Positions 1 to 56,045 of a DNA stretch of 56,045 bases are shown here, one piece after another. The stretch covers positions 1 to 56,045 of the forward strand of contig JAJYWK010000006.1 in assembly GCA_021791515.1 (NCBI GenBank), in the 5' to 3' direction. Position 1 is the first letter of the stretch. Each line of letters starts with the position of its first letter. The DNA is from a bacterium (GTDB taxonomy: Bacteria > Patescibacteriota > Doudnabacteria > UBA920). The notes below the pieces were generated by a model, which saw only the letters and a list, made by a program, of their open reading frames with translations, was not told the origin of the DNA and ran no database searches. A program made the translations under genes and the position numbers.

Positions 1-170
1 GTTTAGGGTAAGGGCTGGTTTTAGGCATAAATCCTTAATTTCTCCTTTACCCTTAGTGAACACCGTTACCCATAGGTTGTCCAATTCGTAACCCATAGGT
101 GTTAACTCTCCATCCTCTTGTAAGACAGAACTGTTTCGGCTATAATTGTTAGGCAAATTTAATATATTGA

Positions 171-257
171 GCCCAGGTGGCGGAACTGGTATACGCATCA
201 CCTTGAGGTGGTGACGCTCGCAAGGGCATGGAGGTTCAAATCCTCTCCTGGGCACCA
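171..257 (+). tRNA. tRNA-Leu(GAG), type II, CCA encoded
   Basis: Hand-folded cloverleaf: acceptor gcccagg/cctgggc, anticodon arm tcacc-ttGAGgt-ggtga, long variable arm, T loop ttcaaat, terminal acca. Confidence 0.85.
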
Positions 258-286
258 CTTCTTCGCTCCTTTTTAGGAGCTACGAA

Positions 287-865
287 GTGCAAGCAAAATT
301 TATGCTAAACATTCCTGTAATTTTAGGCTCGGTGAGGGAAGGTAGGCTGAGCGATGGGCCGGCAAAATTAATAGTTGAAAAAATAAAAGCAGCTGGCTAT
401 GAAAGCCAGCTTGTTGATTTTAAAGTATTGCCTTTGCCTTTTTTTGATTCGCCTTTAGTGCCCGTGGCTTTAAAGGGCAAATACCCGCATGAGAATGTTC
501 AAAAGTGGAGCCAGATTGCCCGCGCGGCTGACGCTTTGGTGCTGATTGCTTCGGAATACAACCATGGCTATACCGCGGTTTTAAAAAACGCGTTGGATTG
601 GCTGTATTTGGAGTTTGAAAAAAAGCCGTTCGGTTTGGTGGGGGTATCTGACGGCAGGATGGGAGGCATAAGAGCTACTGAACAGTTGCGTCCGGTCATT
701 GAAAATTTTGGGGCAGTGGCGATTCGCGAAACTATATTATTCAGCGAGGCTGATAAAATTTTAGACGCGCAGTGTAATTTATTGGACGCTTCGTATGATG
801 GCAAAATAAATAGATTTATAAAATCTCTGGTTTGGTGGGCAGAGACACTGAAAGCAAAAAGATAA
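287..865 (+). CDS. NADPH-dependent FMN reductase family oxidoreductase
   Basis: 192-aa ORF with a flavodoxin-like pattern (IPVILGSVREGR..., SEYNHGYTAVLKNALDWLY, GLVGVSDGRMGG). An aggag motif lies 7 nt upstream of the GTG start. Confidence 0.7.
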   Translation: MQAKFMLNIPVILGSVREGRLSDGPAKLIVEKIKAAGYESQLVDFKVLPLPFFDSPLVPVALKGKYPHENVQKWSQIARAADALVLIASEYNHGYTAVLKNALDWLYLEFEKKPFGLVGVSDGRMGGIRATEQLRPVIENFGAVAIRETILFSEADKILDAQCNLLDASYDGKINRFIKSLVWWAETLKAKR

Positions 866-926
866 ATAGAAATGGGGCAAGCGGCGCAGGTCCTCCTAGG
901 GCTGCGCCGCTTGGGTTTGATGGTTG

Positions 927-1040
927 TCATTTGGTCTGTCCTGTTTTGCGTCGCCCGGAGGCGCGCCAAATCAGATAACCCAATGCTACTGGCGCCAGCC
1001 AGCAGCTAAAAATGACGAGAGCTTCCCGCGGTTCCATCAT
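927..1040 (-). CDS. small hydrophobic peptide (37 aa), hypothetical
   Basis: Own translation MMEPREALVIFSCWLAPVALGYLIWRASGRRKTGQTK. A strong aggagg lies 6-7 nt upstream and a GC-rich hairpin (about 875-915) lies downstream. It is below the ORF-track cutoff. Confidence 0.35.
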   Translation of the reverse strand: MMEPREALVIFSCWLAPVALGYLIWRASGRRKTGQTK

Positions 1041-1163
1041 GGGGAAGTCCTCCTTTCTAATCAAAAGCTACACCAAAGTACAAAATAAAACAAGCCCTGG
1101 GTTTATCCAAGAGCTTTCGTAGTTTAGTAGTTTATAGATTTTTAGTATTTAGTAGAAGAGTCG

Positions 1164-2114
1164 TTAGACGACCCGCCACTTTCCCATTTTATCTTTTACC
1201 AGTTTTCCGGCCACGGAAAAGCCAGCGGCCAGCTTGTGTCCCCCGCCGCCAAAAATGTGCGCGATTTTGGCAACATCCACATTTTTAAAAATATCGCTTC
1301 TTAAACTCCCTTTTATAATTTCGCCGTCCTGTTTTAAAAACATGGCGAATTTGGCTTCGGGCACTGTGTTTAAAGTTTCCACAAACCCTTCAAACGCGGC
1401 CAAAGGCAGGCTCTGAAATTCGCTTAAATCTTCCGCGGTCATGATTGAATAAATAATTTTATTCTTGGCGTCGTAAAAGGAATTTTTTATGGCCTTGCCC
1501 CAGGCTTTTAGCACGCCGGGGGTTTTTCTTTTTAAGGCATGGTTCATAATTTTGCCGGGGATGGCGCCTTTGCGCATAAGCTGGGCCGCCGCTTCCAAGG
1601 TGGAAGCTTTGGTGTTGGCGTGCATAAAGCCGCCGGTGTCCGTAATAATTCCGGTGAGTAAGCAAGTGGCAATGTCTTTGTCTATTTGCCAGCCGCAGTA
1701 ATTAAAAAAATCGTAAACCAGTTCAGCTACCGAAGATTTTTTGGAATCTACAATATTAACGTGGCCAAAATTCTGATTATCCGGATGATGATCAAAATTC
1801 AGAATCAAGCATTTAGCATTAAGAATTTGGGGGAAGCCGACTCTAACAAGTTCCGAACAGCCAAAAGTAATAAGCAAATCGTAATTTCCTTCTACCCAGT
1901 CGTCTTTGATTTTTTTAGCCCCGGGCAGAAAGCTTAAAGCTGGAGGCACTCCTTGTTTTATTGCGTAAACAACATGCTTTCCTTCGTTTTCCAGATGGCC
2001 GCCCAAAGCCAAAAGCGCTCCGCCATCGTCGCCATCCATGCGCTCGTGCATGGTGAGGAGAATGTTGGCAGATTGATCTATTAAGTTTTTCGCGGATTCA
2101 AAATGTTGTTGCAT
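1164..2114 (-). CDS. nrnA: DHH-family phosphoesterase, NrnA-like oligoribonuclease/pAp phosphatase
   Basis: Motifs DGDDGGALLAL, DHHPDN, GGGHKLAAGF (DHH/DHHA1). It sits next to rbfA and infB, as in many bacteria. Confidence 0.8.
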   Translation of the reverse strand: MQQHFESAKNLIDQSANILLTMHERMDGDDGGALLALGGHLENEGKHVVYAIKQGVPPALSFLPGAKKIKDDWVEGNYDLLITFGCSELVRVGFPQILNAKCLILNFDHHPDNQNFGHVNIVDSKKSSVAELVYDFFNYCGWQIDKDIATCLLTGIITDTGGFMHANTKASTLEAAAQLMRKGAIPGKIMNHALKRKTPGVLKAWGKAIKNSFYDAKNKIIYSIMTAEDLSEFQSLPLAAFEGFVETLNTVPEAKFAMFLKQDGEIIKGSLRSDIFKNVDVAKIAHIFGGGGHKLAAGFSVAGKLVKDKMGKWRVV

Positions 2115-2222
2115 TTGTTTATTATCCGGAACAACGAAAATTTAAGCGAATCTACGGAAAGCTACGGAACTTTATTTCCATTTCCGCAGTTTTCCGCAGA
2201 TCCGGATTGTTCCATTTCCGGA

Positions 2223-2621
2223 TTACTTTTCTTTATGCACTTCCCTAATCAATTCGTCTATATGTTCTACGTATCTTGGGGCGGTGTCCAAGTAAAAGCT
2301 GATTTTGGGGATAATTTTAGTATGGAAGTTTTTGTTCATTTCTCCCTGAATGTGGTAAATATTTTTACTTAAGTAACTCAGTATGGCTTTATCTAAAACA
2401 GCTGGGTCTTGTTCCGCGTTCTTTTTTGTCGGCGTGCTCTTGGGGTAAAACACAGAAATCCAAACCTTGGCCCATTTCATATCGCGGCTGGTTTCAACGC
2501 GGGAAATTGTTACAATACCGTTTTGCCAGTCTAAAGCCTCATGTAAAATCGGCCCCAAAGAATGTTCAATTAGGGAATTAACTTTGGCTATGCGGTTGGT
2601 GTCTTTTTTTATAGGTTGCAT
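2223..2621 (-). CDS. rbfA: ribosome-binding factor A
   Basis: RIAKVNSLIEHSLGPIL...ITISRVETSRDMKWAKVWISV is typical of RbfA. It lies in the infB neighbourhood. Confidence 0.8.
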   Translation of the reverse strand: MQPIKKDTNRIAKVNSLIEHSLGPILHEALDWQNGIVTISRVETSRDMKWAKVWISVFYPKSTPTKKNAEQDPAVLDKAILSYLSKNIYHIQGEMNKNFHTKIIPKISFYLDTAPRYVEHIDELIREVHKEK

Positions 2622-2754
2622 AAACTACAAAATTACGAATTATACGAATCTACCAATGACTACAAATAATATTTTTTCCATCCCGGACTCAATCCCAAGA
2701 TTCAGTCAGCGATTAGCCAATTATTGTAATGTATTTTGAGAGTTTAAGCAAGAG

Positions 2755-3486
2755 CTATATCGTGCTCCAAAAATAATTAAGCATAATATTCATTGTTTCA
2801 AAAATATCCGCACTTTCTATTACTAACCCTAGAGAGTCGTCGCCTTCTTGCGTAATAAAAGCTACTTTGCCGTTATATGCAAACATTTCATTTTTAAATG
2901 GAAAATTTTGTGCGGGTATTAGTTTGGTCTGGCGGAGCGCAAATTTATCTTTTGATTTCAAATCCTGGTAAAAAGGAATATCAGGAGCAATTACTCTAAC
3001 GTGGTTGCCTCTTTTTATTCTTCTGTCCACATATTCTCCGCCCCAGTAGCCCATTATTTTTTCGTCCGGCAATTTTGTGGATAGCACTTCTATATAATCG
3101 GCGCGTTTGGATAGCATATCTTCATAGATTTCTTTTATGCCCTCAATGCCTTTGTATATTCTGACTGACGGCTTCTTCCCGGCGTGGCTTTGAATGGACA
3201 ACAATTGCCCCATAATATTATGTAAAATATTTTCTTTTTGTCTTATCAGCGGGAAAATATTCTGTGGGTCTTCCGCAATATAGATTTTACGTTTGCCTTT
3301 TAAAATGGTTTTTATTAGCCCTTTTTCTTTTAGGCCGTCTATAAGTTCATAAACCGTAGCCCTTTTTAAGTGGGAACCGTTAACCAGCTCCTGCATGGTC
3401 GCGGGGCCGGTTTGGAGCCCGGCCAAATATAAAGCTGACTCTTTTTCACTTAATCCGATTTTTTGAAGGTTTTGTTCTAAATTCAT
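2755..3486 (-). CDS. TrmB-like HTH transcriptional regulator (paralog 1 of 5)
   Basis: The N-terminal winged HTH LGLSEKESALYLAGLQTGPATMQELV...RATVYELIDGLKEKGLI is shared with ORFs 5938-6672, 8276-9040, 31833-32627 and 38447-39190. Confidence 0.7.
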   Translation of the reverse strand: MNLEQNLQKIGLSEKESALYLAGLQTGPATMQELVNGSHLKRATVYELIDGLKEKGLIKTILKGKRKIYIAEDPQNIFPLIRQKENILHNIMGQLLSIQSHAGKKPSVRIYKGIEGIKEIYEDMLSKRADYIEVLSTKLPDEKIMGYWGGEYVDRRIKRGNHVRVIAPDIPFYQDLKSKDKFALRQTKLIPAQNFPFKNEMFAYNGKVAFITQEGDDSLGLVIESADIFETMNIMLNYFWSTI

Positions 3487-3635
3487 AAAATATCGGTAAA
3501 ACTGACGATATTTTTATAATAATATATGCTTATTTTAAAGGCAATTTTTAATATTGTCAATCAAATATATCAAGATTATTGATATATTTTTCCGTTTAGC
3601 TATAATAGCAAGTCAACTCAAAGGAGGGTTGGTTT

Positions 3636-3851
3636 GTGGCTCAAGAGCTAAAGTATAAAGATCTTCAGGAAATCGCTGCGGTCAGTCCGGAGATAACCGG
3701 ACAGCTTTTGGAACTCCAGGAACTTGCGGAAGAGTTGGGGGGCGATCCGGAAGAGTGGATTGCTTTTGCGCTGACAGTAAGTGCAATAGGGCGAGCTTAC
3801 GAACCCAAGCAAGAACAGTCGTGGCTTAACAGGCCATGGATTGTATCGTAA
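3636..3851 (+). CDS. hypothetical small acidic protein
   Basis: 71-aa ORF with a GTG start 8 nt after aaggaggg. It is divergent from TrmB paralog 1, followed by a terminator hairpin, and locally GC-richer by eye. Confidence 0.45.
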   Translation: MAQELKYKDLQEIAAVSPEITGQLLELQELAEELGGDPEEWIAFALTVSAIGRAYEPKQEQSWLNRPWIVS

Positions 3852-3866
3852 TCCACGATTAGTTAA

Positions 3867-3900
3867 GGGCGCGCTTTGCAAAAGTCGCGCCCAGTTTTTT
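3867..3900 (+). terminator. intrinsic terminator
   Basis: Hairpin gggcgcgc-tttgcaaaagt-cgcgccc followed by agtttttt. A second hairpin, cccccaaaattttggggg at 3915-3932, could serve infB on the opposite strand. Confidence 0.6.
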
Positions 3901-3974
3901 GTATAAATTTAAAACCCCCAAAATTTTGGGGGTTAAATTCGTGTCATTCGGGTGAATTCGTGTATTAGTGTCGC

Positions 3975-5903
3975 TTATAAAGTCTTTTGTTTAATCTTCT
4001 CTTCAAAACTCTCCAGTACGTCGCCGACCAAAATTTTCACGTTGGTTTTTAATTTAATGCCGAATTCTTCGCCGGTATTTACGTTCTTGCTGGCCACTTT
4101 GCTTTGTTGAAGTTCCAAAATATCCCCGCGGCCGAGTTCCGCTCCAGCGCGCCAAACCGAAATGTGGCTGTTTCTTTTTAGCTCCCCTTCTTCCACTTTA
4201 CCGCCCACTATCATTTCGCCTTTTTCCGTACGGAAAATGGCCAGGACTTTGGCTTTGCCCAACGAAATTTTTTCCGTTTCCGGAGTGAACATCTTAATTA
4301 CCGCGGAAGTAATGTCTTCCAGTAATTCATAAATAACATCGTAAGAATCAATTACCACTTTTTTTTGCTTGGCCAAATTAACGGCTTTGGGATTAATTTT
4401 TGCCCTAAAGCCAATAACCGAAGCTTTGGAGTTTGAAGCCATTAAAACATCGGATTCGTTTATTTCTCCCACGCCTTCGCTTAAAATGTTAATTCTAACT
4501 TCATCATTTTTTAATTTAGCAATGCTCTGCTTAATGGCTTCCAAAGAGCCGGCCACGTCTGCCTTTAAAATTAAATTCAATGTTTTATTTTCCAAGTCGC
4601 CCATAATTGCCTGTTTGCTCACCAAACGATGGCTTTGATTTTTACGCTGGCTTACAAGAGCAATGTCTTTGGCCATATCTAAAGTTTCTACCACCTGCAA
4701 AATGTCGCCGGCTTGGGGCACTTCGGAAAATCCCGATATCTGCGCCGGCGTGGAAGGCATAGCTTCTTTTAATTTGCGCCCGGTTTCATCTTCCAAAGAG
4801 CGGATGCGGCCAAAAGCCGCGCCAGCCGCAATAATATCGCCCGGCCTAAGCGTGCCGTTTTGTATTACCACTGTGGCCGTGGCGCCTTTGCCCTGGGTCA
4901 TTTTGCTTTCAATAATTGTGCCAATTGTCTGGCCTTGGGGGTTGGCGCGCAGGTTTTCCATTTCCGCGGTAAGCAGAATCATTTCTAACAAATTATCTAT
5001 TCCTTTGTTTTGTTTGGCGGAAATTTCGCAGGCAATGATTTTACCTCCCCACTCTTCAGTTAAAACTCCTTGGCCGGCCAGTTCCTGTTTAACTTTAATT
5101 ACGTTGGCCTCGGGCTTATCTACCTTGTTTATGGCCACAATCATTGGCGTGCTGGTGAATTTGGCACGGTTGATTACTTCCAGGGTCTGCGGCCTTACGC
5201 CGTCGTCCGCGGCCACCACCAAAACAATAATGTCCGTAACATTGGCTCCCCGCGCGCGCATTTCACTAAAGGCTTCGTGGCCAGGGGTGTCCAAAAATGT
5301 GATGGTTTTGCCGTTCTTTTTTACCGTGTAAGCGCCAATATGCTGGGTGATGCCACCGCTTTCGCCTTCGGCAACTTTGGTTTTGCGAATGGTATCAAGC
5401 AGAGTGGTTTTACCATGGTCAACATGGCCCATAATTGTCACAATCGGCGGACGGAGTTTTAAGTTTTCCTCTTTTTCCGCGCTCAAAACTTCCTGCAGGA
5501 AACCCAGGCCAAATTCTTTTTGACTCTGGTCGGCTTCGGTGGAAACATCAAAGTTTAAATCCTGCGCTACAATACTAGCAGTGTCAAAATCCACCTCTTC
5601 GTTAATAGTGGCCATTACGCCGTTTTGTATTAAGCTCTTAATGACATCGGTTACAGGCAGGCCGAGCAGGGCCGCAAAGTCGCGCACTTTTATAAACGAG
5701 GGCAGTTTAACTTTCTTTTTTTCTACCGGTTCGGCCGGCTTGGCCGCAACGGGTTTTACAGTCAATGCTTCGGTAATTTTTTTGGCCAGGAAGTTGTCGA
5801 TTTTATTCGCCCTGGGCGAAATAAAAAAACCTTTCTCGCGGGCGCGGGAGCGGAGTTCCTGGACGGACATATTCAGTTCGGACGAGAGGGAAGAAAGATT
5901 CAT
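3975..5903 (-). CDS. infB: translation initiation factor IF-2
   Basis: 642-aa ORF with GTPase motifs [17 protein letters not shown] and NKVD, plus the IF-2 C-terminal domains. Confidence 0.95.
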
Positions 5904-5937
5904 AACTGGTTAACTATACTATAAAAAACTAATAAAA

Positions 5938-6672
5938 TCAAGCCTTTTCCCAAATCAAATTAAACAAAGAACGCATGGTAGTAGTGATTTCTTTAGAACG
6001 AATAATTACTCCAATGGGTTCGCTGTCTTTGCGATAGAGCGCGAACGATAAATTGTCGCCGTAAATGTAACAATCTAAGGGTATAGGATATAAATTTTCG
6101 TCCAGTAATTTTACTTCGCGTAAGGCATAAGTGTCAGTGGTAAGTTTTATTCGGTTAGACCTGGCTTGCCCGGAAACTAAAATTTTTATAGGGATTTTTC
6201 TTTTGATTCTTTGCGGAATGTAGTAGTTGGAGGAGTGAAATTCAATTTCCGGATGGATTTGTTTTAAACTGACAAACTCCAAAATTGGTTTTTGTTCCTT
6301 TAGGTTGTCGAAATAAAGTTTTTTTATGCCTTCCATGCCTTCATAAAAAATAATTTTTGGTTTATTAGAAGCGGTGGTTAATAGTAAGCGCAATTCCGGA
6401 ATTATGGTTTCCAATTGGTCTATCTCTGATTGCTTTTTATTTAAAAGATTTTCCGGATCTTCGGCAATCAAATATCTTCTTTTGCCCAATATAGTCTCGG
6501 CAATTAAGCCTTGCTTAAGTAGGTTTGGTAAAAGTTTGTACAGCACAGAGCGGTTAACTTTAGCTTTTTCCGCCAAGTGTTTGGGTAAAGATTTTCCTAA
6601 TTCTAAACCAGCTAAATAAATAGCCGACTCCGCTTGGGAAAGCCCTAAATTTTCCAGTAATTCTTGAATCAT
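5938..6672 (-). CDS. TrmB-like HTH transcriptional regulator (paralog 2)
   Basis: LGLSQAESAIYLAGLELGKSL...RSVLYKLLPNLLKQGLI. Length and C-terminal pattern match the other paralogs. Confidence 0.7.
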   Translation of the reverse strand: MIQELLENLGLSQAESAIYLAGLELGKSLPKHLAEKAKVNRSVLYKLLPNLLKQGLIAETILGKRRYLIAEDPENLLNKKQSEIDQLETIIPELRLLLTTASNKPKIIFYEGMEGIKKLYFDNLKEQKPILEFVSLKQIHPEIEFHSSNYYIPQRIKRKIPIKILVSGQARSNRIKLTTDTYALREVKLLDENLYPIPLDCYIYGDNLSFALYRKDSEPIGVIIRSKEITTTMRSLFNLIWEKA

Positions 6673-6787
6673 TACAAAGTGTTGTTATTTATGACACTTT
6701 AACTATAACATTATTTACCTTTGTTTGTAAATAGATTATGCTATTTGGTCATCGAAAGATGATAATTCACAACACTTCGGAGGCAAG

Positions 6788-7489
6788 ATGCCATTTCTAG
6801 ATTTTGGAGCAATGTACGAACCGGTCAGACAGTATACGGCCGGGGATATAAGCTGGGCTTTGCGGGAGGCTGTTGAACATATCGAGGGAAGGATCCTGTA
6901 TATCCTTCCGGCTCGCAACGAAGCGGCGGCACAGTTTCAAAATGTTCGCCAGACACCATGGTGGGATCTCACACCCTTTGAGTGGGTTGACAAGCTCTGC
7001 TGGGGCGGCCGTTACAATAGGCTTGATCCGTTGTTGCGTTATCTGCAGGCTTTGCTTACTGAATGCCAAACGGCGCAATCCGGCGGGGCAAAGTTGCGGG
7101 GAAAAGCCTTTCGTCACCTCGCTCGGTATTACAATCATTTGGCTAGGGAGCGCAGTGTTGGTTTGTTATTGAGTCTTCCAGATGTGATGATTTGGGAAGA
7201 TTACAATCGAGCCAAAGCCCTGGCGAAGCTGTGTAAGACGGACGACGACGGGCGGGATTTAAACATTGTCGCTTCTCAGCCGTTAAAGTTTCGTGTCTGG
7301 GACCACCCTAAGCCAGCACGATGGTGGAATATTGCTGCCTGGATGCGTCGCTATCCCGGCGTAACCTTGTATGTGTGTTTCGTTTTTGCGGCTTGGGGTT
7401 TGTTCGGGCCACCATGGCGCATGCTGCCACTTATTATACAGGGACTTTTGATGGCATGGGCTTATCGGGAGATGGCAAAGAATTTCTAG
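6788..7489 (+). CDS. hypothetical protein with C-terminal hydrophobic segments (GC-rich cassette 1)
   Basis: 233-aa ORF with ggagg 6 nt upstream of the ATG. All three frames are open here, consistent with locally high GC. It is divergent from TrmB paralog 2. Confidence 0.5.
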   Translation: MPFLDFGAMYEPVRQYTAGDISWALREAVEHIEGRILYILPARNEAAAQFQNVRQTPWWDLTPFEWVDKLCWGGRYNRLDPLLRYLQALLTECQTAQSGGAKLRGKAFRHLARYYNHLARERSVGLLLSLPDVMIWEDYNRAKALAKLCKTDDDGRDLNIVASQPLKFRVWDHPKPARWWNIAAWMRRYPGVTLYVCFVFAAWGLFGPPWRMLPLIIQGLLMAWAYREMAKNF

Positions 7490-7567
7490 GTCAGATTGAG
7501 GAGATAAAGCAAAAATCGGCTCGTACGAGGCGCGAGAAGGTGGGTGCCAAAAAGCCACGCACTCAAA

Positions 7568-7617
7568 AACCGGTAAGTGTTCGGCGGCAAGGAGGCGCCA
7601 AAGACATCTTACCGGTT
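7568..7617 (+). repeat. conserved 50-nt hairpin, copy A (terminator-like)
   Basis: aaccggtaag-tgttcggcggcaaggaggcgccaaagacat-cttaccggtt followed by ttgttttta. It is identical to 9955-10004 except for one base. Confidence 0.8.
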
Positions 7618-7668
7618 TTGTTTTTATAGATCTTTCAGCCGTGGTGTAATTCTAGGAACGGCTTCAGG

Positions 7669-7706
7669 ATGACGGCAAAATATTAAGCATTATATTTTGC
7701 CGTCAT
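7669..7706. terminator. 15-bp perfect inverted repeat, probable bidirectional terminator
   Basis: atgacggcaaaatat-taagcatt-atattttgccgtcat followed by ttttt. It overlaps the brnA stop codon. Confidence 0.55.
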
Positions 7707-7975
7707 TTTTTCCAAACCCCTTCGGCAATATACTGCTTCATTAGGCTTTGGTAGGGCACATCAAGCTTATTGGCTTTAATTTTTACCTGATTGATAATAC
7801 CCACGGGCAAGCGTAGCGAAATCGGTCTGGTGGTAAGCTTTAAATTTGGAAATATGCCGCGTTTGGCTTTTGACCAATCAATGTAATCAGTGGAGTCATG
7901 GGTATCCCAAAATTTCCTGACCTCATCTTCAGTTTTTAGCTCGGGAAGTTTTTTAAAGCGTTTTTTCATATGCAT
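7703..7975 (-). CDS. brnA: BrnA-family antitoxin
   Basis: 90 aa; ...FWDTHDSTDYIDWSKAKRGIFPNLKLTTRPISLRLP...DVPYQSLMKQYIAEG is typical of BrnA-type antitoxins. It overlaps the upstream toxin ORF. Confidence 0.7.
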   Translation of the reverse strand: MHMKKRFKKLPELKTEDEVRKFWDTHDSTDYIDWSKAKRGIFPNLKLTTRPISLRLPVGIINQVKIKANKLDVPYQSLMKQYIAEGVWKK

Positions 7976-8252
7976 TCCTTTCTTTCCGGCTTGCCGGCCT
8001 GGAAGAAATAATTCTAATTTTATTGTCGCGAAGAGTGTAGCAAGAAAATATTAATTTGCCGTTATTGCTTTTGCCTAAAATATTGAATCTTTGTTCAATG
8101 CCGCTATGTTTGATATCAGCCCAAATAAGGTTTAAATTTATAAATACTTCTTCAGCTTCATCGTTGGTGACGCCATGCTTACGAAGGTTTTTGTTTTGAT
8201 TCCCGCTATCCCATTCAAATTGGAGTGGTTGTGGGAGTTCCAAATTTTGCAT
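7953..8252 (-). CDS. brnT: BrnT-family (DUF497) ribonuclease toxin
   Basis: FEWDSGNQNKNLRKHGVTNDEAEEVF...RIISSRPASRKERNAYEK. I trimmed the start to the ATG at 8252 to avoid overlap with the TrmB paralog 3 gene. Confidence 0.7.
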   Translation of the reverse strand: MQNLELPQPLQFEWDSGNQNKNLRKHGVTNDEAEEVFINLNLIWADIKHSGIEQRFNILGKSNNGKLIFSCYTLRDNKIRIISSRPASRKERNAYEKTL

Positions 8253-8275
8253 ATTTATATTGTATATGCGACGCG

Positions 8276-9040
8276 CTACTTTGTCAAGGTTGCTGACAAG
8301 CCCCAAATGGTGTCAAAAATTTTTCTTTCGCTTTCGGCAATGTCCGCGCTTTCAATTATCACCGTAACTAATTCCTTTTTGGAACTGTAAATAGCCACTT
8401 TATTGCCGTAAATCAGTTTGGAAGTATTGTAGATAAAATTTTCCGGCAAATATTTTACTTCGCGCAGGAGTTCGGAGTGGTTGGCCTTTAAAAAAGATTC
8501 GGGCATTTGGGATTTAAAATACAAGGCCTGAAAGCGAATATGGTTTTTTAAGCGAGTGGGGATGTAAAAATTTAAGTCCCATTCTTCGCTAACTACATTA
8601 TGGATTTCGCTGATGGAACCAATGTGTCTGACGGTCGCATTTGGCGTTTTAAGCGAATCTTCCGATGCGACAAAGTATCCTTCCTTGCCTTCGTAGTAAG
8701 TGATTTGCGGGCGACTGTCTTTTTTTTGCGTAAGGCTGTTTAACTGCGGTAAAATGGATTTTAAATCTTCCAGTTCTTTTTGGGTCTTGTTAATTAAAAT
8801 ATCGGGCGAAGTGGCCACGAACTTATGCCGGCCGCGCATTTTAAAACTGCCCATAAGACCCTTTTTTTCTAAAGCCTGGAAAATTACGTAAGCCGAAGTC
8901 CTTTTTATTTGGGCCTCGCGGGAAAGCTCACTCATGCCCGCTTCCCCGAGTTTTAAGCTGGCCAAATACAAAGCTGCTTCCGCGTCTTCCAGGCCATAAG
9001 TTTTTAAGGTTTGTTTAATGTCTTGCATAGCGCGAAGCAC
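8276..9040 (-). CDS. TrmB-like HTH transcriptional regulator (paralog 3)
   Basis: YGLEDAEAALYLASLKLGEAGMSELS...RTSAYVIFQALEKKGLM, with the same architecture as the other paralogs. Confidence 0.7.
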   Translation of the reverse strand: MLRAMQDIKQTLKTYGLEDAEAALYLASLKLGEAGMSELSREAQIKRTSAYVIFQALEKKGLMGSFKMRGRHKFVATSPDILINKTQKELEDLKSILPQLNSLTQKKDSRPQITYYEGKEGYFVASEDSLKTPNATVRHIGSISEIHNVVSEEWDLNFYIPTRLKNHIRFQALYFKSQMPESFLKANHSELLREVKYLPENFIYNTSKLIYGNKVAIYSSKKELVTVIIESADIAESERKIFDTIWGLSATLTK

Positions 9041-9302
9041 ATTATTATTCTCCCCAAGACTTGGGGAGATGTCCGCCGAAGGCGGACAGAGAGGTTGAAT
9101 AAGAGATTAATATTTTCTGACGTTTTTTACGTCAACATTCTAGCATAGCTAATAAAATATAGCAAATGTTGATGATTCTAATATAGAATTACGCCATAAT
9201 TATTGACGTTATGTCAATTTTAATATATTGTTATTGGTTAAAACAAAAACACCCGGCGGGGCATGAATACGCAAAGATCGTTTTTACCCTGAAGGAGGGG
9301 TT

Positions 9303-9713
9303 ATGACAAGACTAGCTTGGTTCGTTGGGTTGGTGGCTATGCTGATTAGCATTGTGGTGCTTAAACCACGTGAAGAGATTGTGGCGCTCATGAGTTCATG
9401 GGCAATCATCAATGGATTGGTGGTTGCGGCTCGTTGTCTCTTTTCTCCCAGAAAGTGGCAGGCGCGGTTAAAATTTTACGGACTTGCTATGGCAAATATG
9501 GTGGTGATCGCTATGTGGTTCGGATGGGGAATGTATATCTCCGAACGTTTACCACCTGCTTTCCCTTGGGAGAGTCTGCCAATACTACTAAAGGCCATCG
9601 TTTGTATTGTTGGGACTGGTGTAGTATTGTTCTTCATTTTTTCTTTCCTGGCTTTGGGAGCCATGCATTGCTGTCTGCTTGGGGAGAGCTGGGAGTCTTC
9701 CGACCATTTGTGA
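9303..9713 (+). CDS. hypothetical multi-pass membrane protein (GC-rich cassette 2)
   Basis: 136-aa hydrophobic ORF with gaaggagggg 3 nt before the ATG. It is divergent from TrmB paralog 3. Confidence 0.55.
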   Translation: MTRLAWFVGLVAMLISIVVLKPREEIVALMSSWAIINGLVVAARCLFSPRKWQARLKFYGLAMANMVVIAMWFGWGMYISERLPPAFPWESLPILLKAIVCIVGTGVVLFFIFSFLALGAMHCCLLGESWESSDHL

Positions 9714-9725
9714 TGTGGATATACC

Positions 9726-9935
9726 ATGACAAACCTTTTGTTGATGAATGGCCTATACGCCGTGTTGATCGTAATAGTTGCGGTGCTGTCCGCCATCGCC
9801 AAGTGCCGGGAAGGACTTCGTGGTAGAAATTTGGTCAAGGCGATTGTTCGCGATTGCTTGGTTCCGCTCTCGGCATTGGCCGGCGGGCTCATTGCGCTCA
9901 TCGGCACGGCTATCGTCTTCGCACTGCGGCGCTAA
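9726..9935 (+). CDS. hypothetical small membrane protein
   Basis: 69-aa ORF with two hydrophobic segments, starting 13 nt after the previous stop. Confidence 0.45.
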   Translation: MTNLLLMNGLYAVLIVIVAVLSAIAKCREGLRGRNLVKAIVRDCLVPLSALAGGLIALIGTAIVFALRR

Positions 9936-9954
9936 ACAGCGCCGCGCAACCAAG

Positions 9955-10004
9955 AACCGGTAAGTGTTCGGCGGCAAGGAGGCGCCAAGGACATCTTACC
10001 GGTT
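9955..10004 (+). repeat. conserved 50-nt hairpin, copy B
   Basis: aaccggtaag-tgttcggcggcaaggaggcgccaaggacat-cttaccggtt followed by taattttg. See copy A at 7568-7617. Confidence 0.8.
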
Positions 10005-10010
10005 TAATTT

Positions 10011-10072
10011 TGTCATTCCGAACTTGTTTCGGAATCCATTAAATGGGTCCTGAAATAAATTCAGGACGACAC
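10011..10072. repeat. tgtcat...gaca double-hairpin palindromic element (MITE-like family)
   Basis: tgtc-attccgaa-cttg-tttcggaat-ccattaaatgg-gtcctgaa-ataaa-ttcaggac-gaca. Relatives lie at 19709-19769, 22043-22145, 26432-26529, 28487-28601 and 45897-45940. Confidence 0.7.
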
Positions 10073-10076
10073 AAAA

Positions 10077-10919
10077 TTAAAAAGTCCTGTTTTTCCCCAC
10101 AATCATTTTTAGGCGCTGGGGAATTATTTCCACGCTGGCCGGAAATTTGGCCACAATTCTGCCGAGCATGGTAAGCGCCGTGCCGCGGGGCTCTAAAAAT
10201 TCAATTTTGCGGCATTTAATTACCGAGGTGTTGGGTACCTTTTCCAAAATGCCTTCGTTAATGTCATTGCGGTGCGCGAGGATTTGCATTTTATTCAAGC
10301 GTTCTAAAATAAGCAAATCCAAATGGCCGTCGGTGGGGTTGGCAATTTTTTCGTTTTTGGCGGAATTGGAACGGATGTTAGCCACCAGGCCGCCGAGGCC
10401 TTTAATGGTTACTGTGTAAGAATCATCCACCCGAATAGTAAAAGCTTTGGCCTCGCTTGATAGTAGTTTTAAACTTTGCCACAGCCCCGCGGATTTTAAC
10501 TGCTGGCTGGTAACGCCGAATTCTAAAAAGCTAATAAAATAATTGCCGGCGATTTTGGCTAAATCAATTTTTTCCAAACGCCGCGCGGCAATGGTTTTAA
10601 CGCCTTCAAATACGCCGCTCATGCCTAAAATTTTTCCCAAGTTGGAGTTTTCGTCAAGCGGAATAAAACCCAAAGTAAAATCCCGACCCTTTAAGGCGGC
10701 CAGCATCATATTAAAAGTGTCGTCCGTGCCGCAGGCCACAAGAGTTTTCGCCCCGCGCTGGCTGGCGGTATCAACCAGATCCTGGACAGACCTAAGCGGC
10801 GTAACGCGGGCGGTTTCGCCGCCAATTTTAAATTCCGCCAAAAGGCCGGAAAGCTCAGTTTGGAGTTTTTCAAATTTGTCTAACGGTAGCCCGTTTTGAT
10901 CGAGGATGTAGTAATACAA
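10077..10919 (-). CDS. diacylglycerol/lipid kinase family protein (YegS/BmrU-like)
   Basis: 280 aa with a DAGK catalytic-domain pattern: LVACGTDDTFNMMLAAL...GFIPLDENSNLGKILG. Confidence 0.65.
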   Translation of the reverse strand: MYYYILDQNGLPLDKFEKLQTELSGLLAEFKIGGETARVTPLRSVQDLVDTASQRGAKTLVACGTDDTFNMMLAALKGRDFTLGFIPLDENSNLGKILGMSGVFEGVKTIAARRLEKIDLAKIAGNYFISFLEFGVTSQQLKSAGLWQSLKLLSSEAKAFTIRVDDSYTVTIKGLGGLVANIRSNSAKNEKIANPTDGHLDLLILERLNKMQILAHRNDINEGILEKVPNTSVIKCRKIEFLEPRGTALTMLGRIVAKFPASVEIIPQRLKMIVGKNRTF

Positions 10920-10920
10920 G

Positions 10921-11016
10921 GGATAACTGATAATTGATAATTGATAATTAATAACTCATAACCGGAACCGACAACTGCTTTAGTTATCAGTTATCAATTA
11001 ATTGTTATGAGTTAGT
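10921..11016. repeat. AT-rich stuttering repeat forming a long imperfect palindrome
   Basis: ataactgataattgataattgataattaataactcataac ... gttatcagttatcaattaattgttatgagtta, between two co-oriented genes. Confidence 0.6.
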
Positions 11017-11020
11017 TCAC

Positions 11021-11443
11021 CTATTCTTCTTCCAGCTCCGCGGCGTGTTTGTCGTTGCCGGGTTTTTTACCGTTTGTGGAGGTTACTATAGGTGCTGTGC
11101 CGTTCATGGCGCATTTGCCGGAAAATTGCGCGCCGTCTTCTACTCTTAAAATACTGCAGGCAATATCGCCGGTGATTTTAGCCGTGCTTTGGAGAATTAA
11201 ATGCCCGGCAATTTTAAGATTACCCACTACTTCCCCGCCCACCATGGCATTGCCGGCTAAAACGTCGGCCGCTATTTTGGCGCCGGGAATTACAAACACG
11301 CTTTGGCTGGTTTTTACCTTGCCGGATACCTGGCCTTCAATTTTTATATTGCCTTCGCTGTTTAAATCGCCCTGAATTTTTACGCTCGGACCGACTACGG
11401 TTTCGGCCGGGCCGTTAAGTTCACTATCTAACATTTTTTCCAT
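11021..11443 (-). CDS. bactofilin family protein
   Basis: Repetitive beta-helix pattern GDLNSEGNIKIEGQVSGKV...GNLKIAGHLILQSTAKITGDI...VEDGAQFSGKC. Confidence 0.8.
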   Translation of the reverse strand: MEKMLDSELNGPAETVVGPSVKIQGDLNSEGNIKIEGQVSGKVKTSQSVFVIPGAKIAADVLAGNAMVGGEVVGNLKIAGHLILQSTAKITGDIACSILRVEDGAQFSGKCAMNGTAPIVTSTNGKKPGNDKHAAELEEE

Positions 11444-11523
11444 ATATTTTCCTTTCTTAGGTTTACTGATAATTATTTAATTCTGCCAGAACTTTTTATT
11501 TTAACATTTTGCTTGATAGTTTT

Positions 11524-11641
11524 GGACAGGCAGTCGGTAAAATTTTTTTGTCCCGCGCCCTGCCTAGAAATGTCGTTTTGTTATTATCATTGTAGAAGGC
11601 AGGGCGTAAAGACAAAACAAATTTTACCCGACTGCCTGTCC
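11524..11641. repeat. about 118-bp nested palindrome
   Basis: The outer arms ggacaggcagtcggtaaaattt / aaattttacccgactgcctgtcc enclose the inner pair gccctgcc/ggcagggc. The right arm overlaps the last codons of the DUF4446 gene. Confidence 0.7.
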
Positions 11642-12109
11642 TGACTTGTCATTCGCTAATTTTATTGCCTGTTCTTCTTCCGCCGTTAGCTGGGTTTCGC
11701 TTTTGCCCGCGGTAATGCGTTTGGTGTATATACGGTTTTGCTGCCGGCCGTGCATGCTGGTAATTACCACGCCGTTTTGGTGGATATCCAAGAGCGCCAG
11801 AGAAAAGCTAAAATTGCCCCCGTCATCGGCAAAAGGGTTAAAACGCACCAGGCCTAATCGTTGAACGGCAAAGGATAAGTCGTGTTTAAGTTGAGCCAAA
11901 TTTTTTTCCAAATCCGCCTCCCTGGAATTTAAGTCTTGTAATTGAGTGGCCAAGCTTTGGATAATATTTTCCAAATCCGCTCCCGTGCTTCCGGCAAACA
12001 GGGTTCGCCTTAGCTTGTTAAAACTCCAAGTCTGCCACAACACAAAAATCAGCCCCAAAATGGACAAAAGGCTTAAAATTAAGGCGATAATGGGCAAATT
12101 TACACTCAT
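11624..12109 (-). CDS. DUF4446-like membrane-anchored protein
   Basis: N-terminal TM segment, a coiled-coil region, then RFNPFADDGGNFSFSLALLD...GVVITSMHGR. Confidence 0.6.
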   Translation of the reverse strand: MSVNLPIIALILSLLSILGLIFVLWQTWSFNKLRRTLFAGSTGADLENIIQSLATQLQDLNSREADLEKNLAQLKHDLSFAVQRLGLVRFNPFADDGGNFSFSLALLDIHQNGVVITSMHGRQQNRIYTKRITAGKSETQLTAEEEQAIKLANDKSGQAVG

Positions 12110-12194
12110 AACTGATATATTGTATCACTCCTTCGGGTTGCATTCAACTAAGGGGAAATGCTAGAATGTAAAAGTTATATTAACTATTTCAGTT

Positions 12195-12407
12195 ATGAGC
12201 AAAAAGCATAAACGGTTTCAGGAAACTTACAGTGGACAAATAAGCGGCGGTCTTTCTCATGAAGCGGAATATCGAATTATTAAATTTGATTTGTTAAAGG
12301 TAGGCATATTAAATTTAGTTTATTTAGCCGCGATTTTGGCTTTATATTTTGCTGACCAAAAAAGCCATTTTTTACAGAATTGGATGGCCAAAATATTACA
12401 TTTCTAG
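12195..12407 (+). CDS. hypothetical small membrane protein
   Basis: 70-aa ORF with one hydrophobic segment, followed by a terminator at 12438-12467. Confidence 0.4.
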   Translation: MSKKHKRFQETYSGQISGGLSHEAEYRIIKFDLLKVGILNLVYLAAILALYFADQKSHFLQNWMAKILHF

Positions 12408-12437
12408 TTAAAAATCAACAAAATTTAAATTTTATCC

Positions 12438-12467
12438 ATCCCGCCCTTTGCTGTCAAAGGGCGGGAT
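12438..12467 (+). terminator. intrinsic terminator hairpin
   Basis: atcccgcccttt-gctgtc-aaagggcgggat. Confidence 0.6.
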
Positions 12468-12502
12468 TGTCATATGTGATATAAAATTGAACTTTTTTGC
12501 AA

Positions 12503-12539
12503 TATATGATATACTAAGTGTATATTAAATATCATATAT
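12503..12539 (+). promoter_or_regulatory. 11-bp perfect inverted repeat overlapping the murA-fusion promoter and start codon (operator candidate)
   Basis: atatatgatat (12503-12513) and atatcatatat (12529-12539) are exact reverse complements. A third related copy, catatgtgatat, lies at 12471-12482. tatact and tatatt -10-like hexamers lie between them. Confidence 0.5.
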
Positions 12540-14061
12540 GAAATCAACTTTGGATGATAAACTAAAAATCGGGCAGTTTATTGCGGAAGTTAGGGAACTT
12601 AAGGGTTTTACTCAAAGCCAGTTTGCCAAAGCACTTAAAACTTCGCAGTCGGCCGTAGCCAGAATGGAAAGCGGCCAACAGAATTTAACCACCGAAATGC
12701 TGGCAAAAATCAGCGGCGCGCTAAACCAGGAAATTATTACTTTGGCCGACCGGTCGGTGAATTTTAAAATAGAAGGCGGGCGCAAGCTTTCAGGCAAGGT
12801 TTCTGTTAATTCTTCCAAGAACGCCGCTGTGGCTTTGTTATGCGCAAGCCTTTTAAATAAAGGCAAAACTGTATTGAAAAATGTGCCTAAAATAGAGGAG
12901 GTTAATCGGGTAATTGAAGTTTTGACAAGCCTGGGCGTGCAGGTAAAATGGCAGGAAAATAATGTGGAAATTCAACCGCCCAAAACAATCAGTATTAAAA
13001 ATATCAATAAAGAAGCGGCGGTTAAAACCAGAAGCGTGCTAATGCTTTTGGGGCCTTTGGTGCATTTGTTGCCTCAATTTAATTTGCCGCTGGCCGGGGG
13101 CTGTAAATTAGGCGCCCGCACGGTTCGCCCGCATTTGTTCGCTTTGGAAGGCTTGGGGGTAAAGATAAAAACCCATCATGACCATTATGAAGTTGCCGCT
13201 CATAAGTTAAATACATCCGAAGTTGTGCTGTATGAAACCGGAGACACGGTCACGGAAAATGTTTTAATGGCCGCGGCCAGAATTAACGGCCCAACAGCTA
13301 TTAAATTGGCTTCGGCCAACTATATGGTGCAGGATTTGTGCCATTTTCTGCAGGTGCTTGGCATTAAAATAGAAGGCATTGGCACGCCCACGCTAAAAGT
13401 TTACGGCAGAAGCCAAATTAACAAGCGCGCGGTCTATAATTTAAGCGAAGATCCAATAGAGGCCATGCTGTTTTTGTCTTTGGCCGCCACGACGAATTCT
13501 TCCATTATAATTGAGCGCTGTCCCATAGACTTTTTGCAGTTGGAATTGTTAAAGCTGGAAAAAATGGGGCTAAAATTTAAAATTTTAAAGCGGTACAAAA
13601 GTGAAAATGGTTTTACTGCTTTGGCAGATATTCAAACTTTTGAGTCCCGCCTTACAGCCTTGGAAGAAAAACTTCATCCCCTGCCTTCGGCATTTGGCAT
13701 AAATATAGATAATTTGCCGTTTTTTGTGCCCGTGGCCACTCAGGCCAAAGGCGTGAGTCTGGTTCAGGACTGGGTATATGAAAATCGCGCGGTTTATTAT
13801 ATGGAATTAAATAAACTGCGGGCGAATATTATTTTGGCTGATCCGCACCGGGTGTACGTGGAAGGAAAAAGTGATTTGCGCGGAGCGGAAATTATTTGTC
13901 CCCCTGCTTTGCGGCCAGCCGCGATAATTCTGATTGCCATGCTGGCGGCCAAAGGCACTTCTATCCTCCGCAATGTTTATTCCATTAATCGCGGGTACGA
14001 AAATTTGGTAAATAGGCTTAATCAATTAGGGGCTAAAATAGAAATTAACCATGGACTTTAG
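12538..14061 (+). CDS. murA: XRE-type HTH domain fused to UDP-N-acetylglucosamine 1-carboxyvinyltransferase
   Basis: Residues 1-70 are an XRE HTH (GFTQSQFAKALKTSQSAVARMESGQQNLT). The remainder is MurA-like: SSKNAAVALLCASLL, the active-site region LAGGCKLGARTVRPH, and the C-terminal RGYENLVNRLNQLGAKI. Confidence 0.8.
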   Translation: MKSTLDDKLKIGQFIAEVRELKGFTQSQFAKALKTSQSAVARMESGQQNLTTEMLAKISGALNQEIITLADRSVNFKIEGGRKLSGKVSVNSSKNAAVALLCASLLNKGKTVLKNVPKIEEVNRVIEVLTSLGVQVKWQENNVEIQPPKTISIKNINKEAAVKTRSVLMLLGPLVHLLPQFNLPLAGGCKLGARTVRPHLFALEGLGVKIKTHHDHYEVAAHKLNTSEVVLYETGDTVTENVLMAAARINGPTAIKLASANYMVQDLCHFLQVLGIKIEGIGTPTLKVYGRSQINKRAVYNLSEDPIEAMLFLSLAATTNSSIIIERCPIDFLQLELLKLEKMGLKFKILKRYKSENGFTALADIQTFESRLTALEEKLHPLPSAFGINIDNLPFFVPVATQAKGVSLVQDWVYENRAVYYMELNKLRANIILADPHRVYVEGKSDLRGAEIICPPALRPAAIILIAMLAAKGTSILRNVYSINRGYENLVNRLNQLGAKIEINHGL

Positions 14062-14608
14062 TTTTTTACATTTGGGAATTTGGACCTATGTGATTTTATT
14101 TTTTGCCATGTTTTTTGACGCCAATTTAATGATTATTATTGGTATTTTTGCCATAAGCTCCGGTTGGTTAAATTCATGGGCCATTGCCGGGGTAATAATT
14201 TTTGGAGCCTATTTAGAACAGCTTGCTTGGTTTGGGGTTGGAAGGCTTATGAAGAAATCTTCTTTTTTGTCCCTTTGGGCAACCAAAGTTATAGGAAGAT
14301 ATGATGAGCATTTAATTCACCGTTCGGCGCGTTCATTGCTTTTAACCAAATTTATTTACGGCACTCATCGCGCAACTTTGTTGCGCTATGGCATGCTGGA
14401 TTTTTTATTTGTTAAATTTGTTAAATCTTCGGCCATAGCGGTATTTTTTTGGCTAGGGATTATGGGGATTTTTGGGTTTGCCTTTAGTTTGTCTTATTTG
14501 GCTTTAAAAACTTATTTAAAGTACGCCCAATTTGGCTTGCTGGCGATTGTGGTGATATTTTTCTCAATCCAATATTTTGTTTCCAAGTCGCTAAAGAAAG
14601 AATTGTAA
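14051..14608 (+). CDS. integral membrane protein, possibly DedA/VTT-like
   Basis: 185-aa polytopic ORF that overlaps the murA stop by 11 nt. The family assignment is weak. Confidence 0.45.
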   Translation: MDFSFLHLGIWTYVILFFAMFFDANLMIIIGIFAISSGWLNSWAIAGVIIFGAYLEQLAWFGVGRLMKKSSFLSLWATKVIGRYDEHLIHRSARSLLLTKFIYGTHRATLLRYGMLDFLFVKFVKSSAIAVFFWLGIMGIFGFAFSLSYLALKTYLKYAQFGLLAIVVIFFSIQYFVSKSLKKEL

Positions 14609-14615
14609 AAATAGT

Positions 14616-15056
14616 ATGAAAGCAAATTTTAAATCGGCACTGTTTCTTGTATTAATTGCAATGGTTCTGCCGGAATTATTAACCGGCAGTTCGTCTATAA
14701 GCACATTCTTAAATCCTATTCATCTCATTATTCTTTTTCTGGGATACGGTGTTGCCGTACTTTTGATCAGAGAAATAGCTGTGAGGAATAATTTATCCTC
14801 TGGGGGCATTTTTATTTTAGGACTTGCCTTCGGAGTCTTTAACGAAGGGCTTCTGGCTAAAACTTTAATCCGTGCCAGTGAACTGCCAATCACTCAATAT
14901 AATAATTACGGCTACTTTTTGGGCGTTAGTTTTCCTTTTACTTTTGCCATTAGTTTTTGGCACGCGCTAGCTTCGGTGCTCGTGCCTATTTTGCTGGTAT
15001 ACTGGGTTTATTCTAAAAATAGCAGCCCCTTTTTGATTCATAAATCTATTACTTAA
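14616..15056 (+). CDS. hypothetical integral membrane protein
   Basis: 146-aa ORF with several hydrophobic segments. Confidence 0.5.
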   Translation: MKANFKSALFLVLIAMVLPELLTGSSSISTFLNPIHLIILFLGYGVAVLLIREIAVRNNLSSGGIFILGLAFGVFNEGLLAKTLIRASELPITQYNNYGYFLGVSFPFTFAISFWHALASVLVPILLVYWVYSKNSSPFLIHKSIT

Positions 15057-15095
15057 ACATTAATTCTTGATACAATTTCTTCGGTAAATCAAACT

Positions 15096-15318
15096 TGGTG
15101 GACCTGGGGGGAATCGAACCCCCGCCTCGGCAATAGCGCCCCAGCAGCAAATTCGCTATGCGAGTTGCTACGGGGTAAAAATGCCGCAGTAATATTTACC
15201 CCGTTACTTTTGGTGGACTCACCGGGAATCGGACCCGGGCCTCGGCAATGCGAATGCCGCGTAATACCACTTTACTATGAGCCCAACAAAAGTTACGGGG
15301 CCACTTTACTACAGGCCC
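15096..15318 (-). tRNA. interrupted tRNA-Ala gene (outer gene; inserts at 15139-15179 and 15195-15300)
   Basis: The acceptor halves gggcctg (15312-15318) and caggtcc+a+cca (15096-15106) include a G3:U70 pair. Removing the two CCCC...GGGGTAAA-type inserts gives D arm gtaa-agtggta-ttac, anticodon stem cggca/tgccg, loop ttCGCtat (8 nt), and T arm ggggg-ttcgatt-ccccc. Confidence 0.6.
15211..15284 (-). tRNA. tRNA-Ala(CGC), intact, nested inside the D-loop insert of the outer tRNA-Ala
   Basis: gggctca-ta-gtaa-agtggta-ttac-g-cggca-ttCGCat-tgccg-aggc-ccggg-tccgatt-cccgg-tgagtcc-a-cca, with G3:U70 present. Confidence 0.85.
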
Positions 15319-15407
15319 GTAAAGGATTGCAGATTTATGATTTAGGATTTAAAATATAAGAACTGCTGAATAATTTTAACTTATCGGCTAAGTTTAGTAA
15401 AGACACT

Positions 15408-15908
15408 ATGTTTAAGATAAAAATAATTGCACTCGGAAAATTTAAGGAAAAGGCTTACAGGGAACTTGAGCTTGAGTTTTTAAAGCGTCTGTCCCCTTTT
15501 GCAAAAATTAAAGTAGTGGAACTGCCGGAAATTGGCTATGGGAAAAATCAGGATTTGGAAAGAGTTAAAGAACAGGAGGCGGAAAAAATAATAGCTCAAT
15601 TGTTTACCCGCCAAAGCCTTGGCGTCGGCGGGCCGGAAGGCGCGGTTGTAATTTTAATGGAAGAAAAAGGGACATTAAGAAATTCCAAGGATTTTTCCTT
15701 GTTTTTAGAGCGGGTTGGCGGTTTGGGAAAGGAGCTGGTGTTTGTTTTGGGCAGTGGGATTGGGCTGTCCCATATTTTAAAGCCTTACAGCAACTATTCT
15801 TTATCTCTTTCACCTTTAACCTTTCCGCATAATATGGCGCGGATAATTTTAGAGGAGCAAATTTACCGATCTTGTATGATTTTGGCAGGCAAGGAATATC
15901 ACAAGTAG
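15408..15908 (+). CDS. rlmH: 23S rRNA (pseudouridine1915-N3)-methyltransferase RlmH
   Basis: SPOUT pattern MFKIKIIALGKFKEKAY... FVLGSGIGLS ...LSLSPLTFPHNMARIILEEQIYR. It carries a short hairpin-encoded insert (see findings). Confidence 0.8.
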   Translation: MFKIKIIALGKFKEKAYRELELEFLKRLSPFAKIKVVELPEIGYGKNQDLERVKEQEAEKIIAQLFTRQSLGVGGPEGAVVILMEEKGTLRNSKDFSLFLERVGGLGKELVFVLGSGIGLSHILKPYSNYSLSLSPLTFPHNMARIILEEQIYRSCMILAGKEYHK

Positions 15909-15993
15909 CTACAGAACTACCCGCCCGACTTCGCTACGACGAAGTCGTTGCGGGCGGGCAGAAAAGAGTCACTACAGATGCCTACAGATAACC

Positions 15994-17409
15994 TCACCTA
16001 GCCTCTCCTTTGAAAGGAGAGGAATTTTTTTGATTTGTTTCTGCGGCAATGAGGCCAAGGAGTATCCAAAGTAACATTTGAGTTTGCTGGAGGGTATAAA
16101 AGTAGTGGTCGAATTGCATGAGGACGAGAAAACAAGTAAATAAGCTGATAAGCAATAAGAGGTAAATAGAAAAATCATCCTTGAATTTATAGTATATAGC
16201 TTTTAGTTGGTACAAAAATATCCAGAGCAAAATTAAAGCAAATGGGATGCCGAGTTCAGCCGCCGCGATAATAAAATAGTTGTGCGGTGGCTGTTTTTCC
16301 CATGGCATTAAGGTTTTATTGGAGACCTGTTCCATATGAAGCAGGCCCTCCCCTGCTCCAACGCCAAATAGAGGATGTTGCTCGGCCATTTTTAGTCCCA
16401 TTTGATCATAAAACTTTCTGTCGATAGTAGATTGGTCTGAAAATGTTGCGCGGGTTAAAAGGAAGGGGCGGAAAATGGCAAAGCTGATTAAGATTGACAT
16501 CGCCAAAACCGAAATTGCGAGCCCCGATGATAGTCGGGGCGAAGCAATCTGGTTCGTTGATGAGATTGTTTCGCTGCCCTCACTTACGCTCGGGCCCCTC
16601 GCAATTTCCAATTTGCGATACTTCATCGTACCAAAAAATATAACCAGCCCAACCCCCAAAGCCAAGTATGCTCCACGTGAAAATGCCACAGTTAGTCCTA
16701 AAATATTGAGGAAAATAAGAAAGGAATAGGCTATTTTGGCCTTTTTTTGATTAGAAATCATTAGTAAATAAGCGGCAATAAGCACTCCGGTGACCAAGAA
16801 AGCAGAAAACACGTTAGGGTGAGGAAACGTCCCATAACCACGAATAAAAGTTGTTCCATTTGAAACAATCTTTGCGACTCCAAGCATATTTGGCGCAAGA
16901 TGCGACTCCCCTAGCCTATAAAGTCCCAGAGATGATTGTTTGGCAAATTGGGCCAAAGCAATAATTGATTGAATTCCACAGAACCACGCAAAAATCTTAA
17001 AAAACCAAGTTTTTAAATCAAATTTGCTAAATGCCAGATACGCTGTTCCATATGCAACAATAATAAATTCAAGGAATTTTATAAAATTCCATATATTTAA
17101 GCCAGAAATTGAGTTTTTTGCAAAGAAAAGCGCTAAGATAAGCCAAAATATTAATATCCACAATCTTTTATCCTTAATCCTTGACCAAAAAAGTGTAAAA
17201 TTAAACCATAAAATAAAGAGAAAGGCAAAAAATAATAAAATATCGCTTAAATATAAGGAAAAGCTTGTAAAATCAGAATAATCACCTGTTAGATAGCTTG
17301 AAGCCGTCAAAAAGACGTGTCTTATTGGAAAAAATAGCGATAACAAAAACAAAAAGGTAAAAACTTTAACCCAAATCTCTGAATTGAACTTTTTAAGAAC
17401 ATTTATCAT
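15994..17409 (-). CDS. O-antigen ligase/polymerase (Wzy_C) family membrane protein
   Basis: 471-aa polytopic ORF with AFSRGAYLALGVGLVIFF and a periplasmic-loop pattern typical of the O-antigen ligase family. The 3' end overlaps the hairpin cctctcctt-tga-aaggagagg. Confidence 0.65.
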   Translation of the reverse strand: MINVLKKFNSEIWVKVFTFLFLLSLFFPIRHVFLTASSYLTGDYSDFTSFSLYLSDILLFFAFLFILWFNFTLFWSRIKDKRLWILIFWLILALFFAKNSISGLNIWNFIKFLEFIIVAYGTAYLAFSKFDLKTWFFKIFAWFCGIQSIIALAQFAKQSSLGLYRLGESHLAPNMLGVAKIVSNGTTFIRGYGTFPHPNVFSAFLVTGVLIAAYLLMISNQKKAKIAYSFLIFLNILGLTVAFSRGAYLALGVGLVIFFGTMKYRKLEIARGPSVSEGSETISSTNQIASPRLSSGLAISVLAMSILISFAIFRPFLLTRATFSDQSTIDRKFYDQMGLKMAEQHPLFGVGAGEGLLHMEQVSNKTLMPWEKQPPHNYFIIAAAELGIPFALILLWIFLYQLKAIYYKFKDDFSIYLLLLISLFTCFLVLMQFDHYFYTLQQTQMLLWILLGLIAAETNQKNSSPFKGEAR

Positions 17410-17458
17410 AATCTAATTTTAACATCTTTATTAATTTGGTATAATTGACTAGTCCTGT

Positions 17459-17682
17459 GCCCTCGCCCCGGTAGCAATCCGCCTTCGGCGGACGTTACGG
17501 GGTAAATAGCTCAACTTGCCCCGTCACATATGTTGCTTTCGTAGCTCAATGGATAGAGCAAATCCGTCCTAAGGATGAGATGTAGGTTCGATTCCTACCG
17601 AGAGCACCATATGTGACGGGGTGGATTAGAGCAGGTCCGTCCTAAGGACAAGATGGGGGTCCGATTCCCTCCGAGGGCACCA
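17459..17682 (+). tRNA. interrupted tRNA-Arg(CCU) gene (outer gene; inserts at 17466-17506 and 17515-17621)
   Basis: gccctcg[ins]ta-gctc-aa[ins]tggatta-gagc-a-ggtcc-gtCCTaa-ggaca-agat-ggggg-tccgatt-ccctc-cgagggc-a-cca. This is a full cloverleaf after removal of the two inserts. Confidence 0.65.
17535..17609 (+). tRNA. tRNA-Arg(CCU), intact, nested inside the D-loop insert of the outer tRNA-Arg
   Basis: gctttcg-ta-gctc-aatggata-gagc-a-aatcc-gtCCTaa-ggatg-agat-gtagg-ttcgatt-cctac-cgagagc-a-cca. Confidence 0.85.
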
Positions 17683-17811
17683 AAAATTTGTAAAAAATAA
17701 AATTAAACAAAAAATATACTTGTCCCGTTAGATTTAAGTGTAAAAATTATAAAGGTCGTTTAAATAATTTTGGGACAGTATAAATAAGAATAAAAATTAA
17801 AATCTAATGGG

Positions 17812-18162
17812 ATGTTGGATCCAGAACTGCACAATTATCTTTCGGGCATCAATCAAAATTTGGTTGATTTAAAAAATAAAAAAACCCCGGGCATTTGGCG
17901 GTCATTTTTTAATGGAATGTTTTCAGCTTTGGGCTACTTAGCGGGGCTGGCTTTGGTGCTTTTGATTTTGGGTTGGGTATTGAATAAAATGGGGTTAACC
18001 GCCGCCTTTCAGCAACAGATGAGGGATTACCAATCTTTTTTTAACGAAGCAAAAAAAGTCATGAGCGCAGGGGGACAGAGCGGGCAGGGGAGCAGCCAGA
18101 CAAAAAACGGAGAGACGATCATAACTTTGCCGGATGGCAGGCAGGTAAAAGTAATTCAGTAA
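17812..18162 (+). CDS. hypothetical membrane-anchored protein
   Basis: 116-aa ORF with one central TM segment and a Gly/Ser/Gln-rich tail. Confidence 0.5.
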   Translation: MLDPELHNYLSGINQNLVDLKNKKTPGIWRSFFNGMFSALGYLAGLALVLLILGWVLNKMGLTAAFQQQMRDYQSFFNEAKKVMSAGGQSGQGSSQTKNGETIITLPDGRQVKVIQ

Positions 18163-18216
18163 AGCAGTATTGAAAAATATATTAAAATAAGATAGAATAT
18201 CAAGGCAATTATTTTG

Positions 18217-18290
18217 GGGCCTGTAGTATAATGGTAATACGCGACCATGGCATGGTTGAGTTAGGAGTCCGATTCTCCTCAGGTCCACCA
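18217..18290 (+). tRNA. tRNA-Ala(GGC)
   Basis: gggcctg-ta-gtat-aatggta-atac-g-cgacc-atGGCat-ggttg-agtt-aggag-tccgatt-ctcct-caggtcc-a-cca. Its acceptor stem is identical to that of the interrupted Ala gene at 15096-15318. Confidence 0.85.
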
Positions 18291-18354
18291 CAAAAAAGAT
18301 CTTCTGTTTGAAGGTCTTTTTTGTCAGGAAGAGTTATATTTGCCTCAGAAATAC

Positions 18355-18389
18355 AAAAACAGCCGCTCTTTAACAGAGCGGCTGTTTTT
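18355..18389. terminator. bidirectional intrinsic terminator
   Basis: aaaaa-cagccgctct-ttaac-agagcggctg-ttttt. Confidence 0.7.
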
Positions 18390-18720
18390 GGTCGGGATGC
18401 CCCAGTAGCATAACCTTCGGTTAGCTACGGGGTAAACAGGGAATTGAACCCTGTCTTCATCCGCCTTAGGCGGACTTCGGCGGACAGGCGCACCTTTACC
18501 CCGCACCAATTTTTTACAAATGTTTGCTTTTGGTCGGGATGCAGGGAATCGAACCCTGTCTCCACGCACCCGAAGCGTGTGTACTACCGGTATACTACAT
18601 CCCGGTCAAAAGAAAACAGTTATAATTTTTTAAGATAATAATTGGTGCGGGGCGTGGCGCGCGTACTACCGGTATATTTACCCCGTAGTCAGCTTGCTGT
18701 ACCACTGGGGCTACATCCCG
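18389..18720 (-). tRNA. interrupted tRNA-Pro(CGG) gene (outer gene; four inserts: 18400-18436, 18458-18486, 18495-18652, 18677-18710)
   Basis: After removal of the inserts the minus strand reads cgggatg-ta-gtat-accggta-gtac-g-cgcgc-caCGGgt-gcgcc-aaga-caggg-ttcaatt-ccctg-catcccg-a-cca. That is 74 nt, the same length and acceptor/D arm as the nested gene. Confidence 0.6.
18531..18604 (-). tRNA. tRNA-Pro(CGG), intact, nested inside the anticodon-loop insert of the outer tRNA-Pro
   Basis: cgggatg-ta-gtat-accggta-gtac-a-cacgc-ttCGGgt-gcgtg-gaga-caggg-ttcgatt-ccctg-catcccg-a-cca. Confidence 0.85.
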
Positions 18721-18921
18721 TCGTCGCAGCTTGCTTCGAGCTTTCGGCTTTTACTAAAAGTAAAAGCCTTTCGCTCTGCGCAGCTACTCCTTTGTCCCAA
18801 AAATTCGTGCTCGCCGTCCAATGGGCGTCTGCGCACCAAATCTTTGGGAACCCTAGTCTAACTGAAAAATCCTATATATTATATCCTTTTAAAATCCTTT
18901 TATCAATGGTAAAATTAGCGC

Positions 18922-19719
18922 ATGGAAAAGCAGATTGTAATCAACGATAACTTAATTTCCTACAGTCAAACCGGCGAAGGGGAGCGGGCAGTGATTTTTT
19001 TGCACGGCTGGCGGAGTAATAAAGAAGTTTGGAACCAGGTAATACAGAGAATTAGAGAATTAGAGAATGAGAGAATTAGGATTTATTCCATCGATCTTCC
19101 CGGATTTGGTGGTTCATCGGCGCCTAAAACAGCTTGGTGTGTGGGGGATTACGCGGAAATTGTAAAAGGCTATATAGAAAAGTTGGAATTGAAAAATGTT
19201 ATAATCGTGGGTCATTCTTTTGGGGGAAGGATCGGCATCAAGTTAGCCGCGAACCCTTACCCGGCCTCCGGCCACCCTCTCCCAGAGGGAGAGGGAAAAT
19301 TGAAGGGGCTGATTTTGGTGGATGCGGCTGGGTTTGCCATGAATGCAAATAAAAAAACCATTATATCGGCGGCGGCAAAATTGACTAAGCCATTTTTTAA
19401 GCCAAAATTTATGCAGGGTTTGCGTAAGAAAATTTATCAAAAAATCGGCGCGGAAGACTATTTGGCCACTCCGGAATTGCAACAAACTTATGTAAAAGTT
19501 ATAAGTGAAGATTTGACTGAAGATTTAAAAAAAATAACTTTGCCAACTTTAATTATCACGGGTGAAAATGACAAAGATACGCCGATAGAGTTTGGTCGTA
19601 AAATGAATTCCTTAATTCCGAATTCCGAATTCCAAATTCTTAAAAATGCCGGGCATTATAGCTTTATTGATCAGCCGGAGGAGTTTGTAAATAATATTTT
19701 AGAATTTATGTCATCCTGA
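18922..19719 (+). CDS. alpha/beta-fold hydrolase
   Basis: HGWRSN..., nucleophile elbow VGHSFGG, C-terminal NAGHYSFIDQPEEF. It contains a hairpin-encoded insert at 19275-19295, and its stop codon lies inside the repeat at 19709-19769. Confidence 0.75.
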   Translation: MEKQIVINDNLISYSQTGEGERAVIFLHGWRSNKEVWNQVIQRIRELENERIRIYSIDLPGFGGSSAPKTAWCVGDYAEIVKGYIEKLELKNVIIVGHSFGGRIGIKLAANPYPASGHPLPEGEGKLKGLILVDAAGFAMNANKKTIISAAAKLTKPFFKPKFMQGLRKKIYQKIGAEDYLATPELQQTYVKVISEDLTEDLKKITLPTLIITGENDKDTPIEFGRKMNSLIPNSEFQILKNAGHYSFIDQPEEFVNNILEFMSS

Positions 19720-19769
19720 ACTTGTTTCAGGATCCATAAAATAGATTCCGGATCAAGTCCGGAATGATA
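19709..19769. repeat. tgtcat...atga double-hairpin palindromic element
   Basis: tgtcatcctgaa-cttg-tttcaggat-ccataaaatagat-tccgga-tcaag-tccggaatgata. It shares a 25-nt identical core (caggatccataaaatagattccgga) with 26451-26475. Confidence 0.7.
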
Positions 19770-21296
19770 AACATGGGTCTATTCAAAATCATCAAATACC
19801 AACTTTATCTTTTACAGCTGGAGAATTATGAGCTCGGGCGGTTTTGGAAATTGCTATTTAAAAAAGGTTTTTGGCCAAAAGGGGAGCAAAGAAAGCAGTT
19901 GGTTTGGACAATGAAAGCCCGGGCGGTTTTTTTGTTGGCTGTGGTTTTTCATTTTGGGCTGTCTATTATTTTGTATTGGGTGTTATCAAATGGGCTTTCA
20001 GTATTTAGTATTAAGTATTTAGTATTAAGTATTCTGATTTTTGTTTTACTGCTTACTGCTTACTGCTTACTGCTTACTGCTGCCCTGTGCCTGCTTTGGC
20101 CCATGGATTGGCTGGTTAAGCAAATAATTATTGCCAGAGCGAAATCTAAAATCAAAAGCTTAGATAAATTAAAAATTATCGGAGTGGCCGGCAGTTATGG
20201 CAAGACTACGATGAAGGAAATTTTAAAGCAGGTATTAGGCATAAGGTATAAGGTATTAGCAACGCCGGAGAGTGTAAATACGCCGGTGGGGATTGCCAGG
20301 TGGATTTTGAAAAATTTTGACGATAGAATTGAGGTGGCTATTGTAGAAATGGGGGAGCATTATGTTGGGGATATTGAGGATCTGTGTAAAATCACCCCGC
20401 CGGACATTGCGGTGGTTACGGGAATAAATGAATCACATCTGGAAAGAATGCGCACAATGGGAACCATTGTGCAAACAATTTTTGAAATTGTTTCGGGCAG
20501 TAAGGCAGGAGCTACGGTTTTACTGAATGCTGATGACGAACAAGTCATGGGGCATTATAAGGAGTTTATCTGGCCGGATCATAAGGTAGAAAGTTATCAG
20601 GCAACAGGCAGCAGGCAGCAGGTGTTTAATGTAGTAAAGTTATGCTGGGAGGCGGAGTTTGAGGGTATTGGAAAAGTTAACATTAATTTGCTAGGGCAGT
20701 ATGTGTTGGGGGATGTTGACGCGGCGGTAAAAATTGCAAAACAACTCGGAATGAGCGGCGAAGAAATAAAGCGGGGAATAGAAAAAATTCAGCCGGTTGA
20801 GCATCGGCTTCAACCCATCCCATCATCGGGGAATGTTTTAGTAATTGATGACTCCTACAACGGCAATCCGCAAGGCGCTGCCGAGGCTATTAAAGTTTTA
20901 TCGCGTTTTACTAATCGCCGGAAAGTGTATATTACTCCCGGGTTGGTGGAGATAGGTAAAGCCAGCGCAGAAATACATCGGCAGATTGGAAAAGAGTTAG
21001 CGGGAGCAGTAGATGTGGTGGTGCTCATAAAGAACAGCGTGACGTCGTATATAGCAGAGGCCTTAGCCTCAACGCTACAGACTCTCTCCCCAGGAGATGG
21101 AGAGAGTCGGAGAGAGGTCGAAAATCAAAATCAACCTCTCCCTAACCCTCTCCAATTCTTGGAGAGGGGAACTAATAGGAATCTGCAATTATATTGGTTT
21201 AACACCGCCCAGGAAGCACACCGTGCCATAAAGCACATTGTTCAGCCCAACGATGTAGTGATGTTTCAGAATGATTGGGGAGACCAATATATATAG
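19764..21296 (+). CDS. murF: UDP-N-acetylmuramoyl-tripeptide--D-alanyl-D-alanine ligase with an N-terminal transmembrane extension
   Basis: Mur ligase P-loop IIGVAGSYGKTTMKEIL, then DDSYNGNP. The first roughly 130 aa are hydrophobic. The true start may be the ATG at 19773. Confidence 0.8.
   Translation: MINMGLFKIIKYQLYLLQLENYELGRFWKLLFKKGFWPKGEQRKQLVWTMKARAVFLLAVVFHFGLSIILYWVLSNGLSVFSIKYLVLSILIFVLLLTAYCLLLTAALCLLWPMDWLVKQIIIARAKSKIKSLDKLKIIGVAGSYGKTTMKEILKQVLGIRYKVLATPESVNTPVGIARWILKNFDDRIEVAIVEMGEHYVGDIEDLCKITPPDIAVVTGINESHLERMRTMGTIVQTIFEIVSGSKAGATVLLNADDEQVMGHYKEFIWPDHKVESYQATGSRQQVFNVVKLCWEAEFEGIGKVNINLLGQYVLGDVDAAVKIAKQLGMSGEEIKRGIEKIQPVEHRLQPIPSSGNVLVIDDSYNGNPQGAAEAIKVLSRFTNRRKVYITPGLVEIGKASAEIHRQIGKELAGAVDVVVLIKNSVTSYIAEALASTLQTLSPGDGESRREVENQNQPLPNPLQFLERGTNRNLQLYWFNTAQEAHRAIKHIVQPNDVVMFQNDWGDQYI
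20046..20080 (+). repeat. perfect heptanucleotide tandem repeat (ttactgc x5) inside the murF 5' region
   Basis: Read directly from the sequence. It is preceded by a 14-mer tandem repeat (gtatttagtattaa x2 plus a partial copy) at 20001-20033. Confidence 0.85.
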
Positions 21297-21320
21297 CATG
21301 AAAGATGAAGCATAAAGCAA

Positions 21321-22568
21321 ATGAAAAACTTGATAAAGAAAATTTTTAAACCAAGGGTGAAGTACCAGCCGCTTATTGAAGTTCGGGTTTTCAAGGATAG
21401 CTTACTGCACAATCTAAAACAATTTCAGTCTACTTATCCCAATTTGCAAATTGCTCCGGTATTAAAAAGCAACGCATATGGCCACGGGCTGTGGCAGGTA
21501 GCGCAAGTTTTTGACAAGCAAGGCTGTCCATTTTTTGTGGCTGATTCTTTTTATGAAGCGCTGACTTTGCGCCAGAACGGCATTCAAACCAAAATTTTAA
21601 TTTTGGGGTATGTAAGGCCAAAAGAACTTTTAGAAGAAAAAATAAAAAATGTTAGTGCGTGCATAATTAGTTTGGGTCAATTGAAATTTATTTCGGAGAA
21701 TTTAAAAAAGCCGAAAAATTTCCATCTCAAATTAGATACCGGCATGCATCGGCAGGGCGTCTTAATTAGTGAAGTTGGCGAAGCAATAGGTTTAATCAAA
21801 AAAAATCAGAATATTATTTTAGAAGGCGTATGTAGCCATTTCGCGGATGCGGATGGTGAATCATCTGGGTTTACTAATCAGCAAATCACGGAATGGAACA
21901 AAGCGGGGAAAATTTTTAAACAAAATTTTCCGACTATTAAATATTTTCATTTATCCAATACGGCTGGGACTTATTTTAAAGCTGGTAATGCCAACGTTGC
22001 AAGGGTAGGAATTGGGCTTTATGGAATTAATGCATCCCTTGTGTCATTCCGAGGGAGTCAGACGACCGAGGAATCCCTTAAATTAAATAATCGGCAGGCG
22101 TTAAGGGATGCCTCCCCCTCGGTTGCACTCGGGGTCGGTATGACACCAAGAAGTTCCCAAATATTAGATTTAAAACCAGCACTAGAGATGCGTTCAGTAA
22201 TTAGCGGGATTAAAACCATCAGTGTTGGAGAAAAGGTGGGTTATGGTATAACATTTGAAGCTAAACAGACAATGAAAATTGCTACTGTACCCGTTGGCTA
22301 TTATGAGGGGATTGATCGCCGTTTGTCTAATATTGGATTTGTTAAAATTGGCCAAACTTTTTGTCCAATAATTGGCCGGGTAAGTATGAATATCTCATCT
22401 ATTGATGTAAGTGAGGCCGGCGATGTACAATTAGGGCAGGAAGTAGTGGTAATTAGTAATAAGAAAGAAGATAAAAATTCGGTGGAAAATATAGCCAAGC
22501 TTTGCGGTTGCATCCCATACGAAATTTTGGTTCATATCCCGTCAAATCTAAGAAGAATTATAAAATAG
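21321..22568 (+). CDS. alr: alanine racemase (carrying an in-frame palindromic insert)
   Basis: PLP-lysine motif APVLKSNAYGHG; C-terminal GYYEGIDRRLSN...GRVSMN. At 415 aa it is longer than usual because of the element at 22043-22145. Confidence 0.85.
   Translation: MKNLIKKIFKPRVKYQPLIEVRVFKDSLLHNLKQFQSTYPNLQIAPVLKSNAYGHGLWQVAQVFDKQGCPFFVADSFYEALTLRQNGIQTKILILGYVRPKELLEEKIKNVSACIISLGQLKFISENLKKPKNFHLKLDTGMHRQGVLISEVGEAIGLIKKNQNIILEGVCSHFADADGESSGFTNQQITEWNKAGKIFKQNFPTIKYFHLSNTAGTYFKAGNANVARVGIGLYGINASLVSFRGSQTTEESLKLNNRQALRDASPSVALGVGMTPRSSQILDLKPALEMRSVISGIKTISVGEKVGYGITFEAKQTMKIATVPVGYYEGIDRRLSNIGFVKIGQTFCPIIGRVSMNISSIDVSEAGDVQLGQEVVVISNKKEDKNSVENIAKLCGCIPYEILVHIPSNLRRIIK
22043..22145. mobile_element. 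tgtcat...atgaca palindromic element inserted in frame in alr
   Basis: tgtcattccgaggg...gaggaatccctta-aattaaataatcggcaggcg-ttaagggatgcctcc...ggtatgaca. It shares termini and the (t/a)ccctta...ttaaggga core with the intergenic copy at 28487-28601. Confidence 0.65.
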
Positions 22569-22571
22569 ATT

Positions 22572-23765
22572 ATGAATACAGAATCTAGAATGCAGAATAT
22601 TGGCGTGTTTTTTGGTTCCGGCAGTGCCGAGCATGACATTTCCATTATTACCGCCCAACTCATCATCGCCGGGCTTAAGGGTTTAAATTATTCAGTTGTG
22701 CCGGTTTATATTACGAAAGCCGGAAAATGGATGATTAGCGAGGATTTGGGAAATTTAAAATTGTTTACCGACCCGGATAAAAAAGTTGATGAGGAGAATC
22801 GGTTCGCGCAGTATTATTTGGATATGGAAGAGAGCAAGGGGAAAATGGTATTTAAAAAAAAAGGGTTATTTGGCAAATCAATCACAATTGATCTGGCTTT
22901 CCCGGCTCTGCATGGAACGTATGGTGAAGACGGCACCATTCAGGGGTTGTTTGAAATGTTTGGTATTCCTTACGTGGGTTGCGGCGTGCCGGCTTCGGCA
23001 ATTTCTATGGATAAGGCGCTGACGAAGATTGTGATGAAAGAAGCCGGGGTGCCGACTACAAAGTTTGTGCATTTTACAAAGGTTGACTGGGAAAAAAATA
23101 GAGAATTAGAGATGCGGAGAATTAGAGAGTTGGTATTTCCTGTTTTTGTAAAGCCGGTCCATCTTGGATCTTCAATCGGAATTGGCAAAGCCAAAGATGA
23201 AAAGGAATTGGAGCAAAAAATAGAAGTGGCTTTGTATTACGATAACAAGGTTTTAGTGGAAGAAGCGGTAGAAAATTTAATGGATGTAACTTGCTGTGTC
23301 ATCGGCAACGGGGAACTTACCGCTTCGGTTCTTCAGGAATCTCTGTTTGCCAAGGATATGTTTGATTTTAAAGATAAATATTTGAGTGAAGGCGGGGCGC
23401 AATTGGGCAAAGGGCAAAACAGTTTAGTTATTCCGGCTCGACTGGATGAAGCCACAACATCAGCTATTCAAAATACCGCCAAAGCGGTTTATAAAGCCTT
23501 GGATTGCAGTGGCATCGCGCGCGTGGATTTTTTGTTTGACAAACAGTCTAAGCAATTTTTTGCCAACGAGGTTAATCCGTTGCCGGGTACCTTGTATCAT
23601 CACTTGTGGAAGGCGAGCGGCATTGAACTTAATCAGCTGCTCACGATGTTAATTCAATTTGCGGAAGAAAAATCTAAAGAAAAGCGGTCGGTAAATTATA
23701 CTTTTGAATCCAGCGTGCTAAAAAATTTGGGCAAAGGCAAAATGTCCAAATTAAAATTGGGTTAA
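22572..23765 (+). CDS. ddl: D-alanine--D-alanine ligase
   Basis: GSGSAEHDISI..., LHGTYGEDGTIQGLFEM..., FVKPVHLGSSIGI, EVNPLPG (ATP-grasp). Confidence 0.9.
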   Translation: MNTESRMQNIGVFFGSGSAEHDISIITAQLIIAGLKGLNYSVVPVYITKAGKWMISEDLGNLKLFTDPDKKVDEENRFAQYYLDMEESKGKMVFKKKGLFGKSITIDLAFPALHGTYGEDGTIQGLFEMFGIPYVGCGVPASAISMDKALTKIVMKEAGVPTTKFVHFTKVDWEKNRELEMRRIRELVFPVFVKPVHLGSSIGIGKAKDEKELEQKIEVALYYDNKVLVEEAVENLMDVTCCVIGNGELTASVLQESLFAKDMFDFKDKYLSEGGAQLGKGQNSLVIPARLDEATTSAIQNTAKAVYKALDCSGIARVDFLFDKQSKQFFANEVNPLPGTLYHHLWKASGIELNQLLTMLIQFAEEKSKEKRSVNYTFESSVLKNLGKGKMSKLKLG

Positions 23766-23767
23766 GA

Positions 23768-24391
23768 ATGAATATTAAATTTGAAAAAGCCAAACTCAAA
23801 GAGGGGTTTGGCTTTATAATTGGCGTGGATGAAGTGGGGCGGGGGAGCTTGGCGGGACCGGTCGTTTCTGCGGCAGTGGCGGTTCCATGTAACATGAAAC
23901 ATGAAGCATATAGCAAGAGGGTGAAAGACAGTAAATTGCTTACATCGGCAAAGAGGGAAAAATTGGCACCGGTTATTAAACAAAATTTTATTACAGCAAT
24001 TGGACAGGCGAGTGAAAAAGAAATAGATAAATTAAATATTCACCATGCCACACTATTGGCCATGCAAAGGGCGGTAAAAAAATTATTAAAATTAGTTTCA
24101 TCTAAAACATCCCCGAATTTTATAGCGGTAGATGGTAAATTTACCATTCCGTTGTTAAACGCTCCACAAGCGGCAATTATTGATGGCGACAATAAAATCT
24201 TTTCCATTGCCGCGGCATCCATTGTCGCTAAAGTTTATCGCGATAACTTAATGTCTGGTTTGCACAAGCAGTATCCGTGCTATGGGTTTAATCAGCACAA
24301 AGGATATGGAACGTTGCATCATCGGCAAATGATAAAAAAGTATGGTCTATGTCCAATCCATCGCAAAACATTTAGTAATAACGCGAACTAA
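23768..24391 (+). CDS. rnhB: ribonuclease HII
   Basis: GVDEVGRGSLAGPVVSAAV, ...DSKLLT..., AASIVAKVYRD. Confidence 0.9.
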   Translation: MNIKFEKAKLKEGFGFIIGVDEVGRGSLAGPVVSAAVAVPCNMKHEAYSKRVKDSKLLTSAKREKLAPVIKQNFITAIGQASEKEIDKLNIHHATLLAMQRAVKKLLKLVSSKTSPNFIAVDGKFTIPLLNAPQAAIIDGDNKIFSIAAASIVAKVYRDNLMSGLHKQYPCYGFNQHKGYGTLHHRQMIKKYGLCPIHRKTFSNNAN

Positions 24392-24394
24392 AAT

Positions 24395-24436
24395 CTTTAT
24401 ACCTTCTATTGACGATCGTCAATAGAAGGTATAAAG
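24395..24436. promoter_or_regulatory. 42-bp perfect palindrome (operator and/or terminator candidate)
   Basis: ctttataccttctattgacgatcgtcaatagaaggtataaag is its own reverse complement. It lies between the rnhB stop and the start of the PaaX-like gene. Confidence 0.6.
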
Positions 24437-24443
24437 TGGAAAT

Positions 24444-25001
24444 GTGATGAGATATAAACATCTGGCCAAAGAAAGAAATAAAAAAATGACGCTTGCCGCG
24501 GAGGTGCTTTTGTATTTTTTTGCTTTTGCGGATTTTTTACCCCGGCCGTTTGAGCACAAAACCCATTATACTAAGCGACTGCTTAGTGGAAAAACCGACG
24601 CATATTCTTACTATAGAATTATGAGAAGTTTGGAGGAGCGGGGGTGGCTGAAGGTTTATAAAGAAGGGAAAAGTAAACTTTATTCTCTAACTGAGCAGGG
24701 AAAATTGGAAGCTTTGTTTCTTAAAGCTCATTTGCCGGAAAAAGAAAATTGGGATGGCAAATGGCGGATGTTAATTTTTGATATTCCCGAGGACGCGCGT
24801 CCGGAAAGAAATAAATTGAGGAGATTATTAAAGACCAATGGTTTTAAACAAATTCAAAAAAGCGTATTTATAAACCCATATCCGTTGAATAGCGAAGCAA
24901 TCAGTTATCTTCAGCAAATCGGTTTGGATAAGTTTATTCGTATATTTAGAATTGATAAAGCAGACAACGAAAATTCTTTAAAAAAGTTATTCGATTTGTA
25001 A
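24444..25001 (+). CDS. PaaX-like / Cas2-fold domain regulator (wHTH plus WDGKWR...FDIPE module)
   Basis: YYRIMRSLEERGWL (wHTH-like), then NWDGKWRMLIFDIPEDARPERNKLRRLLKTNGFKQIQKSVFI, which is typical of PaaX C-terminal/Cas2-like ferredoxin-fold proteins. Confidence 0.5.
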   Translation: MMRYKHLAKERNKKMTLAAEVLLYFFAFADFLPRPFEHKTHYTKRLLSGKTDAYSYYRIMRSLEERGWLKVYKEGKSKLYSLTEQGKLEALFLKAHLPEKENWDGKWRMLIFDIPEDARPERNKLRRLLKTNGFKQIQKSVFINPYPLNSEAISYLQQIGLDKFIRIFRIDKADNENSLKKLFDL

Positions 25002-25012
25002 GAAATTTTTAC

Positions 25013-25046
25013 ATACCATTTATAGACGATCGTCAATTGAAGGTAT
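25013..25046. promoter_or_regulatory. second, imperfect copy of the gacgatcgtc-centred palindrome
   Basis: ataccatttatagacgatcgtcaattgaaggtat, immediately after the PaaX-like gene. Confidence 0.5.
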
Positions 25047-25107
25047 ATTTGGTTTTACGGATTTTTCTATTTTTTATGTGGGTTTTTTGTTATAATAGGT
25101 GAGGTTT

Positions 25108-25198
25108 GGAGAGGTACCGAAGTGGTCATAACGGGACGGTCTCGAAAACCGTTTGCTCCGCAAGGGGCCCGAGGGTTCGAATCCCTCCCTCTCCGCCA
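25108..25198 (+). tRNA. tRNA-Ser(CGA), type II
   Basis: ggagagg...acggt-ctCGAaa-accgt, long variable arm, gaggg-ttcgaat-ccctc-cctctcc-g-cca. Confidence 0.85.
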
Positions 25199-25219
25199 GT
25201 GTATTAAGTTTAGGTAAAT

Positions 25220-25621
25220 ATGATCCATCCTGATAGGTTTCAAATGATCCAAGAGCTTCCTTCTGCTGACAGACTGGCTTATTTAGTAAATTCAGCGAGG
25301 CAAAATAAACAATTTCAATTAAGGAATTGTCCCGAAGGCAGGATGCCTTATAACTGTGTGGGAAATAATGAAATTGCTGAACAGGCCCAAGGACAAAGTT
25401 GGTGGAGTCCAAAAGCAAAAGCCGACCCCAGAGATGTACATTTTGGTCATTACGTGTGTTTAGCCACCACACAAGACAGGAGTTTATACCTTCTTGATTT
25501 AACAGCCCATCTTCCTGTCAAAAAAATAAATCCAGACGATGCCAAATTATCCGAAGATGAAATTTTAAAGAGATATACTGGTTATGATGGTTGGAAATTG
25601 AATAGAGATTATAAAAAATAA
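25220..25621 (+). CDS. hypothetical protein
   Basis: 133-aa ORF directly downstream of tRNA-Ser. I recognise no motif. Confidence 0.45.
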   Translation: MIHPDRFQMIQELPSADRLAYLVNSARQNKQFQLRNCPEGRMPYNCVGNNEIAEQAQGQSWWSPKAKADPRDVHFGHYVCLATTQDRSLYLLDLTAHLPVKKINPDDAKLSEDEILKRYTGYDGWKLNRDYKK

Positions 25622-25632
25622 GCATTTTATTT

Positions 25633-26364
25633 ATGCAAAACAAAACCATTCTAATCAGCGGTGGGACAACGGGCATTGGCGCGGCCACGGCTGTGAAGTT
25701 TTTGGAAGACGGTTGGCAGGTGTGTGTATTTTCCGACAGGGCTGATCATAATCAAGATTTTTTAAAGCTGGCCAAAGCCCAGGGCCTTCATCAGAGGTTG
25801 CTGATTTTAAAAGCTGACATAACCAAAGAGAAAGAGTTAAAAAAAGTAGTGGCGGAAACTAAAAAGAAGTTTAAGACAGTGGATGTTTTGTTCAACAACG
25901 CGGGGATGGGATATTTTACCGATGCCGACAAAATGGATGTAAAAAAATTTGACCAAATGATGGAAATAAACGTGATTGGCATGGCGGATTTAACCAAGCT
26001 GGTTTTGCCCATAATGAAAAAGCAAAAACGCGGGCAAATAATTAACAACGCTTCCATTGCCGCCAAGATTGGCCACGCCAAGAGTGAATTTTACGCGGCC
26101 ACAAAATCCGCTGTAATGCGCTACAGCGAGGGCCTTCGCGCGGAAGTGGCGAAGTTTGGTATTAAAGTTTCGGTAATTTACACCAGCACGGTTAAAACGG
26201 AATTTTGGAGCAAGAAAGAATTCGCCCGCCGAAAGAAAGAAAACTGGCATGGCAAGGAGCCGGTATTTTTAAGCCCGAACGATATCGCATCTACGGTTCA
26301 GTTTATTGTTGGGCAGCCAAGCAACAGCGTAGTCTCTGATATTACAATTATGCCATTTGGATAA
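25633..26364 (+). CDS. SDR-family oxidoreductase
   Basis: ILISGGTTGIGAATA (TGxxxGxG), NNAG, YAATKSAV (YxxxK). Confidence 0.85.
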   Translation: MQNKTILISGGTTGIGAATAVKFLEDGWQVCVFSDRADHNQDFLKLAKAQGLHQRLLILKADITKEKELKKVVAETKKKFKTVDVLFNNAGMGYFTDADKMDVKKFDQMMEINVIGMADLTKLVLPIMKKQKRGQIINNASIAAKIGHAKSEFYAATKSAVMRYSEGLRAEVAKFGIKVSVIYTSTVKTEFWSKKEFARRKKENWHGKEPVFLSPNDIASTVQFIVGQPSNSVVSDITIMPFG

Positions 26365-26431
26365 TCGGTGAGTTGGAGAATCAAAAGTTGGAAGGTATAA
26401 AAATTAATCGTTTAATTAAGTTTTATAATTT

Positions 26432-26529
26432 TGTCATCCTGAATTTATTTCAGGATCCATAAAATAGATTCCGGAACCCCAGTAGTAGAACCTTCGGTTC
26501 ACTACGGGGCAGGCAAGTCCGGAATGACA
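26432..26529. repeat. tgtcat...atgaca element with a nested CCCC...GGGG hairpin (26477-26509)
   Basis: The backbone matches 19709-19769, but the tccgga/tccgga hairpin loop is occupied by ccccagtagtagaaccttcggttcactacgggg. Confidence 0.75.
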
Positions 26530-26539
26530 CATAATACAT

Positions 26540-27853
26540 ATGCAAAAAAAATATTACGGAACGCAGACAGAAAAGGCCATAAAAAATTTCCCTTTTTCTT
26601 TTCGCAAACTTCCAAAAGAATTTTTTTATACTATTACGGAGATTAAAAAAGCCTCGGCCATTGCTCACGCCAGAGTGGGAGAATTAGACAACAAAAGAAA
26701 AATTGCCATTGTAAAAGCCTGCGACGAAATTTTGGCCGGTAAAATGGACGCGCAGTTCGTCTTGCCGGCTTTTCAGGGCGGCGCCGGAACGTCTAACCAC
26801 ATGAATGTTAATGAAGTTATTGCCGGCCTGGCAACGGAAATTTTGCAAAAAACCGCGGTGCACCCAAACGACCACGTAAACATGTCCGAGTCTACCAACG
26901 ACGTAATGCCCTCGGCCTTAAAAATTATCGCTTATCGTTTAAGCCAAAGATTTTTAGGCACAATGGATGTTTTTATTAAAACTTTGGAAAACAAAGCCAA
27001 AGAGTTTAAGGATGTTTATAAATTGGGCCGAACGCATATGCAGGATGCCGTGCCGATTACTTTGGGCGGGGAGTTTACCGCTTACGCGGAATACGCTAGG
27101 CGCGGCAAAGAGCGGATAGAGGCGGCCATGAAAAATATTTTGGAATTAAATTTGGGCGGCTCCGCGGTGGGCAATTCCATAAACGCTTCGCCAAAGTACA
27201 TTAGTAATTTTTATAAAGAGCTGCAAAAAATTACCAAGTTGCCGTTTAGGCCGGCTAAAAATTTAATGTCTAAAACCAGCAGTACCACGGATTTGCTGTG
27301 GCTGTCGCAAAGTTTGACCGCTTTTTGCGCGGACCTTTCTAAAATTTCCAATGATTTGCGCTGGCTTTCGGCCGGGCCCAAGGGCGGCATTGGAGAAATT
27401 TCCATGCCGGAGCTGCAGGCCGGCTCTTCCATAATGCCGGGGAAAGTTAATCCGGTGCTTAGCGAGGCTGTTAGCCAACTTTATTTTTTGGTTTCCGGCA
27501 ACACCTTAACCATTGAGCACGCCTCGGAAGGCTCGCAAATGGAACTTAATGTTATGCTGCCTATTATGACCGACCGGCTGATTGAATCCTTAAAAATTAT
27601 GGACGAGCTTTTGCTGCAATTTTCCGCTAGGTGCGTGGCCGGCATTAAAGCCAACAAAAAACGCTGCAGAGAGCTGCTAGAAAATTCCACGGCCTATTCC
27701 ACGCTATTAACTCCAGTTTTGGGTTATGATGTAGTTTCCGCGGCGGTAAAAGAATCTTTAAAAACCAACCAAACTTTACGGGAAGTGATTGTGGGGCAAA
27801 AACTTTTAAGCAATAAAGATTTTGATAAAGCAGTTAATTCATTTCGGCCATAA
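26540..27853 (+). CDS. class II fumarase / aspartate ammonia-lyase family protein
   Basis: Signature GSSIMPGKVNP; N-terminal YYGTQTEKAIKNFPFS; TNDVMPSA. Confidence 0.8.
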   Translation: MQKKYYGTQTEKAIKNFPFSFRKLPKEFFYTITEIKKASAIAHARVGELDNKRKIAIVKACDEILAGKMDAQFVLPAFQGGAGTSNHMNVNEVIAGLATEILQKTAVHPNDHVNMSESTNDVMPSALKIIAYRLSQRFLGTMDVFIKTLENKAKEFKDVYKLGRTHMQDAVPITLGGEFTAYAEYARRGKERIEAAMKNILELNLGGSAVGNSINASPKYISNFYKELQKITKLPFRPAKNLMSKTSSTTDLLWLSQSLTAFCADLSKISNDLRWLSAGPKGGIGEISMPELQAGSSIMPGKVNPVLSEAVSQLYFLVSGNTLTIEHASEGSQMELNVMLPIMTDRLIESLKIMDELLLQFSARCVAGIKANKKRCRELLENSTAYSTLLTPVLGYDVVSAAVKESLKTNQTLREVIVGQKLLSNKDFDKAVNSFRP

Positions 27854-28470
27854 TGCCATATTTAGATTTAAACCACAGTTTTAATAACAATATGCCGGTA
27901 TTTCCGGGCGACGGTGCGACAGAGCTGATTCAGGTGTCTGATGTGAGCAAAGACGGCATCGCTAACCACCTGCTTAAGACTTCTATGCATGTGGGTACTC
28001 ATATGGACGGGCCGGCGCATATGCTTTTGGGCGGTAAGCCCTTGAGTGAATATCCGGCAGAAAAATTTTTTGGGCGGGGCGTAATAATAGACGCGCGGGG
28101 GAAGTCGGCGGCCGATGCCGAATTGCTGTCTAGCGTGCAAATTCAAAAAGGGGATGTAGTATTAGTTTGTTTTAGCTGGTCTACGGAATTTTTTGAGGAA
28201 GATTATTATTTAAATTATCCGGAAATTAGCGAGAGTTTTGCCGCGCGGCTGGTTGAACTGGGCGCTTCAATTATCGGCATGGATACCCCCAGCCCCGACC
28301 GCGCGCCTTACAGCGCGCATAAAATTTTGTTAAACGGCGATATTTTAATAATTGAAAATTTAACTAATTTGGAACAGCTAATCGGTCAAAAGAATTTTGA
28401 GATAATCGCCCTGCCGATGAAACTGGAAACAGATTCAGCGCCATGCAGGGTGGTGGCAAAAATCATATAG
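27853..28470 (+). CDS. cyclase-family protein (kynurenine formamidase-like)
   Basis: HVGTHMDGPAHM metal-binding motif; the ATG overlaps the upstream stop (taATG). Confidence 0.7.
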   Translation: MPYLDLNHSFNNNMPVFPGDGATELIQVSDVSKDGIANHLLKTSMHVGTHMDGPAHMLLGGKPLSEYPAEKFFGRGVIIDARGKSAADAELLSSVQIQKGDVVLVCFSWSTEFFEEDYYLNYPEISESFAARLVELGASIIGMDTPSPDRAPYSAHKILLNGDILIIENLTNLEQLIGQKNFEIIALPMKLETDSAPCRVVAKII

Positions 28471-28486
28471 AACATTCTTTAAGTTT

Positions 28487-28601
28487 TGTCATCCCGACCG
28501 ACGACGAGTGCATCCGAGGAGGAGCGGAGGGATCCCTTATCGATTGAAGTTTAAGGGATTCCCTGCCTGCCGGCAGGCAGGCTCGGTCGCTCGGAATGAC
28601 A
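28487..28601. repeat. tgtcat...atgaca palindromic element, long variant
   Basis: tgtcatcccgaccg...gagggatccctta-tcgattgaagt-ttaagggattccctgcctgccggcaggcagg...ctcggaatgaca. Confidence 0.7.
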
Positions 28602-28653
28602 CAGTATCTGAGCTTAATGTTTGGTACCTCTGTTGTGAAGAAAATATATTAAC

Positions 28654-29751
28654 ATGGAGCAAACAAAAAAAATCCTTATTCTTTACGCCTCGGTGGGCCT
28701 GGGGCATAAAAGCATAGCCGAGAACATCGGCTTTTATTTAGAACGGGCCGGTTTTACCGTTTGTCTTTATGACGCGCACAGGGTTGAATCGGGAAAGTTA
28801 GTTAGGTGGGCTACCAAATTTTACGGGTTTTTAATTAACCAGTTTCCGTTCGTGTGGAGTTGGCTGTATAAAACAGAGTGGTTTATTAGTTTAACTTTGC
28901 CTTATCGCACCCGGGTGGCAAAATTTCAGCATCGCAACATTTTGGAAGTTTTGGAAAAAGAACGCCCCAATTTAGTAATTTCCACCCACGTTACACCCTC
29001 GGCCGCGATGGATTATTTAAAAAAACAGGGATTGTATGCGGGCAAGTTTGGAATTACTTTCAGCGATTTTCATTTGCATCGTTTTTGGCTGTTTGATTCG
29101 GCCGATTTTTATTTAGCCAATATCCAGGAGCAAAAAGAAGAAATGATTAAACTTGGTATAAATCAAGATAAAATATTTGTTTGCGGAATAACTTTAAGGC
29201 CAAAAATAGAAGTTAATGCAGAATTAATAAAACAGAAATTAGGGATCAATTCGAACCAAAAAACATTGCTTTTGGCCAGCGGCTCACAAGGCACGGGCGT
29301 AGACCAGAATTTAATTGATGAGTTGCTGGCTAAAAGCCAGGCTAAAATAATTGTGGTATGCGGAAAAAATAAAGTGCTGTTTGAAAATTTGAGCGAACGG
29401 TATCAAAATGCCAATTGTATTATTTTGGGCTACTACAGCCCCATGGAAGAGTTGTATGCCGTGGCTGATTTATTCATTTCCAAACCCGGCGGGCTTTCCA
29501 CAGCCGAAGCCCTGAGGTATAATTTGCCGATTTTAGTTTCGCATCTTTTGCCCGGGCAGGAGGAGTTGAATTATAATTATTTGCAGGAAAAAAGCCTGGT
29601 TATGCCGGAGCCAATTAACCTTGTGTCGTCAGCCATTGAAGAATTGGAGAGCGGTGAGTTTAGGCAAAATTTAGCATCCAGCCAGGCCTTATTGGAAATT
29701 TTTATCCGTCCCGAAACCTTAATTGATGCAATTAGGAAAAGTTTGGGTTGA
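28654..29751 (+). CDS. MGDG-synthase-family glycosyltransferase (diacylglycerol glycosyltransferase-like, GT28)
   Basis: ILILYASVGLGHKSIAENI N-terminus; C-terminal FISKPGGLSTAEAL. Confidence 0.7.
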   Translation: MEQTKKILILYASVGLGHKSIAENIGFYLERAGFTVCLYDAHRVESGKLVRWATKFYGFLINQFPFVWSWLYKTEWFISLTLPYRTRVAKFQHRNILEVLEKERPNLVISTHVTPSAAMDYLKKQGLYAGKFGITFSDFHLHRFWLFDSADFYLANIQEQKEEMIKLGINQDKIFVCGITLRPKIEVNAELIKQKLGINSNQKTLLLASGSQGTGVDQNLIDELLAKSQAKIIVVCGKNKVLFENLSERYQNANCIILGYYSPMEELYAVADLFISKPGGLSTAEALRYNLPILVSHLLPGQEELNYNYLQEKSLVMPEPINLVSSAIEELESGEFRQNLASSQALLEIFIRPETLIDAIRKSLG

Positions 29752-30042
29752 TGGAGGTTTTACATTGTTTCAGAGGGGCTTGTCCCGCCTCTTTCTCAAA
29801 AAGGGCGGTGTTTGACGGCTCTGGTTTTATTGTATATTATAAAAATATCAAACAACTTTTTACCCCCAAGTTTAACAGGGGACATTAACTAGAAACATAA
29901 GCCCAGTAGAGCTTCTTTGAGTGCCTAAAGACTCTGGTTTCACAAAGAAAAGCCGCTGGGAAGTGAGCATAAGATTATTAAGATTTGATTTTGCGATTCG
30001 CCTTTAGGCGCAAAGAGCAAACTCAAAGAAATTCACTTCGGT

Positions 30043-30600
30043 ATGGCTAAGAAAGAAAAAACATCGTTTTTTGGGAAGATTATGGGGGGCAGTGTAACAG
30101 AAGAAGCGCCGCAGCCGGTGGCTGTTTCACAAATTGAAGAAGAAATAGAAGCCGAAGAATTGGCTCCGGACGAAGTAGTGGAAGAGGTGGAGATGGAAGT
30201 TGAAGAGGAAGAAGCTCCCGCGGTAAAGCCCGCGGCTAAAGAGAGCAACGAAGAGTGGCTGAATGACTTTGAAGGCCAGCTGAACATAGATATGTACCAG
30301 ACTAAAGATAATGTTATTATTAAATCCACCATTGCTGGCGTGAGGCCGGAAGACATAGACATTACCGTGGCTAACGATATGGTAACGGTAAAGGGCGCGC
30401 GCAAAAAAGACGAAGTGATTGCCCAGGACGATTATTTTTACCAGGAATGCTACTGGGGCAATTTCTCCCGCTCTGTCATCATCCCGGTGGATATAGACTC
30501 CGAAAGCATTGAAGCGGATTTAAAAGACGGCATCCTTACCGTGGTAATTCCCAAAGCGGCCAAAGCTAAGACCAAGAAAGTAAAGGTTAAAGGACTATAA
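30043..30600 (+). CDS. Hsp20/alpha-crystallin small heat-shock protein with an acidic N-terminal extension
   Basis: GQLNIDMYQTKDNVIIKSTIAGVRPEDIDITV...ADLKDGILTVVIPK. Confidence 0.85.
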   Translation: MAKKEKTSFFGKIMGGSVTEEAPQPVAVSQIEEEIEAEELAPDEVVEEVEMEVEEEEAPAVKPAAKESNEEWLNDFEGQLNIDMYQTKDNVIIKSTIAGVRPEDIDITVANDMVTVKGARKKDEVIAQDDYFYQECYWGNFSRSVIIPVDIDSESIEADLKDGILTVVIPKAAKAKTKKVKVKGL

Positions 30601-30699
30601 GACGCGGATCGCTCGCGGATTTTACTGCAGTCGCGGATATACACGCAGATATAAACCCCCGCTCTTTTCAAGGAGCGGGGTTTTTGGTATAATTGGTTT

Positions 30700-30945
30700 A
30701 TGAAAATCGTCAAAGATATTTATCAATATACGGCAGTGTTTGAACCCGATAAAAAATCGGGTGGTTTTACAGTTACCATTCCCTCTTTGCCAGGCTGTAT
30801 TTCCGAAGGCGATACTTTTGAACAAGCCGTTTTAAATATTCAGGAAGCCGCCGAGCTGTACCTTGATGTGATGAAACAGAAAAAGACAGCCATCCCCTGG
30901 GAAGAAAAAGGCGTGGTAGTGGCCCCCATCCAAGTTAAAATTTAA
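30700..30945 (+). CDS. hicB: HicB-family antitoxin
   Basis: YTAVFEPDKKSGGFTVTIPSLPGCISEGDTFEQAVLNIQEAAELYL. Confidence 0.75.
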   Translation: MKIVKDIYQYTAVFEPDKKSGGFTVTIPSLPGCISEGDTFEQAVLNIQEAAELYLDVMKQKKTAIPWEEKGVVVAPIQVKI

Positions 30946-30947
30946 AT

Positions 30948-31166
30948 ATGCCAAAATTACCCGTTTTGACTCCCAGAGTGGTTTGCAAAGCTTTGGAAAG
31001 AGCGGGTTTTATTTTGGCTAGGCAAAAAGGCAGTCATCGGATGTATGTAAAAGACAGTTTGGGGGTTACCGTGCCGTATCACAATAAGGATTTAAAACCT
31101 AAAACCTTAAAACACATAATTCAGCAGTCCGGAATGGATTTAGTTAAATTTATAGATTTGTTGTAA
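30948..31166 (+). CDS. hicA: HicA-family mRNA interferase toxin
   Basis: LTPRVVCKALERAGFILARQKGSHRMY...TVPYHNKDLKPKTLKHIIQQSG. Confidence 0.75.
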   Translation: MPKLPVLTPRVVCKALERAGFILARQKGSHRMYVKDSLGVTVPYHNKDLKPKTLKHIIQQSGMDLVKFIDLL

Positions 31167-31201
31167 GTGAGTTAAGCGAGATTAGAGAAAAGAGAAAAAG
31201 T

Positions 31202-31230
31202 AAAAGGCGGGCGCGCGGCGTCCGCCTTTT
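31202..31230. terminator. GC-rich hairpin between convergent units
   Basis: aaaaggcgggcgcgcggcgtccgcctttt. Confidence 0.6.
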
Positions 31231-31249
31231 GAGTTTGGAGGTTTAGAAC

Positions 31250-31423
31250 TTAATCTGGAGAAGATTTCCGCCGATGCTCTCGCCTATGCTTCCGCTGTTG
31301 CTCTTGCAATTCCTTTGACGCTAATATCACAAAAGCTATGCCGGCGAAAATATCACCCGACTTCTGCACCTCGTCCCATTGCTTTTTTAGCCTTGCTTTC
31401 AGTTCTTTTCTTTCCTTGGTCAT
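31250..31423 (-). CDS. hypothetical 57-aa basic protein
   Basis: Own translation MTKERKELKARLKKQWDEVQKSGDIFAGIAFVILASKELQEQQRKHRREHRRKSSPD. Its ATG overlaps the TGA of the upstream ORF (ATGA), suggesting translational coupling. Confidence 0.4.
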   Translation of the reverse strand: MTKERKELKARLKKQWDEVQKSGDIFAGIAFVILASKELQEQQRKHRREHRRKSSPD

Positions 31424-31698
31424 TTTCTAAACCTCTTAGGCAGTCGCCAAAACTTTTTGACTACCGCCGCAACAGCCAAGTTTACCGAAGGCCCGCCGAG
31501 CAGACCCATGTAGATGAATGCCGTGATGTGTGAAGGGGCCACACCACCTTTGTAGCCTTTGGCAATAGCATTAGCCAGCGACCACGGCCCCCAAACAATG
31601 AACGAAAACATAGCGACGAGCATCGCAATGGTAGTGGAAATAAGCGTCTTCAGGTACGCATCCTTATACAAAAGCCTCACCTTACTGAAATCTTTCAT
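31420..31698 (-). CDS. hypothetical small membrane protein
   Basis: 92-aa ORF with two or three hydrophobic segments, divergent from TrmB paralog 4 and GC-richer by eye. Confidence 0.5.
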   Translation of the reverse strand: MKDFSKVRLLYKDAYLKTLISTTIAMLVAMFSFIVWGPWSLANAIAKGYKGGVAPSHITAFIYMGLLGGPSVNLAVAAVVKKFWRLPKRFRK

Positions 31699-31832
31699 GG
31701 TTCCTCCTCTGGGACAATACAGAATATCACCAGCCGCATCGTTTATAAATTAGTATTTATTTACATTTGGCTTATTTGACAGAAATTCTGTTAGTAGTAT
31801 AATTAATTGTCAATGACAAATTGACAAACTAT

Positions 31833-32627
31833 ATGCTACAAAGCGAAATAATATTAAAAAAGCTCGGGCTTTCTGAGCACGAAGCCAAAGTTTATCTCTT
31901 GGGCATTAAGTTGGGCCCGAGTCTTGCCAGTGAAATATCAAAACAGTCGGGTTTGGGCCGGACGCTGGTTTATCATCTGCTGGGACAGTTAAAAAGCAAA
32001 GGTTTGGTTAGCGAACAGGGTAGCGGCAACGGTAAAAAGTTTTTTATGGAACCGCCGGAGAGGCTGTTAAATATTGTGGAAAGAAAACAAAAAGAGTTGG
32101 AGGGTATGGCAGTTCAAGTTACGCAAATTACCAAAGAATTAAAGTCATCCGCTATCTTTTCCGGCATACCGCAAATCCGCGTTTATGAAGGCACGGAAGG
32201 CATAAAGAATTTTGCCCAGGACACCTTGGCTGTAAAAGGCACGCTGACTAAAGCCATCGTTCCCATCGATAATTTATTAAAGATGCTGGATAAGTTTTTT
32301 TTGCGCTATTGGTTTTTAGGGCGAAATAAGCAAAATATTATGGGCAAAACTTTGTTTACCGGCACTCCGCGCAAACCATTCTCTATTGATCAGATAAAAC
32401 AATTGCTTAACACCCCACACGCCAGCAGTTTTTTGCATCAATGGAAAAAAAGCCCAAGGGAATTTGTGTTCCAGAATACCGTAGTAATTTTTGGTAATAA
32501 AGTCGCGGTAGTTTCGTCTCCTGAAAAACCCTCGGTGTTTGTTATTGATTCCGGCGAGTTTGCCGCCACTATGAGTATTTTTTTTGATGATTTATGGAAA
32601 CGAAGCGCAGTTTTGAAACAGAAATAA
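31833..32627 (+). CDS. TrmB-like HTH transcriptional regulator (paralog 4)
   Basis: LGLSEHEAKVYLLGIKLGPSLASEIS...RTLVYHLLGQLKSKGLV. I moved the start to the ATG at 31833. The 8-bp inverted repeat ttgtcaat/attgacaa lies just upstream. Confidence 0.7.
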   Translation: MLQSEIILKKLGLSEHEAKVYLLGIKLGPSLASEISKQSGLGRTLVYHLLGQLKSKGLVSEQGSGNGKKFFMEPPERLLNIVERKQKELEGMAVQVTQITKELKSSAIFSGIPQIRVYEGTEGIKNFAQDTLAVKGTLTKAIVPIDNLLKMLDKFFLRYWFLGRNKQNIMGKTLFTGTPRKPFSIDQIKQLLNTPHASSFLHQWKKSPREFVFQNTVVIFGNKVAVVSSPEKPSVFVIDSGEFAATMSIFFDDLWKRSAVLKQK

Positions 32628-32765
32628 CGATTCTGGCAGGACACTAAAAAAAATGCTAAAATGGGGAGGCAAGGAAGATTGTCATCTTCAGAATAACCTC
32701 TCCCCGTTCCGCCCGCCTTAGGCGGGCGGAACTTCCCTCTCCATGAATTGGAGAGGGAGACTATA

Positions 32766-35012
32766 ATGAATAAAAAGCTATCTATGGGCAGAAGAAAAAA
32801 ATACGAAAAAGAAGAAGAGAAGCCAAAGAAGAAGTTTTCCCGGCCGAAATTGAATTTGTCGGCCGAAACCAAGCGCGGCATTTCCGTAATTGTCTTTGTG
32901 GTTTTGGCCCTAGTGGCGGTGTTAAGCATAGCCGGCCTGGCCGGTGCTTTAGGGCAGCAGGCATTTAAATTTTTAAGTTTAGTATTTGGGGTAATGACTT
33001 ATTTGGTACCCCTACTTTTGCTCTCGGTCGCTATTTCGCTTTATAAACAGGATTTGGAAAACGAAAGCCGCGCGCACGGATTTTACTGGCGGATTTATTT
33101 GGGCGCCATTCTCCTTGCCGGAAGTATTGGCGGACTGGTCCATGTTTTTTATTTGGGAAATCAAACTTCAGCTTTTGATTTAGCTTCCGAAGGCAGAGGC
33201 GGCGGGTATTTAGGCGCGCTTTTTGCCGCGCCTTTGTACCGTTATTTGGGTTTTTGGGCAGGCAGTTTAATTTTAATCGCGCTGATTGTAATTGGCGTGC
33301 TTATTACATTTGACGTGCCACTGAGGGAGTTGTTTAAAGGAAAGCAGCCGGAAGACCAAGAAGAAGCTCCGGCCAAGCCGCAAGCTTTGAAAATCAACGC
33401 TATGGGTAAAGAGGGGTTTGTGGCCGAAAAAGTTTTGGATAAAAATCCTAAAGTTAACGAAAATAACAATAACCAGGAAAGCAAAGATAAAGCTATTCAA
33501 ACATCTAAAGTTAATAACGCGGCAAAGGGCCAACAACTCCAACTAGAAGCCATAACATTAGAAGACCGTAAAGACTGGAAATTGCCGAACTTTGATTTAT
33601 TGGATGACAGCCAGACGGAAGTGGATAGCGGTAATATAGAAGTTAATGTCGCGATAATTAAAAAAACCCTGTCCGATTTTGGCATTGAGGTGGAAATGGG
33701 CGAGGTAAATGTGGGTCCAACGGTGACGCAATATACTTTAAGGCCGAACGTGGGCGTAAAGCTTTCCCAAATCGCGGCATTGCAAAATGATTTGGCGCTG
33801 TCTTTGGCCGCGCACAGCATCCGCATGGAATTGCCCATTCCGGGCAAAGCGTTGGTGGGCATCGAGGTGCCAAATAAATCCACGGCCATTGTGCGCCTTA
33901 GGGAAGTTATGCAGACTAATGATTTTGTAAATCATAAAAGCAAATTGGCTATTGCTTTGGGCCGCGATGTAGCCGGACATCCGATGATAGCGGATTTGGC
34001 TAAAATGCCGCATATGCTGGTAGCGGGCGCAACCGGCACAGGCAAGAGCGTTAGCATTAACAGCTTATTCATCTCCCTGCTTTATCGAAATACGCCGCAA
34101 GACGTGAAATTTATTGTAATTGATCCAAAGCGCGTGGAGTTGAATTTATATAACGGCATTCCTCATTTGCTGACGCCGGTGGTGACCGAAAATGAAAAGG
34201 CGGTTAATGCTCTAAAGTGGGCGGTGGCCGAGATGGATCGCAGATATAAATTATTGTCCGAAGCAGGCAAAAGAAATATTATAGAATATAACGAAGTTTC
34301 GGGTTTAAAGATGCCTTATATTGTAATTTTGGTGGATGAACTTGCGGATTTAATGGCCGTGGCGCAGGCAGATGTAGAGGCGGCAATTGTTCGTTTGGCG
34401 CAAATGGCGCGCGCGGTTGGCATCCACTTGGTTTTGGCCACCCAGCGGCCCTCCGTGGACATCATCACGGGCTTGATTAAGGCCAACATTACCTCGCGCG
34501 TGGCGTTTGCCGTGGCCAGCCAAATTGACAGCCGTACAATTTTAGATACATCTGGAGCTGAAAAATTGCTTGGAAACGGGGACATGCTTTACACTTCGGC
34601 TGAATTTAACAAGCCAAAGCGCGTTCAGGGCGCGTACATTGGCGAAAAGGAAGTGAAAAAAGTTGTTGATTTCTTTAAAGCCCAGGTTGGCGCGGTAATT
34701 TACAACGAAGAAATTTTGGAAAAACCCAAACGGTCGCTGGGAATTCCGGGGATGGAAGGCGAAGGCGGCAGTGATGACGATGATCCTTTATTGGAAGAAG
34801 CCACGGACGAAGTGAAGCGCGCCGGCAAAGCCTCCGCTTCTCTTTTACAGCGCCGGCTCAGGGTGGGTTATGCCCGGGCCGCCCGTCTTTTGGACATTAT
34901 GGAAGCTCGCGGGATTATTGGCCCGGGCGAGGGAGCTAAGCCGAGGGAAGTGTATGGAGTGGTGCCGCCGGATGAAAAGGCGGAGTATGGAATAGAAGAA
35001 GATCAACAATAA
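32766..35012 (+). CDS. ftsK: DNA translocase FtsK/SpoIIIE
   Basis: N-terminal TM segments, Walker A GATGTGKSV, VDELADLM, ATQRPSVDIITG, and a gamma-domain-like C-terminus LLQRRLRVGYARAARLLD. I moved the start to the ATG at 32766, outside an upstream hairpin repeat. Confidence 0.9.
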   Translation: MNKKLSMGRRKKYEKEEEKPKKKFSRPKLNLSAETKRGISVIVFVVLALVAVLSIAGLAGALGQQAFKFLSLVFGVMTYLVPLLLLSVAISLYKQDLENESRAHGFYWRIYLGAILLAGSIGGLVHVFYLGNQTSAFDLASEGRGGGYLGALFAAPLYRYLGFWAGSLILIALIVIGVLITFDVPLRELFKGKQPEDQEEAPAKPQALKINAMGKEGFVAEKVLDKNPKVNENNNNQESKDKAIQTSKVNNAAKGQQLQLEAITLEDRKDWKLPNFDLLDDSQTEVDSGNIEVNVAIIKKTLSDFGIEVEMGEVNVGPTVTQYTLRPNVGVKLSQIAALQNDLALSLAAHSIRMELPIPGKALVGIEVPNKSTAIVRLREVMQTNDFVNHKSKLAIALGRDVAGHPMIADLAKMPHMLVAGATGTGKSVSINSLFISLLYRNTPQDVKFIVIDPKRVELNLYNGIPHLLTPVVTENEKAVNALKWAVAEMDRRYKLLSEAGKRNIIEYNEVSGLKMPYIVILVDELADLMAVAQADVEAAIVRLAQMARAVGIHLVLATQRPSVDIITGLIKANITSRVAFAVASQIDSRTILDTSGAEKLLGNGDMLYTSAEFNKPKRVQGAYIGEKEVKKVVDFFKAQVGAVIYNEEILEKPKRSLGIPGMEGEGGSDDDDPLLEEATDEVKRAGKASASLLQRRLRVGYARAARLLDIMEARGIIGPGEGAKPREVYGVVPPDEKAEYGIEEDQQ

Positions 35013-35107
35013 AAACAAAATCCGAAATTCGATAATCGAAATTCGAAACAATTTTTAAATTTGGAATTTGTTTCGGATTTAGTGCTTTGGATTTCGGATT
35101 TATCTTT

Positions 35108-36064
35108 ATGATATTTGAAAAGAAAAAACTGCAGATTGAGACTTTAAGCGAGTATTTATCCGAAGTCAGAAGAAATTTAAATCTGTCGGCTGAGGAAGTT
35201 TGCAGTAAAGCCGGGATGAGCCTAAAATTTTTGGAAGGATTGGAAACCGGTCAATTAAAAAATTTGCCGGCAGATGTTTATGTTTACGGTTTTTTAAGGC
35301 AATTGGGGGCAATTTATGCCGTGAATGCGGATGAGTTAATTAGCCAGTATAAAAAGGAGCGGGGGATAGTTCAGCAACTCAGCAAAAATCAACAAGCCAT
35401 CAGCAGCGACTGGAAAAAAAAATTTGACAAATTGATTATTACGCCCAAGCTAGTGAGCGTTGGCGCAGGATTGCTGTTTATTGCAATAACCGTAGGTTAT
35501 ATAATCTGGCAAGTTTGGTCTATTAATAAGATGCCAAGCTTAACAATAATATTCCCGCCGGATAATTCTGTAATCGCCGGTTCAGCGGTGGAAATCCGCG
35601 GACAGACCGATTCGGGCATGAGCGTAGAGATTAATCATCAGCCTGTGTTTGTGGACAGCCAGGGGGCTTTTCGCACGGAACTGGGTTTAAGCGCGGGCCC
35701 GAGGCAGATTTTTATTACGGCTAAAAATCGTTTTAATAAGTCCATAAGCAAATCAATAAATATTACTGCCCAACCCGGCGGTAATTTACCGGCCACAATG
35801 GGCGTGGAATTAAAATTGGATTTTGCCGGCCAGGCAACTGTAAATTATGTATTGGACGATGGCGCTCCCGGCAATCTGAGTTTTAACGCTGGCGATTCTA
35901 AAGTTCTTACCGCTGAGCAAAAAATTGTCTTGTCGACTTCTGATGCGGGTGTAACCAAGGTGACATTTAACGGCCAGGTTTTGGGGTTTTTAGGCAGAGC
36001 CGGCGAAGCTTTAAACAGTATTCCTTTTTTAGTCCAAGTTGATTCGGCAAAAAAAGGAAAATAA
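35108..36064 (+). CDS. RodZ-like HTH membrane protein
   Basis: N-terminal HTH LSAEEVCSKAGMSLKFLEGLETGQ, LPADVYVYGFLRQ, one TM segment, and a C-terminal beta-rich domain. An alternative TTG start lies at 35087. Confidence 0.7.
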   Translation: MIFEKKKLQIETLSEYLSEVRRNLNLSAEEVCSKAGMSLKFLEGLETGQLKNLPADVYVYGFLRQLGAIYAVNADELISQYKKERGIVQQLSKNQQAISSDWKKKFDKLIITPKLVSVGAGLLFIAITVGYIIWQVWSINKMPSLTIIFPPDNSVIAGSAVEIRGQTDSGMSVEINHQPVFVDSQGAFRTELGLSAGPRQIFITAKNRFNKSISKSINITAQPGGNLPATMGVELKLDFAGQATVNYVLDDGAPGNLSFNAGDSKVLTAEQKIVLSTSDAGVTKVTFNGQVLGFLGRAGEALNSIPFLVQVDSAKKGK

Positions 36065-36177
36065 GAGTTATCCACAAGTATTTTTTGACAAGTGGTGAAC
36101 GATAGTATACTATTATAGTAAATAAACTAATTATTATAATCAGTTATTAATAAATTGTTATAAGTTAATTCATTTTT

Positions 36178-37245
36178 ATGACAAAAACAACAACAAAAGC
36201 TTCCATGCAGGAAGAAGGCAAATGGAAAGCCGTAACCAGCGCCATGGATCAAATTCAGGATAAGTTCGGCGCCGGCAGTATTATGAAATTGTCCGACTCC
36301 AAAACTATGGACGTAGCGGCAACGCCGACAGGCAGTATTAGTTTGGATTTAGCCTTAGGCGTGGGCGGTATTCCCAAGGGGAGGGTTGTAGAAATTTATG
36401 GCCCGGAAAGCTCCGGGAAAACCACCCTAACCTTGCATATGATTGCCGAAGTGCAAAAACGCGGGGGTCTGGCCGCGTTTATTGACGCCGAACACGCTTT
36501 AGACCCTGAATATGCCAAGCGAATTGGCGTAAAGTTGGAAGATTTGCTGATTTCCCAGCCGGACAATGGCGAACAGGCTTTGGATATTTGCGAAACCTTG
36601 GTTAGGAGTAATGGATTGGATTTAATAGTTATAGATTCTGTTGCCGCATTAACGCCAAGGAACGAAATTGAAGGCGAAATGGGCGACAGCCATATGGGTC
36701 TGCAGGCCAGGCTAATGTCGCAAGCTCTTCGTAAGCTTACAGCAATTATTTCCAAAACCAGCACGACAGTAATTTTTATAAACCAAATTCGGATGAAGAT
36801 TGGGGTAATGTTCGGCAACCCGGAAACCACTACCGGAGGCAACGCGTTGAAATTTTACGCATCGGTTAGAATAGAAGTGCGCCGCAACGCGCAAATTAAA
36901 AATGGCGACAAGGTCGTGGGTAATCGCGTCAAAGTTAAAATTGTAAAAAATAAAGTGGCTCCGCCTTTTAGGACCGCGGAGTTTGATATTATGTATAACG
37001 AAGGAATCTCTGCTTCCGGCGATTTGCTGGATACCGGCGTTTTGCTTGGCGTGGTGGAAAAGAGCGGGAACACTTATAGTTTTGGTGATGTTAAGTTTGG
37101 CGTGGGCAAAGAAACAGCCAAGGCCTTCTTAAAAGAAAATGTTAAAGTTTTTAAAGAAGTAGATAAAGCTGTGCGGGAAAAAGTCAAAAGCGGAGAAGCG
37201 GTATTGCCGGCCAAACAGCCGGATGAAGAGGACGAAGCGGAATAA
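36178..37245 (+). CDS. recA: recombinase RecA
   Basis: [57 protein letters not shown]. Confidence 0.97.
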
Positions 37246-37289
37246 ACATCACTTGAAATCACAATCAGTTCTATCCAAAGAAAGTTAAG

Positions 37290-37835
37290 ATGAGAAATAA
37301 AAATCAAAATTTAACTTCAAGTTTGCCCGTGCCAACGAAAATGATAGAACGGCGGATTTATATTATACGACGACAGAAGGTTATGTTGGACTTTGACCTG
37401 GCTGAGCTTTACCAAGTGCCGACATCCAGGCTCAATGAGGCAGAAAAAAGGAATATTGAGCGCTTTCCGGAAGATTTTATGTTTCGGTTTTCAGATGAGG
37501 AATTGAATAATTGGAGATCGCAGTTTGCGATATCCAATCCTACAGTAAAAATGGGATTACGCCGGCCGCCGTATGCTTTTACCGAACAAGGGGTGGCAAT
37601 GTTATCTTCAGTTTTAAACAGCAAGCGGGCAATTGCCGTAAATATTGCGATTATGCGGGCGTTTGTGAAGTTAAGGCAAATAATGTCTGGCAACAAGCAA
37701 ATTGCCAAAATAATTGAAAAGCTGGAAACAGAGCAAAAGCGCCAGCAGTTGGATATTGCGGTAATATTCCAAGTTATAAAAAAATTGATCACAGAGCAAA
37801 AATCCACCGGAGTAAAAATTGGTTTTAGAACCTAA
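37290..37835 (+). CDS. ORF6N-domain DNA-binding protein
   Basis: RIYIIRRQKVMLDFDLAELYQV...NEAEKRNIERFPEDFMF... PYAFTEQGVAMLSSVLNSKRAI. Confidence 0.7.
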   Translation: MRNKNQNLTSSLPVPTKMIERRIYIIRRQKVMLDFDLAELYQVPTSRLNEAEKRNIERFPEDFMFRFSDEELNNWRSQFAISNPTVKMGLRRPPYAFTEQGVAMLSSVLNSKRAIAVNIAIMRAFVKLRQIMSGNKQIAKIIEKLETEQKRQQLDIAVIFQVIKKLITEQKSTGVKIGFRT

Positions 37836-37884
37836 AAAAGTGAACCGCCCTGCGACCAGCACAGGGCGGCTTTGAATCGGGGCA

Positions 37885-38295
37885 TTACTCCCCCGGTTCT
37901 GGGGGGAGATACTCGGTGGCACGGATGCTTGAAACCATCTCCTTCCCTGCCTCAAGCAGAGTGGCAAAGATGAGAATTTCCCGAAACTCCATCGTGATTT
38001 CGTTGAGAAAATCTCCAAGCCGCTCGCCGGACAATTGCAGCGTAAAGCAGTTGAGGCGCGTCAGGGCCCACACTACTCCTTGCGGACCGGGTATATTCGT
38101 GCTGGAAAGAAGCTCGTTTTTTTCACCAAACATTACCCGAGACCAGTGGAGTTCTTGGGTACTCGGATACCATGAATACGATTCCCTGAATTTTATCCCG
38201 TCCTCACTCAACTCAAGATCTGCCTGGAAATAGCCGCTAAACGGGTTATCTGGCAAGAGCCGCTCTTGCCAGATACCTGAAAAAGAAGTCAGCAT
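37885..38295 (-). CDS. hypothetical protein (GC-richer, divergent from TrmB paralog 5)
   Basis: 136-aa ORF with no recognised motif. Confidence 0.45.
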   Translation of the reverse strand: MLTSFSGIWQERLLPDNPFSGYFQADLELSEDGIKFRESYSWYPSTQELHWSRVMFGEKNELLSSTNIPGPQGVVWALTRLNCFTLQLSGERLGDFLNEITMEFREILIFATLLEAGKEMVSSIRATEYLPPEPGE

Positions 38296-38446
38296 ACTAC
38301 CCTCCTTACAGTTGGTCTTTCCTTTTGGGGCCTTAATTTTTACACTTTTTTACCAAAATGTCTGCAAATCTTATTAAACCCTAACATTATATTGATTTAA
38401 TATAAATAAAATGGTAGTATTTATATGTCTAAAATAGTAGACATAT

Positions 38447-39190
38447 ATGAAAGAATTATCGGAAAGTTTGGAAAAGTTGGGTTGGCATAACAAAAAAGCC
38501 AAAGTTTATTTGGCGCTTTTGCAATTGGGTGAAGGTAGTGTTATCGATATTGCTTATAAGTCTGGCCTAAAACGAACCACTGTTTACAACATTCTTCCTG
38601 AAATGGTTCGCGAAGGAATTGTGACGACAGGCATTAAACATCAAAAGAAGTATTATTATGTAGAGAATCCGAAAAATCTCAAGCAGGATTTTCAGGATAA
38701 AATAAACTATATTGAGAAAATACTGCCAGAGCTTTCCGCTATCCATAACATTATTCCCTATAAGCCGAAAATTTCTTATTATGAGGGCGTGGGTGGAATG
38801 AAAGAGTTGTATTTAGATACGTTAGACAGCTTACATGGTGGCGATACCATTTTAAGTTATACGGGTTTTAGGGATTATTATCAGTTTATGCCAAGGGAAT
38901 ATATGGACTGGTATGTGCAGGAAAGAGTTAACCGTAAAATTAGAATAAAAATGATCGTTCCAGATTTTCCGACGACTAGGGAAATTTTACCACAAGCTCA
39001 AAGTACTTTGCGCGAAATTAAAGTTATTCCGGGCGACACTTGGCAGTTTTCCGCAGATACGGAAATTTATGCTAATAAGGTTGCGCTTATCTCCCACACG
39101 GAAAATTTTATTGGTGTAATCATTGAAAGTAAAGAAATTAACCAGATGCAGAGGATGGCTTTTGAAATTATGTGGAATGCGCTAAAATAA
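38447..39190 (+). CDS. TrmB-like HTH transcriptional regulator (paralog 5)
   Basis: LGWHNKKAKVYLALLQLGEGSVIDIA...RTTVYNILPEMVREGIV. The inverted repeat atatgtct-n8-agacatat overlaps the start region. Confidence 0.7.
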   Translation: MKELSESLEKLGWHNKKAKVYLALLQLGEGSVIDIAYKSGLKRTTVYNILPEMVREGIVTTGIKHQKKYYYVENPKNLKQDFQDKINYIEKILPELSAIHNIIPYKPKISYYEGVGGMKELYLDTLDSLHGGDTILSYTGFRDYYQFMPREYMDWYVQERVNRKIRIKMIVPDFPTTREILPQAQSTLREIKVIPGDTWQFSADTEIYANKVALISHTENFIGVIIESKEINQMQRMAFEIMWNALK

Positions 39191-39195
39191 AGTTT

Positions 39196-41502
39196 ATGTC
39201 TAATAAAACCATCTATTGCAGTTTGGATATTGAGACTTCGGGGTTTGATCCTTTAAAACACGAAATTTTAGAGGTGGGGTTTATTTTATTTAAAATTGAA
39301 GATTTGAGATTTAAGATTTTAGAGGAATGGACACAGGTATTTAAGCCAAGCAAGGAAGTTTCGCCGCAAGTATTTGCTTTAACCGGCATAACGCAGGAGG
39401 AATTGAACAGTGCGCCAAAGTTTTCTGAATTTCATGAGTTTTTGCAAGGCAAGCTGGGTAGCGCCATAATTGTCGGACACAATATTGTTTTTGATATTAA
39501 ATTTTTGGAAACTTTTGGCATTAAATTTTCCGGTCAAACCATAGACACTTTGGACTTGGCCCAGTGGCTGTTGCCTACGCATCATAGTTATAATTTGGAA
39601 AATTTAATGCATACTTTTGGCATTAGCCATAAAGACGCTCACCGGGCTTTAGCCGATGCCCAAGCCACATTAAAGCTTTTGCAAAAATTGTTGGGAGTGT
39701 TTGCAGGTTTTCCAAAAGAATTGCAAAGTCAGATTAAAAGTTTAATTAAGCCGCATGGTTTTACTTGGCAGGATTTTTTTGAGGCTAAAATCAGCCCTGT
39801 AAATTTGCCGGCCAAAATTTCATCTAAAATTATCGGAAAATACAATTCATTTGTTATTAATCCGGGGAAAATTTACAACTTCAATTTTGGGGAGAACTAT
39901 ATTGAATCTGTCGCTTCAAGCTTAAGAAATAAAGGAGTTAATTGTCTGTTAGTGGTGCCTAAGGCGCAACAGGCGCTGGATCTTTATCGTATGGGCTTGG
40001 CGGATGAAACAGTATTTAACAGCGACATTTCATTTGATGAAAAAAAGTTTAAAACCTTCTTAAATAAAGAAAATTTAACCCCGGAAGAATTAAAATTTTT
40101 GCTTAAGGTTTTGGTTTGGAAAAATACTAATTGGCAAACTAAAACGGTTTTGGATTTGAACTTTTCTTTTTTTGGGGGGCAGTTTAAAAATTTAATTTGC
40201 GGTAAAATTTTGAAAGAATCTAAGGCCGCCAAGCTCGTTGTAACCGACCAAAAGAATTTTTTGCAGAGTTCAACTGCCACGAAAAAACAAACCCGGGAAG
40301 TTGTAATTTGCGGGCTGAATGAACTGGAACAGGCAATAACCGAAGATTTGGGAACTAAGACAAGCTGGGGATATTTAATCTATTTATTAAAATCTTTTTA
40401 TAATCCGGAATTGAATTTGGGAAAAGAAGAATATAAAGAAAATATTTTGGAAGGTTTGGCTGCGGCAGATTTGTTTTTTGGCCTGGTAAGTGCGCTTTTA
40501 AAAAGCCAAACCGAAGGCTTTGAATATTTTAAAATTTCAGAAGAAACAGAAAATAATGAGAAATTTATAAAAATCATGCATGCGGCAGAGCATCTGTCAG
40601 ATAAACTAGATTCTATTAACCAGGTACTAAAATCTGAACAGTTAAATAATTTTAAAGAAAATTTACAGAAATTTTTTGCCGATCAACCAAACCGAGTAAG
40701 GTGGGTCGAGTTGGCAGAAACCAGATGCGCTTTAGTAAGTATGCCGATTCAGCTTGCCCCGTTATTTTCCAAAGTCTTAAAAAACACCAAGCATATTGCT
40801 TTGGCTGATGCGCTGGGGCCGCAAGTTTTATTTAATTATTTTATTCAGCGGTTTGGTTTGGAAAATTTTAAATTAGAAACAGCCAAAGCTGAGAAAAAAA
40901 CCAAACAGGGAGATTTATTTGATTTGGTAAGGTCATTCTCAGGGAAAAAAATCAAACTCGTTTTTCATTTTGAACCCAGAACAGCAACTGCTGATGAGAT
41001 AACGGATTTGATTTTAAATAAAAAAAGCCTACCTGGAGCGGTGTTGTTCAGCAGCAGCCTTCAGGTTCGTGATTATTATGAGCAGAATTTTGAAAAGCTC
41101 AAAGAACAGGCGGCAATTTTGGCGCAATCTGCTACCGGCGGCGGGAATAAGCTACTTAGAAATTTTGGGATTAGCAAAAAAAGCCTGCTTCTTGCGACGG
41201 ACAAGTTTATCTTAAAGCAGCTAAATAATTCTAATCAGGTGGATCCGGTTCAAAGTTTACAGGTAAATACCTTAATTTTAAATCGACTACCCTTTGAGCA
41301 ATTTAGCCATCCTTACCAGGAAGCGGTATCTAAATCCTTCAGCAACCCTTTTATGGAATTTGCTCTGCCAAAGGCTTTGTTAAATTTTGTAAACATTCTT
41401 AAGTTTTTTTATAGTTCTGATTTAAAAGAGTTCTACATTTTTGACCCAAAATTGGCTAAAGAGTACGCCAGTTGCTTTTTAGACCTGAAAAAGTTGTTTT
41501 AA
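39196..41502 (+). CDS. DnaQ-like 3'-5' exonuclease fused to a DinG-like helicase-related domain
   Basis: Exo motifs SLDIETSGFDP, VGHNIVFDIKFLE, HRALADAQAT. The C-terminal part resembles DinG (LLLATDKFIL...LILNRLPFE), but I could not find a GxxxxGK[ST] Walker A. Confidence 0.6.
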   Translation: MSNKTIYCSLDIETSGFDPLKHEILEVGFILFKIEDLRFKILEEWTQVFKPSKEVSPQVFALTGITQEELNSAPKFSEFHEFLQGKLGSAIIVGHNIVFDIKFLETFGIKFSGQTIDTLDLAQWLLPTHHSYNLENLMHTFGISHKDAHRALADAQATLKLLQKLLGVFAGFPKELQSQIKSLIKPHGFTWQDFFEAKISPVNLPAKISSKIIGKYNSFVINPGKIYNFNFGENYIESVASSLRNKGVNCLLVVPKAQQALDLYRMGLADETVFNSDISFDEKKFKTFLNKENLTPEELKFLLKVLVWKNTNWQTKTVLDLNFSFFGGQFKNLICGKILKESKAAKLVVTDQKNFLQSSTATKKQTREVVICGLNELEQAITEDLGTKTSWGYLIYLLKSFYNPELNLGKEEYKENILEGLAAADLFFGLVSALLKSQTEGFEYFKISEETENNEKFIKIMHAAEHLSDKLDSINQVLKSEQLNNFKENLQKFFADQPNRVRWVELAETRCALVSMPIQLAPLFSKVLKNTKHIALADALGPQVLFNYFIQRFGLENFKLETAKAEKKTKQGDLFDLVRSFSGKKIKLVFHFEPRTATADEITDLILNKKSLPGAVLFSSSLQVRDYYEQNFEKLKEQAAILAQSATGGGNKLLRNFGISKKSLLLATDKFILKQLNNSNQVDPVQSLQVNTLILNRLPFEQFSHPYQEAVSKSFSNPFMEFALPKALLNFVNILKFFYSSDLKEFYIFDPKLAKEYASCFLDLKKLF

Positions 41503-42399
41503 GATGTAACTAACAGGTTATCCACAACTAGTTCTAAGTCTGTTTTTTAGTAAAATTGGTAGTTAAAAATCAGTTTTTACTTTCAAATAAGCGATAATTT
41601 TTTATCATTAAGCCATAATCTTGACAAAGCTAAAAATGCTTGATATGCTGAATATACAGTAAATGTGTGGACAAGCAAGAGAAACAAAAGTACCTTAAAA
41701 ACTAAAAAATCAATCCAACTTCATTTGCTTTTGGCAGATTTAGGTGGATCCTTCAACTGAACTGGGGAAATTTGCCTTGAAATTACGATTTAAGGGTAAT
41801 TTTCCTCTTAACTTCTCGTCATAGCCTGTCCAATCCAGGCTGTTTGCAAAACAAAAACAAAAAAATGAAGGTTATTTATTCTCCCCGAGTAAATAACGAA
41901 TTATATTTCAAAATAAAATATAATTTTGTTAAGGTGTTCACTCACCAGAAGAGAAGTTTAGAGTGCAGTTTGAAATTAGGTTGGACTTCAGACGCTTCTT
42001 CCCGATGTTAATCGGGAAAGGCCTGAATCAACAGTGTGGTATTCTTTGCACAACGTTTAGGGTCTAAACATTTAGACCCTGCAGGTTGTGCGAAGCGTAT
42101 CCGATTGATTCGGGTTACAAGCGCCTCGCGTGGGCATTTAATTTTATTTAACGGCCCCTAACCGGGGCGCTTTTTCATTTTACCTGTCTAATTAAAATTA
42201 TTACGGCTGTTATTTTTATAAAATTTAGAGTTAAAAAAGCTGACTGGTCTATATTGGTTGAAAAGTTTTAGCGGGTGGAGAAGTTTGCGGTGTTTTAGAT
42301 AATCGGATATAATAAATGCAGAAAATTAATCGCAATTTTTTATGCTATCACAAGCTTTTACCCAGCACTTAGATTAATTATTTACTTATTTAATATTTT
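41503..42399. other. about 0.9-kb region with no ORF of 60 aa or more; candidate ncRNA or regulatory region
   Basis: Contains ttatccaca (41515-41523) and tgtggacaa (41665-41673); a sigma70-like promoter ttgaca-n17-tatgct (from about 41623); a hairpin plus T-run (41821-41848); a long hairpin tgcacaac...gttgtgcg (about 42044-42095); and a terminator gcccc-taacc-ggggc-gcttttt (42153-42175). Confidence 0.4.
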
Positions 42400-42747
42400 A
42401 TGCAAAATGACGGAAAAAATGACAATCTAAGATCCACAGGGCATTTAAGTGCTGGGTTTATAGAAGAGATGAATCACAAGCTGTTGGCTGCCAAAGAAAA
42501 GTTGGAAGCTGATTTAAATGGGTTAAAAGTGCATGAGGAATTGGGCGCGGATTTAGATTCAAATGTTCAGGAAGTGGAAGACGATGAGGTCAGTCAGGAT
42601 TTAATTGCCCGCATGAAACAGGATTTGGAAAAAATAAATAATGCTTTGGCAAAAATTTCCGCCGGCACTTACGGTACTGACAGCGAAGGCGAGGCGATTT
42701 CGGAAGAACGCTTGCGCGTTATGCCTTGGGCAGACAAGGCTTTATAA
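42400..42747 (+). CDS. DksA/TraR-family-like protein lacking the zinc-finger cysteines
   Basis: A coiled-coil region, then ALAKISAGTYGTDSEGEAISEERLRVMPWADKAL. This aligns to the C4 finger region, but all four Cys positions are replaced. Confidence 0.55.
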   Translation: MQNDGKNDNLRSTGHLSAGFIEEMNHKLLAAKEKLEADLNGLKVHEELGADLDSNVQEVEDDEVSQDLIARMKQDLEKINNALAKISAGTYGTDSEGEAISEERLRVMPWADKAL

Positions 42748-42767
42748 TTTAGAATCTTGAATTAGGG

Positions 42768-43193
42768 ATGCAGAATTTAGTAAATAAAAAAAACGCCGCA
42801 ACGTTTTGGAAGGTCGGCGTTTTTTTATTTTTTATCGTTGTAGACCAGTTTTTTAAAATCTCGGCGGACAGTATTTTTAAAAATCAAAATTTTGCGTTTA
42901 GTCTGCCAATACCAACAGCTTTAATTTATTTGATTTATTTTGTTTTAATTGCTTGCATAAGTTTTTATGTTTATGAAAATCATAAAAAATTTTTTTGGTG
43001 GCAGGATTTGGCTTGGGTGTTGATTTATGCCGGAGCGGTTGCTAATATTGGCGAACGAATAATTCTGGGCTATGTTCGGGATTGGATTTATATATCTGTT
43101 TACCGCTGGACAGGGATTTATAATTTAGCTGACGGTTTTATTATTTTAGGCGTTGTTATTTTATTATTTAGCAGTAATAAAAAGCTCGCCTAA
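42768..43193 (+). CDS. lspA: lipoprotein signal peptidase II
   Basis: Four TM segments with NIGERIILGYVRDWI and IYNLADGFI (catalytic Asp motifs). Confidence 0.75.
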   Translation: MQNLVNKKNAATFWKVGVFLFFIVVDQFFKISADSIFKNQNFAFSLPIPTALIYLIYFVLIACISFYVYENHKKFFWWQDLAWVLIYAGAVANIGERIILGYVRDWIYISVYRWTGIYNLADGFIILGVVILLFSSNKKLA

Positions 43194-43201
43194 TTTATTT
43201 A

Positions 43202-43234
43202 TGTCAATTTTGTCATTTTTTTAATTTTTGTCAT
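43202..43234. repeat. left arm of a perfect 33-bp inverted repeat (partner at 45850-45882)
   Basis: tgtcaattttgtcatttttttaatttttgtcat is the exact reverse complement of atgacaaaaattaaaaaaatgacaaaattgaca at 45850-45882. Confidence 0.85.
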
Positions 43235-43242
43235 TATGCATT

Positions 43243-44748
43243 ATGATAGCAAAAATATTTAGCGCTGCCATTATTGGCCTGGAGGGAGAGTTAATTGAGG
43301 TTGAGGCGGATGTTACCGGAGGGCTTCCAGCGACTATTGTAGTGGGGTTGCCGGATACGGCGGTGCAGGAAAGCCGCGAACGGGTGAAGACTGCCATAAA
43401 AAATTCCGGAAGTTCATATCCCCAAACGAGAGTTTCCGTAAATTTGGCGCCGGCCGACGTGCCCAAACTGGGCACGCATTTTGATTTGCCGATTGCTTTG
43501 GCTATACTGTCCGCCTATGAGCAAATTACTTTTGACCCCAAAGACAAAATGTTTTTAGGAGAATTATCGCTGGATGGCAATTTGCGCGCCATCCCCGGGG
43601 TATTGGCCGCGGCGTTAAAGGCCAGAATTTTAGGCATAGAAGAAATTTTTGTGCCAACAGAAAACGCCAAAGAAGCGGCCTTGGTCTTAGGCCTTAAGGT
43701 TTTTGCCGTGGACAGTTTAAAACAGTTGATTGGCCATTTGCAAGGTATAAAGTTATTAAAGCCTGAGCCGGTATTGGAAACTCAAAGTATTTTACAAAAT
43801 ATATCAGCGGCTTTGGATATGAAAGACGTGGCCGGGCAGGAATCGGCCAAGCGCGCGCTGGAAATTGCCGCCGCCGGCTCTCATAATATTCTAATGTCCG
43901 GGCCGCCGGGGTCGGGAAAAACACTGCTCGCGCGCGCTATGGCCGGAATTTTGCCGAATTTAAGTTTGGAAGAAGCTTTGGAACTTACAAAAATTTACAG
44001 CATTGCCGGCAAGCTGACAGCTAACTTTGTTACCAGCCGGCCGGTAAGAAGCCCGCATCATACCACCTCCAACATTGCCTTGGTGGGAGGCGGCGCCACG
44101 CCCAAACCCGGGGAGATAACGCTTTCCCATCGCGGCATTTTGTTTTTAGATGAATTTCCGGAATTTCCTAGAAATGTTTTGGAGGCATTAAGACAGCCGC
44201 TGGAAGATGGTGTTGTTACGGTTTCCAGGGCAAGCGGCAGTTTTACTTTTCCAGCCAAATTTACCCTGGTGGCCGCGCAGAACCCCTGCCCCTGCGGATT
44301 TTTGGGCGACGGCACCAAACCGTGCGTGTGCAGTCCGGCTCAGGTTTTTAAGTATCATAAAAAAATTTCCGGGCCGCTTTTGGATAGAATAGATTTACAT
44401 GTGGAAGTGCCGCGTTTGCCGTATGAAAAGATGGCCGGTGAAATTAGAGCCGAAAGCTCGGCGCAAATTAAAGAACGGGTGGAAGGCGCGCGCAAAAAAC
44501 AAAAAGACAGGTTTAATTCCAGCAAAACCAACAGCGAAATGAGTTTGATAGAAATTAAGTGTTATTGCGTGTTAGATGACCCTGGCCAGCAGTTAATTAA
44601 GCAGGCTATGAAGCAGTATAATTTTTCCGGCCGTTCTTTGCACCGAATTTTAAAAGTCGCCCGCACGATTGCGGATTTAAAAGGTATGGATAACATCGCG
44701 CTTGACCATTTGGCCGAAGCCATCCAATACCGGCCGAAGGTGGAATAA
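43243..44748 (+). CDS. comM: YifB/ComM family Mg-chelatase-like AAA+ ATPase
   Basis: MIAKIFSAAIIGLEG..., Walker A GPPGSGKTLLA, FLDEFPEF, C-terminal ...AEAIQYR. Confidence 0.85.
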   Translation: MIAKIFSAAIIGLEGELIEVEADVTGGLPATIVVGLPDTAVQESRERVKTAIKNSGSSYPQTRVSVNLAPADVPKLGTHFDLPIALAILSAYEQITFDPKDKMFLGELSLDGNLRAIPGVLAAALKARILGIEEIFVPTENAKEAALVLGLKVFAVDSLKQLIGHLQGIKLLKPEPVLETQSILQNISAALDMKDVAGQESAKRALEIAAAGSHNILMSGPPGSGKTLLARAMAGILPNLSLEEALELTKIYSIAGKLTANFVTSRPVRSPHHTTSNIALVGGGATPKPGEITLSHRGILFLDEFPEFPRNVLEALRQPLEDGVVTVSRASGSFTFPAKFTLVAAQNPCPCGFLGDGTKPCVCSPAQVFKYHKKISGPLLDRIDLHVEVPRLPYEKMAGEIRAESSAQIKERVEGARKKQKDRFNSSKTNSEMSLIEIKCYCVLDDPGQQLIKQAMKQYNFSGRSLHRILKVARTIADLKGMDNIALDHLAEAIQYRPKVE

Positions 44749-44931
44749 CTTTGCTAACTACGAGCGAGTTTCAATATATCAATCTTGGAAATTAATATAT
44801 CCGTAAAGGTTAGTAGTTAGTAAAGACAGTAAGTGCTATAATAATTTTATATGCACTCCGTCAGAAGTATCCTTAATAATGAAGCGCATTTTAAGGCATA
44901 ACCATCTAATGGGCATGATTTTAATATTTTT

Positions 44932-45822
44932 ATGATAAAAACTTCCAACGGGGTAAAAAAAATTCGAAAAGCAGTTATTCCGGCCGCGGGGTTTGGCACC
45001 CGGTTTTTGCCGGCGACAAAAGCTATGCCAAAAGAAATGCTGCCCATAGTGGACAAGCCGATTATTCAGTATGTGGTGGAAGAGGCGGTAAGCGCGGGCA
45101 TTGAAGATATCATAATTGTTACCGGCTGGCACAAGCGCAGCATTGAGGACCATTTTGATTATCCGTTTGAGCTGGAAAAAAGGCTGCTTGAGGCCGGCAA
45201 AGAAGAACAGGCGGAAGAAGTGAGAAAAATCGCCAACTTGGCAAATTTTATCTACATCCGTCAAAAAGGGACTTACGGCAACGGCACTCCGATTTTAAAT
45301 GCCCGGGCGGCAGTAGGCAATGAGCCGTTCGCGGTTTTGTGGGGCGATGAATTTATTTATTCCGAACCTCCCAGGCTTTTGCAAATGATGAAAGTTTGGG
45401 AAAAATATCAGTCTCCAGTTGTCTCTGGCGTGCGGGTCCCCAAAGAGTCTGTAAATAAATACGGCATTGCGGATACAGAGCCGGTGGCAGACGGAATTTT
45501 TCAGATTAAAAGCATCGTGGAAAAACCCAGTCCTAATAAAGCACCTTCCGATTTAGCCGTGCATGGGGCCTATATTTTGCCGCCGGAAATTTTTGATATT
45601 TTGGCGGAATTAAAGCCGGGTAAAAGCGGCGAAATTTGGCTGGCTGACGCCATTGACCAGCTTGCCAAACAGCAAAAAGTGTACGCCGTGGAAATTCAAA
45701 ATGGAAAGTATTATGATACGGGCAATAAGCTGGAGTATTTGAAAGCTGTGGTGGAATTTGGGTTAAAACATAAGGAATTAAGCAGGGAGTTTGGGGAATA
45801 CTTAAAAGGATTAAGAGAATAG
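44932..45822 (+). CDS. galU: UTP--glucose-1-phosphate uridylyltransferase
   Basis: KAVIPAAGFGTRFLPATKAMPKEMLPIVDKP; VEKP motif. Confidence 0.9.
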   Translation: MIKTSNGVKKIRKAVIPAAGFGTRFLPATKAMPKEMLPIVDKPIIQYVVEEAVSAGIEDIIIVTGWHKRSIEDHFDYPFELEKRLLEAGKEEQAEEVRKIANLANFIYIRQKGTYGNGTPILNARAAVGNEPFAVLWGDEFIYSEPPRLLQMMKVWEKYQSPVVSGVRVPKESVNKYGIADTEPVADGIFQIKSIVEKPSPNKAPSDLAVHGAYILPPEIFDILAELKPGKSGEIWLADAIDQLAKQQKVYAVEIQNGKYYDTGNKLEYLKAVVEFGLKHKELSREFGEYLKGLRE

Positions 45823-45849
45823 GGTATTTTTAGAAAATAAAATTTAGGA

Positions 45850-45882
45850 ATGACAAAAATTAAAAAAATGACAAAATTGACA
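45850..45882. repeat. right arm of the perfect 33-bp inverted repeat
   Basis: See 43202-43234. It is followed directly by the palindromic element at 45897-45940. Confidence 0.85.
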
Positions 45883-45896
45883 AAAACGGCAAAGCC

Positions 45897-45940
45897 GTCC
45901 CGAACGAAGCGAGGGATCCCTCGCTTCGTTCGGGATGACA
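45897..45940. repeat. near-perfect palindromic element of the gtc...gaca family
   Basis: gtcccgaacgaagcgagggatccctcgcttcgttcgggatgaca. Confidence 0.75.
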
Positions 45941-45989
45941 GCTATATAGTAAATTAAAGTTTGTCATTTTTGCTCATTTAAACTTTTCT

Positions 45990-47291
45990 ATGAAATTACA
46001 AATAAAAAGCATGCCAAAACGGATTTTTGTCGCATTATCAGCAATTGTATTGCTCTCTGCCGGTTGCGGCGGCGGCAGTCCAACGCCCGCTAACCAGAGG
46101 GTGACCCTGAATTTTTGGATGCCGTTTGAAGATACTGAAAATCTGCAGCCGCTGTTTTTGGACTATCAGCAAAAACATCCGAATGTTCAAATAGTTTACA
46201 CGAAAAAAAATATTGAAACTTATTCGGCGGATTTATTAAACGCCCTGGCTGCCGGCACGGGCCCGGATGTTTTTGCCATTAACAATGCCTGGGTGCCTCA
46301 ATACGTGGACAAAATTGTCCCGGCCACAACCACCACTTTTTCTTATAAAGATTTTAAGGACGCTTTTGTGGACGTGGTGGTAAAGGATTTTGCCCCCAAT
46401 CAAAAAATTTACGGCGTAAGTATGGGCGTGGATTCCTTGGCGCTTTATTACAACAAGGATATCTTGGGCTCCGCCGGCATTGCCACGCCGCCGAAGACCT
46501 GGGTGGAGTTGGAAGCCAGTGTAAGGCAAATCAAGCGTTCTGACGGCCGCGGCTATTTTACATTAAGCGGGCTGGCCGCGGGCACTAACGGCAACATCAA
46601 CCGCGCGGTGGACATCCTTTATTTAATGATGCTGCAAAAAGGCGCGCAGGCTTATTCTGAAGACGGCAGCCAGGTGGCATTTAACCAAAGCGTGCAATTG
46701 AACGGCAATTATATTAATCCGGGACTTAGCGGCTTGAATTTTTACACTTCTTTTGCCAACCCGATTACGGCAAATTACAATTGGAATATGCGCAGCGATT
46801 ATTCCGTGGACGCCTTTATTAACGGGCGGGCGGCAATGATGTTCAGTTATTCTTATATGATAAGCACCATCCGCCAAAAAAATCCGAATTTGAATTTTGA
46901 CGTAGCGCCGGCGCCCCAGCCGGACTTGGTCAGGCCTTCGGTAAATTTTGCCAATTACTGGGGAGAAGTGGTAAGCAAACAAAGCAAACATCAGGCCGTT
47001 GCCTGGGATTTCCTAAAATTCCTTACAAGCAAGGATTCTTTGGACAAGTATTATGCCAAGCGCGAACAGCCGTCTTCCAGGAATGATTTAATTGCCCAAC
47101 AGATTTCCGATCCGGACATAGGCGTATTTGCCAACGCGAACCTTACGGCCAAGCAGTTTTATCGCCCTAATCAGCCGGCTATAGATAATATTTTTGGCCA
47201 GGTTATAGATAATGTAATTTTAAGCGGCGTAAGCCCGAGCGACGCGCTGTCGCGCGCTGGGCAGCAGGCGGCCGCTATCCTGAGGCAATGA
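45990..47291 (+). CDS. ABC-transporter extracellular solute-binding lipoprotein (sugar-type, family 1)
   Basis: Lipobox LLSAGCGG and a typical SBP_bac_1 pattern (FWMPF..., GTGPDVF...). No permease or ATPase genes are adjacent. Confidence 0.7.
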   Translation: MKLQIKSMPKRIFVALSAIVLLSAGCGGGSPTPANQRVTLNFWMPFEDTENLQPLFLDYQQKHPNVQIVYTKKNIETYSADLLNALAAGTGPDVFAINNAWVPQYVDKIVPATTTTFSYKDFKDAFVDVVVKDFAPNQKIYGVSMGVDSLALYYNKDILGSAGIATPPKTWVELEASVRQIKRSDGRGYFTLSGLAAGTNGNINRAVDILYLMMLQKGAQAYSEDGSQVAFNQSVQLNGNYINPGLSGLNFYTSFANPITANYNWNMRSDYSVDAFINGRAAMMFSYSYMISTIRQKNPNLNFDVAPAPQPDLVRPSVNFANYWGEVVSKQSKHQAVAWDFLKFLTSKDSLDKYYAKREQPSSRNDLIAQQISDPDIGVFANANLTAKQFYRPNQPAIDNIFGQVIDNVILSGVSPSDALSRAGQQAAAILRQ

Positions 47292-47294
47292 TTG

Positions 47295-47449
47295 CAGGGC
47301 TGGCGCGTTGTCCGGACAAGATGATTCCCATTGTGCTTAAAGGATGTTTGATTAGTTAAAATCAGTCCGGCTTTCCATCATTGCCACGATGTTAAGGATG
47401 CTTTTAGGCACAATGGGAATCATCAGGCGCGCAAGTTTTGTAATCCCTG
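47295..47449. repeat. about 155-bp nested inverted-repeat structure
   Basis: Perfect 17-bp arms gatgattcccattgtgc (47320-47336) / gcacaatgggaatcatc (47408-47424), enclosed by caggg...gcgcg / cgcgc...ccctg. Confidence 0.75.
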
Positions 47450-47498
47450 GTTTTTTCATCCGGTTTATGTTATAATTTAGGCAAATTGATTCAGTTTA

Positions 47499-47957
47499 AT
47501 GTTTTTAAAGAAACAAAAATTAGCAATTATTTTACTGGTAGCGTTTTTGGCAATTCCGGTTTTTGCCCACGCTTTTAATATTACCGATCCTTTGGTCCGT
47601 TGCGGCCGGCAAGGGCAAAATCCGTGCACCATAGTAGACTTTTTCGCGCAAGTCGCTTATTTAACCAACTGGTTAATTGCCATTGCTGTCCTATTTTTTG
47701 TCCAGCGCATTGTCAATCACGGTTTTTGGCTAGTTATCACGCTTGGCAATGAAGAGGTCATCACCAAGCACAGAGCCGGTCTAATGAACGCGGTGTTGGG
47801 GTTTATTTTGGTTTTAATGGCATTTATGATGGTAAATACGGCGGTAAATTTTCTTTTGGGCGTTGGCCAGTGCAAAACCAAGCTGGACTTAACCAATCCG
47901 TTAAATTACGTAATTATTAATGATAAATTGGTGCAGTGCCGTGGAGGAGCGCAATAA
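47499..47957 (+). CDS. pilin-like two-TM secreted membrane protein, paralog 1 (divergent)
   Basis: Signal peptide, then GFWLVITLGNEEVITKHRAGLMNAVLGFILVLMAF, which is related to the GGFWYVTSAGNEEQAEKGR module of the next four genes. Confidence 0.6.
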   Translation: MFLKKQKLAIILLVAFLAIPVFAHAFNITDPLVRCGRQGQNPCTIVDFFAQVAYLTNWLIAIAVLFFVQRIVNHGFWLVITLGNEEVITKHRAGLMNAVLGFILVLMAFMMVNTAVNFLLGVGQCKTKLDLTNPLNYVIINDKLVQCRGGAQ

Positions 47958-48164
47958 TTAAATTTTAGGGCTTCCGCGCCGCCGCTTTTTGGGCGGGCAA
48001 AGCCCGTCCCACAAAAGCGGCTCTGGCCAATTTCTTCGTTATTTTCCTGCGGTATTTGTCGGCGTAGCTCGGCTACGCCTCCAAATACCCTCGGAAAATG
48101 CCTAGAACTTGGCTCAGTGCGTAAACCCTAAATTAAAAGAGTTAAATATAAATTTAGTCGCATT

Positions 48165-49037
48165 ATGGAAAAAATCAGACAGCCGAAATTTTTAATTTGG
48201 ACTTTAAGCTTGGCAAGTTTGTTTATAATGCTGGATATGTTTTCTCCTTCATCGGCTTTAGCACAAACCAGCGGTAGATGCGACGAGCTTTATAAACAGT
48301 TTAATTTTGTCAGCTATTTTAATGGACAGTCGACTACCACAAATGCTGTGGCTGGTTTGCCGCGGTTTTGCAGCGCTCCGCAAATAATTAATTTTGTTAT
48401 CAAACTAATTTTATATTTTGCCGGCTCTTTTGCCGTATTGTTTATTATGGTTGGCGGATTTTTATATGTGACTTCCGCGGGCAACGAAGAGCAGGCGGAA
48501 AAAGGGCGGAAAATTTTGATTAATGCCGTTATTGGTTTAGTGGTGATTATTATGGCTTTTGCAATTGTGCAGATTATCGGCGGGCTGCTCACTTCAGGTG
48601 CCAATGGCAGTCTAACCACAACCACGCAGAATCCTCCTAATCCAAATTCAAACCCCAACCCAAATCCCAATCCCAATCCCGCGCCAGCTGGTTCAGTAAG
48701 TGTAAGCGGGCCAAGTTCCATTCAGGTGGATCAGGTTTATACCTTAACAGCCACTGTTCCGGTCAGTTTAATTTCCTGCGGTATAAACCAAAATTCCGCG
48801 ACTATGGCCGTTACTTCAGGAGGCGGCGCGCCAAAGACATTTGCCGCGGACGGATTTGTTATGTCCGGGCCGGGAAACAGCAATGCCGTCTTTACTTTTT
48901 CTAATCGAACGCCGGAAAGTCTGGGTTATGTAGTGCCCACCGGGCAGACTAAGACAATGCATGTGTCAATATCCGTGTGCTTGGTTCAGCAATATCAGAC
49001 TGATGTTGCGGTAAAGCCCTCTTTATCCGTTCGTTAA
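48165..49037 (+). CDS. pilin-like protein, paralog 2, with an Asn/Pro linker and a C-terminal extension
   Basis: GGFLYVTSAGNEEQAEKGRKILINAVIGLVVIIMAFAIV, then NPPNPNSNPNPNPNPNPAP and a domain of about 110 aa. Confidence 0.65.
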   Translation: MEKIRQPKFLIWTLSLASLFIMLDMFSPSSALAQTSGRCDELYKQFNFVSYFNGQSTTTNAVAGLPRFCSAPQIINFVIKLILYFAGSFAVLFIMVGGFLYVTSAGNEEQAEKGRKILINAVIGLVVIIMAFAIVQIIGGLLTSGANGSLTTTTQNPPNPNSNPNPNPNPNPAPAGSVSVSGPSSIQVDQVYTLTATVPVSLISCGINQNSATMAVTSGGGAPKTFAADGFVMSGPGNSNAVFTFSNRTPESLGYVVPTGQTKTMHVSISVCLVQQYQTDVAVKPSLSVR

Positions 49038-49350
49038 AGTTAGATTTTAAAAAGCACAAGATTTTAAAAAGCTTGCTGATTATGGTATAATTATTTTAAG
49101 TTTAATATGTCCTTAACCTTGCCCTCTCCTTACTCCTTATAAAGGAGCATAGAGGGAGAGGGAAAGGAATTAAAAGAGCCTATCTGAAAATTTTTTATTG
49201 CCTATAATCTCAGACTTTCGGCTGTAAACCCTTTCTCGAAGCTTGGCGTATCAGTAAACGATACGCCTCACTCCTGCGGCAGGGTTTTCGCTCGAAAGTC
49301 CGAGATTTACGACTAATAATAAATTTTCAAATAGGCTCTCGGGAGAGGGG

Positions 49351-49770
49351 GTGAACAGCTTGAAACAAATTATCAAAAAAATCAACTATTTAAAAATCGC
49401 CGAACTGCTGCTCGTCACCGCATTGGTCATTTTTCCATTAGTCGCCCCGGAATTAGGTTTTGCGCAATTAAATAGAAACTTGCCCTGTGATTCTTCCACC
49501 GGCCTTAATTGCAGCGCCGGCACCAGCGTTAATTCCCTTATCAGAACCGTGATTAACTGGCTCTTGGGCATTGCTTTTGGTGTTGCGGTGTTGTTCTTAA
49601 TTATTGGCGGCTTCTGGTACATTACTTCTGCCGGCAATGAAGAAACCGCTGAAAAAGGCAAAGGCACGGCCATTAACGCGATTATTGGTATTGTAATTAT
49701 CATTTTGTCTTACGTAATTATCAACGTAGTGTCCAATTTGGTGACCAATACCGGCGGCGGAGGTCAGTAA
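49351..49770 (+). CDS. pilin-like protein, paralog 3
   Basis: GGFWYITSAGNEETAEKGKGTAINAIIGIVIIILSYVII. The start could instead be the TTG at 49360. Confidence 0.65.
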   Translation: MNSLKQIIKKINYLKIAELLLVTALVIFPLVAPELGFAQLNRNLPCDSSTGLNCSAGTSVNSLIRTVINWLLGIAFGVAVLFLIIGGFWYITSAGNEETAEKGKGTAINAIIGIVIIILSYVIINVVSNLVTNTGGGGQ

Positions 49771-50035
49771 TAAAGGTTCCTCGGAGTAGAACTCCGAGGA
49801 ATTGCACCCAAGGAGCGGGCTGTATTTCGCAGCAGAGCTGCGAGGTATTCAAACCTGTATTAAGACTCCTTAGGCTCGCCCAAACCAATCATCAGATGAT
49901 TGGTTTGGCTCGCTCTACGTCGCTAATAAAAAATGAGAGCCTCAAGTCGCGGCAGATTTTGCCGCTTTGCTTGGGGCTTCTGCCCGGCTCCTGGATCTTT
50001 TCCAGGGGCGAGGCAGAAAAATTAATTTTTAACAA

Positions 50036-50431
50036 ATGAAAAAAAATATTTTGAAAAAAATTTTTGGCGCGGGAGTGGCCGCCGGCCTGCTTGGGTTGCC
50101 GTTATTGGTTTTGGCCCAGGGCGGCGTGCAGGGCGGTTTGAATAATTTAAGAGTATTGTTTCCGGGCACTGGAATTATCGGTTCCTCCAGCTTAGCCGGA
50201 CCCAATGGTTTGATATTCAACATTATTAACGCTCTGTTGCTGATTGTCGGCGCTATTGCGGTCTTGTTTGTGATTATTGGCGGTTTTTGGTACGTGACTT
50301 CCGCGGGCAACGAAGAGCAGGCGGAAAAAGGCCGCACTACCGTGGTAAACTCCATAATCGGCATAGTGATTGTAATTTTGTCTTACGTGGTTATAAACGT
50401 GATTGTGAATTTGGTGACTTATGGGTTTTAA
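50036..50431 (+). CDS. pilin-like protein, paralog 4
   Basis: Signal peptide; GGFWYVTSAGNEEQAEKGRTTVVNSIIGIVIVILSYVVI. Confidence 0.7.
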   Translation: MKKNILKKIFGAGVAAGLLGLPLLVLAQGGVQGGLNNLRVLFPGTGIIGSSSLAGPNGLIFNIINALLLIVGAIAVLFVIIGGFWYVTSAGNEEQAEKGRTTVVNSIIGIVIVILSYVVINVIVNLVTYGF

Positions 50432-50445
50432 CTAAACCGAATAGC

Positions 50446-51522
50446 TTGAAAAAAATAAATAAAAAAAATCAACTTTTAAAATTTTTCAGCGCGGCTGTTT
50501 TGCCGGTGGTTTTATTTATTGGGATTTTTAGCGTGGCCATGGCGCAATTGGAAAACGGACAGGAATGTGGAGAAAATAGCCACTGTAAATCAGACTACTG
50601 TGACCCTGCCGGAATTTGCGCCACAGCCCCTGCTCCAAGCGGAAAAGTTGCCCAAACTTTGCAGATGGGAGCGAGTGGCAATGACGTAAAAATTTTGCAA
50701 CAGGCTCTTCTCGATAAGCTTAATGACAGCGCGATACTTCAGGAGTTGTCGGCATCTTCGTTTAATCCCACAACGCGTACTTGGGATGGAATATTTGGAG
50801 ACAAAACCAAAAAAGCGGTTCAGGCTTATCAACAGCAAGAAGGTTTAAGCCCCACTGGGATTGCGGATCAGTCGACTTTGACCAAATTAGGGATTTGGGG
50901 CGGTACCGGCGCAGACGAAAACAAATATCCATGTAGCGCAGCCGCTTCCAGCAGCCAGTCAGCATGCTCAGCCAGTAATGGATTTTGGATTCCAGGGTAT
51001 TGTGGCAATTGTGGGGGCGGTGTAGCGGCTAAATGTAGCGCAAGTGCAACTAGCGACCCGGCTGCATGTTCAGCCAGTGGTGGCGGTTGGGTGCCGGGAA
51101 AATGCAGTGCTTGTGCAAGTGGTGGAACTCCTCCCGCTAGCAACAATAACCCATCAGCCGATGGCAAATGCCCTGAAGGATTACAATGGAATGCCAAGGC
51201 AAGTTTGTGCATGCTAGAATCTCCTTTTACAGGCGATACTGTCGCCGGTTCATCCAGTCTGGCCGACTTAATTAAGAAGATTGTGGATTATTTCTTGTTT
51301 TTTGCCGGTATGGTTGCCGTGGTGTTTATTGTAGTCGGCGGTTTTTGGTACGTGACTTCCGCGGGCAACGAGGAACAGGCGGAAAAAGGCCGCACAGCTT
51401 TAATTAACGCGATTATCGGCTTGATTGTGGTGATTATGTCTTTTGCCATTGTGACTGTTATTTCCAATTTAATTACCAAAGGGCCCGATCAAGGCAATTC
51501 TCCTCCAGCTACCCAGAATTAG
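50446..51522 (+). CDS. peptidoglycan-binding domain plus Cys-rich repeats fused to a C-terminal pilin-like module, paralog 5
   Basis: PG_binding_1-like LQMGASGNDVKILQQAL...WDGIFGDKTKKAVQAYQQQEGLSPTGIADQSTLTKL; repeats CSASNGFWIPGYCGNC / CSASGGGWVPGKCSAC; C-terminal GGFWYVTSAGNEEQAEKGRTALINAIIGLIVVIMSFAIV. I set the start at the in-frame TTG at 50446; the ORF-track start at 50287 overlaps paralog 4. Confidence 0.65.
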   Translation: MKKINKKNQLLKFFSAAVLPVVLFIGIFSVAMAQLENGQECGENSHCKSDYCDPAGICATAPAPSGKVAQTLQMGASGNDVKILQQALLDKLNDSAILQELSASSFNPTTRTWDGIFGDKTKKAVQAYQQQEGLSPTGIADQSTLTKLGIWGGTGADENKYPCSAAASSSQSACSASNGFWIPGYCGNCGGGVAAKCSASATSDPAACSASGGGWVPGKCSACASGGTPPASNNNPSADGKCPEGLQWNAKASLCMLESPFTGDTVAGSSSLADLIKKIVDYFLFFAGMVAVVFIVVGGFWYVTSAGNEEQAEKGRTALINAIIGLIVVIMSFAIVTVISNLITKGPDQGNSPPATQN

Positions 51523-51856
51523 TTTAGAATCTATTTTAAAAATAATTTGTAGGCGAAATTTGAGGATTTTGAGCAGATTGGATCTTAACAAATTTTGACG
51601 TTTAGCCAAAGCTAAGCGGAAGAATTTTTCAGACCAAGATGCCAAAATACCGCAAATTGCAGCCCGAAGGATTTTTAAAATAGGTTCTTAGGCGCAATCT
51701 AATACCCCCGTCTTACTTGAATAGTAGGGCGGGGCTTGTTATTTGGTTTGAAAAATGCTAAAATTTTTGAGCCGAGCAACCAGCTCGAGTGGTGCAATTG
51801 GCCTCAGTTGAATCATTGCTTCGCAATATTCAACGGGGCAAGCGGTCTTGGCATCT

Positions 51857-51943
51857 GCCTTGGTGGCGGAATTGGTATACGCACTAGGTTTAGGACCTAG
51901 CGAGGGTAACCTCTTGAGAGTTCGAGTCTCTCCCAAGGCACCA
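51857..51943 (+). tRNA. tRNA-Leu(UAG), type II
   Basis: gccttgg-tg-gcg-gaattggtata-cgc-a-ctagg-ttTAGga-cctag-(variable arm)-gagag-ttcgagt-ctctc-ccaaggc-a-cca. It is flanked by the 10-bp inverted repeat acggggcaag / cttgccccgt. Confidence 0.85.
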
Positions 51944-52067
51944 GGCAATGGTTTACGTATTTGGTTCAACCTTGCCCCGTAGGGACGCCTGGCGTCTCCT
52001 TCGGGGTCCCATCTCGAGCACCATAAAAAGAGAAAGATTTTTAATCGCTCATCAGAGGTAAAATTAT

Positions 52068-53951
52068 ATGGGTAAATTGATAAAAAATTTATTGTTGATT
52101 TTAGCCGGCTTTTTGTTTATTAGCTGGGTATTTGCGTTTTTTAATACCGATGCAAAAGTACAGAGCAAAAGCATATCCGAAATTATTAATGCAGTAGACC
52201 AGCAAAAGGTGGAGAGCGTGAGTATTTCCGAAGATACGGTATTAGCCAAGCTTAAAGACAGCGATGTAAAATATTCCGCCAAGCTAGGCAATGATACATT
52301 TTTAGATATTTTAAAAAACAACGGTATAGCGACGGAAAAAATACGATCCATTAATACTTCTTATGTTACGCCAAGTTTTACCGAGACTTTAGCCAATCAG
52401 ATTTTGCCGTTTTTATTGCCGTTTGCCCTGGTATCATTGTTTATTTATTTTTTGATGCGCCAGGTTCAGGGGTCCAACAATCGCGCGTTAAGTTTTGGCC
52501 AGAGTTCGGTTCGGCTGAATGACGAACGCAAAAACCGCGTAAAATTTTCAGACGTGGCCGGAGCTAAAGAGGCCAAGGAAGAATTAAGCGAAATTGTGGA
52601 ATTTTTGCGTCTGCCTCAAAAGTTTTTGCAATTGGGCGCTAAAATACCCAAAGGAGTACTGCTTTTAGGCAGTCCAGGCGTCGGCAAAACTTTATTAGCC
52701 AGGGCTGTTGCCGGAGAAGCCAATGTGCCATTTTTCCATATTTCCGGATCGGAATTCGTAGAAATGTTTGTGGGCGTGGGTGCTTCGCGCGTGAGGGATT
52801 TATTTAAAAAAGCTAAAAAGAACGCGCCTTGTATAATTTTTATAGATGAAATTGACGCCGTGGGCCGCCAGCGCGGAGCGGGCTTGGGCGGCGGCCACGA
52901 CGAGCGCGAGCAGACTTTAAACCAGATTTTGGTGGAAATGGACGGGTTTGAAACCGACACAAATGTAATTGTTATGGCTGCTACCAACCGGCCGGATGTG
53001 TTAGATCCCGCCTTGCTTCGGCCGGGCAGGTTTGACAGGCAGGTCATGCTGGATTTGCCGGACATTAAAGACCGTACCGAAATTTTAAAGGTTCACGCGA
53101 AAAATAAGCCGCTAGCCGGGGGAGTCAATTTGCGCAAAATTGCCGAACGCACGCCGGGATTTAGCGGCGCCGATTTGGCCAATTTAATCAATGAGGCCGC
53201 GATTTTAACCGCCCGGCGAAACAAAAAAGAAGTGGGTGAAAATGAGCTTAAGGAATCCATTGAAAAAGTGATGCTCGGTCCGGAGCGCAAAAGCCATATT
53301 TTATCCACTAAAGAAAAAGAAGTTACCGCTTATCATGAAGGCGGCCATGCTTTAATTGGCAGCGTCTTGGTGTTTTCCGATCCGGTCCACAAGGTCTCCA
53401 TTATTTCCCGCGGCCGCGCCGCGGGGTACACCATGAAATTGCCTTTTGAAGACAAACACTTGCATACCAAGCAGAGCTTTTTGGACGAAATTGCCGCGCT
53501 TTTGGGCGGCTATGCGGCGGAACTTTTAATCTTTAAAGAACTTACCACCGGGGCTTCCAATGACCTGAAGGTCGCAACTGCCATGGCCAGAAAGTTGGTT
53601 ATGAATTACGGGATGAGCGAAGCGATTGGGCCGATAGTTTTGGGCGACCAGCACGAAATGGTGTTTTTGGGCAGAGAAATTTCGGAACAGCGCAATTACA
53701 GCGAAGCGGTAGCCAAAACCATAGACGAGGAAGTTTCCAAAATAATGAAAGAAGGACTGAAAAGGGCAACCGAAATCTTAACTAAATACAAAAGCCATTT
53801 GGAAACAATTGCGAATAGGCTGGTAAAAGACGAGACTTTGGAGCAGGAGGCATTTTTTGAAATTGTCAAAGATATAATTCCGGCGGAAAAGAAAACAACC
53901 CGGGAATTTACGGAAGTGGCGGAAGAAACTCCGGTACCGCAGCCGGTATAA
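52068..53951 (+). CDS. ftsH: ATP-dependent zinc metalloprotease FtsH
   Basis: [29 protein letters not shown], second region of homology, and the HEGGH zinc motif. Confidence 0.97.
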
Positions 53952-53959
53952 TTTGAGGT

Positions 53960-54718
53960 ATGTATAACTTATCCTTTTATTTTATCCAGGCCCTCTGGAT
54001 CGTTTGGCGCAAAAAAAATCTGTGGTTGCTTGGTTTTGTCCAGCAGCTGTGTTTGTTTTTAGTTTTGCGCAGGATTAATCCGTTTTGGTGGCAAAACGGA
54101 TTCAAAATTTTTTGGCAGTTAGGCCTAGTGTTGTTGTTTAGCTTGTCTAGCGTAATGTTATGGCTGCAAATTAAGGCCGATTTACAGCGCAAAGTTTTTA
54201 CGTTGCCTGCAGTTAAATTTTTAAATACTTCCTTAAGGGTGTTTTTGACGACCCTTTTTGCCATTTTTGTCGCGATGGCTTTAAAAGTTTTCCATATGCA
54301 TTGGACTTTTTTTGCCTTATTTTCGGATTTACTCAGCGTAAGCACCGGCATGGCGGTTTTAGCCATGGTTCTTTATAATTTGAATATTTTAAGGAGCGGG
54401 TTTTTTGTGTGGGATTTTTGGCGGCTTAAGCCGTCGGTGCTTTTTAGCATCAGTTTTATTGTACTTATTGCTCACGGTTTTGCTTATTATTTTGCCCATG
54501 CGTTCATCCCGGCCATGCCTGCTTCAATCCGACTGTTTCCAGTTTACGTCCCATCTGCTACAATATGGATGTTGTTTTTAGGTTTGTGTTTAGCGATCGC
54601 TTTTTTAGCGGCTTTTTTAAATACCATAGCGGTAATATTTTTTTTAAGCTCCAATGAGCCAAAAAAAAGCAGTGAAGAGGTGGAAGAAGGAGTAATCCAA
54701 CCAGTGGGGAATGTTTAA
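53960..54718 (+). CDS. hypothetical polytopic membrane protein
   Basis: 252-aa ORF with at least six hydrophobic segments. Confidence 0.55.
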   Translation: MYNLSFYFIQALWIVWRKKNLWLLGFVQQLCLFLVLRRINPFWWQNGFKIFWQLGLVLLFSLSSVMLWLQIKADLQRKVFTLPAVKFLNTSLRVFLTTLFAIFVAMALKVFHMHWTFFALFSDLLSVSTGMAVLAMVLYNLNILRSGFFVWDFWRLKPSVLFSISFIVLIAHGFAYYFAHAFIPAMPASIRLFPVYVPSATIWMLFLGLCLAIAFLAAFLNTIAVIFFLSSNEPKKSSEEVEEGVIQPVGNV

Positions 54719-54819
54719 CAAAGGGGTTTGCGTTGTAAGGTGTGGCAATGCGGCGATTCAAAGAAAATTATTATATTTAGCGGAAGAGTTTTGCAAAAAA
54801 GTTGCTTTACAATAAATTT

Positions 54820-54896
54820 GGACGCGTAGCTCAGTTGGTTAGAGCGATTCGTTGACGTCGAATAGGTCCCCCGTTCGAATCGGGGCGCGTCCACCA
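54820..54896 (+). tRNA. tRNA-Val(GAC)
   Basis: ggacgcg-ta-gctc-agttggtta-gagc-g-attcg-ttGACgt-cgaat-aggtc-ccccg-ttcgaat-cgggg-cgcgtcc-a-cca. Confidence 0.9.
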
Positions 54897-54972
54897 TAAG
54901 AATTAATTCAGAATTTAGAATGGAGAATGCAGAAATTGCTGCATTTTGAATTCTGAATTCTGCATTCAAGAC

Positions 54973-55665
54973 ATGCCCACTTTAGACCAAAAAGCCTTAG
55001 AAAAAATTCTCGGACTTAAAATCCAAAATTCCGATTTGTATCTTTCCGCCTTTACCCACCGGTCCTATTTAAATGAGAACCGTTCTTTTAGTTTGCCGCA
55101 TAACGAACGCTTGGAATTTTTAGGCGATGCGGTGCTGGAATTGGCCGCAACAGAATATTTATACCGCAATTACCCGCATCCGGAAGGCGAATTGACTAAT
55201 TTTAGAAGCGCGTTGGTAAATTATAAAATGCTTTCTGAAATTGCCAAGCGTCTGGGTTTTGAAGATTTTTTATTAATGAGTAAAGGCGAGTCTAAAGACA
55301 CCGGCCGGGCCAGACAGGTAATTTTGGCCAACTGCATAGAAGCTGTTTTGGGCGCTATGTATTTGGATGCCGGTTATCAGGCCACAACTAATTTTATTGC
55401 CAAGGAAGTTTTGGTTTATTTGCCAAAAATTATTGCCGGCGAGACTTATTTGGACCCAAAAAGCCGGCTACAGGAATTGGTGCAGGAAAAATCCGGCATT
55501 ACCCCGCATTATGGCGTGGTAAGCGAGACGGGGCCGGATCACAATAAAACTTTTGTGGTTGCCGCTTATGTGGCGGAAAAAGAAGTCGGGCGCGGCACTG
55601 GCCCGAGCAAACAGGAAGCGGAAATCGCGGCCGCGGAAAATTCTTTAAAAAATAATAGTTTTTAA
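54973..55665 (+). CDS. rnc: ribonuclease III
   Basis: Signature ERLEFLGDAVLEL, a dsRBD at the C-terminus (GPDHNKTF...GTGPSKQEAEIAAA). I moved the start to the ATG at 54973, outside a stuttering repeat. Confidence 0.9.
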   Translation: MPTLDQKALEKILGLKIQNSDLYLSAFTHRSYLNENRSFSLPHNERLEFLGDAVLELAATEYLYRNYPHPEGELTNFRSALVNYKMLSEIAKRLGFEDFLLMSKGESKDTGRARQVILANCIEAVLGAMYLDAGYQATTNFIAKEVLVYLPKIIAGETYLDPKSRLQELVQEKSGITPHYGVVSETGPDHNKTFVVAAYVAEKEVGRGTGPSKQEAEIAAAENSLKNNSF

Positions 55666-55668
55666 AAT

Positions 55669-55708
55669 CACACCCCTGCCAGCCAATCATGCCTGGTCCG
55701 GCAGGGGT
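55669..55708. terminator. GC-rich hairpin between convergent rnc and a micro-ORF
   Basis: cacccctgcc...ggcaggggtg. Confidence 0.6.
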
Positions 55709-55716
55709 GGTGGTGT

Positions 55717-55833
55717 TCATCTTCCGTTGAAGTCGATGAACACCGGCGTTTCTGGCAGAAACCGGCCTAGGCCAAAAGCGGCCATGGCCAGCATTACTGC
55801 CAGAAGCACTTTTGGAAGGTGCTTCTGATTCAT
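55717..55833 (-). CDS. small secreted/membrane peptide (38 aa), hypothetical
   Basis: Own translation MNQKHLPKVLLAVMLAMAAFGLGRFLPETPVFIDFNGR, with aaggagg 7 nt upstream of the ATG. Confidence 0.4.
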   Translation of the reverse strand: MNQKHLPKVLLAVMLAMAAFGLGRFLPETPVFIDFNGR

Positions 55834-55889
55834 GGGGTCCTCCTTAGGAGCAATATCATAACACAAAATTGTAAAAAAGTCAATAAAAA

Positions 55890-56045
55890 ATGTACTTAAA
55901 ACGCTTAGAAATCCACGGCTTTAAATCTTTTGCGCAAAAAACCACAATGGAATTTAGCAGTGGTGTTATTGCCGTTGTCGGCCCCAATGGCAGCGGCAAA
56001 AGCAATGTGGCCGACGCACTGCGGTGGGTCTTGGGCGAGCAGAGT
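55890..56045 (+). CDS. smc: chromosome segregation protein SMC (5' end; runs off the window)
   Basis: [18 protein letters not shown]...[24 protein letters not shown]. Confidence 0.9.

What the first reader, a model, noticed from the sequence alone, without database searches (positions are those of the whole stretch)
22043..22145. Palindromic repeat element inserted in frame in alanine racemase
A roughly 103-nt element has termini tgtcat...atgaca and an internal core (t/a)ccctta...ttaaggga. It belongs to the same family as the intergenic copy at 28487-28601. It lies inside alr, between the conserved GIGLYGI and LKPALEMRS segments. It reads through without a stop and adds roughly 35 residues (VSFRGSQTTEESLKLNNRQALRDASPSVALGVGMTP). 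In-frame palindromic elements in essential genes are established for Rickettsia (RPEs), but I am not aware of a description for this lineage. The open question is whether the insert is tolerated as a surface loop, removed at the RNA level, or inactivating.
Basis: partly seen in the sequence, partly recalled or inferred. Interest (0 to 1): 0.65.

Follow-up and report, generated by a model that had tools for sequence, protein, structure and literature searches.

The report
Mobile palindromic repeat inside alanine racemase
A roughly 100-base hairpin-forming selfish DNA repeat has landed in frame in the only alanine racemase gene of this ultra-small (Patescibacteria) bacterium. It most likely just adds a floppy loop at the hinge between the enzyme's two domains, as the palindromic elements of Rickettsia do.

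Summary
Window 22042-22145 (TGTCAT...ATGACA) is a full-length copy of a palindromic repeat family. The 1.17-Mb genome holds about 27 near-full copies (31 loci in all). A profile built without this copy still finds it at E = 7.5e-16. The insert has 54% GC against 37% for the rest of alr.

- **Position.** It lies in frame at the N/C-domain junction of alr. Same-genus orthologues have 4 residues there; this protein has 42.
- **Frame.** The GTCAT...ATGAC unit is exactly 102 nt (34 codons), and the gene's frame is the only open one of six.
- **Not an artefact.** The same insert-bearing gene was assembled independently from at least 6 runs or assemblies.
- **Gene state.** It is the only alr, no D-amino-acid transaminase was found, and ddl and a MurF-like gene flank it. 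It keeps 103 of 105 highly conserved residues.
- **Structure.** AlphaFold2 models both domains confidently; only the insert is low-confidence.
- **Recurrence.** The same family sits in frame in TatD, PrmC and DinB here, in two genes of a congener, and at other sites of another species' alr.

Best reading: a MITE/RPE-like selfish element, translated and tolerated as a hinge loop. I found no published description for this phylum. This scan has noted the same kind of in-frame repeat in other Patescibacteria genomes.

The parts
21321..22568 (+). alr, alanine racemase ORF of 415 aa, host of the insert
   Evidence: Pfam Ala_racemase_N 2.9e-51 and Ala_racemase_C 1.2e-33. PDB alanine racemases match down to 2e-48, with the alignment broken between query 237 and about 277. 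Foldseek finds alanine racemases at TM 0.82-0.89.
22042..22145 (+). Palindromic repeat element, TGTCAT...ATGACA. The GTCAT...ATGAC unit at 22043-22144 is 102 nt, or 34 codons.
   Evidence: Leave-one-out nhmmer gives E = 7.5e-16 over the full model. GC is 53.8% against 37.1% for the rest of the gene. The RNA fold is -45.6 kcal/mol, z = -2.5. The site is empty in same-genus orthologues.
22042..22052 (+). Left terminal inverted repeat, TGTCATTCCGA
   Evidence: Family consensus is T|GTCATyCCGA.
22135..22145 (+). Right terminal inverted repeat, TCGGTATGACA (one mismatch to the consensus TCGGrATGACA)
22070..22109 (+). Conserved core GGAATCCCTTAA, a 19-nt loop, then TTAAGGGAT
   Evidence: The same core is present in 14 strict-pattern copies in the genome.
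28487..28601 (.). Intergenic copy of the same family, between ORFs 27853-28470 and 28654-29751
   Evidence: nhmmer 72-77 bits. Flanking ORFs.
22572..23765 (+). ddl, D-Ala-D-Ala ligase, directly downstream; it uses the alr product
   Evidence: Pfam Dala_Dala_lig_N and Dala_Dala_lig_C.
19764..21296 (+). MurF-like Mur ligase directly upstream. It carries an in-frame cassette of a different repeat family at about 21080-21172.
   Evidence: Pfam Mur_ligase_M and Mur_ligase_C. The C domain spans 155 residues for 123 profile positions. Palindrome CCCTCTCCAATTCTTGGAGAGGGG; 49 pattern matches (overlapping ones counted) in the genome.

Best explanation
A non-coding, hairpin-forming mobile repeat was inserted into the inter-domain linker ('hinge') codons of alr in the recent ancestry of this species.

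- **The element.** Terminal inverted repeats are T|GTCATyCCGA ... TCGGrATGAC|A, the core is GGrATCCCTTAA-loop-TTAAGGGAT, and the arms carry variable nested hairpin modules. I saw no target duplication.
- **Why it persists.** This copy is 102 nt long and open in the gene's frame, so the reading frame survived. The element is transcribed and translated as 34 extra residues that loop out between the alpha/beta barrel and the beta domain, leaving the PLP active site and the fold intact.
- **Selfish, not adaptive.** Most genic insertions are removed by selection. Only in-frame, stop-free copies at permissive loops persist.
- **Shown:** family membership, insertion relative to orthologues, frame preservation, recurrence in other genes and species, presence in several independent assemblies, and conserved catalytic residues.
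- **Inferred:** translation of the insert, enzyme activity, loop exposure, and the transposition mechanism.
For: **Family membership and foreign composition.**

**Empty site in relatives.** In 15 same-genus genomes the two Alr matches lie about 9 nt apart where this gene has 41 codons (sequences). Most of 118 orthologues are about 378-382 aa.

**Frame.** Only one of six frames through the copy is open, and it is alr's. The unit is exactly 34 codons.

**Chance of a harmless insertion.** Across the family only 22 of 120 frames are open, fewer than in shuffles (33 +/- 4.6). A random insertion would therefore be harmless in only about 6% of cases.

**Other in-frame copies.**
- Three other copies in this genome are in frame, in TatD, PrmC and DinB (insertions confirmed for TatD and DinB against PDB homologues).
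- The other 23 sit in short intergenic gaps, and none is obviously gene-breaking.
- In congener G011, 2 of 18 elements examined are in frame in long ORFs.
- Another species' alr (P0078) holds two GTCAT...ATGAC elements at other sites.
- The hinge site carries unrelated 10-27-aa inserts in 5 other orthologues.

**Need for the gene.** This is the sole PF01168 hit and there is no PF01063 (Dat) hit in a 97.7%-complete genome. alr lies between a MurF-like gene and ddl.

**No sign of decay.** It matches 103 of 105 columns that are at least 90% conserved, which is the median for the orthologue set. K49, R144, H173 and Y308 are invariant columns and R228 is at least 90% conserved.

**Structure.** AF2 mean pLDDT is 90.7. 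Only residues 241-280 are low (43-54) and the flanks score 88-98.

**Location on a solved structure.** The insertion maps just before the 241/242 domain boundary of S. aureus Alr (PMC3245724).

**Independent assemblies.** The identical insert appears in at least 6 assemblies or runs representing 3 haplotypes.
Against: - There is no RNA or protein evidence.
- alr is not universal in the genus. Three of 18 congeners (90-99% complete) gave no alr match, so the gene may be dispensable and could be at an early stage of decay.
- The strains sampled differ by only about 0.1%, so no selection test on the insert is possible.
- The hinge region influences the dimer geometry that builds the active site (PMC3245724), so a 34-aa addition could reduce activity.
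- I had no model coordinates, so solvent exposure of the loop was not measured.
- No transposase, target duplication or autonomous relative was identified.
Confidence: 0.8

Rival explanations
1. The insertion has inactivated or crippled alr. The gene is a young pseudogene that has not yet collected stops, and the cell obtains D-alanine from a host or the environment.
For: Three of 18 same-genus genomes have no detectable alr, so loss is tolerated in the lineage. The insert sits at the inter-domain hinge, which sets dimer geometry. There are no expression data.
Against: The frame is preserved and the copy is stop-free, although only about 18% of element frames are open and only a third of lengths fit. 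The gene matches 103 of 105 conserved columns, the median for orthologues. ddl and the MurF-like gene next door are intact. There is no other route to D-Ala. The same site and other sites carry inserts in many otherwise intact orthologues. AF2 folds both domains normally.
Confidence: 0.1
2. The insert has been co-opted: the extra hinge loop gives Alr a new property, such as regulation, partner binding or altered dimerisation, and is now kept by selection.
For: The insert is fixed and identical in all sampled haplotypes. The hinge is a recurrent insertion site.
Against: The insert is absent from all congeners. The peptide depends on an arbitrary frame: VIPS, RHSE and SFR readings of the same terminus occur in different genes. 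The region has low pLDDT. The haplotypes are only 0.1% diverged, so identity carries no information.
Confidence: 0.05
3. The element is not translated. It is removed from the mRNA, or ribosomes bypass the hairpin, so that an insert-free Alr is made.
For: The element forms a strong hairpin in the mRNA (-45.6 kcal/mol). A TCC codon lies shortly before the element and another shortly after it, which could serve as take-off and landing codons (my inference).
Against: The insert is open and in phase, which would be unnecessary if it were skipped. No Rfam intron or other RNA family matches it. There is no stop codon at the putative take-off site. 37-42 residues is far too short for an intein. The other in-gene copies are also open in phase.
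Confidence: 0.03
4. The segment is a native lineage-specific loop, or an assembly chimera, unrelated to mobile repeats.
For: None found.
Against: Leave-one-out profile E = 7.5e-16. GC jumps from 37% to 54%. All congeners lack the segment. The gene was assembled independently in at least 6 runs or assemblies.
Confidence: 0.01

Closest known systems
Rickettsia palindromic elements (RPE-1 to RPE-10; Ogata et al. 2000 Science 290:347, as summarised in PMC10969869)
   Same: Both are palindromic, multi-copy repeats of about 100-150 bp in a reduced genome. Both are found between genes and also in frame inside unrelated housekeeping genes, where they add a peptide without breaking the frame. The inserts are predicted to be compatible with the host protein's fold.
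   Different: The lineage differs (Patescibacteria, not Rickettsia) and so does the consensus. The architecture is modular, with variable nested hairpins between fixed termini and a fixed core. All three frames of the terminus are used in different genes, so there is no single conserved element-encoded peptide. The family is depleted in open frames, not enriched. Transcription and translation are not shown here.
Bacterial MITEs that make in-frame fusions (intragenic ERIC, Coxiella QMITE1, Anabaena MITEs; PMC10969869, PMC5896051)
   Same: Small size, terminal inverted repeats, no coding capacity of their own, many copies, and occasional in-frame intragenic copies.
   Different: No target-site duplication is visible. 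No autonomous insertion sequence with the same ends exists in this genome.
REP/BIME/REPIN elements mobilised by RAYT (Y1 HUH) transposases, and ORF-less IS200/IS605 derivatives
   Same: Both are hairpin-based and lack target duplication. The genome encodes three Y1_Tnp proteins, one of them RAYT-like.
   Different: The elements are longer and composite, and they lack the GTAG head. The Y1 genes are not flanked by GTCAT termini. REPs are by definition extragenic. No link to a transposase is shown.
Coding palindromes in Nematomorpha mitochondrial genes (PMC6649704)
   Same: Long inverted repeats are embedded in, and translated with, conserved protein genes.
   Different: Those are organellar, are perfect long palindromes in which both arms are coding, and have a different origin.

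Membership tests
Rickettsia palindromic elements (RPE) | Palindromic repeat of about 100-150 bp in many copies per genome | tested here: met
   104 nt; 27 near-full copies and 31 loci in 1.17 Mb; hairpin of -45.6 kcal/mol.
Rickettsia palindromic elements (RPE) | In-frame copies inside several unrelated protein-coding genes | tested here: met
   alr, TatD, PrmC and DinB in this genome; two more genes in congener G011.
Rickettsia palindromic elements (RPE) | A conserved element-encoded peptide read in one frame | tested here: not met
   The left terminus is read as VIPS (PrmC, DinB), RHSE (TatD) and SFR (alr). Open frames are fewer than in shuffles.
Rickettsia palindromic elements (RPE) | Sequence homology to RPE consensus sequences and occurrence in Rickettsia | not testable with these tools
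   No RPE sequences or Rickettsia collection were available. The host is a Doudnabacteria-like Patescibacterium, so membership in the strict sense is excluded by lineage. The relation is analogy.
Rickettsia palindromic elements (RPE) | Insert retained in mRNA and protein, on the protein surface away from the active site | tested here: inconclusive
   AF2 models the insert as a low-pLDDT stretch (43-54) between two confident domains, at the domain junction. RNA and peptide tests were impossible.
MITE | Terminal inverted repeats, small size, no ORF, multiple copies | tested here: met
   T|GTCATyCCGA / TCGGrATGAC|A; 89-173 nt.
MITE | Target-site duplication | tested here: not met
   The flanks of 20 copies show no direct repeat. 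Three of four in-gene units are exact multiples of 3 without any duplication.
MITE | A parent insertion sequence with the same ends | tested here: not met
   No terminus pair 300-4000 nt apart encloses a transposase in this genome. Other genomes were not searched.
REP/REPIN-RAYT | A cognate RAYT gene flanked by the repeats | tested here: not met
   Three Y1_Tnp genes were found. Their flanks lack the family's GTCATyCCGA termini.
Alanine racemase (PLP fold type III), the host gene | N-terminal barrel and C-terminal domain with PLP-binding Lys and catalytic Tyr | tested here: met
   Pfam domains. K49 and Y308 are invariant columns. Foldseek TM 0.82-0.89 to Alr structures.
Self-splicing intron or intein (removal of the insert) | Group I/II intron structure, or an intein of at least about 130 aa with splice-junction residues | tested here: not met
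   No Rfam match on 22042-22145 at E <= 1. The insert is 34 residues.

The most novel reading that the evidence does not exclude
The hairpin is not part of the mature enzyme. Ribosomes bypass it, or the mRNA is processed and rejoined, so that this family would be a bacterial counterpart of the bypassed 'byp' insertions of yeast mitochondria or T4 gene 60.
Probability: 0.03. Interest if true: 0.9.

Novelty: new member of a known kind. Interest (0 to 1): 0.5.

Why it matters
Selfish palindromes that survive inside essential genes are a textbook oddity of Rickettsia. This case shows the same outcome in an unrelated lineage with a reduced genome, and it has three notable features.
- The element family occurs patchily across the phylum: 23 of 146 genomes of the order and 13 of 401 sampled across the phylum.
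- It hits the same enzyme repeatedly at a few permissive sites.
- It shares genomes with other families that behave in the same way.

Three practical consequences follow.
- Annotation: unexplained 10-50-aa 'lineage-specific loops' in Patescibacteria proteins are often mobile DNA.
- Protein engineering: the insertion sites give a natural map of permissive loops in Alr and other enzymes.
- Evolution: it bears on how selfish DNA persists where intergenic space is scarce.

The alr case offers a simple functional test by complementation of a D-alanine auxotroph.

Tried and rejected
- **Mobilising enzyme.** The genome has two IS200-type TnpA genes and one RAYT-like gene. Their flanks carry other hairpins and not the family's GTCATyCCGA termini. 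No insertion sequence with the same ends was found.
- **Target duplication.** None is visible. A possible TCCC repeat around the alr copy is too weak to count.
- **'The family evolved to be coding-competent'.** Rejected, because open frames are fewer than in dinucleotide shuffles (22 against 33 +/- 4.6).
- **Rfam.** Nothing matches the element.
- **Literature.** Four full-text searches found no description for Patescibacteria/CPR. A negative result in an open-access library is not proof of absence.
- **Structure.** No model coordinates were available, so I could not measure loop exposure or distance to the active site.
- **Selection on the insert.** The available haplotypes differ by 0-2 SNPs in alr, which is too few.

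Full report
**Observation**

- The internal core is GGAATCCCTTAA (22070-22081) and TTAAGGGAT (22101-22109).
- The intergenic copy at 28487-28601 has the same termini and core (alignment A1).
- The terminal decamer GTCATYCYGA occurs 8 times in the window against 0.15 expected.
- The RNA of 22035-22155 folds into a long imperfect hairpin of -45.6 kcal/mol, z = -2.5.

**Host gene**

- ORF 21321-22568 (415 aa) is alanine racemase. Pfam Ala_racemase_N covers residues 26-237 and Ala_racemase_C covers 288-413.
- Solved alanine racemases align in two blocks that break between query 237 and about 277.
- The closest proteins in a 5.8-billion-protein collection are Candidatus Doudnabacteria/Patescibacteria alanine racemases. 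They are only 58-64% identical and mostly 378-382 aa long.
- In 15 same-genus genomes the two Alr matches lie about 9 nt apart where this gene has 41 codons.
- The relatives' sequences read GINxS-PxxK-LxLKPALEM. The linker between S239 and L282 is therefore 42 residues here and 4 in relatives.

**The repeat family**

- The whole genome is 1.17 Mb in 70 contigs, 43.6% GC and 97.7% complete.
- A strict terminus search found 20 paired elements of 61-173 nt. nhmmer found 31 loci, 27 of them near full length.
- The architecture is T|GTCATyCCGA, then a variable nested hairpin module (for example CCTGCCTGCCGGCAGGCAGG), then GGrATCCCTTAA, a loop, TTAAGGGAT, a second variable module, and TCGGrATGAC|A.
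- No flanking direct repeat is visible.
- A profile built from 17 copies without the alr copy hits 22041-22146 over the full model at E = 7.5e-16.
- The insert has 53.8% GC against 37.1% for the rest of alr.
- No Rfam family matches the element.

**Frame**

- The GTCAT...ATGAC unit at 22043-22144 is exactly 102 nt.
- Joining the flanks gives ...TCC CTT GT|A CCA AGA..., which reads S L V P R S S Q I L D L. The element therefore adds 34 codons to a linker that was probably already a few residues longer than in congeners.
- Only one of the six frames through the copy is open, and it is alr's frame.
- Across 20 full copies only 22 of 120 frames are open, fewer than in dinucleotide shuffles (33 +/- 4.6). 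The conserved motifs themselves create TGA and TAA in some frames.
- The family is therefore not built to be coding-competent. A random genic insertion would be harmless in roughly 0.18 x 1/3, or about 6%, of cases.

**Other in-gene copies**

- Four of the 27 copies lie in frame in the middle of long conserved ORFs:
  - alr;
  - a TatD hydrolase (C62:53086-53216);
  - PrmC/HemK (C56:11115-11204);
  - DinB/Pol IV (C43:11449-11604).
- Alignment to solved homologues shows about 50 and 62 extra residues at the TatD and DinB inserts.
- The same terminus is read as VIPS, RHSE or SFR in different genes, so no fixed peptide is encoded.
- Three of the four in-gene units are multiples of 3 (102, 90, 156). 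Among the other copies 6 of 16 are, which is the chance level.
- The remaining copies sit in short gaps between complete ORFs. I saw no obviously broken gene.

**Beyond this genome**

- The half-element pattern occurs in 23 of 146 genomes of the order (20 of 94 in the family) and in 13 of 401 genomes sampled across the phylum. The reversed-pattern controls gave zero hits.
- Several half-elements are identical between species.
- In congener G011, 2 of 18 elements examined are in frame in long ORFs, one ABC-F-like and one helicase-like by their motifs; neither was annotated.
- Among 118 Alr orthologues, about 25 carry inserts of at least 8 aa at six hot spots.
- At the DNA level both inserts of P0078 are GTCAT...ATGAC elements of the same superfamily, at two other sites of alr.
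- The hinge site used here also holds 10-27-aa inserts in five other orthologues.

**Is the gene alive?**

- It is the only PF01168 hit, and there is no fold-type-IV aminotransferase (Dat) hit.
- It lies between a MurF-like ligase and ddl.
- It matches 103 of 105 columns that are at least 90% conserved in the other 117 orthologues, which is exactly the median of the set. The two differences are conservative, L to F and V to A.
- K49, R144, H173 and Y308 sit in invariant columns, and R228 in a column that is at least 90% conserved.
- AlphaFold2 gives mean pLDDT 90.7 and pTM 0.87. Only residues 241-280 are low (block means 54, 49, 43, 52) and the flanks score 88-98.
- Foldseek finds alanine racemases at TM 0.82-0.89.
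- By the alignment to S. aureus Alr, the insert lies just before that enzyme's 241/242 domain boundary (PMC3245724).
- A caveat: three of 18 congeners show no alr, so the gene is not indispensable in the genus.

**Not an artefact**

The window's exact protein (P0121) and a one-residue variant (P0001, E365G) were assembled independently in GCA_027424835.1, ERZ27237183 and four SRA runs. They differ by 0-2 SNPs in alr and none in the insert. The 17-kb neighbourhoods are 99.89% identical.

**Mechanism**

- I could not identify how the element moves.
- The genome has two IS200-type TnpA genes and one RAYT-like gene. Their flanks lack the family's GTCATyCCGA termini.
- No insertion sequence with the same ends exists in this genome.
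- The absence of a target duplication and the hairpin ends make a single-strand (HUH-type) or recombinational route plausible. This is inference.

**Verdict**

- This is a real in-frame insertion of a MITE/RPE-like palindromic element. It is most likely translated and tolerated as a disordered hinge loop (0.8).
- The rivals are young inactivation (0.1), co-option (0.05), and RNA-level removal or bypass (0.03).
- Full-text searches found RPEs, Coxiella MITEs, intragenic ERIC and mitochondrial coding palindromes, but nothing for Patescibacteria.
- Earlier notes of this scan report the same kind of in-frame repeat in other Patescibacteria genomes and in TatD and purH of this genome. I re-derived the TatD case independently.

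Noticed in passing
window 21080-21172 (inside ORF 19764-21296): The MurF-like ligase upstream of alr carries an in-frame cassette of a different repeat family (GACTCTCTCC..GGAGAGAGTC, then AACCTCTCCC..CCCTCTCCAATTCTTGGAGAGGGG). It is read as ...SPGDGESRREVENQNQPLPNPLQFLERG.... The loose palindrome pattern matches 49 times in the genome (overlapping matches counted), and the Mur_ligase_C match spans 155 residues for 123 profile positions.
   Followed up: partly
window 10008-10069, 19706-19767, 26429-26490 (also 7664, 45912-45940): A shorter repeat family (about 62 nt; TTTTGTCATyCyGAACTTGTTTCrGrATCCAT...) shares the GTCATyCyGA terminus with the alr element. It may be a sister family that uses the same ends.
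   Followed up: no
G000 C62:52750-53754(-), C56:10743-11810(+), C43:10528-12192(-): TatD, PrmC/HemK and DinB/Pol IV each hold an in-frame copy of the same element family. PrmC also has a second insert of the PLPxxGRG type (LLPLTPSPLPPNFAKATMGRRGRGIKGEGA).
   Followed up: partly
Alr orthologues P0026, P0029, P0034, P0037, P0041, P0048, P0050, P0055, P0060, P0070, P0089, P0096 (alignment A3, query position about 68): Twelve of 118 orthologues carry 10-28-aa inserts of the '..SPLPQRGRG..' or '..SPLKGEEN..' type at one site after ILDxQ. This looks like a second repeat family with its own hot spot in alr.
   Followed up: no
G000 C7:9073-9501, C56:4303-4737, C35:22588-23454: There are two IS200-type TnpA genes flanked by their own GGAAACCCCGG... 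hairpins, and one RAYT-like Y1 gene. None is flanked by the GTCATyCCGA termini.
   Followed up: partly
window 25108-25195: The Rfam tRNA match spans 88 nt for a 71-position model, so this tRNA gene may hold an insertion. Earlier scan notes report nested tRNA genes elsewhere in this window.
   Followed up: no
window 24398-24433 and 25013-25047: A 35-nt perfect-type palindrome (ATACCTTCTATTGACGATCGTCAATAGAAGGTAT) occurs twice, 614 nt apart, at 89% identity.
   Followed up: no
same-genus genomes G005, G011, G012: No alr was detected in three of 18 congeners (93%, 90% and 99% complete), so alanine racemase is not universal in the genus.
   Followed up: no

What the first reader, a model, noticed from the sequence alone, without database searches (positions are those of the whole stretch)
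26432..26529. A discrete hairpin element family (CCCC-A-GYRGC ... GCYAC-GGGG, often +TAAA) that inserts into loops of other structures
The same module recurs in both orientations. Its form is four C:G pairs, a bulged A or G on the 5' strand, a GTAG-like word, a short stem-loop, and usually a TAAA tail. It occurs in tRNA genes at 15139-15179, 17466-17506, 18400-18436 and 18677-18710. Here it sits inside the loop of another repeat: 26477-26509 interrupts the tccgga/tccgga hairpin, which is uninterrupted in the sister copy at 19709-19769. Mini-versions occur at 16522-16539 and at about 29859-29881 (tttacccc...gggg). Larger versions carry whole tRNAs as cargo. Nesting in either orientation points to DNA-level insertion by a hairpin-recognising activity. 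The GTAG word next to a palindrome is reminiscent of REP elements, which are mobilised by RAYT/IS200-like Y1 transposases. No such gene lies in this window.
Basis: partly seen in the sequence, partly recalled or inferred. Interest (0 to 1): 0.65.

Follow-up and report, generated by a model that had tools for sequence, protein, structure and literature searches.

The report
Tiny mobile DNA hairpins in CPR bacterium
A 34-54-base DNA hairpin with fixed CCCC/GGGG ends has copied itself into broken tRNA genes, other hairpins and even essential protein genes of an ultra-small (CPR) bacterium, so it behaves as a miniature selfish mobile element whose mobilising enzyme is still unknown.

Summary
It also finds two diverged copies around tRNA-Leu at 51802-52006. 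The genome (1.17 Mb, Doudnabacteria-like CPR) has about 22 copies. The two "mini-versions" do not score.

The unit is CCCC, a bulged purine, GTAG-N-A, an inner stem-loop, N-CTAC-GGGG and a 4-nt tail (TAAA or CAAG/CAGG). It inserts exactly, with no target duplication.

The insertion acts on DNA and is not spliced from RNA:
- Both orientations occur within one tRNA gene.
- The genome has no EndA or RtcB.
- Copies sit in frame, without stops, in EF-G, PurF, TrmD and other proteins.
- The orthologues I could read in related genomes have empty sites.
- Copy number ranges from 0 to 22 among 41 relatives.

Sister subfamilies share the termini. One of them (GTTAAAT arms) exists both without cargo and carrying whole tRNA genes.

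The REP/RAYT idea is only partly supported. The genome has two IS200 TnpA genes and one RAYT-like gene, but three hairpin-rich relatives have no Y1 gene, and hairpin and Y1 counts do not correlate.

Earlier agents of this scan had already noted the nested tRNAs on this window. I found no published description.

The parts
26477..26513 (+). GTAG-type hairpin element (33-nt hairpin plus CAGG tail) inserted in the loop of the second hairpin of a host repeat
   Evidence: R1 45.3 bits. It is a 37-nt insertion relative to two empty sister repeats.
26433..26529 (+). Host two-hairpin repeat (GTCATCCTGAA..TTCAGGAT ... ATTCCGGA..TCCGGAATGAC), filled copy
   Evidence: About seven copies in the genome; alignment.
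19710..19769 (+). Sister copy of the host repeat, empty site
10000..10070 (-). Third copy of the host repeat, empty site
15139..15179 (+). GTAG-type hairpin plus TAAA in the anticodon arm of a broken tRNA-Ala shell (antisense to the shell)
   Evidence: R1 45.8 bits; sequence. G005 holds a copy between near-identical flanks of a tRNA anticodon-arm-like fragment (L110).
15195..15300 (-). Cargo element: TTTA + CCCCG...CGGGG arms enclosing the intact tRNA-Ala(CGC) at 15211-15284
17466..17506 (+). GTAG-type hairpin plus TAAA between positions 7 and 8 of the outer tRNA-Arg(CCU)
   Evidence: R1 43.3 bits. Removing it together with 17519-17625 restores a 76-nt tRNA-Arg that ARAGORN calls.
17519..17625 (+). 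Cargo element (arms CCCCGTCACATATG / CATATGTGACGGGG plus tail) in the D loop of the outer tRNA-Arg, holding the intact tRNA-Arg(CCU) at 17535-17609
   Evidence: The cargo tRNA is 96% identical to the tRNA-Arg of G008, G002 and G004 and 95% to that of G015. The shell's 3' half matches the other allele, seen in G003.
18400..18436 (+). GTAG-type hairpin plus TAAA at the T-stem/acceptor junction of the outer tRNA-Pro(CGG) (antisense to the shell)
   Evidence: R1 46.6 bits. Its flanks are identical to the uninterrupted inner tRNA, so the insertion is exact.
18495..18652 (-). Cargo element (TTTA + CCCCGCACCAATT...AATTGGTGCGGGG) in the anticodon of the outer tRNA-Pro, holding the intact tRNA-Pro(CGG) at 18531-18604
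18677..18710 (-). GTAG-type hairpin plus TAAA after position 10 of the outer tRNA-Pro (sense orientation)
   Evidence: R1 33.4 bits. Flanks GATGTAG^TATACCG are identical to the inner tRNA.
51802..51842 (+). Diverged hairpin (CCTCAGTTGAAT...ATTCAACGGGG plus CAAG) in the D loop of an outer tRNA-Leu shell
   Evidence: R1 21.8 bits, E 0.0036; sequence.
51971..52006 (-). Diverged hairpin (CTTG | CCCCGTAGGGACGCC...CTTCGGGG) in the T arm of the same tRNA-Leu shell, downstream of the intact tRNA-Leu(TAG) at 51857-51943
   Evidence: R1 17.6 bits, E 0.035; sequence.

Best explanation
The module is a miniature, non-autonomous, palindromic mobile DNA element.

One unit is a single hairpin plus a 4-nt tail: CCCC, a bulged purine, GTAG-N, an invariant A, a variable inner stem-loop, N-CTAC, GGGG, and then TAAA or CAAG/CAGG/CGAG. 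The total is 34-48 nt. Sister subfamilies have GTTAAAT or GTTAGAA arms.

Shown here:
- It is inserted into DNA exactly, without target duplication or target loss, and in either orientation.
- It stays in the transcript. In protein genes it survives only where the net insertion keeps the frame open and free of stops, and there it is translated as a 12-19-residue loop. In tRNA genes it breaks the gene.
- Broken tRNA shells persist because elements built to the same plan carry a complete tRNA of the same anticodon as cargo. For the GTTAAAT subfamily the cargo-free and cargo-carrying forms also share arm sequence.

Inferred, not shown:
- The element probably moves as a folded single strand.
- It is cut at the foot of the hairpin and 4 nt beyond it.
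- It is pasted at purine^pyrimidine steps that are exposed in loops and junctions of structured DNA (tRNA genes, other hairpin repeats) or in permissive coding loops.
- A trans-acting, hairpin-recognising enzyme does this. The genome's Y1 (HUH) transposases are candidates, but comparative data do not tie them to the family, so the enzyme is best treated as unknown.
For: Family and structure.

Exact insertion without duplication:
- The outer tRNA-Pro flanks GATGTAG^TATACCG and TTCCCTG^CATCCCG are identical to the inner tRNA.
- The host repeat is filled at one copy and empty at two.
- Both orientations occur within one tRNA-Pro shell.

No splicing machinery: there is no EndA and no RtcB in a genome estimated 97.7% complete.

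In-frame coding copies:
- EF-G: C62:30210-30267.
- PurF: C15:30660-30717.
- TrmD: C32:1911-1952.
- A 6PGDH-like protein, a YbaK-like editing protein and ParB.
- Hairpin-plus-tail lengths are 54, 54, 42, 36 and 48 nt in five of them. The sixth is a net 39 nt judged by open frame only. About 18 non-coding copies measure 34-46 nt and none is a multiple of 3.

Empty sites in relatives:
- EF-G has 59 residues between the RGITI and DTPGH motifs here. The 27 relatives without an insert have 30-41, mostly 40. G005 and G018 hold a different hairpin at the same site.
- PurF is 17-19 residues longer than 9 in-genus orthologues.
- TrmD is 7-14 residues longer in that segment than the 5 orthologues my motif could read.

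Other support:
- Copy number is 0-22 in 41 related genomes, and 15 of 150 genomes sampled across the phylum have mostly single copies.
- In relatives the copies again lie in tRNA fragments, D loops and host-repeat loops.
- Shells decay: the Pro shell has A33 and an extra arm, and the Ala shell's anticodon loop is 2 nt too long.
- The cargo tRNA-Arg allele is shared, at 96%, with G008, where it lies in a different shell, at a different position and between different arms.
Against: - No transposition event, excision product or population polymorphism was observed.
- No mobilising enzyme is identified, and the association with Y1 is weak.
- There is no significant strand bias relative to GC skew (16:8, p = 0.15), unlike typical IS200/IS605 elements.
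- Target preference is loose: a purine before and a pyrimidine after the junction in 8 of 9 reconstructed sites, read by eye. The single-strand mechanism therefore remains inference.
- The outer tRNA-Arg(CCU) is a perfect tRNA once both inserts are removed. That is also what a spliced gene would look like.
Confidence: 0.72

Rival explanations
1. REP/REPIN-type system. On this view the hairpins are cognate repeats of a domesticated RAYT or IS200-type Y1 transposase encoded in the same genome, which cuts and re-joins them as single-stranded hairpins.
For: The genome has one RAYT-like gene (C35, next to tRNA-Pro(TGG)) and two IS200 tnpA genes. The end hairpins of the IS200 copies also have a CCCCGG...CCGGGG foot. 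The elements lack target duplications and contain a GTAG word, as REPs do. Presence/absence across genomes gives an odds ratio of 4.1 (p = 0.07).
Against: G028, G037 (100% complete) and G038 have 15, 6 and 19 copies and no PF01797 match, while four genomes with 4-6 Y1 genes have no copy. Spearman rho is 0.16. The RAYT-like gene is flanked by a different hairpin, GAAGAGGTGTCCCCTCTTC. GTAG is paired inside the stem. Copies lie inside genes. No REPIN doublets were seen. Strand bias is not significant.
Confidence: 0.15
2. RNA-level introns. On this view the hairpins, and the tRNA-holding versions, are removed from precursor tRNAs by an unknown bacterial endonuclease/ligase pair, as in archaeal bulge-helix-bulge splicing, so the outer tRNAs are functional.
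For: Boundaries are exact, and the outer tRNA-Arg(CCU) is restored to a perfect cloverleaf when both inserts are removed. Differences between shell and cargo are largely compensatory. ARAGORN did not find tRNA-Gly(UCC), tRNA-Arg(UCU) or tRNA-Arg(ACG) in uninterrupted form.
Against: There is no EndA and no RtcB. Both orientations occur in one transcript and would give different RNA structures. Every shell whose anticodon I could read (Arg, both Pro, probably Ala) matches that of its intact inner tRNA, so the shell adds no decoding capacity. The Pro and Ala shells carry defects (A33, oversized loops). Many copies sit in truncated tRNA fragments. The same element in coding genes keeps the reading frame, so it is read through and not removed.
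Confidence: 0.05
3. The hairpins are not independently mobile. On this view they travel only as parts of tRNA-replacement cassettes exchanged between relatives by homologous recombination, and the non-tRNA copies are convergent or old relics.
For: Most copies, here and in relatives, lie in or beside tRNA shells: 12 of 20 sampled loci in relatives have an intact tRNA within the fetched +/-600 nt. Nested tRNA alleles look horizontally exchanged.
Against: High-scoring copies sit in TrmD, a 6PGDH-like gene, ParB, the typA leader, upstream of 16S, and in loops of an unrelated host repeat. Relatives or sister repeats have empty sites there. Two copies of the GTTAAAT type differing at about 3 of 50 nt lie in EF-G and PurF.
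Confidence: 0.06

Closest known systems
Rickettsia palindromic elements (RPE)
   Same: Both are palindromic repeats in a small genome that insert in frame into unrelated, often essential, protein genes and add a peptide loop, as the MITE review PMC10969869 describes for RPEs. From my own knowledge, RPEs also occur in non-coding DNA and have no known transposase.
   Different: The review gives RPEs as about 150 bp, whereas these are 34-54 nt single hairpins with fixed CCCC/GGGG feet and a 4-nt tail. The sequences and the phylum are unrelated. These elements concentrate in tRNA genes and have tRNA-carrying relatives. That last point is not described for RPEs in what I could read.
REP/REPIN elements with RAYT (TnpA-REP) transposases
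   Same: Both are short imperfect hairpins with a GTAG word and lack target duplications. A Y1 gene of the RAYT-like type is present in the genome.
   Different: GTAG is inside the stem. Copies occur inside genes and tRNA genes. No doublets were seen. The RAYT-like gene is not flanked by them, and hairpin-rich relatives lack any Y1 gene.
IS200/IS605-derived miniature elements (PATEs), which transpose as single-stranded hairpins
   Same: Insertion is exact with no duplication. A conserved tetranucleotide lies at one end next to a hairpin with an extrahelical base. Loops and junctions of structured DNA are favoured. IS200 copies with CCCCGG-foot hairpins are present in the genome.
   Different: These have one hairpin instead of distinct left and right ends. 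There is no conserved target tetranucleotide, only R^Y for the GTAG type and CTTG^ for the TGAA-tailed type. Strand bias is not significant, and there is no dependence on tnpA among relatives.
Mobile bulge-helix-bulge tRNA introns and split tRNAs of Archaea (Thermoproteales; cited in PMC10714607)
   Same: Both are short structured inserts at many non-canonical tRNA positions that appear to have spread between tRNA genes.
   Different: The organism is a bacterium without EndA or RtcB. Both orientations occur, shells decay, and the same element is translated in proteins.
Integron attC sites
   Same: Both are folded single-strand hairpins with extrahelical bases. The GTTAAAT/ATTTAAC arms of one subfamily fit the GTTRRRY/RYYYAAC core, as far as I recall that consensus.
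   Different: There is no integron integrase above the family cut-off in five genomes, no cassette arrays, and the GTAG subfamily does not fit the core.

Membership tests
REP/REPIN-RAYT | Conserved GTAG-type tetranucleotide 5' of (outside) the hairpin stem | tested here: not met
   GTAG pairs with CTAC inside the stem in all 20 aligned copies.
REP/REPIN-RAYT | Extragenic location | tested here: not met
   Copies lie in frame in TrmD, EF-G, PurF, a 6PGDH-like gene and a YbaK-like gene, and inside tRNA genes.
REP/REPIN-RAYT | Cognate RAYT gene flanked by the repeats and co-occurring with them | tested here: not met
   The RAYT-like gene at C35 is flanked by a different hairpin. G028, G037 and G038 have 15, 6 and 19 copies and no PF01797 match; rho = 0.16.
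IS200/IS605-derived miniature element | Insertion without target duplication | tested here: met
   Flanks are exact at the tRNA-Pro, host-repeat and PurF sites; EF-G also fits, apart from 3 nt of further indels.
IS200/IS605-derived miniature element | Insertion 3' of a fixed tetra- or pentanucleotide target | tested here: inconclusive
   The GTAG type shows only a purine^pyrimidine step. TGAA-tailed elements follow CTTG in tRNA D loops, in the G008 T loop and in EF-G, but CCCG and CACG also occur.
IS200/IS605-derived miniature element | Strand bias with respect to replication | tested here: inconclusive
   16 of 24 copies lie on the G-rich strand, p = 0.15.
IS200/IS605-derived miniature element | Distinct left and right subterminal hairpins matching an autonomous element | tested here: not met
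   The element has a single hairpin. The IS200 ends (GGAAACCCCGGAC......CCCGGGGAGGAGGTCAT) share only the CCCC foot with it.
Rickettsia palindromic elements | Palindromic repeat inserted in frame in unrelated protein genes, with orthologues lacking it | tested here: met
   EF-G, PurF and TrmD are filled here and empty in the relatives read.
Rickettsia palindromic elements | Sequence homology to, and size of, the ten RPE families | not tested
   No RPE sequences were compared. The size (34-54 nt against about 150 bp) and the host phylum differ.
Archaeal-type spliced tRNA intron | Splicing endonuclease (EndA) and RtcB-type ligase in the genome | tested here: not met
   PF01974 and PF01139 have no match in a genome estimated 97.7% complete, while the controls do match.
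Archaeal-type spliced tRNA intron | One defined RNA structure at both splice sites | tested here: not met
   Sense and antisense orientations occur in the same tRNA-Pro shell.
Archaeal-type spliced tRNA intron | Spliced mature RNA | not testable with these tools
Integron attC | Integron integrase present and cassette arrays | tested here: not met
   TIGR02249 matches score 97 bits or less against a cut-off of 265 in five genomes. No arrays were seen.
Classical MITE (TIR plus TSD, DDE transposase) | Target-site duplication flanking the terminal inverted repeats | tested here: not met
   The GTAG type shows no duplication at reconstructed sites. Only the GTTAGA subfamily shows TCAA on both sides; I did not follow that up.

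The most novel reading that the evidence does not exclude
These hairpins, together with their tRNA-carrying relatives, could be a previously unrecognised class of single-hairpin transposon in Patescibacteria. It would be mobilised by an enzyme that is not a Y1/HUH transposase and is not yet identified. It would be able both to overwrite single-copy tRNA genes with horizontally spreading tRNA alleles and to add loops to essential proteins such as EF-G.
Probability: 0.3. Interest if true: 0.8.

Novelty: new variant of a known kind. Interest (0 to 1): 0.62.

Why it matters
CPR/Patescibacteria have genomes of about 1 Mb that are thought to be streamlined. This one nevertheless tolerates a family of about 40-nt selfish hairpins that break tRNA genes and insert peptide loops into EF-G, PurF and TrmD.

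If the picture holds, it has four consequences:
- It offers a concrete source for some of the many unexplained insertions seen in CPR proteins and RNA genes.
- It shows a route by which tRNA alleles replace each other between species.
- It warns annotators that tRNA fragments and extra protein loops in these genomes can be mobile-element scars.
- It defines a clean biochemical substrate (the hairpin plus a 4-nt tail) with which to look for the responsible enzyme, which may be a new kind of hairpin-specific DNA transposase.

Tried and rejected
- **In-silico excision.** I removed all CCCC..GGGG candidates, singly and in pairs and triples, and ran ARAGORN on 7013 constructs. Only the outer tRNA-Arg(CCU) was restored. 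The His, Trp and Val hits were trimming artefacts of intact genes. Most shells are therefore not simply restorable, and this approach did not recover the missing Gly(UCC), Arg(UCU) or Arg(ACG).
- **Strand bias against GC skew.** 16:8, not significant.
- **Y1 transposase association.** Not significant.
- **Other enzyme candidates.** TnpB (PF07282) is absent from five hairpin-rich genomes. There is no integron integrase. Serine recombinases are present in four of the five genomes tested but absent from G038. None of these explains the family.
- **Autonomous element with the same termini.** A search out to 6 kb for CCCC-footed inverted repeats enclosing an ORF found only an unrelated serine-recombinase element on C17 and one more tRNA-Val cargo element on C21.
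- **Rfam.** Only tRNAs reach gathering score in the window.
- **Literature.** Searches for tRNA introns or palindromic elements in CPR/Patescibacteria found no description.
- **Mini-versions.** The copies at 16522 and 29859 were rejected as members.

Full report
**What is there**

The window is contig C70 of a 1.17-Mb, 70-contig genome estimated 97.7% complete. Its genes are bacterial: murein synthesis genes and a bacterial 16S rRNA. Its closest named relatives are Candidatus Doudnabacteria and other CPR/Patescibacteria MAGs.

At 26477-26509 the sequence reads CCCC-A-GTAGTAGAACCTTCGGTTCACTAC-GGGG, followed by CAGG. The same architecture stands at 15139, 17466, 18400 and 18681.

I aligned 20 genome copies and built covariance model R1 from them. 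The unit has these parts:
- four C:G pairs;
- a bulged purine;
- GTAG plus one covarying pair (C-G x12, U-A x4, A-U x3);
- an invariant unpaired A;
- a variable inner stem-loop, often with a TTCG or GCAA loop;
- a 4-nt tail, which is TAAA in 12 of 20 copies and otherwise CAGG, CGAG, CAAG, TAGA or CGCG.

It also returns two diverged copies flanking tRNA-Leu(TAG) at 51802-51842 and 51971-52006.

Genome-wide the family is clearly non-random. There are 22 R1 hits. There are 233 generic CCCC..GGGG hairpins against 35-48 in shuffled sequence. Perfect hairpins of 9 bp or more have a CCCC foot 23 times and the mirror GGGG foot once.

**The insertion is exact and acts on DNA**

The outer tRNA-Pro(CGG) shell can be compared base by base with the intact tRNA-Pro nested inside it. 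The shell reads GATGTAG|hairpin+TAAA|TATACCG and TTCCCTG|TTTA+hairpin|CATCCCG. The inner gene reads GATGTAGTATACCG and TTCCCTGCATCCCG.

So the inserted unit is the hairpin plus 4 nt. Nothing is duplicated and nothing is lost. The two copies in that one gene are in opposite orientations. One orientation would give an RNA with a 3' tail and a 5'-strand bulge, and the other the mirror image. A single RNA-processing activity is therefore unlikely to handle both, whereas for DNA the two are equivalent.

The finding's own site behaves the same way. Three copies of a two-hairpin host repeat align over their whole length. Only 26433-26529 carries the 37-nt insert, which sits in the loop of the TCCGGA hairpin. 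That host repeat has about seven copies in the genome. A second copy, on C17, carries a different mini-hairpin (TCCCGCC..GGCGGG plus CAGG) in the same loop.

**New evidence: the element is translated in essential proteins**

Several copies lie inside long open frames, which Pfam identifies:

| Protein | Location |
|---|---|
| EF-G, GTP-binding domain | C62:30210-30267 |
| Amidophosphoribosyltransferase PurF | C15:30660-30717 |
| TrmD | C32:1911-1952 |
| 6-phosphogluconate-dehydrogenase-like protein | C18:33733-33769 |
| YbaK-type editing protein | C31:14057-14092 |
| ParB, N-terminal region | C62:42506-42553 |

In five of these the hairpin-plus-tail length is 54, 54, 42, 36 or 48 nt. The sixth is a net 39 nt, judged by open frame only. 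All are free of stops. About 18 copies in non-coding DNA measure 34-46 nt and none is a multiple of three. An RNA intron would face no such constraint. An element that stays in the mRNA would.

Orthologues confirm filled and empty sites:
- **EF-G.** Between the RGITI and DTPGH motifs this genome has 59 residues. The 27 relatives without an insert have 30-41, mostly 40. Only G005 and G018 carry an insert, and it is a different hairpin (CCCGTTAGAAG..., 69 nt) at the same place.
- **PurF.** The protein is 17-19 residues longer than in nine in-genus orthologues.
- **TrmD.** The segment is 7-14 residues longer than in the five orthologues my motif could read.

In EF-G the empty antisense site is GTGCTTG^GTATC. 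The filled site reads CTTG|CCCCGTTAAAT...GGGG TGAA|GTATC.

**Relation to the tRNA-carrying versions**

The larger elements that enclose whole tRNA genes share the CCCCG...CGGGG ends and a 4-nt tail, but not the GTAG core.

The GTTAAAT subfamily makes the link. The same arms occur in three forms:
- around tRNA-Val (C21:106-399) and tRNA-Pro(GGG) (C62);
- without cargo in EF-G and PurF;
- as CCCC-R-GTTAAA...TTTAAC-GGGG-TAAA hairpins, three of them in one intergenic region (C19:35066-35373).

TGAA-tailed elements repeatedly sit after CTTG: in tRNA D loops here, in a T loop in G008, and in EF-G.

For tRNA-Arg(CCU), the promoter-proximal shell carries one allele, whose 3' half is identical to that of G003. 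The nested gene carries a second allele that is 96% identical to the tRNA-Arg of G008, G002 and G004. In G008 that allele is itself nested, in a different shell, at a different position and between different arms. This fits cargo that spreads between species and replaces resident genes.

The shells look like dying genes. The Pro shell has A33 and an extra arm. The Ala shell has an oversized anticodon loop. Many copies sit in truncated tRNA fragments. Only the Arg shell is restorable by in-silico excision.

**Distribution**

Among 41 related genomes, copies range from 0 to 22. The count varies widely within the genus, and 13 of 18 congeners have at least one copy. In a sample of 150 genomes drawn evenly across the phylum, only 15 have hits, mostly single.

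In 20 loci fetched from relatives the contexts repeat:
- tRNA D loops, for example GGCGGAA|hairpin+CAAG|CTGGCAGA in a tRNA-Leu shell;
- T/acceptor junctions;
- in G005, near-identical anticodon-arm flanks to the Ala-shell site of this window;
- loops of the same host repeat.

Flanks close into a stem of 6 bp or more at 6 of 25 sites, against 6.4% of random positions (p = 0.004). Loops are favoured but are not the only context.

**What moves it**

It finds two 142-residue IS200 TnpA genes (C7 and C56), whose own end hairpins have CCCCGG feet, and one RAYT-like gene beside tRNA-Pro(UGG) on C35.

The comparative test does not support dependence on them:
- G028, G037 and G038 have 15, 6 and 19 hairpins and no PF01797 match.
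- G010, G015, G017 and G021 have 4-6 Y1 genes and no hairpin.
- Spearman rho is 0.16 and the Fisher test gives p = 0.07.
- The RAYT-like gene is flanked by a different hairpin.
- Strand bias is weak (16:8).
- TnpB, integron integrase and serine recombinases do not explain the pattern either.
- I found no autonomous element with the same termini.

The single-strand, hairpin-guided cut-and-paste mechanism is therefore an inference from anatomy. That anatomy comprises the exact ends, the bulged base, the fixed tail, the lack of duplication, and the purine^pyrimidine junctions in exposed loops.

**RNA splicing as an alternative**

Most evidence is against it:
- There is no EndA and no RtcB.
- Both orientations occur in one gene.
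- The shells decay.
- Shell and cargo have the same anticodon wherever I could read both.
- The reading frame is preserved in coding genes.

Two things remain in its favour. The Arg shell is intact after excision. Three isoacceptors are absent from the uninterrupted set: Gly-UCC, Arg-UCU and Arg-ACG. They may simply lie in assembly gaps. I give this alternative about 5%.

**Comparison with known systems and novelty**

The closest analogue in behaviour is the Rickettsia palindromic element, a palindromic repeat inserted in frame into many unrelated protein genes (PMC10969869). The closest in presumed mechanism are REP/RAYT and miniature IS200/IS605 derivatives. Defining features of each family fail when tested (see the membership table).

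Literature searches found no description of such elements, or of hairpin-interrupted or nested tRNA genes, in CPR bacteria.

Earlier agents of this scan had already reported the nested tRNA-Ala, -Arg and -Pro on this same window, and similar cases elsewhere in this genome, and read them as hairpin-borne tRNA replacement. My results agree with that reading and add:
- the family model;
- the coding-gene insertions with empty orthologous sites;
- the distribution across relatives;
- the negative Y1 association;
- the absence of splicing enzymes.

I file it as a new variant of a known kind: a miniature palindromic mobile element.

Noticed in passing
window 51780-52025: A fourth nested locus in the window. 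The intact tRNA-Leu(TAG) at 51857-51943 sits inside an outer tRNA-Leu shell (5' GCTCGAGTGGTGCAATTGG..., 3' ...TCCCATCTCGAGCACCA) that also holds two diverged hairpins.
   Followed up: partly
window 10000-10070(-), 19710-19769, 26433-26529; also C15:24441, C17:1502, C28:4648, C31:10919: A two-hairpin intergenic repeat family (GTCATCCTGAA..TTCAGGAT, then ATTCCGGA-tcaag-TCCGGAATGAC) with about seven copies. Two copies carry different mini-hairpins in the second loop, and relatives carry GTAG hairpins in either loop.
   Followed up: partly
G000 C17:3121-4746 and flanks 3230-3310 / 4790-4870: A 540-residue large serine recombinase lies between perfect inverted repeats of about 70 bp, next to a tRNA 3'-end fragment. 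All five large serine recombinases of the genome (C15, C17, C18, C22, C31) lie roughly 1-2 kb from a tRNA gene or fragment.
   Followed up: no
G000 C7:8946-9580 and C56:4196-4830: Two IS200-type elements. Both ends begin GGAAACC(C/T)CGG and form hairpins. The right end finishes CCCGGGGAGGAGGTCAT.
   Followed up: partly
G000 C19:35066-35373: Three CCCC-R-GTTAAA...TTTAAC-GGGG-TAAA hairpins in the same orientation, plus one other CCCC..GGGG hairpin, within 310 nt of an intergenic region near a contig end.
   Followed up: no
G000 C62:14438, 15170, 15772, 32429, 35356 and about 9 other loci: A separate CCCCTCTCC..GGAGAGGGG hairpin family followed by (T/C)(C/A)(A/G)GGGGAGAG. The copy at C62:32429 has two small hairpins nested in its loop, so nesting of hairpins in loops is general in this genome.
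   Followed up: no
G000 C2:1423, C7:5506, C17:1329, C18:22297, C19:23705, C47:18956, C65:8393: An AT-rich CCCCGTTAGA...TCTAACGGGG subfamily of 66-100 nt, often flanked by TCAA on both sides. This could be a target duplication or an IS608-like shared cleavage tetranucleotide.
   Followed up: no
G005 and G018, EF-G locus (L030, L031): A different 63-nt hairpin (CCCGTTAGAAGTCAGACGCC...), giving a net 69-nt insert, occupies the same EF-G site as the window genome's element and adds 23 residues.
   Followed up: partly
G000 whole genome: ARAGORN finds 46 intact tRNAs but no tRNA-Gly(UCC), tRNA-Arg(UCU) or tRNA-Arg(ACG). There is a tRNA-Ile(UAU).
   Followed up: partly
G000 C32:13741-15499: The 16S rRNA gene spans 1759 nt against a 1533-position model, so it carries insertions. 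A GTAG hairpin lies about 280 nt upstream, at 13425-13465.
   Followed up: no
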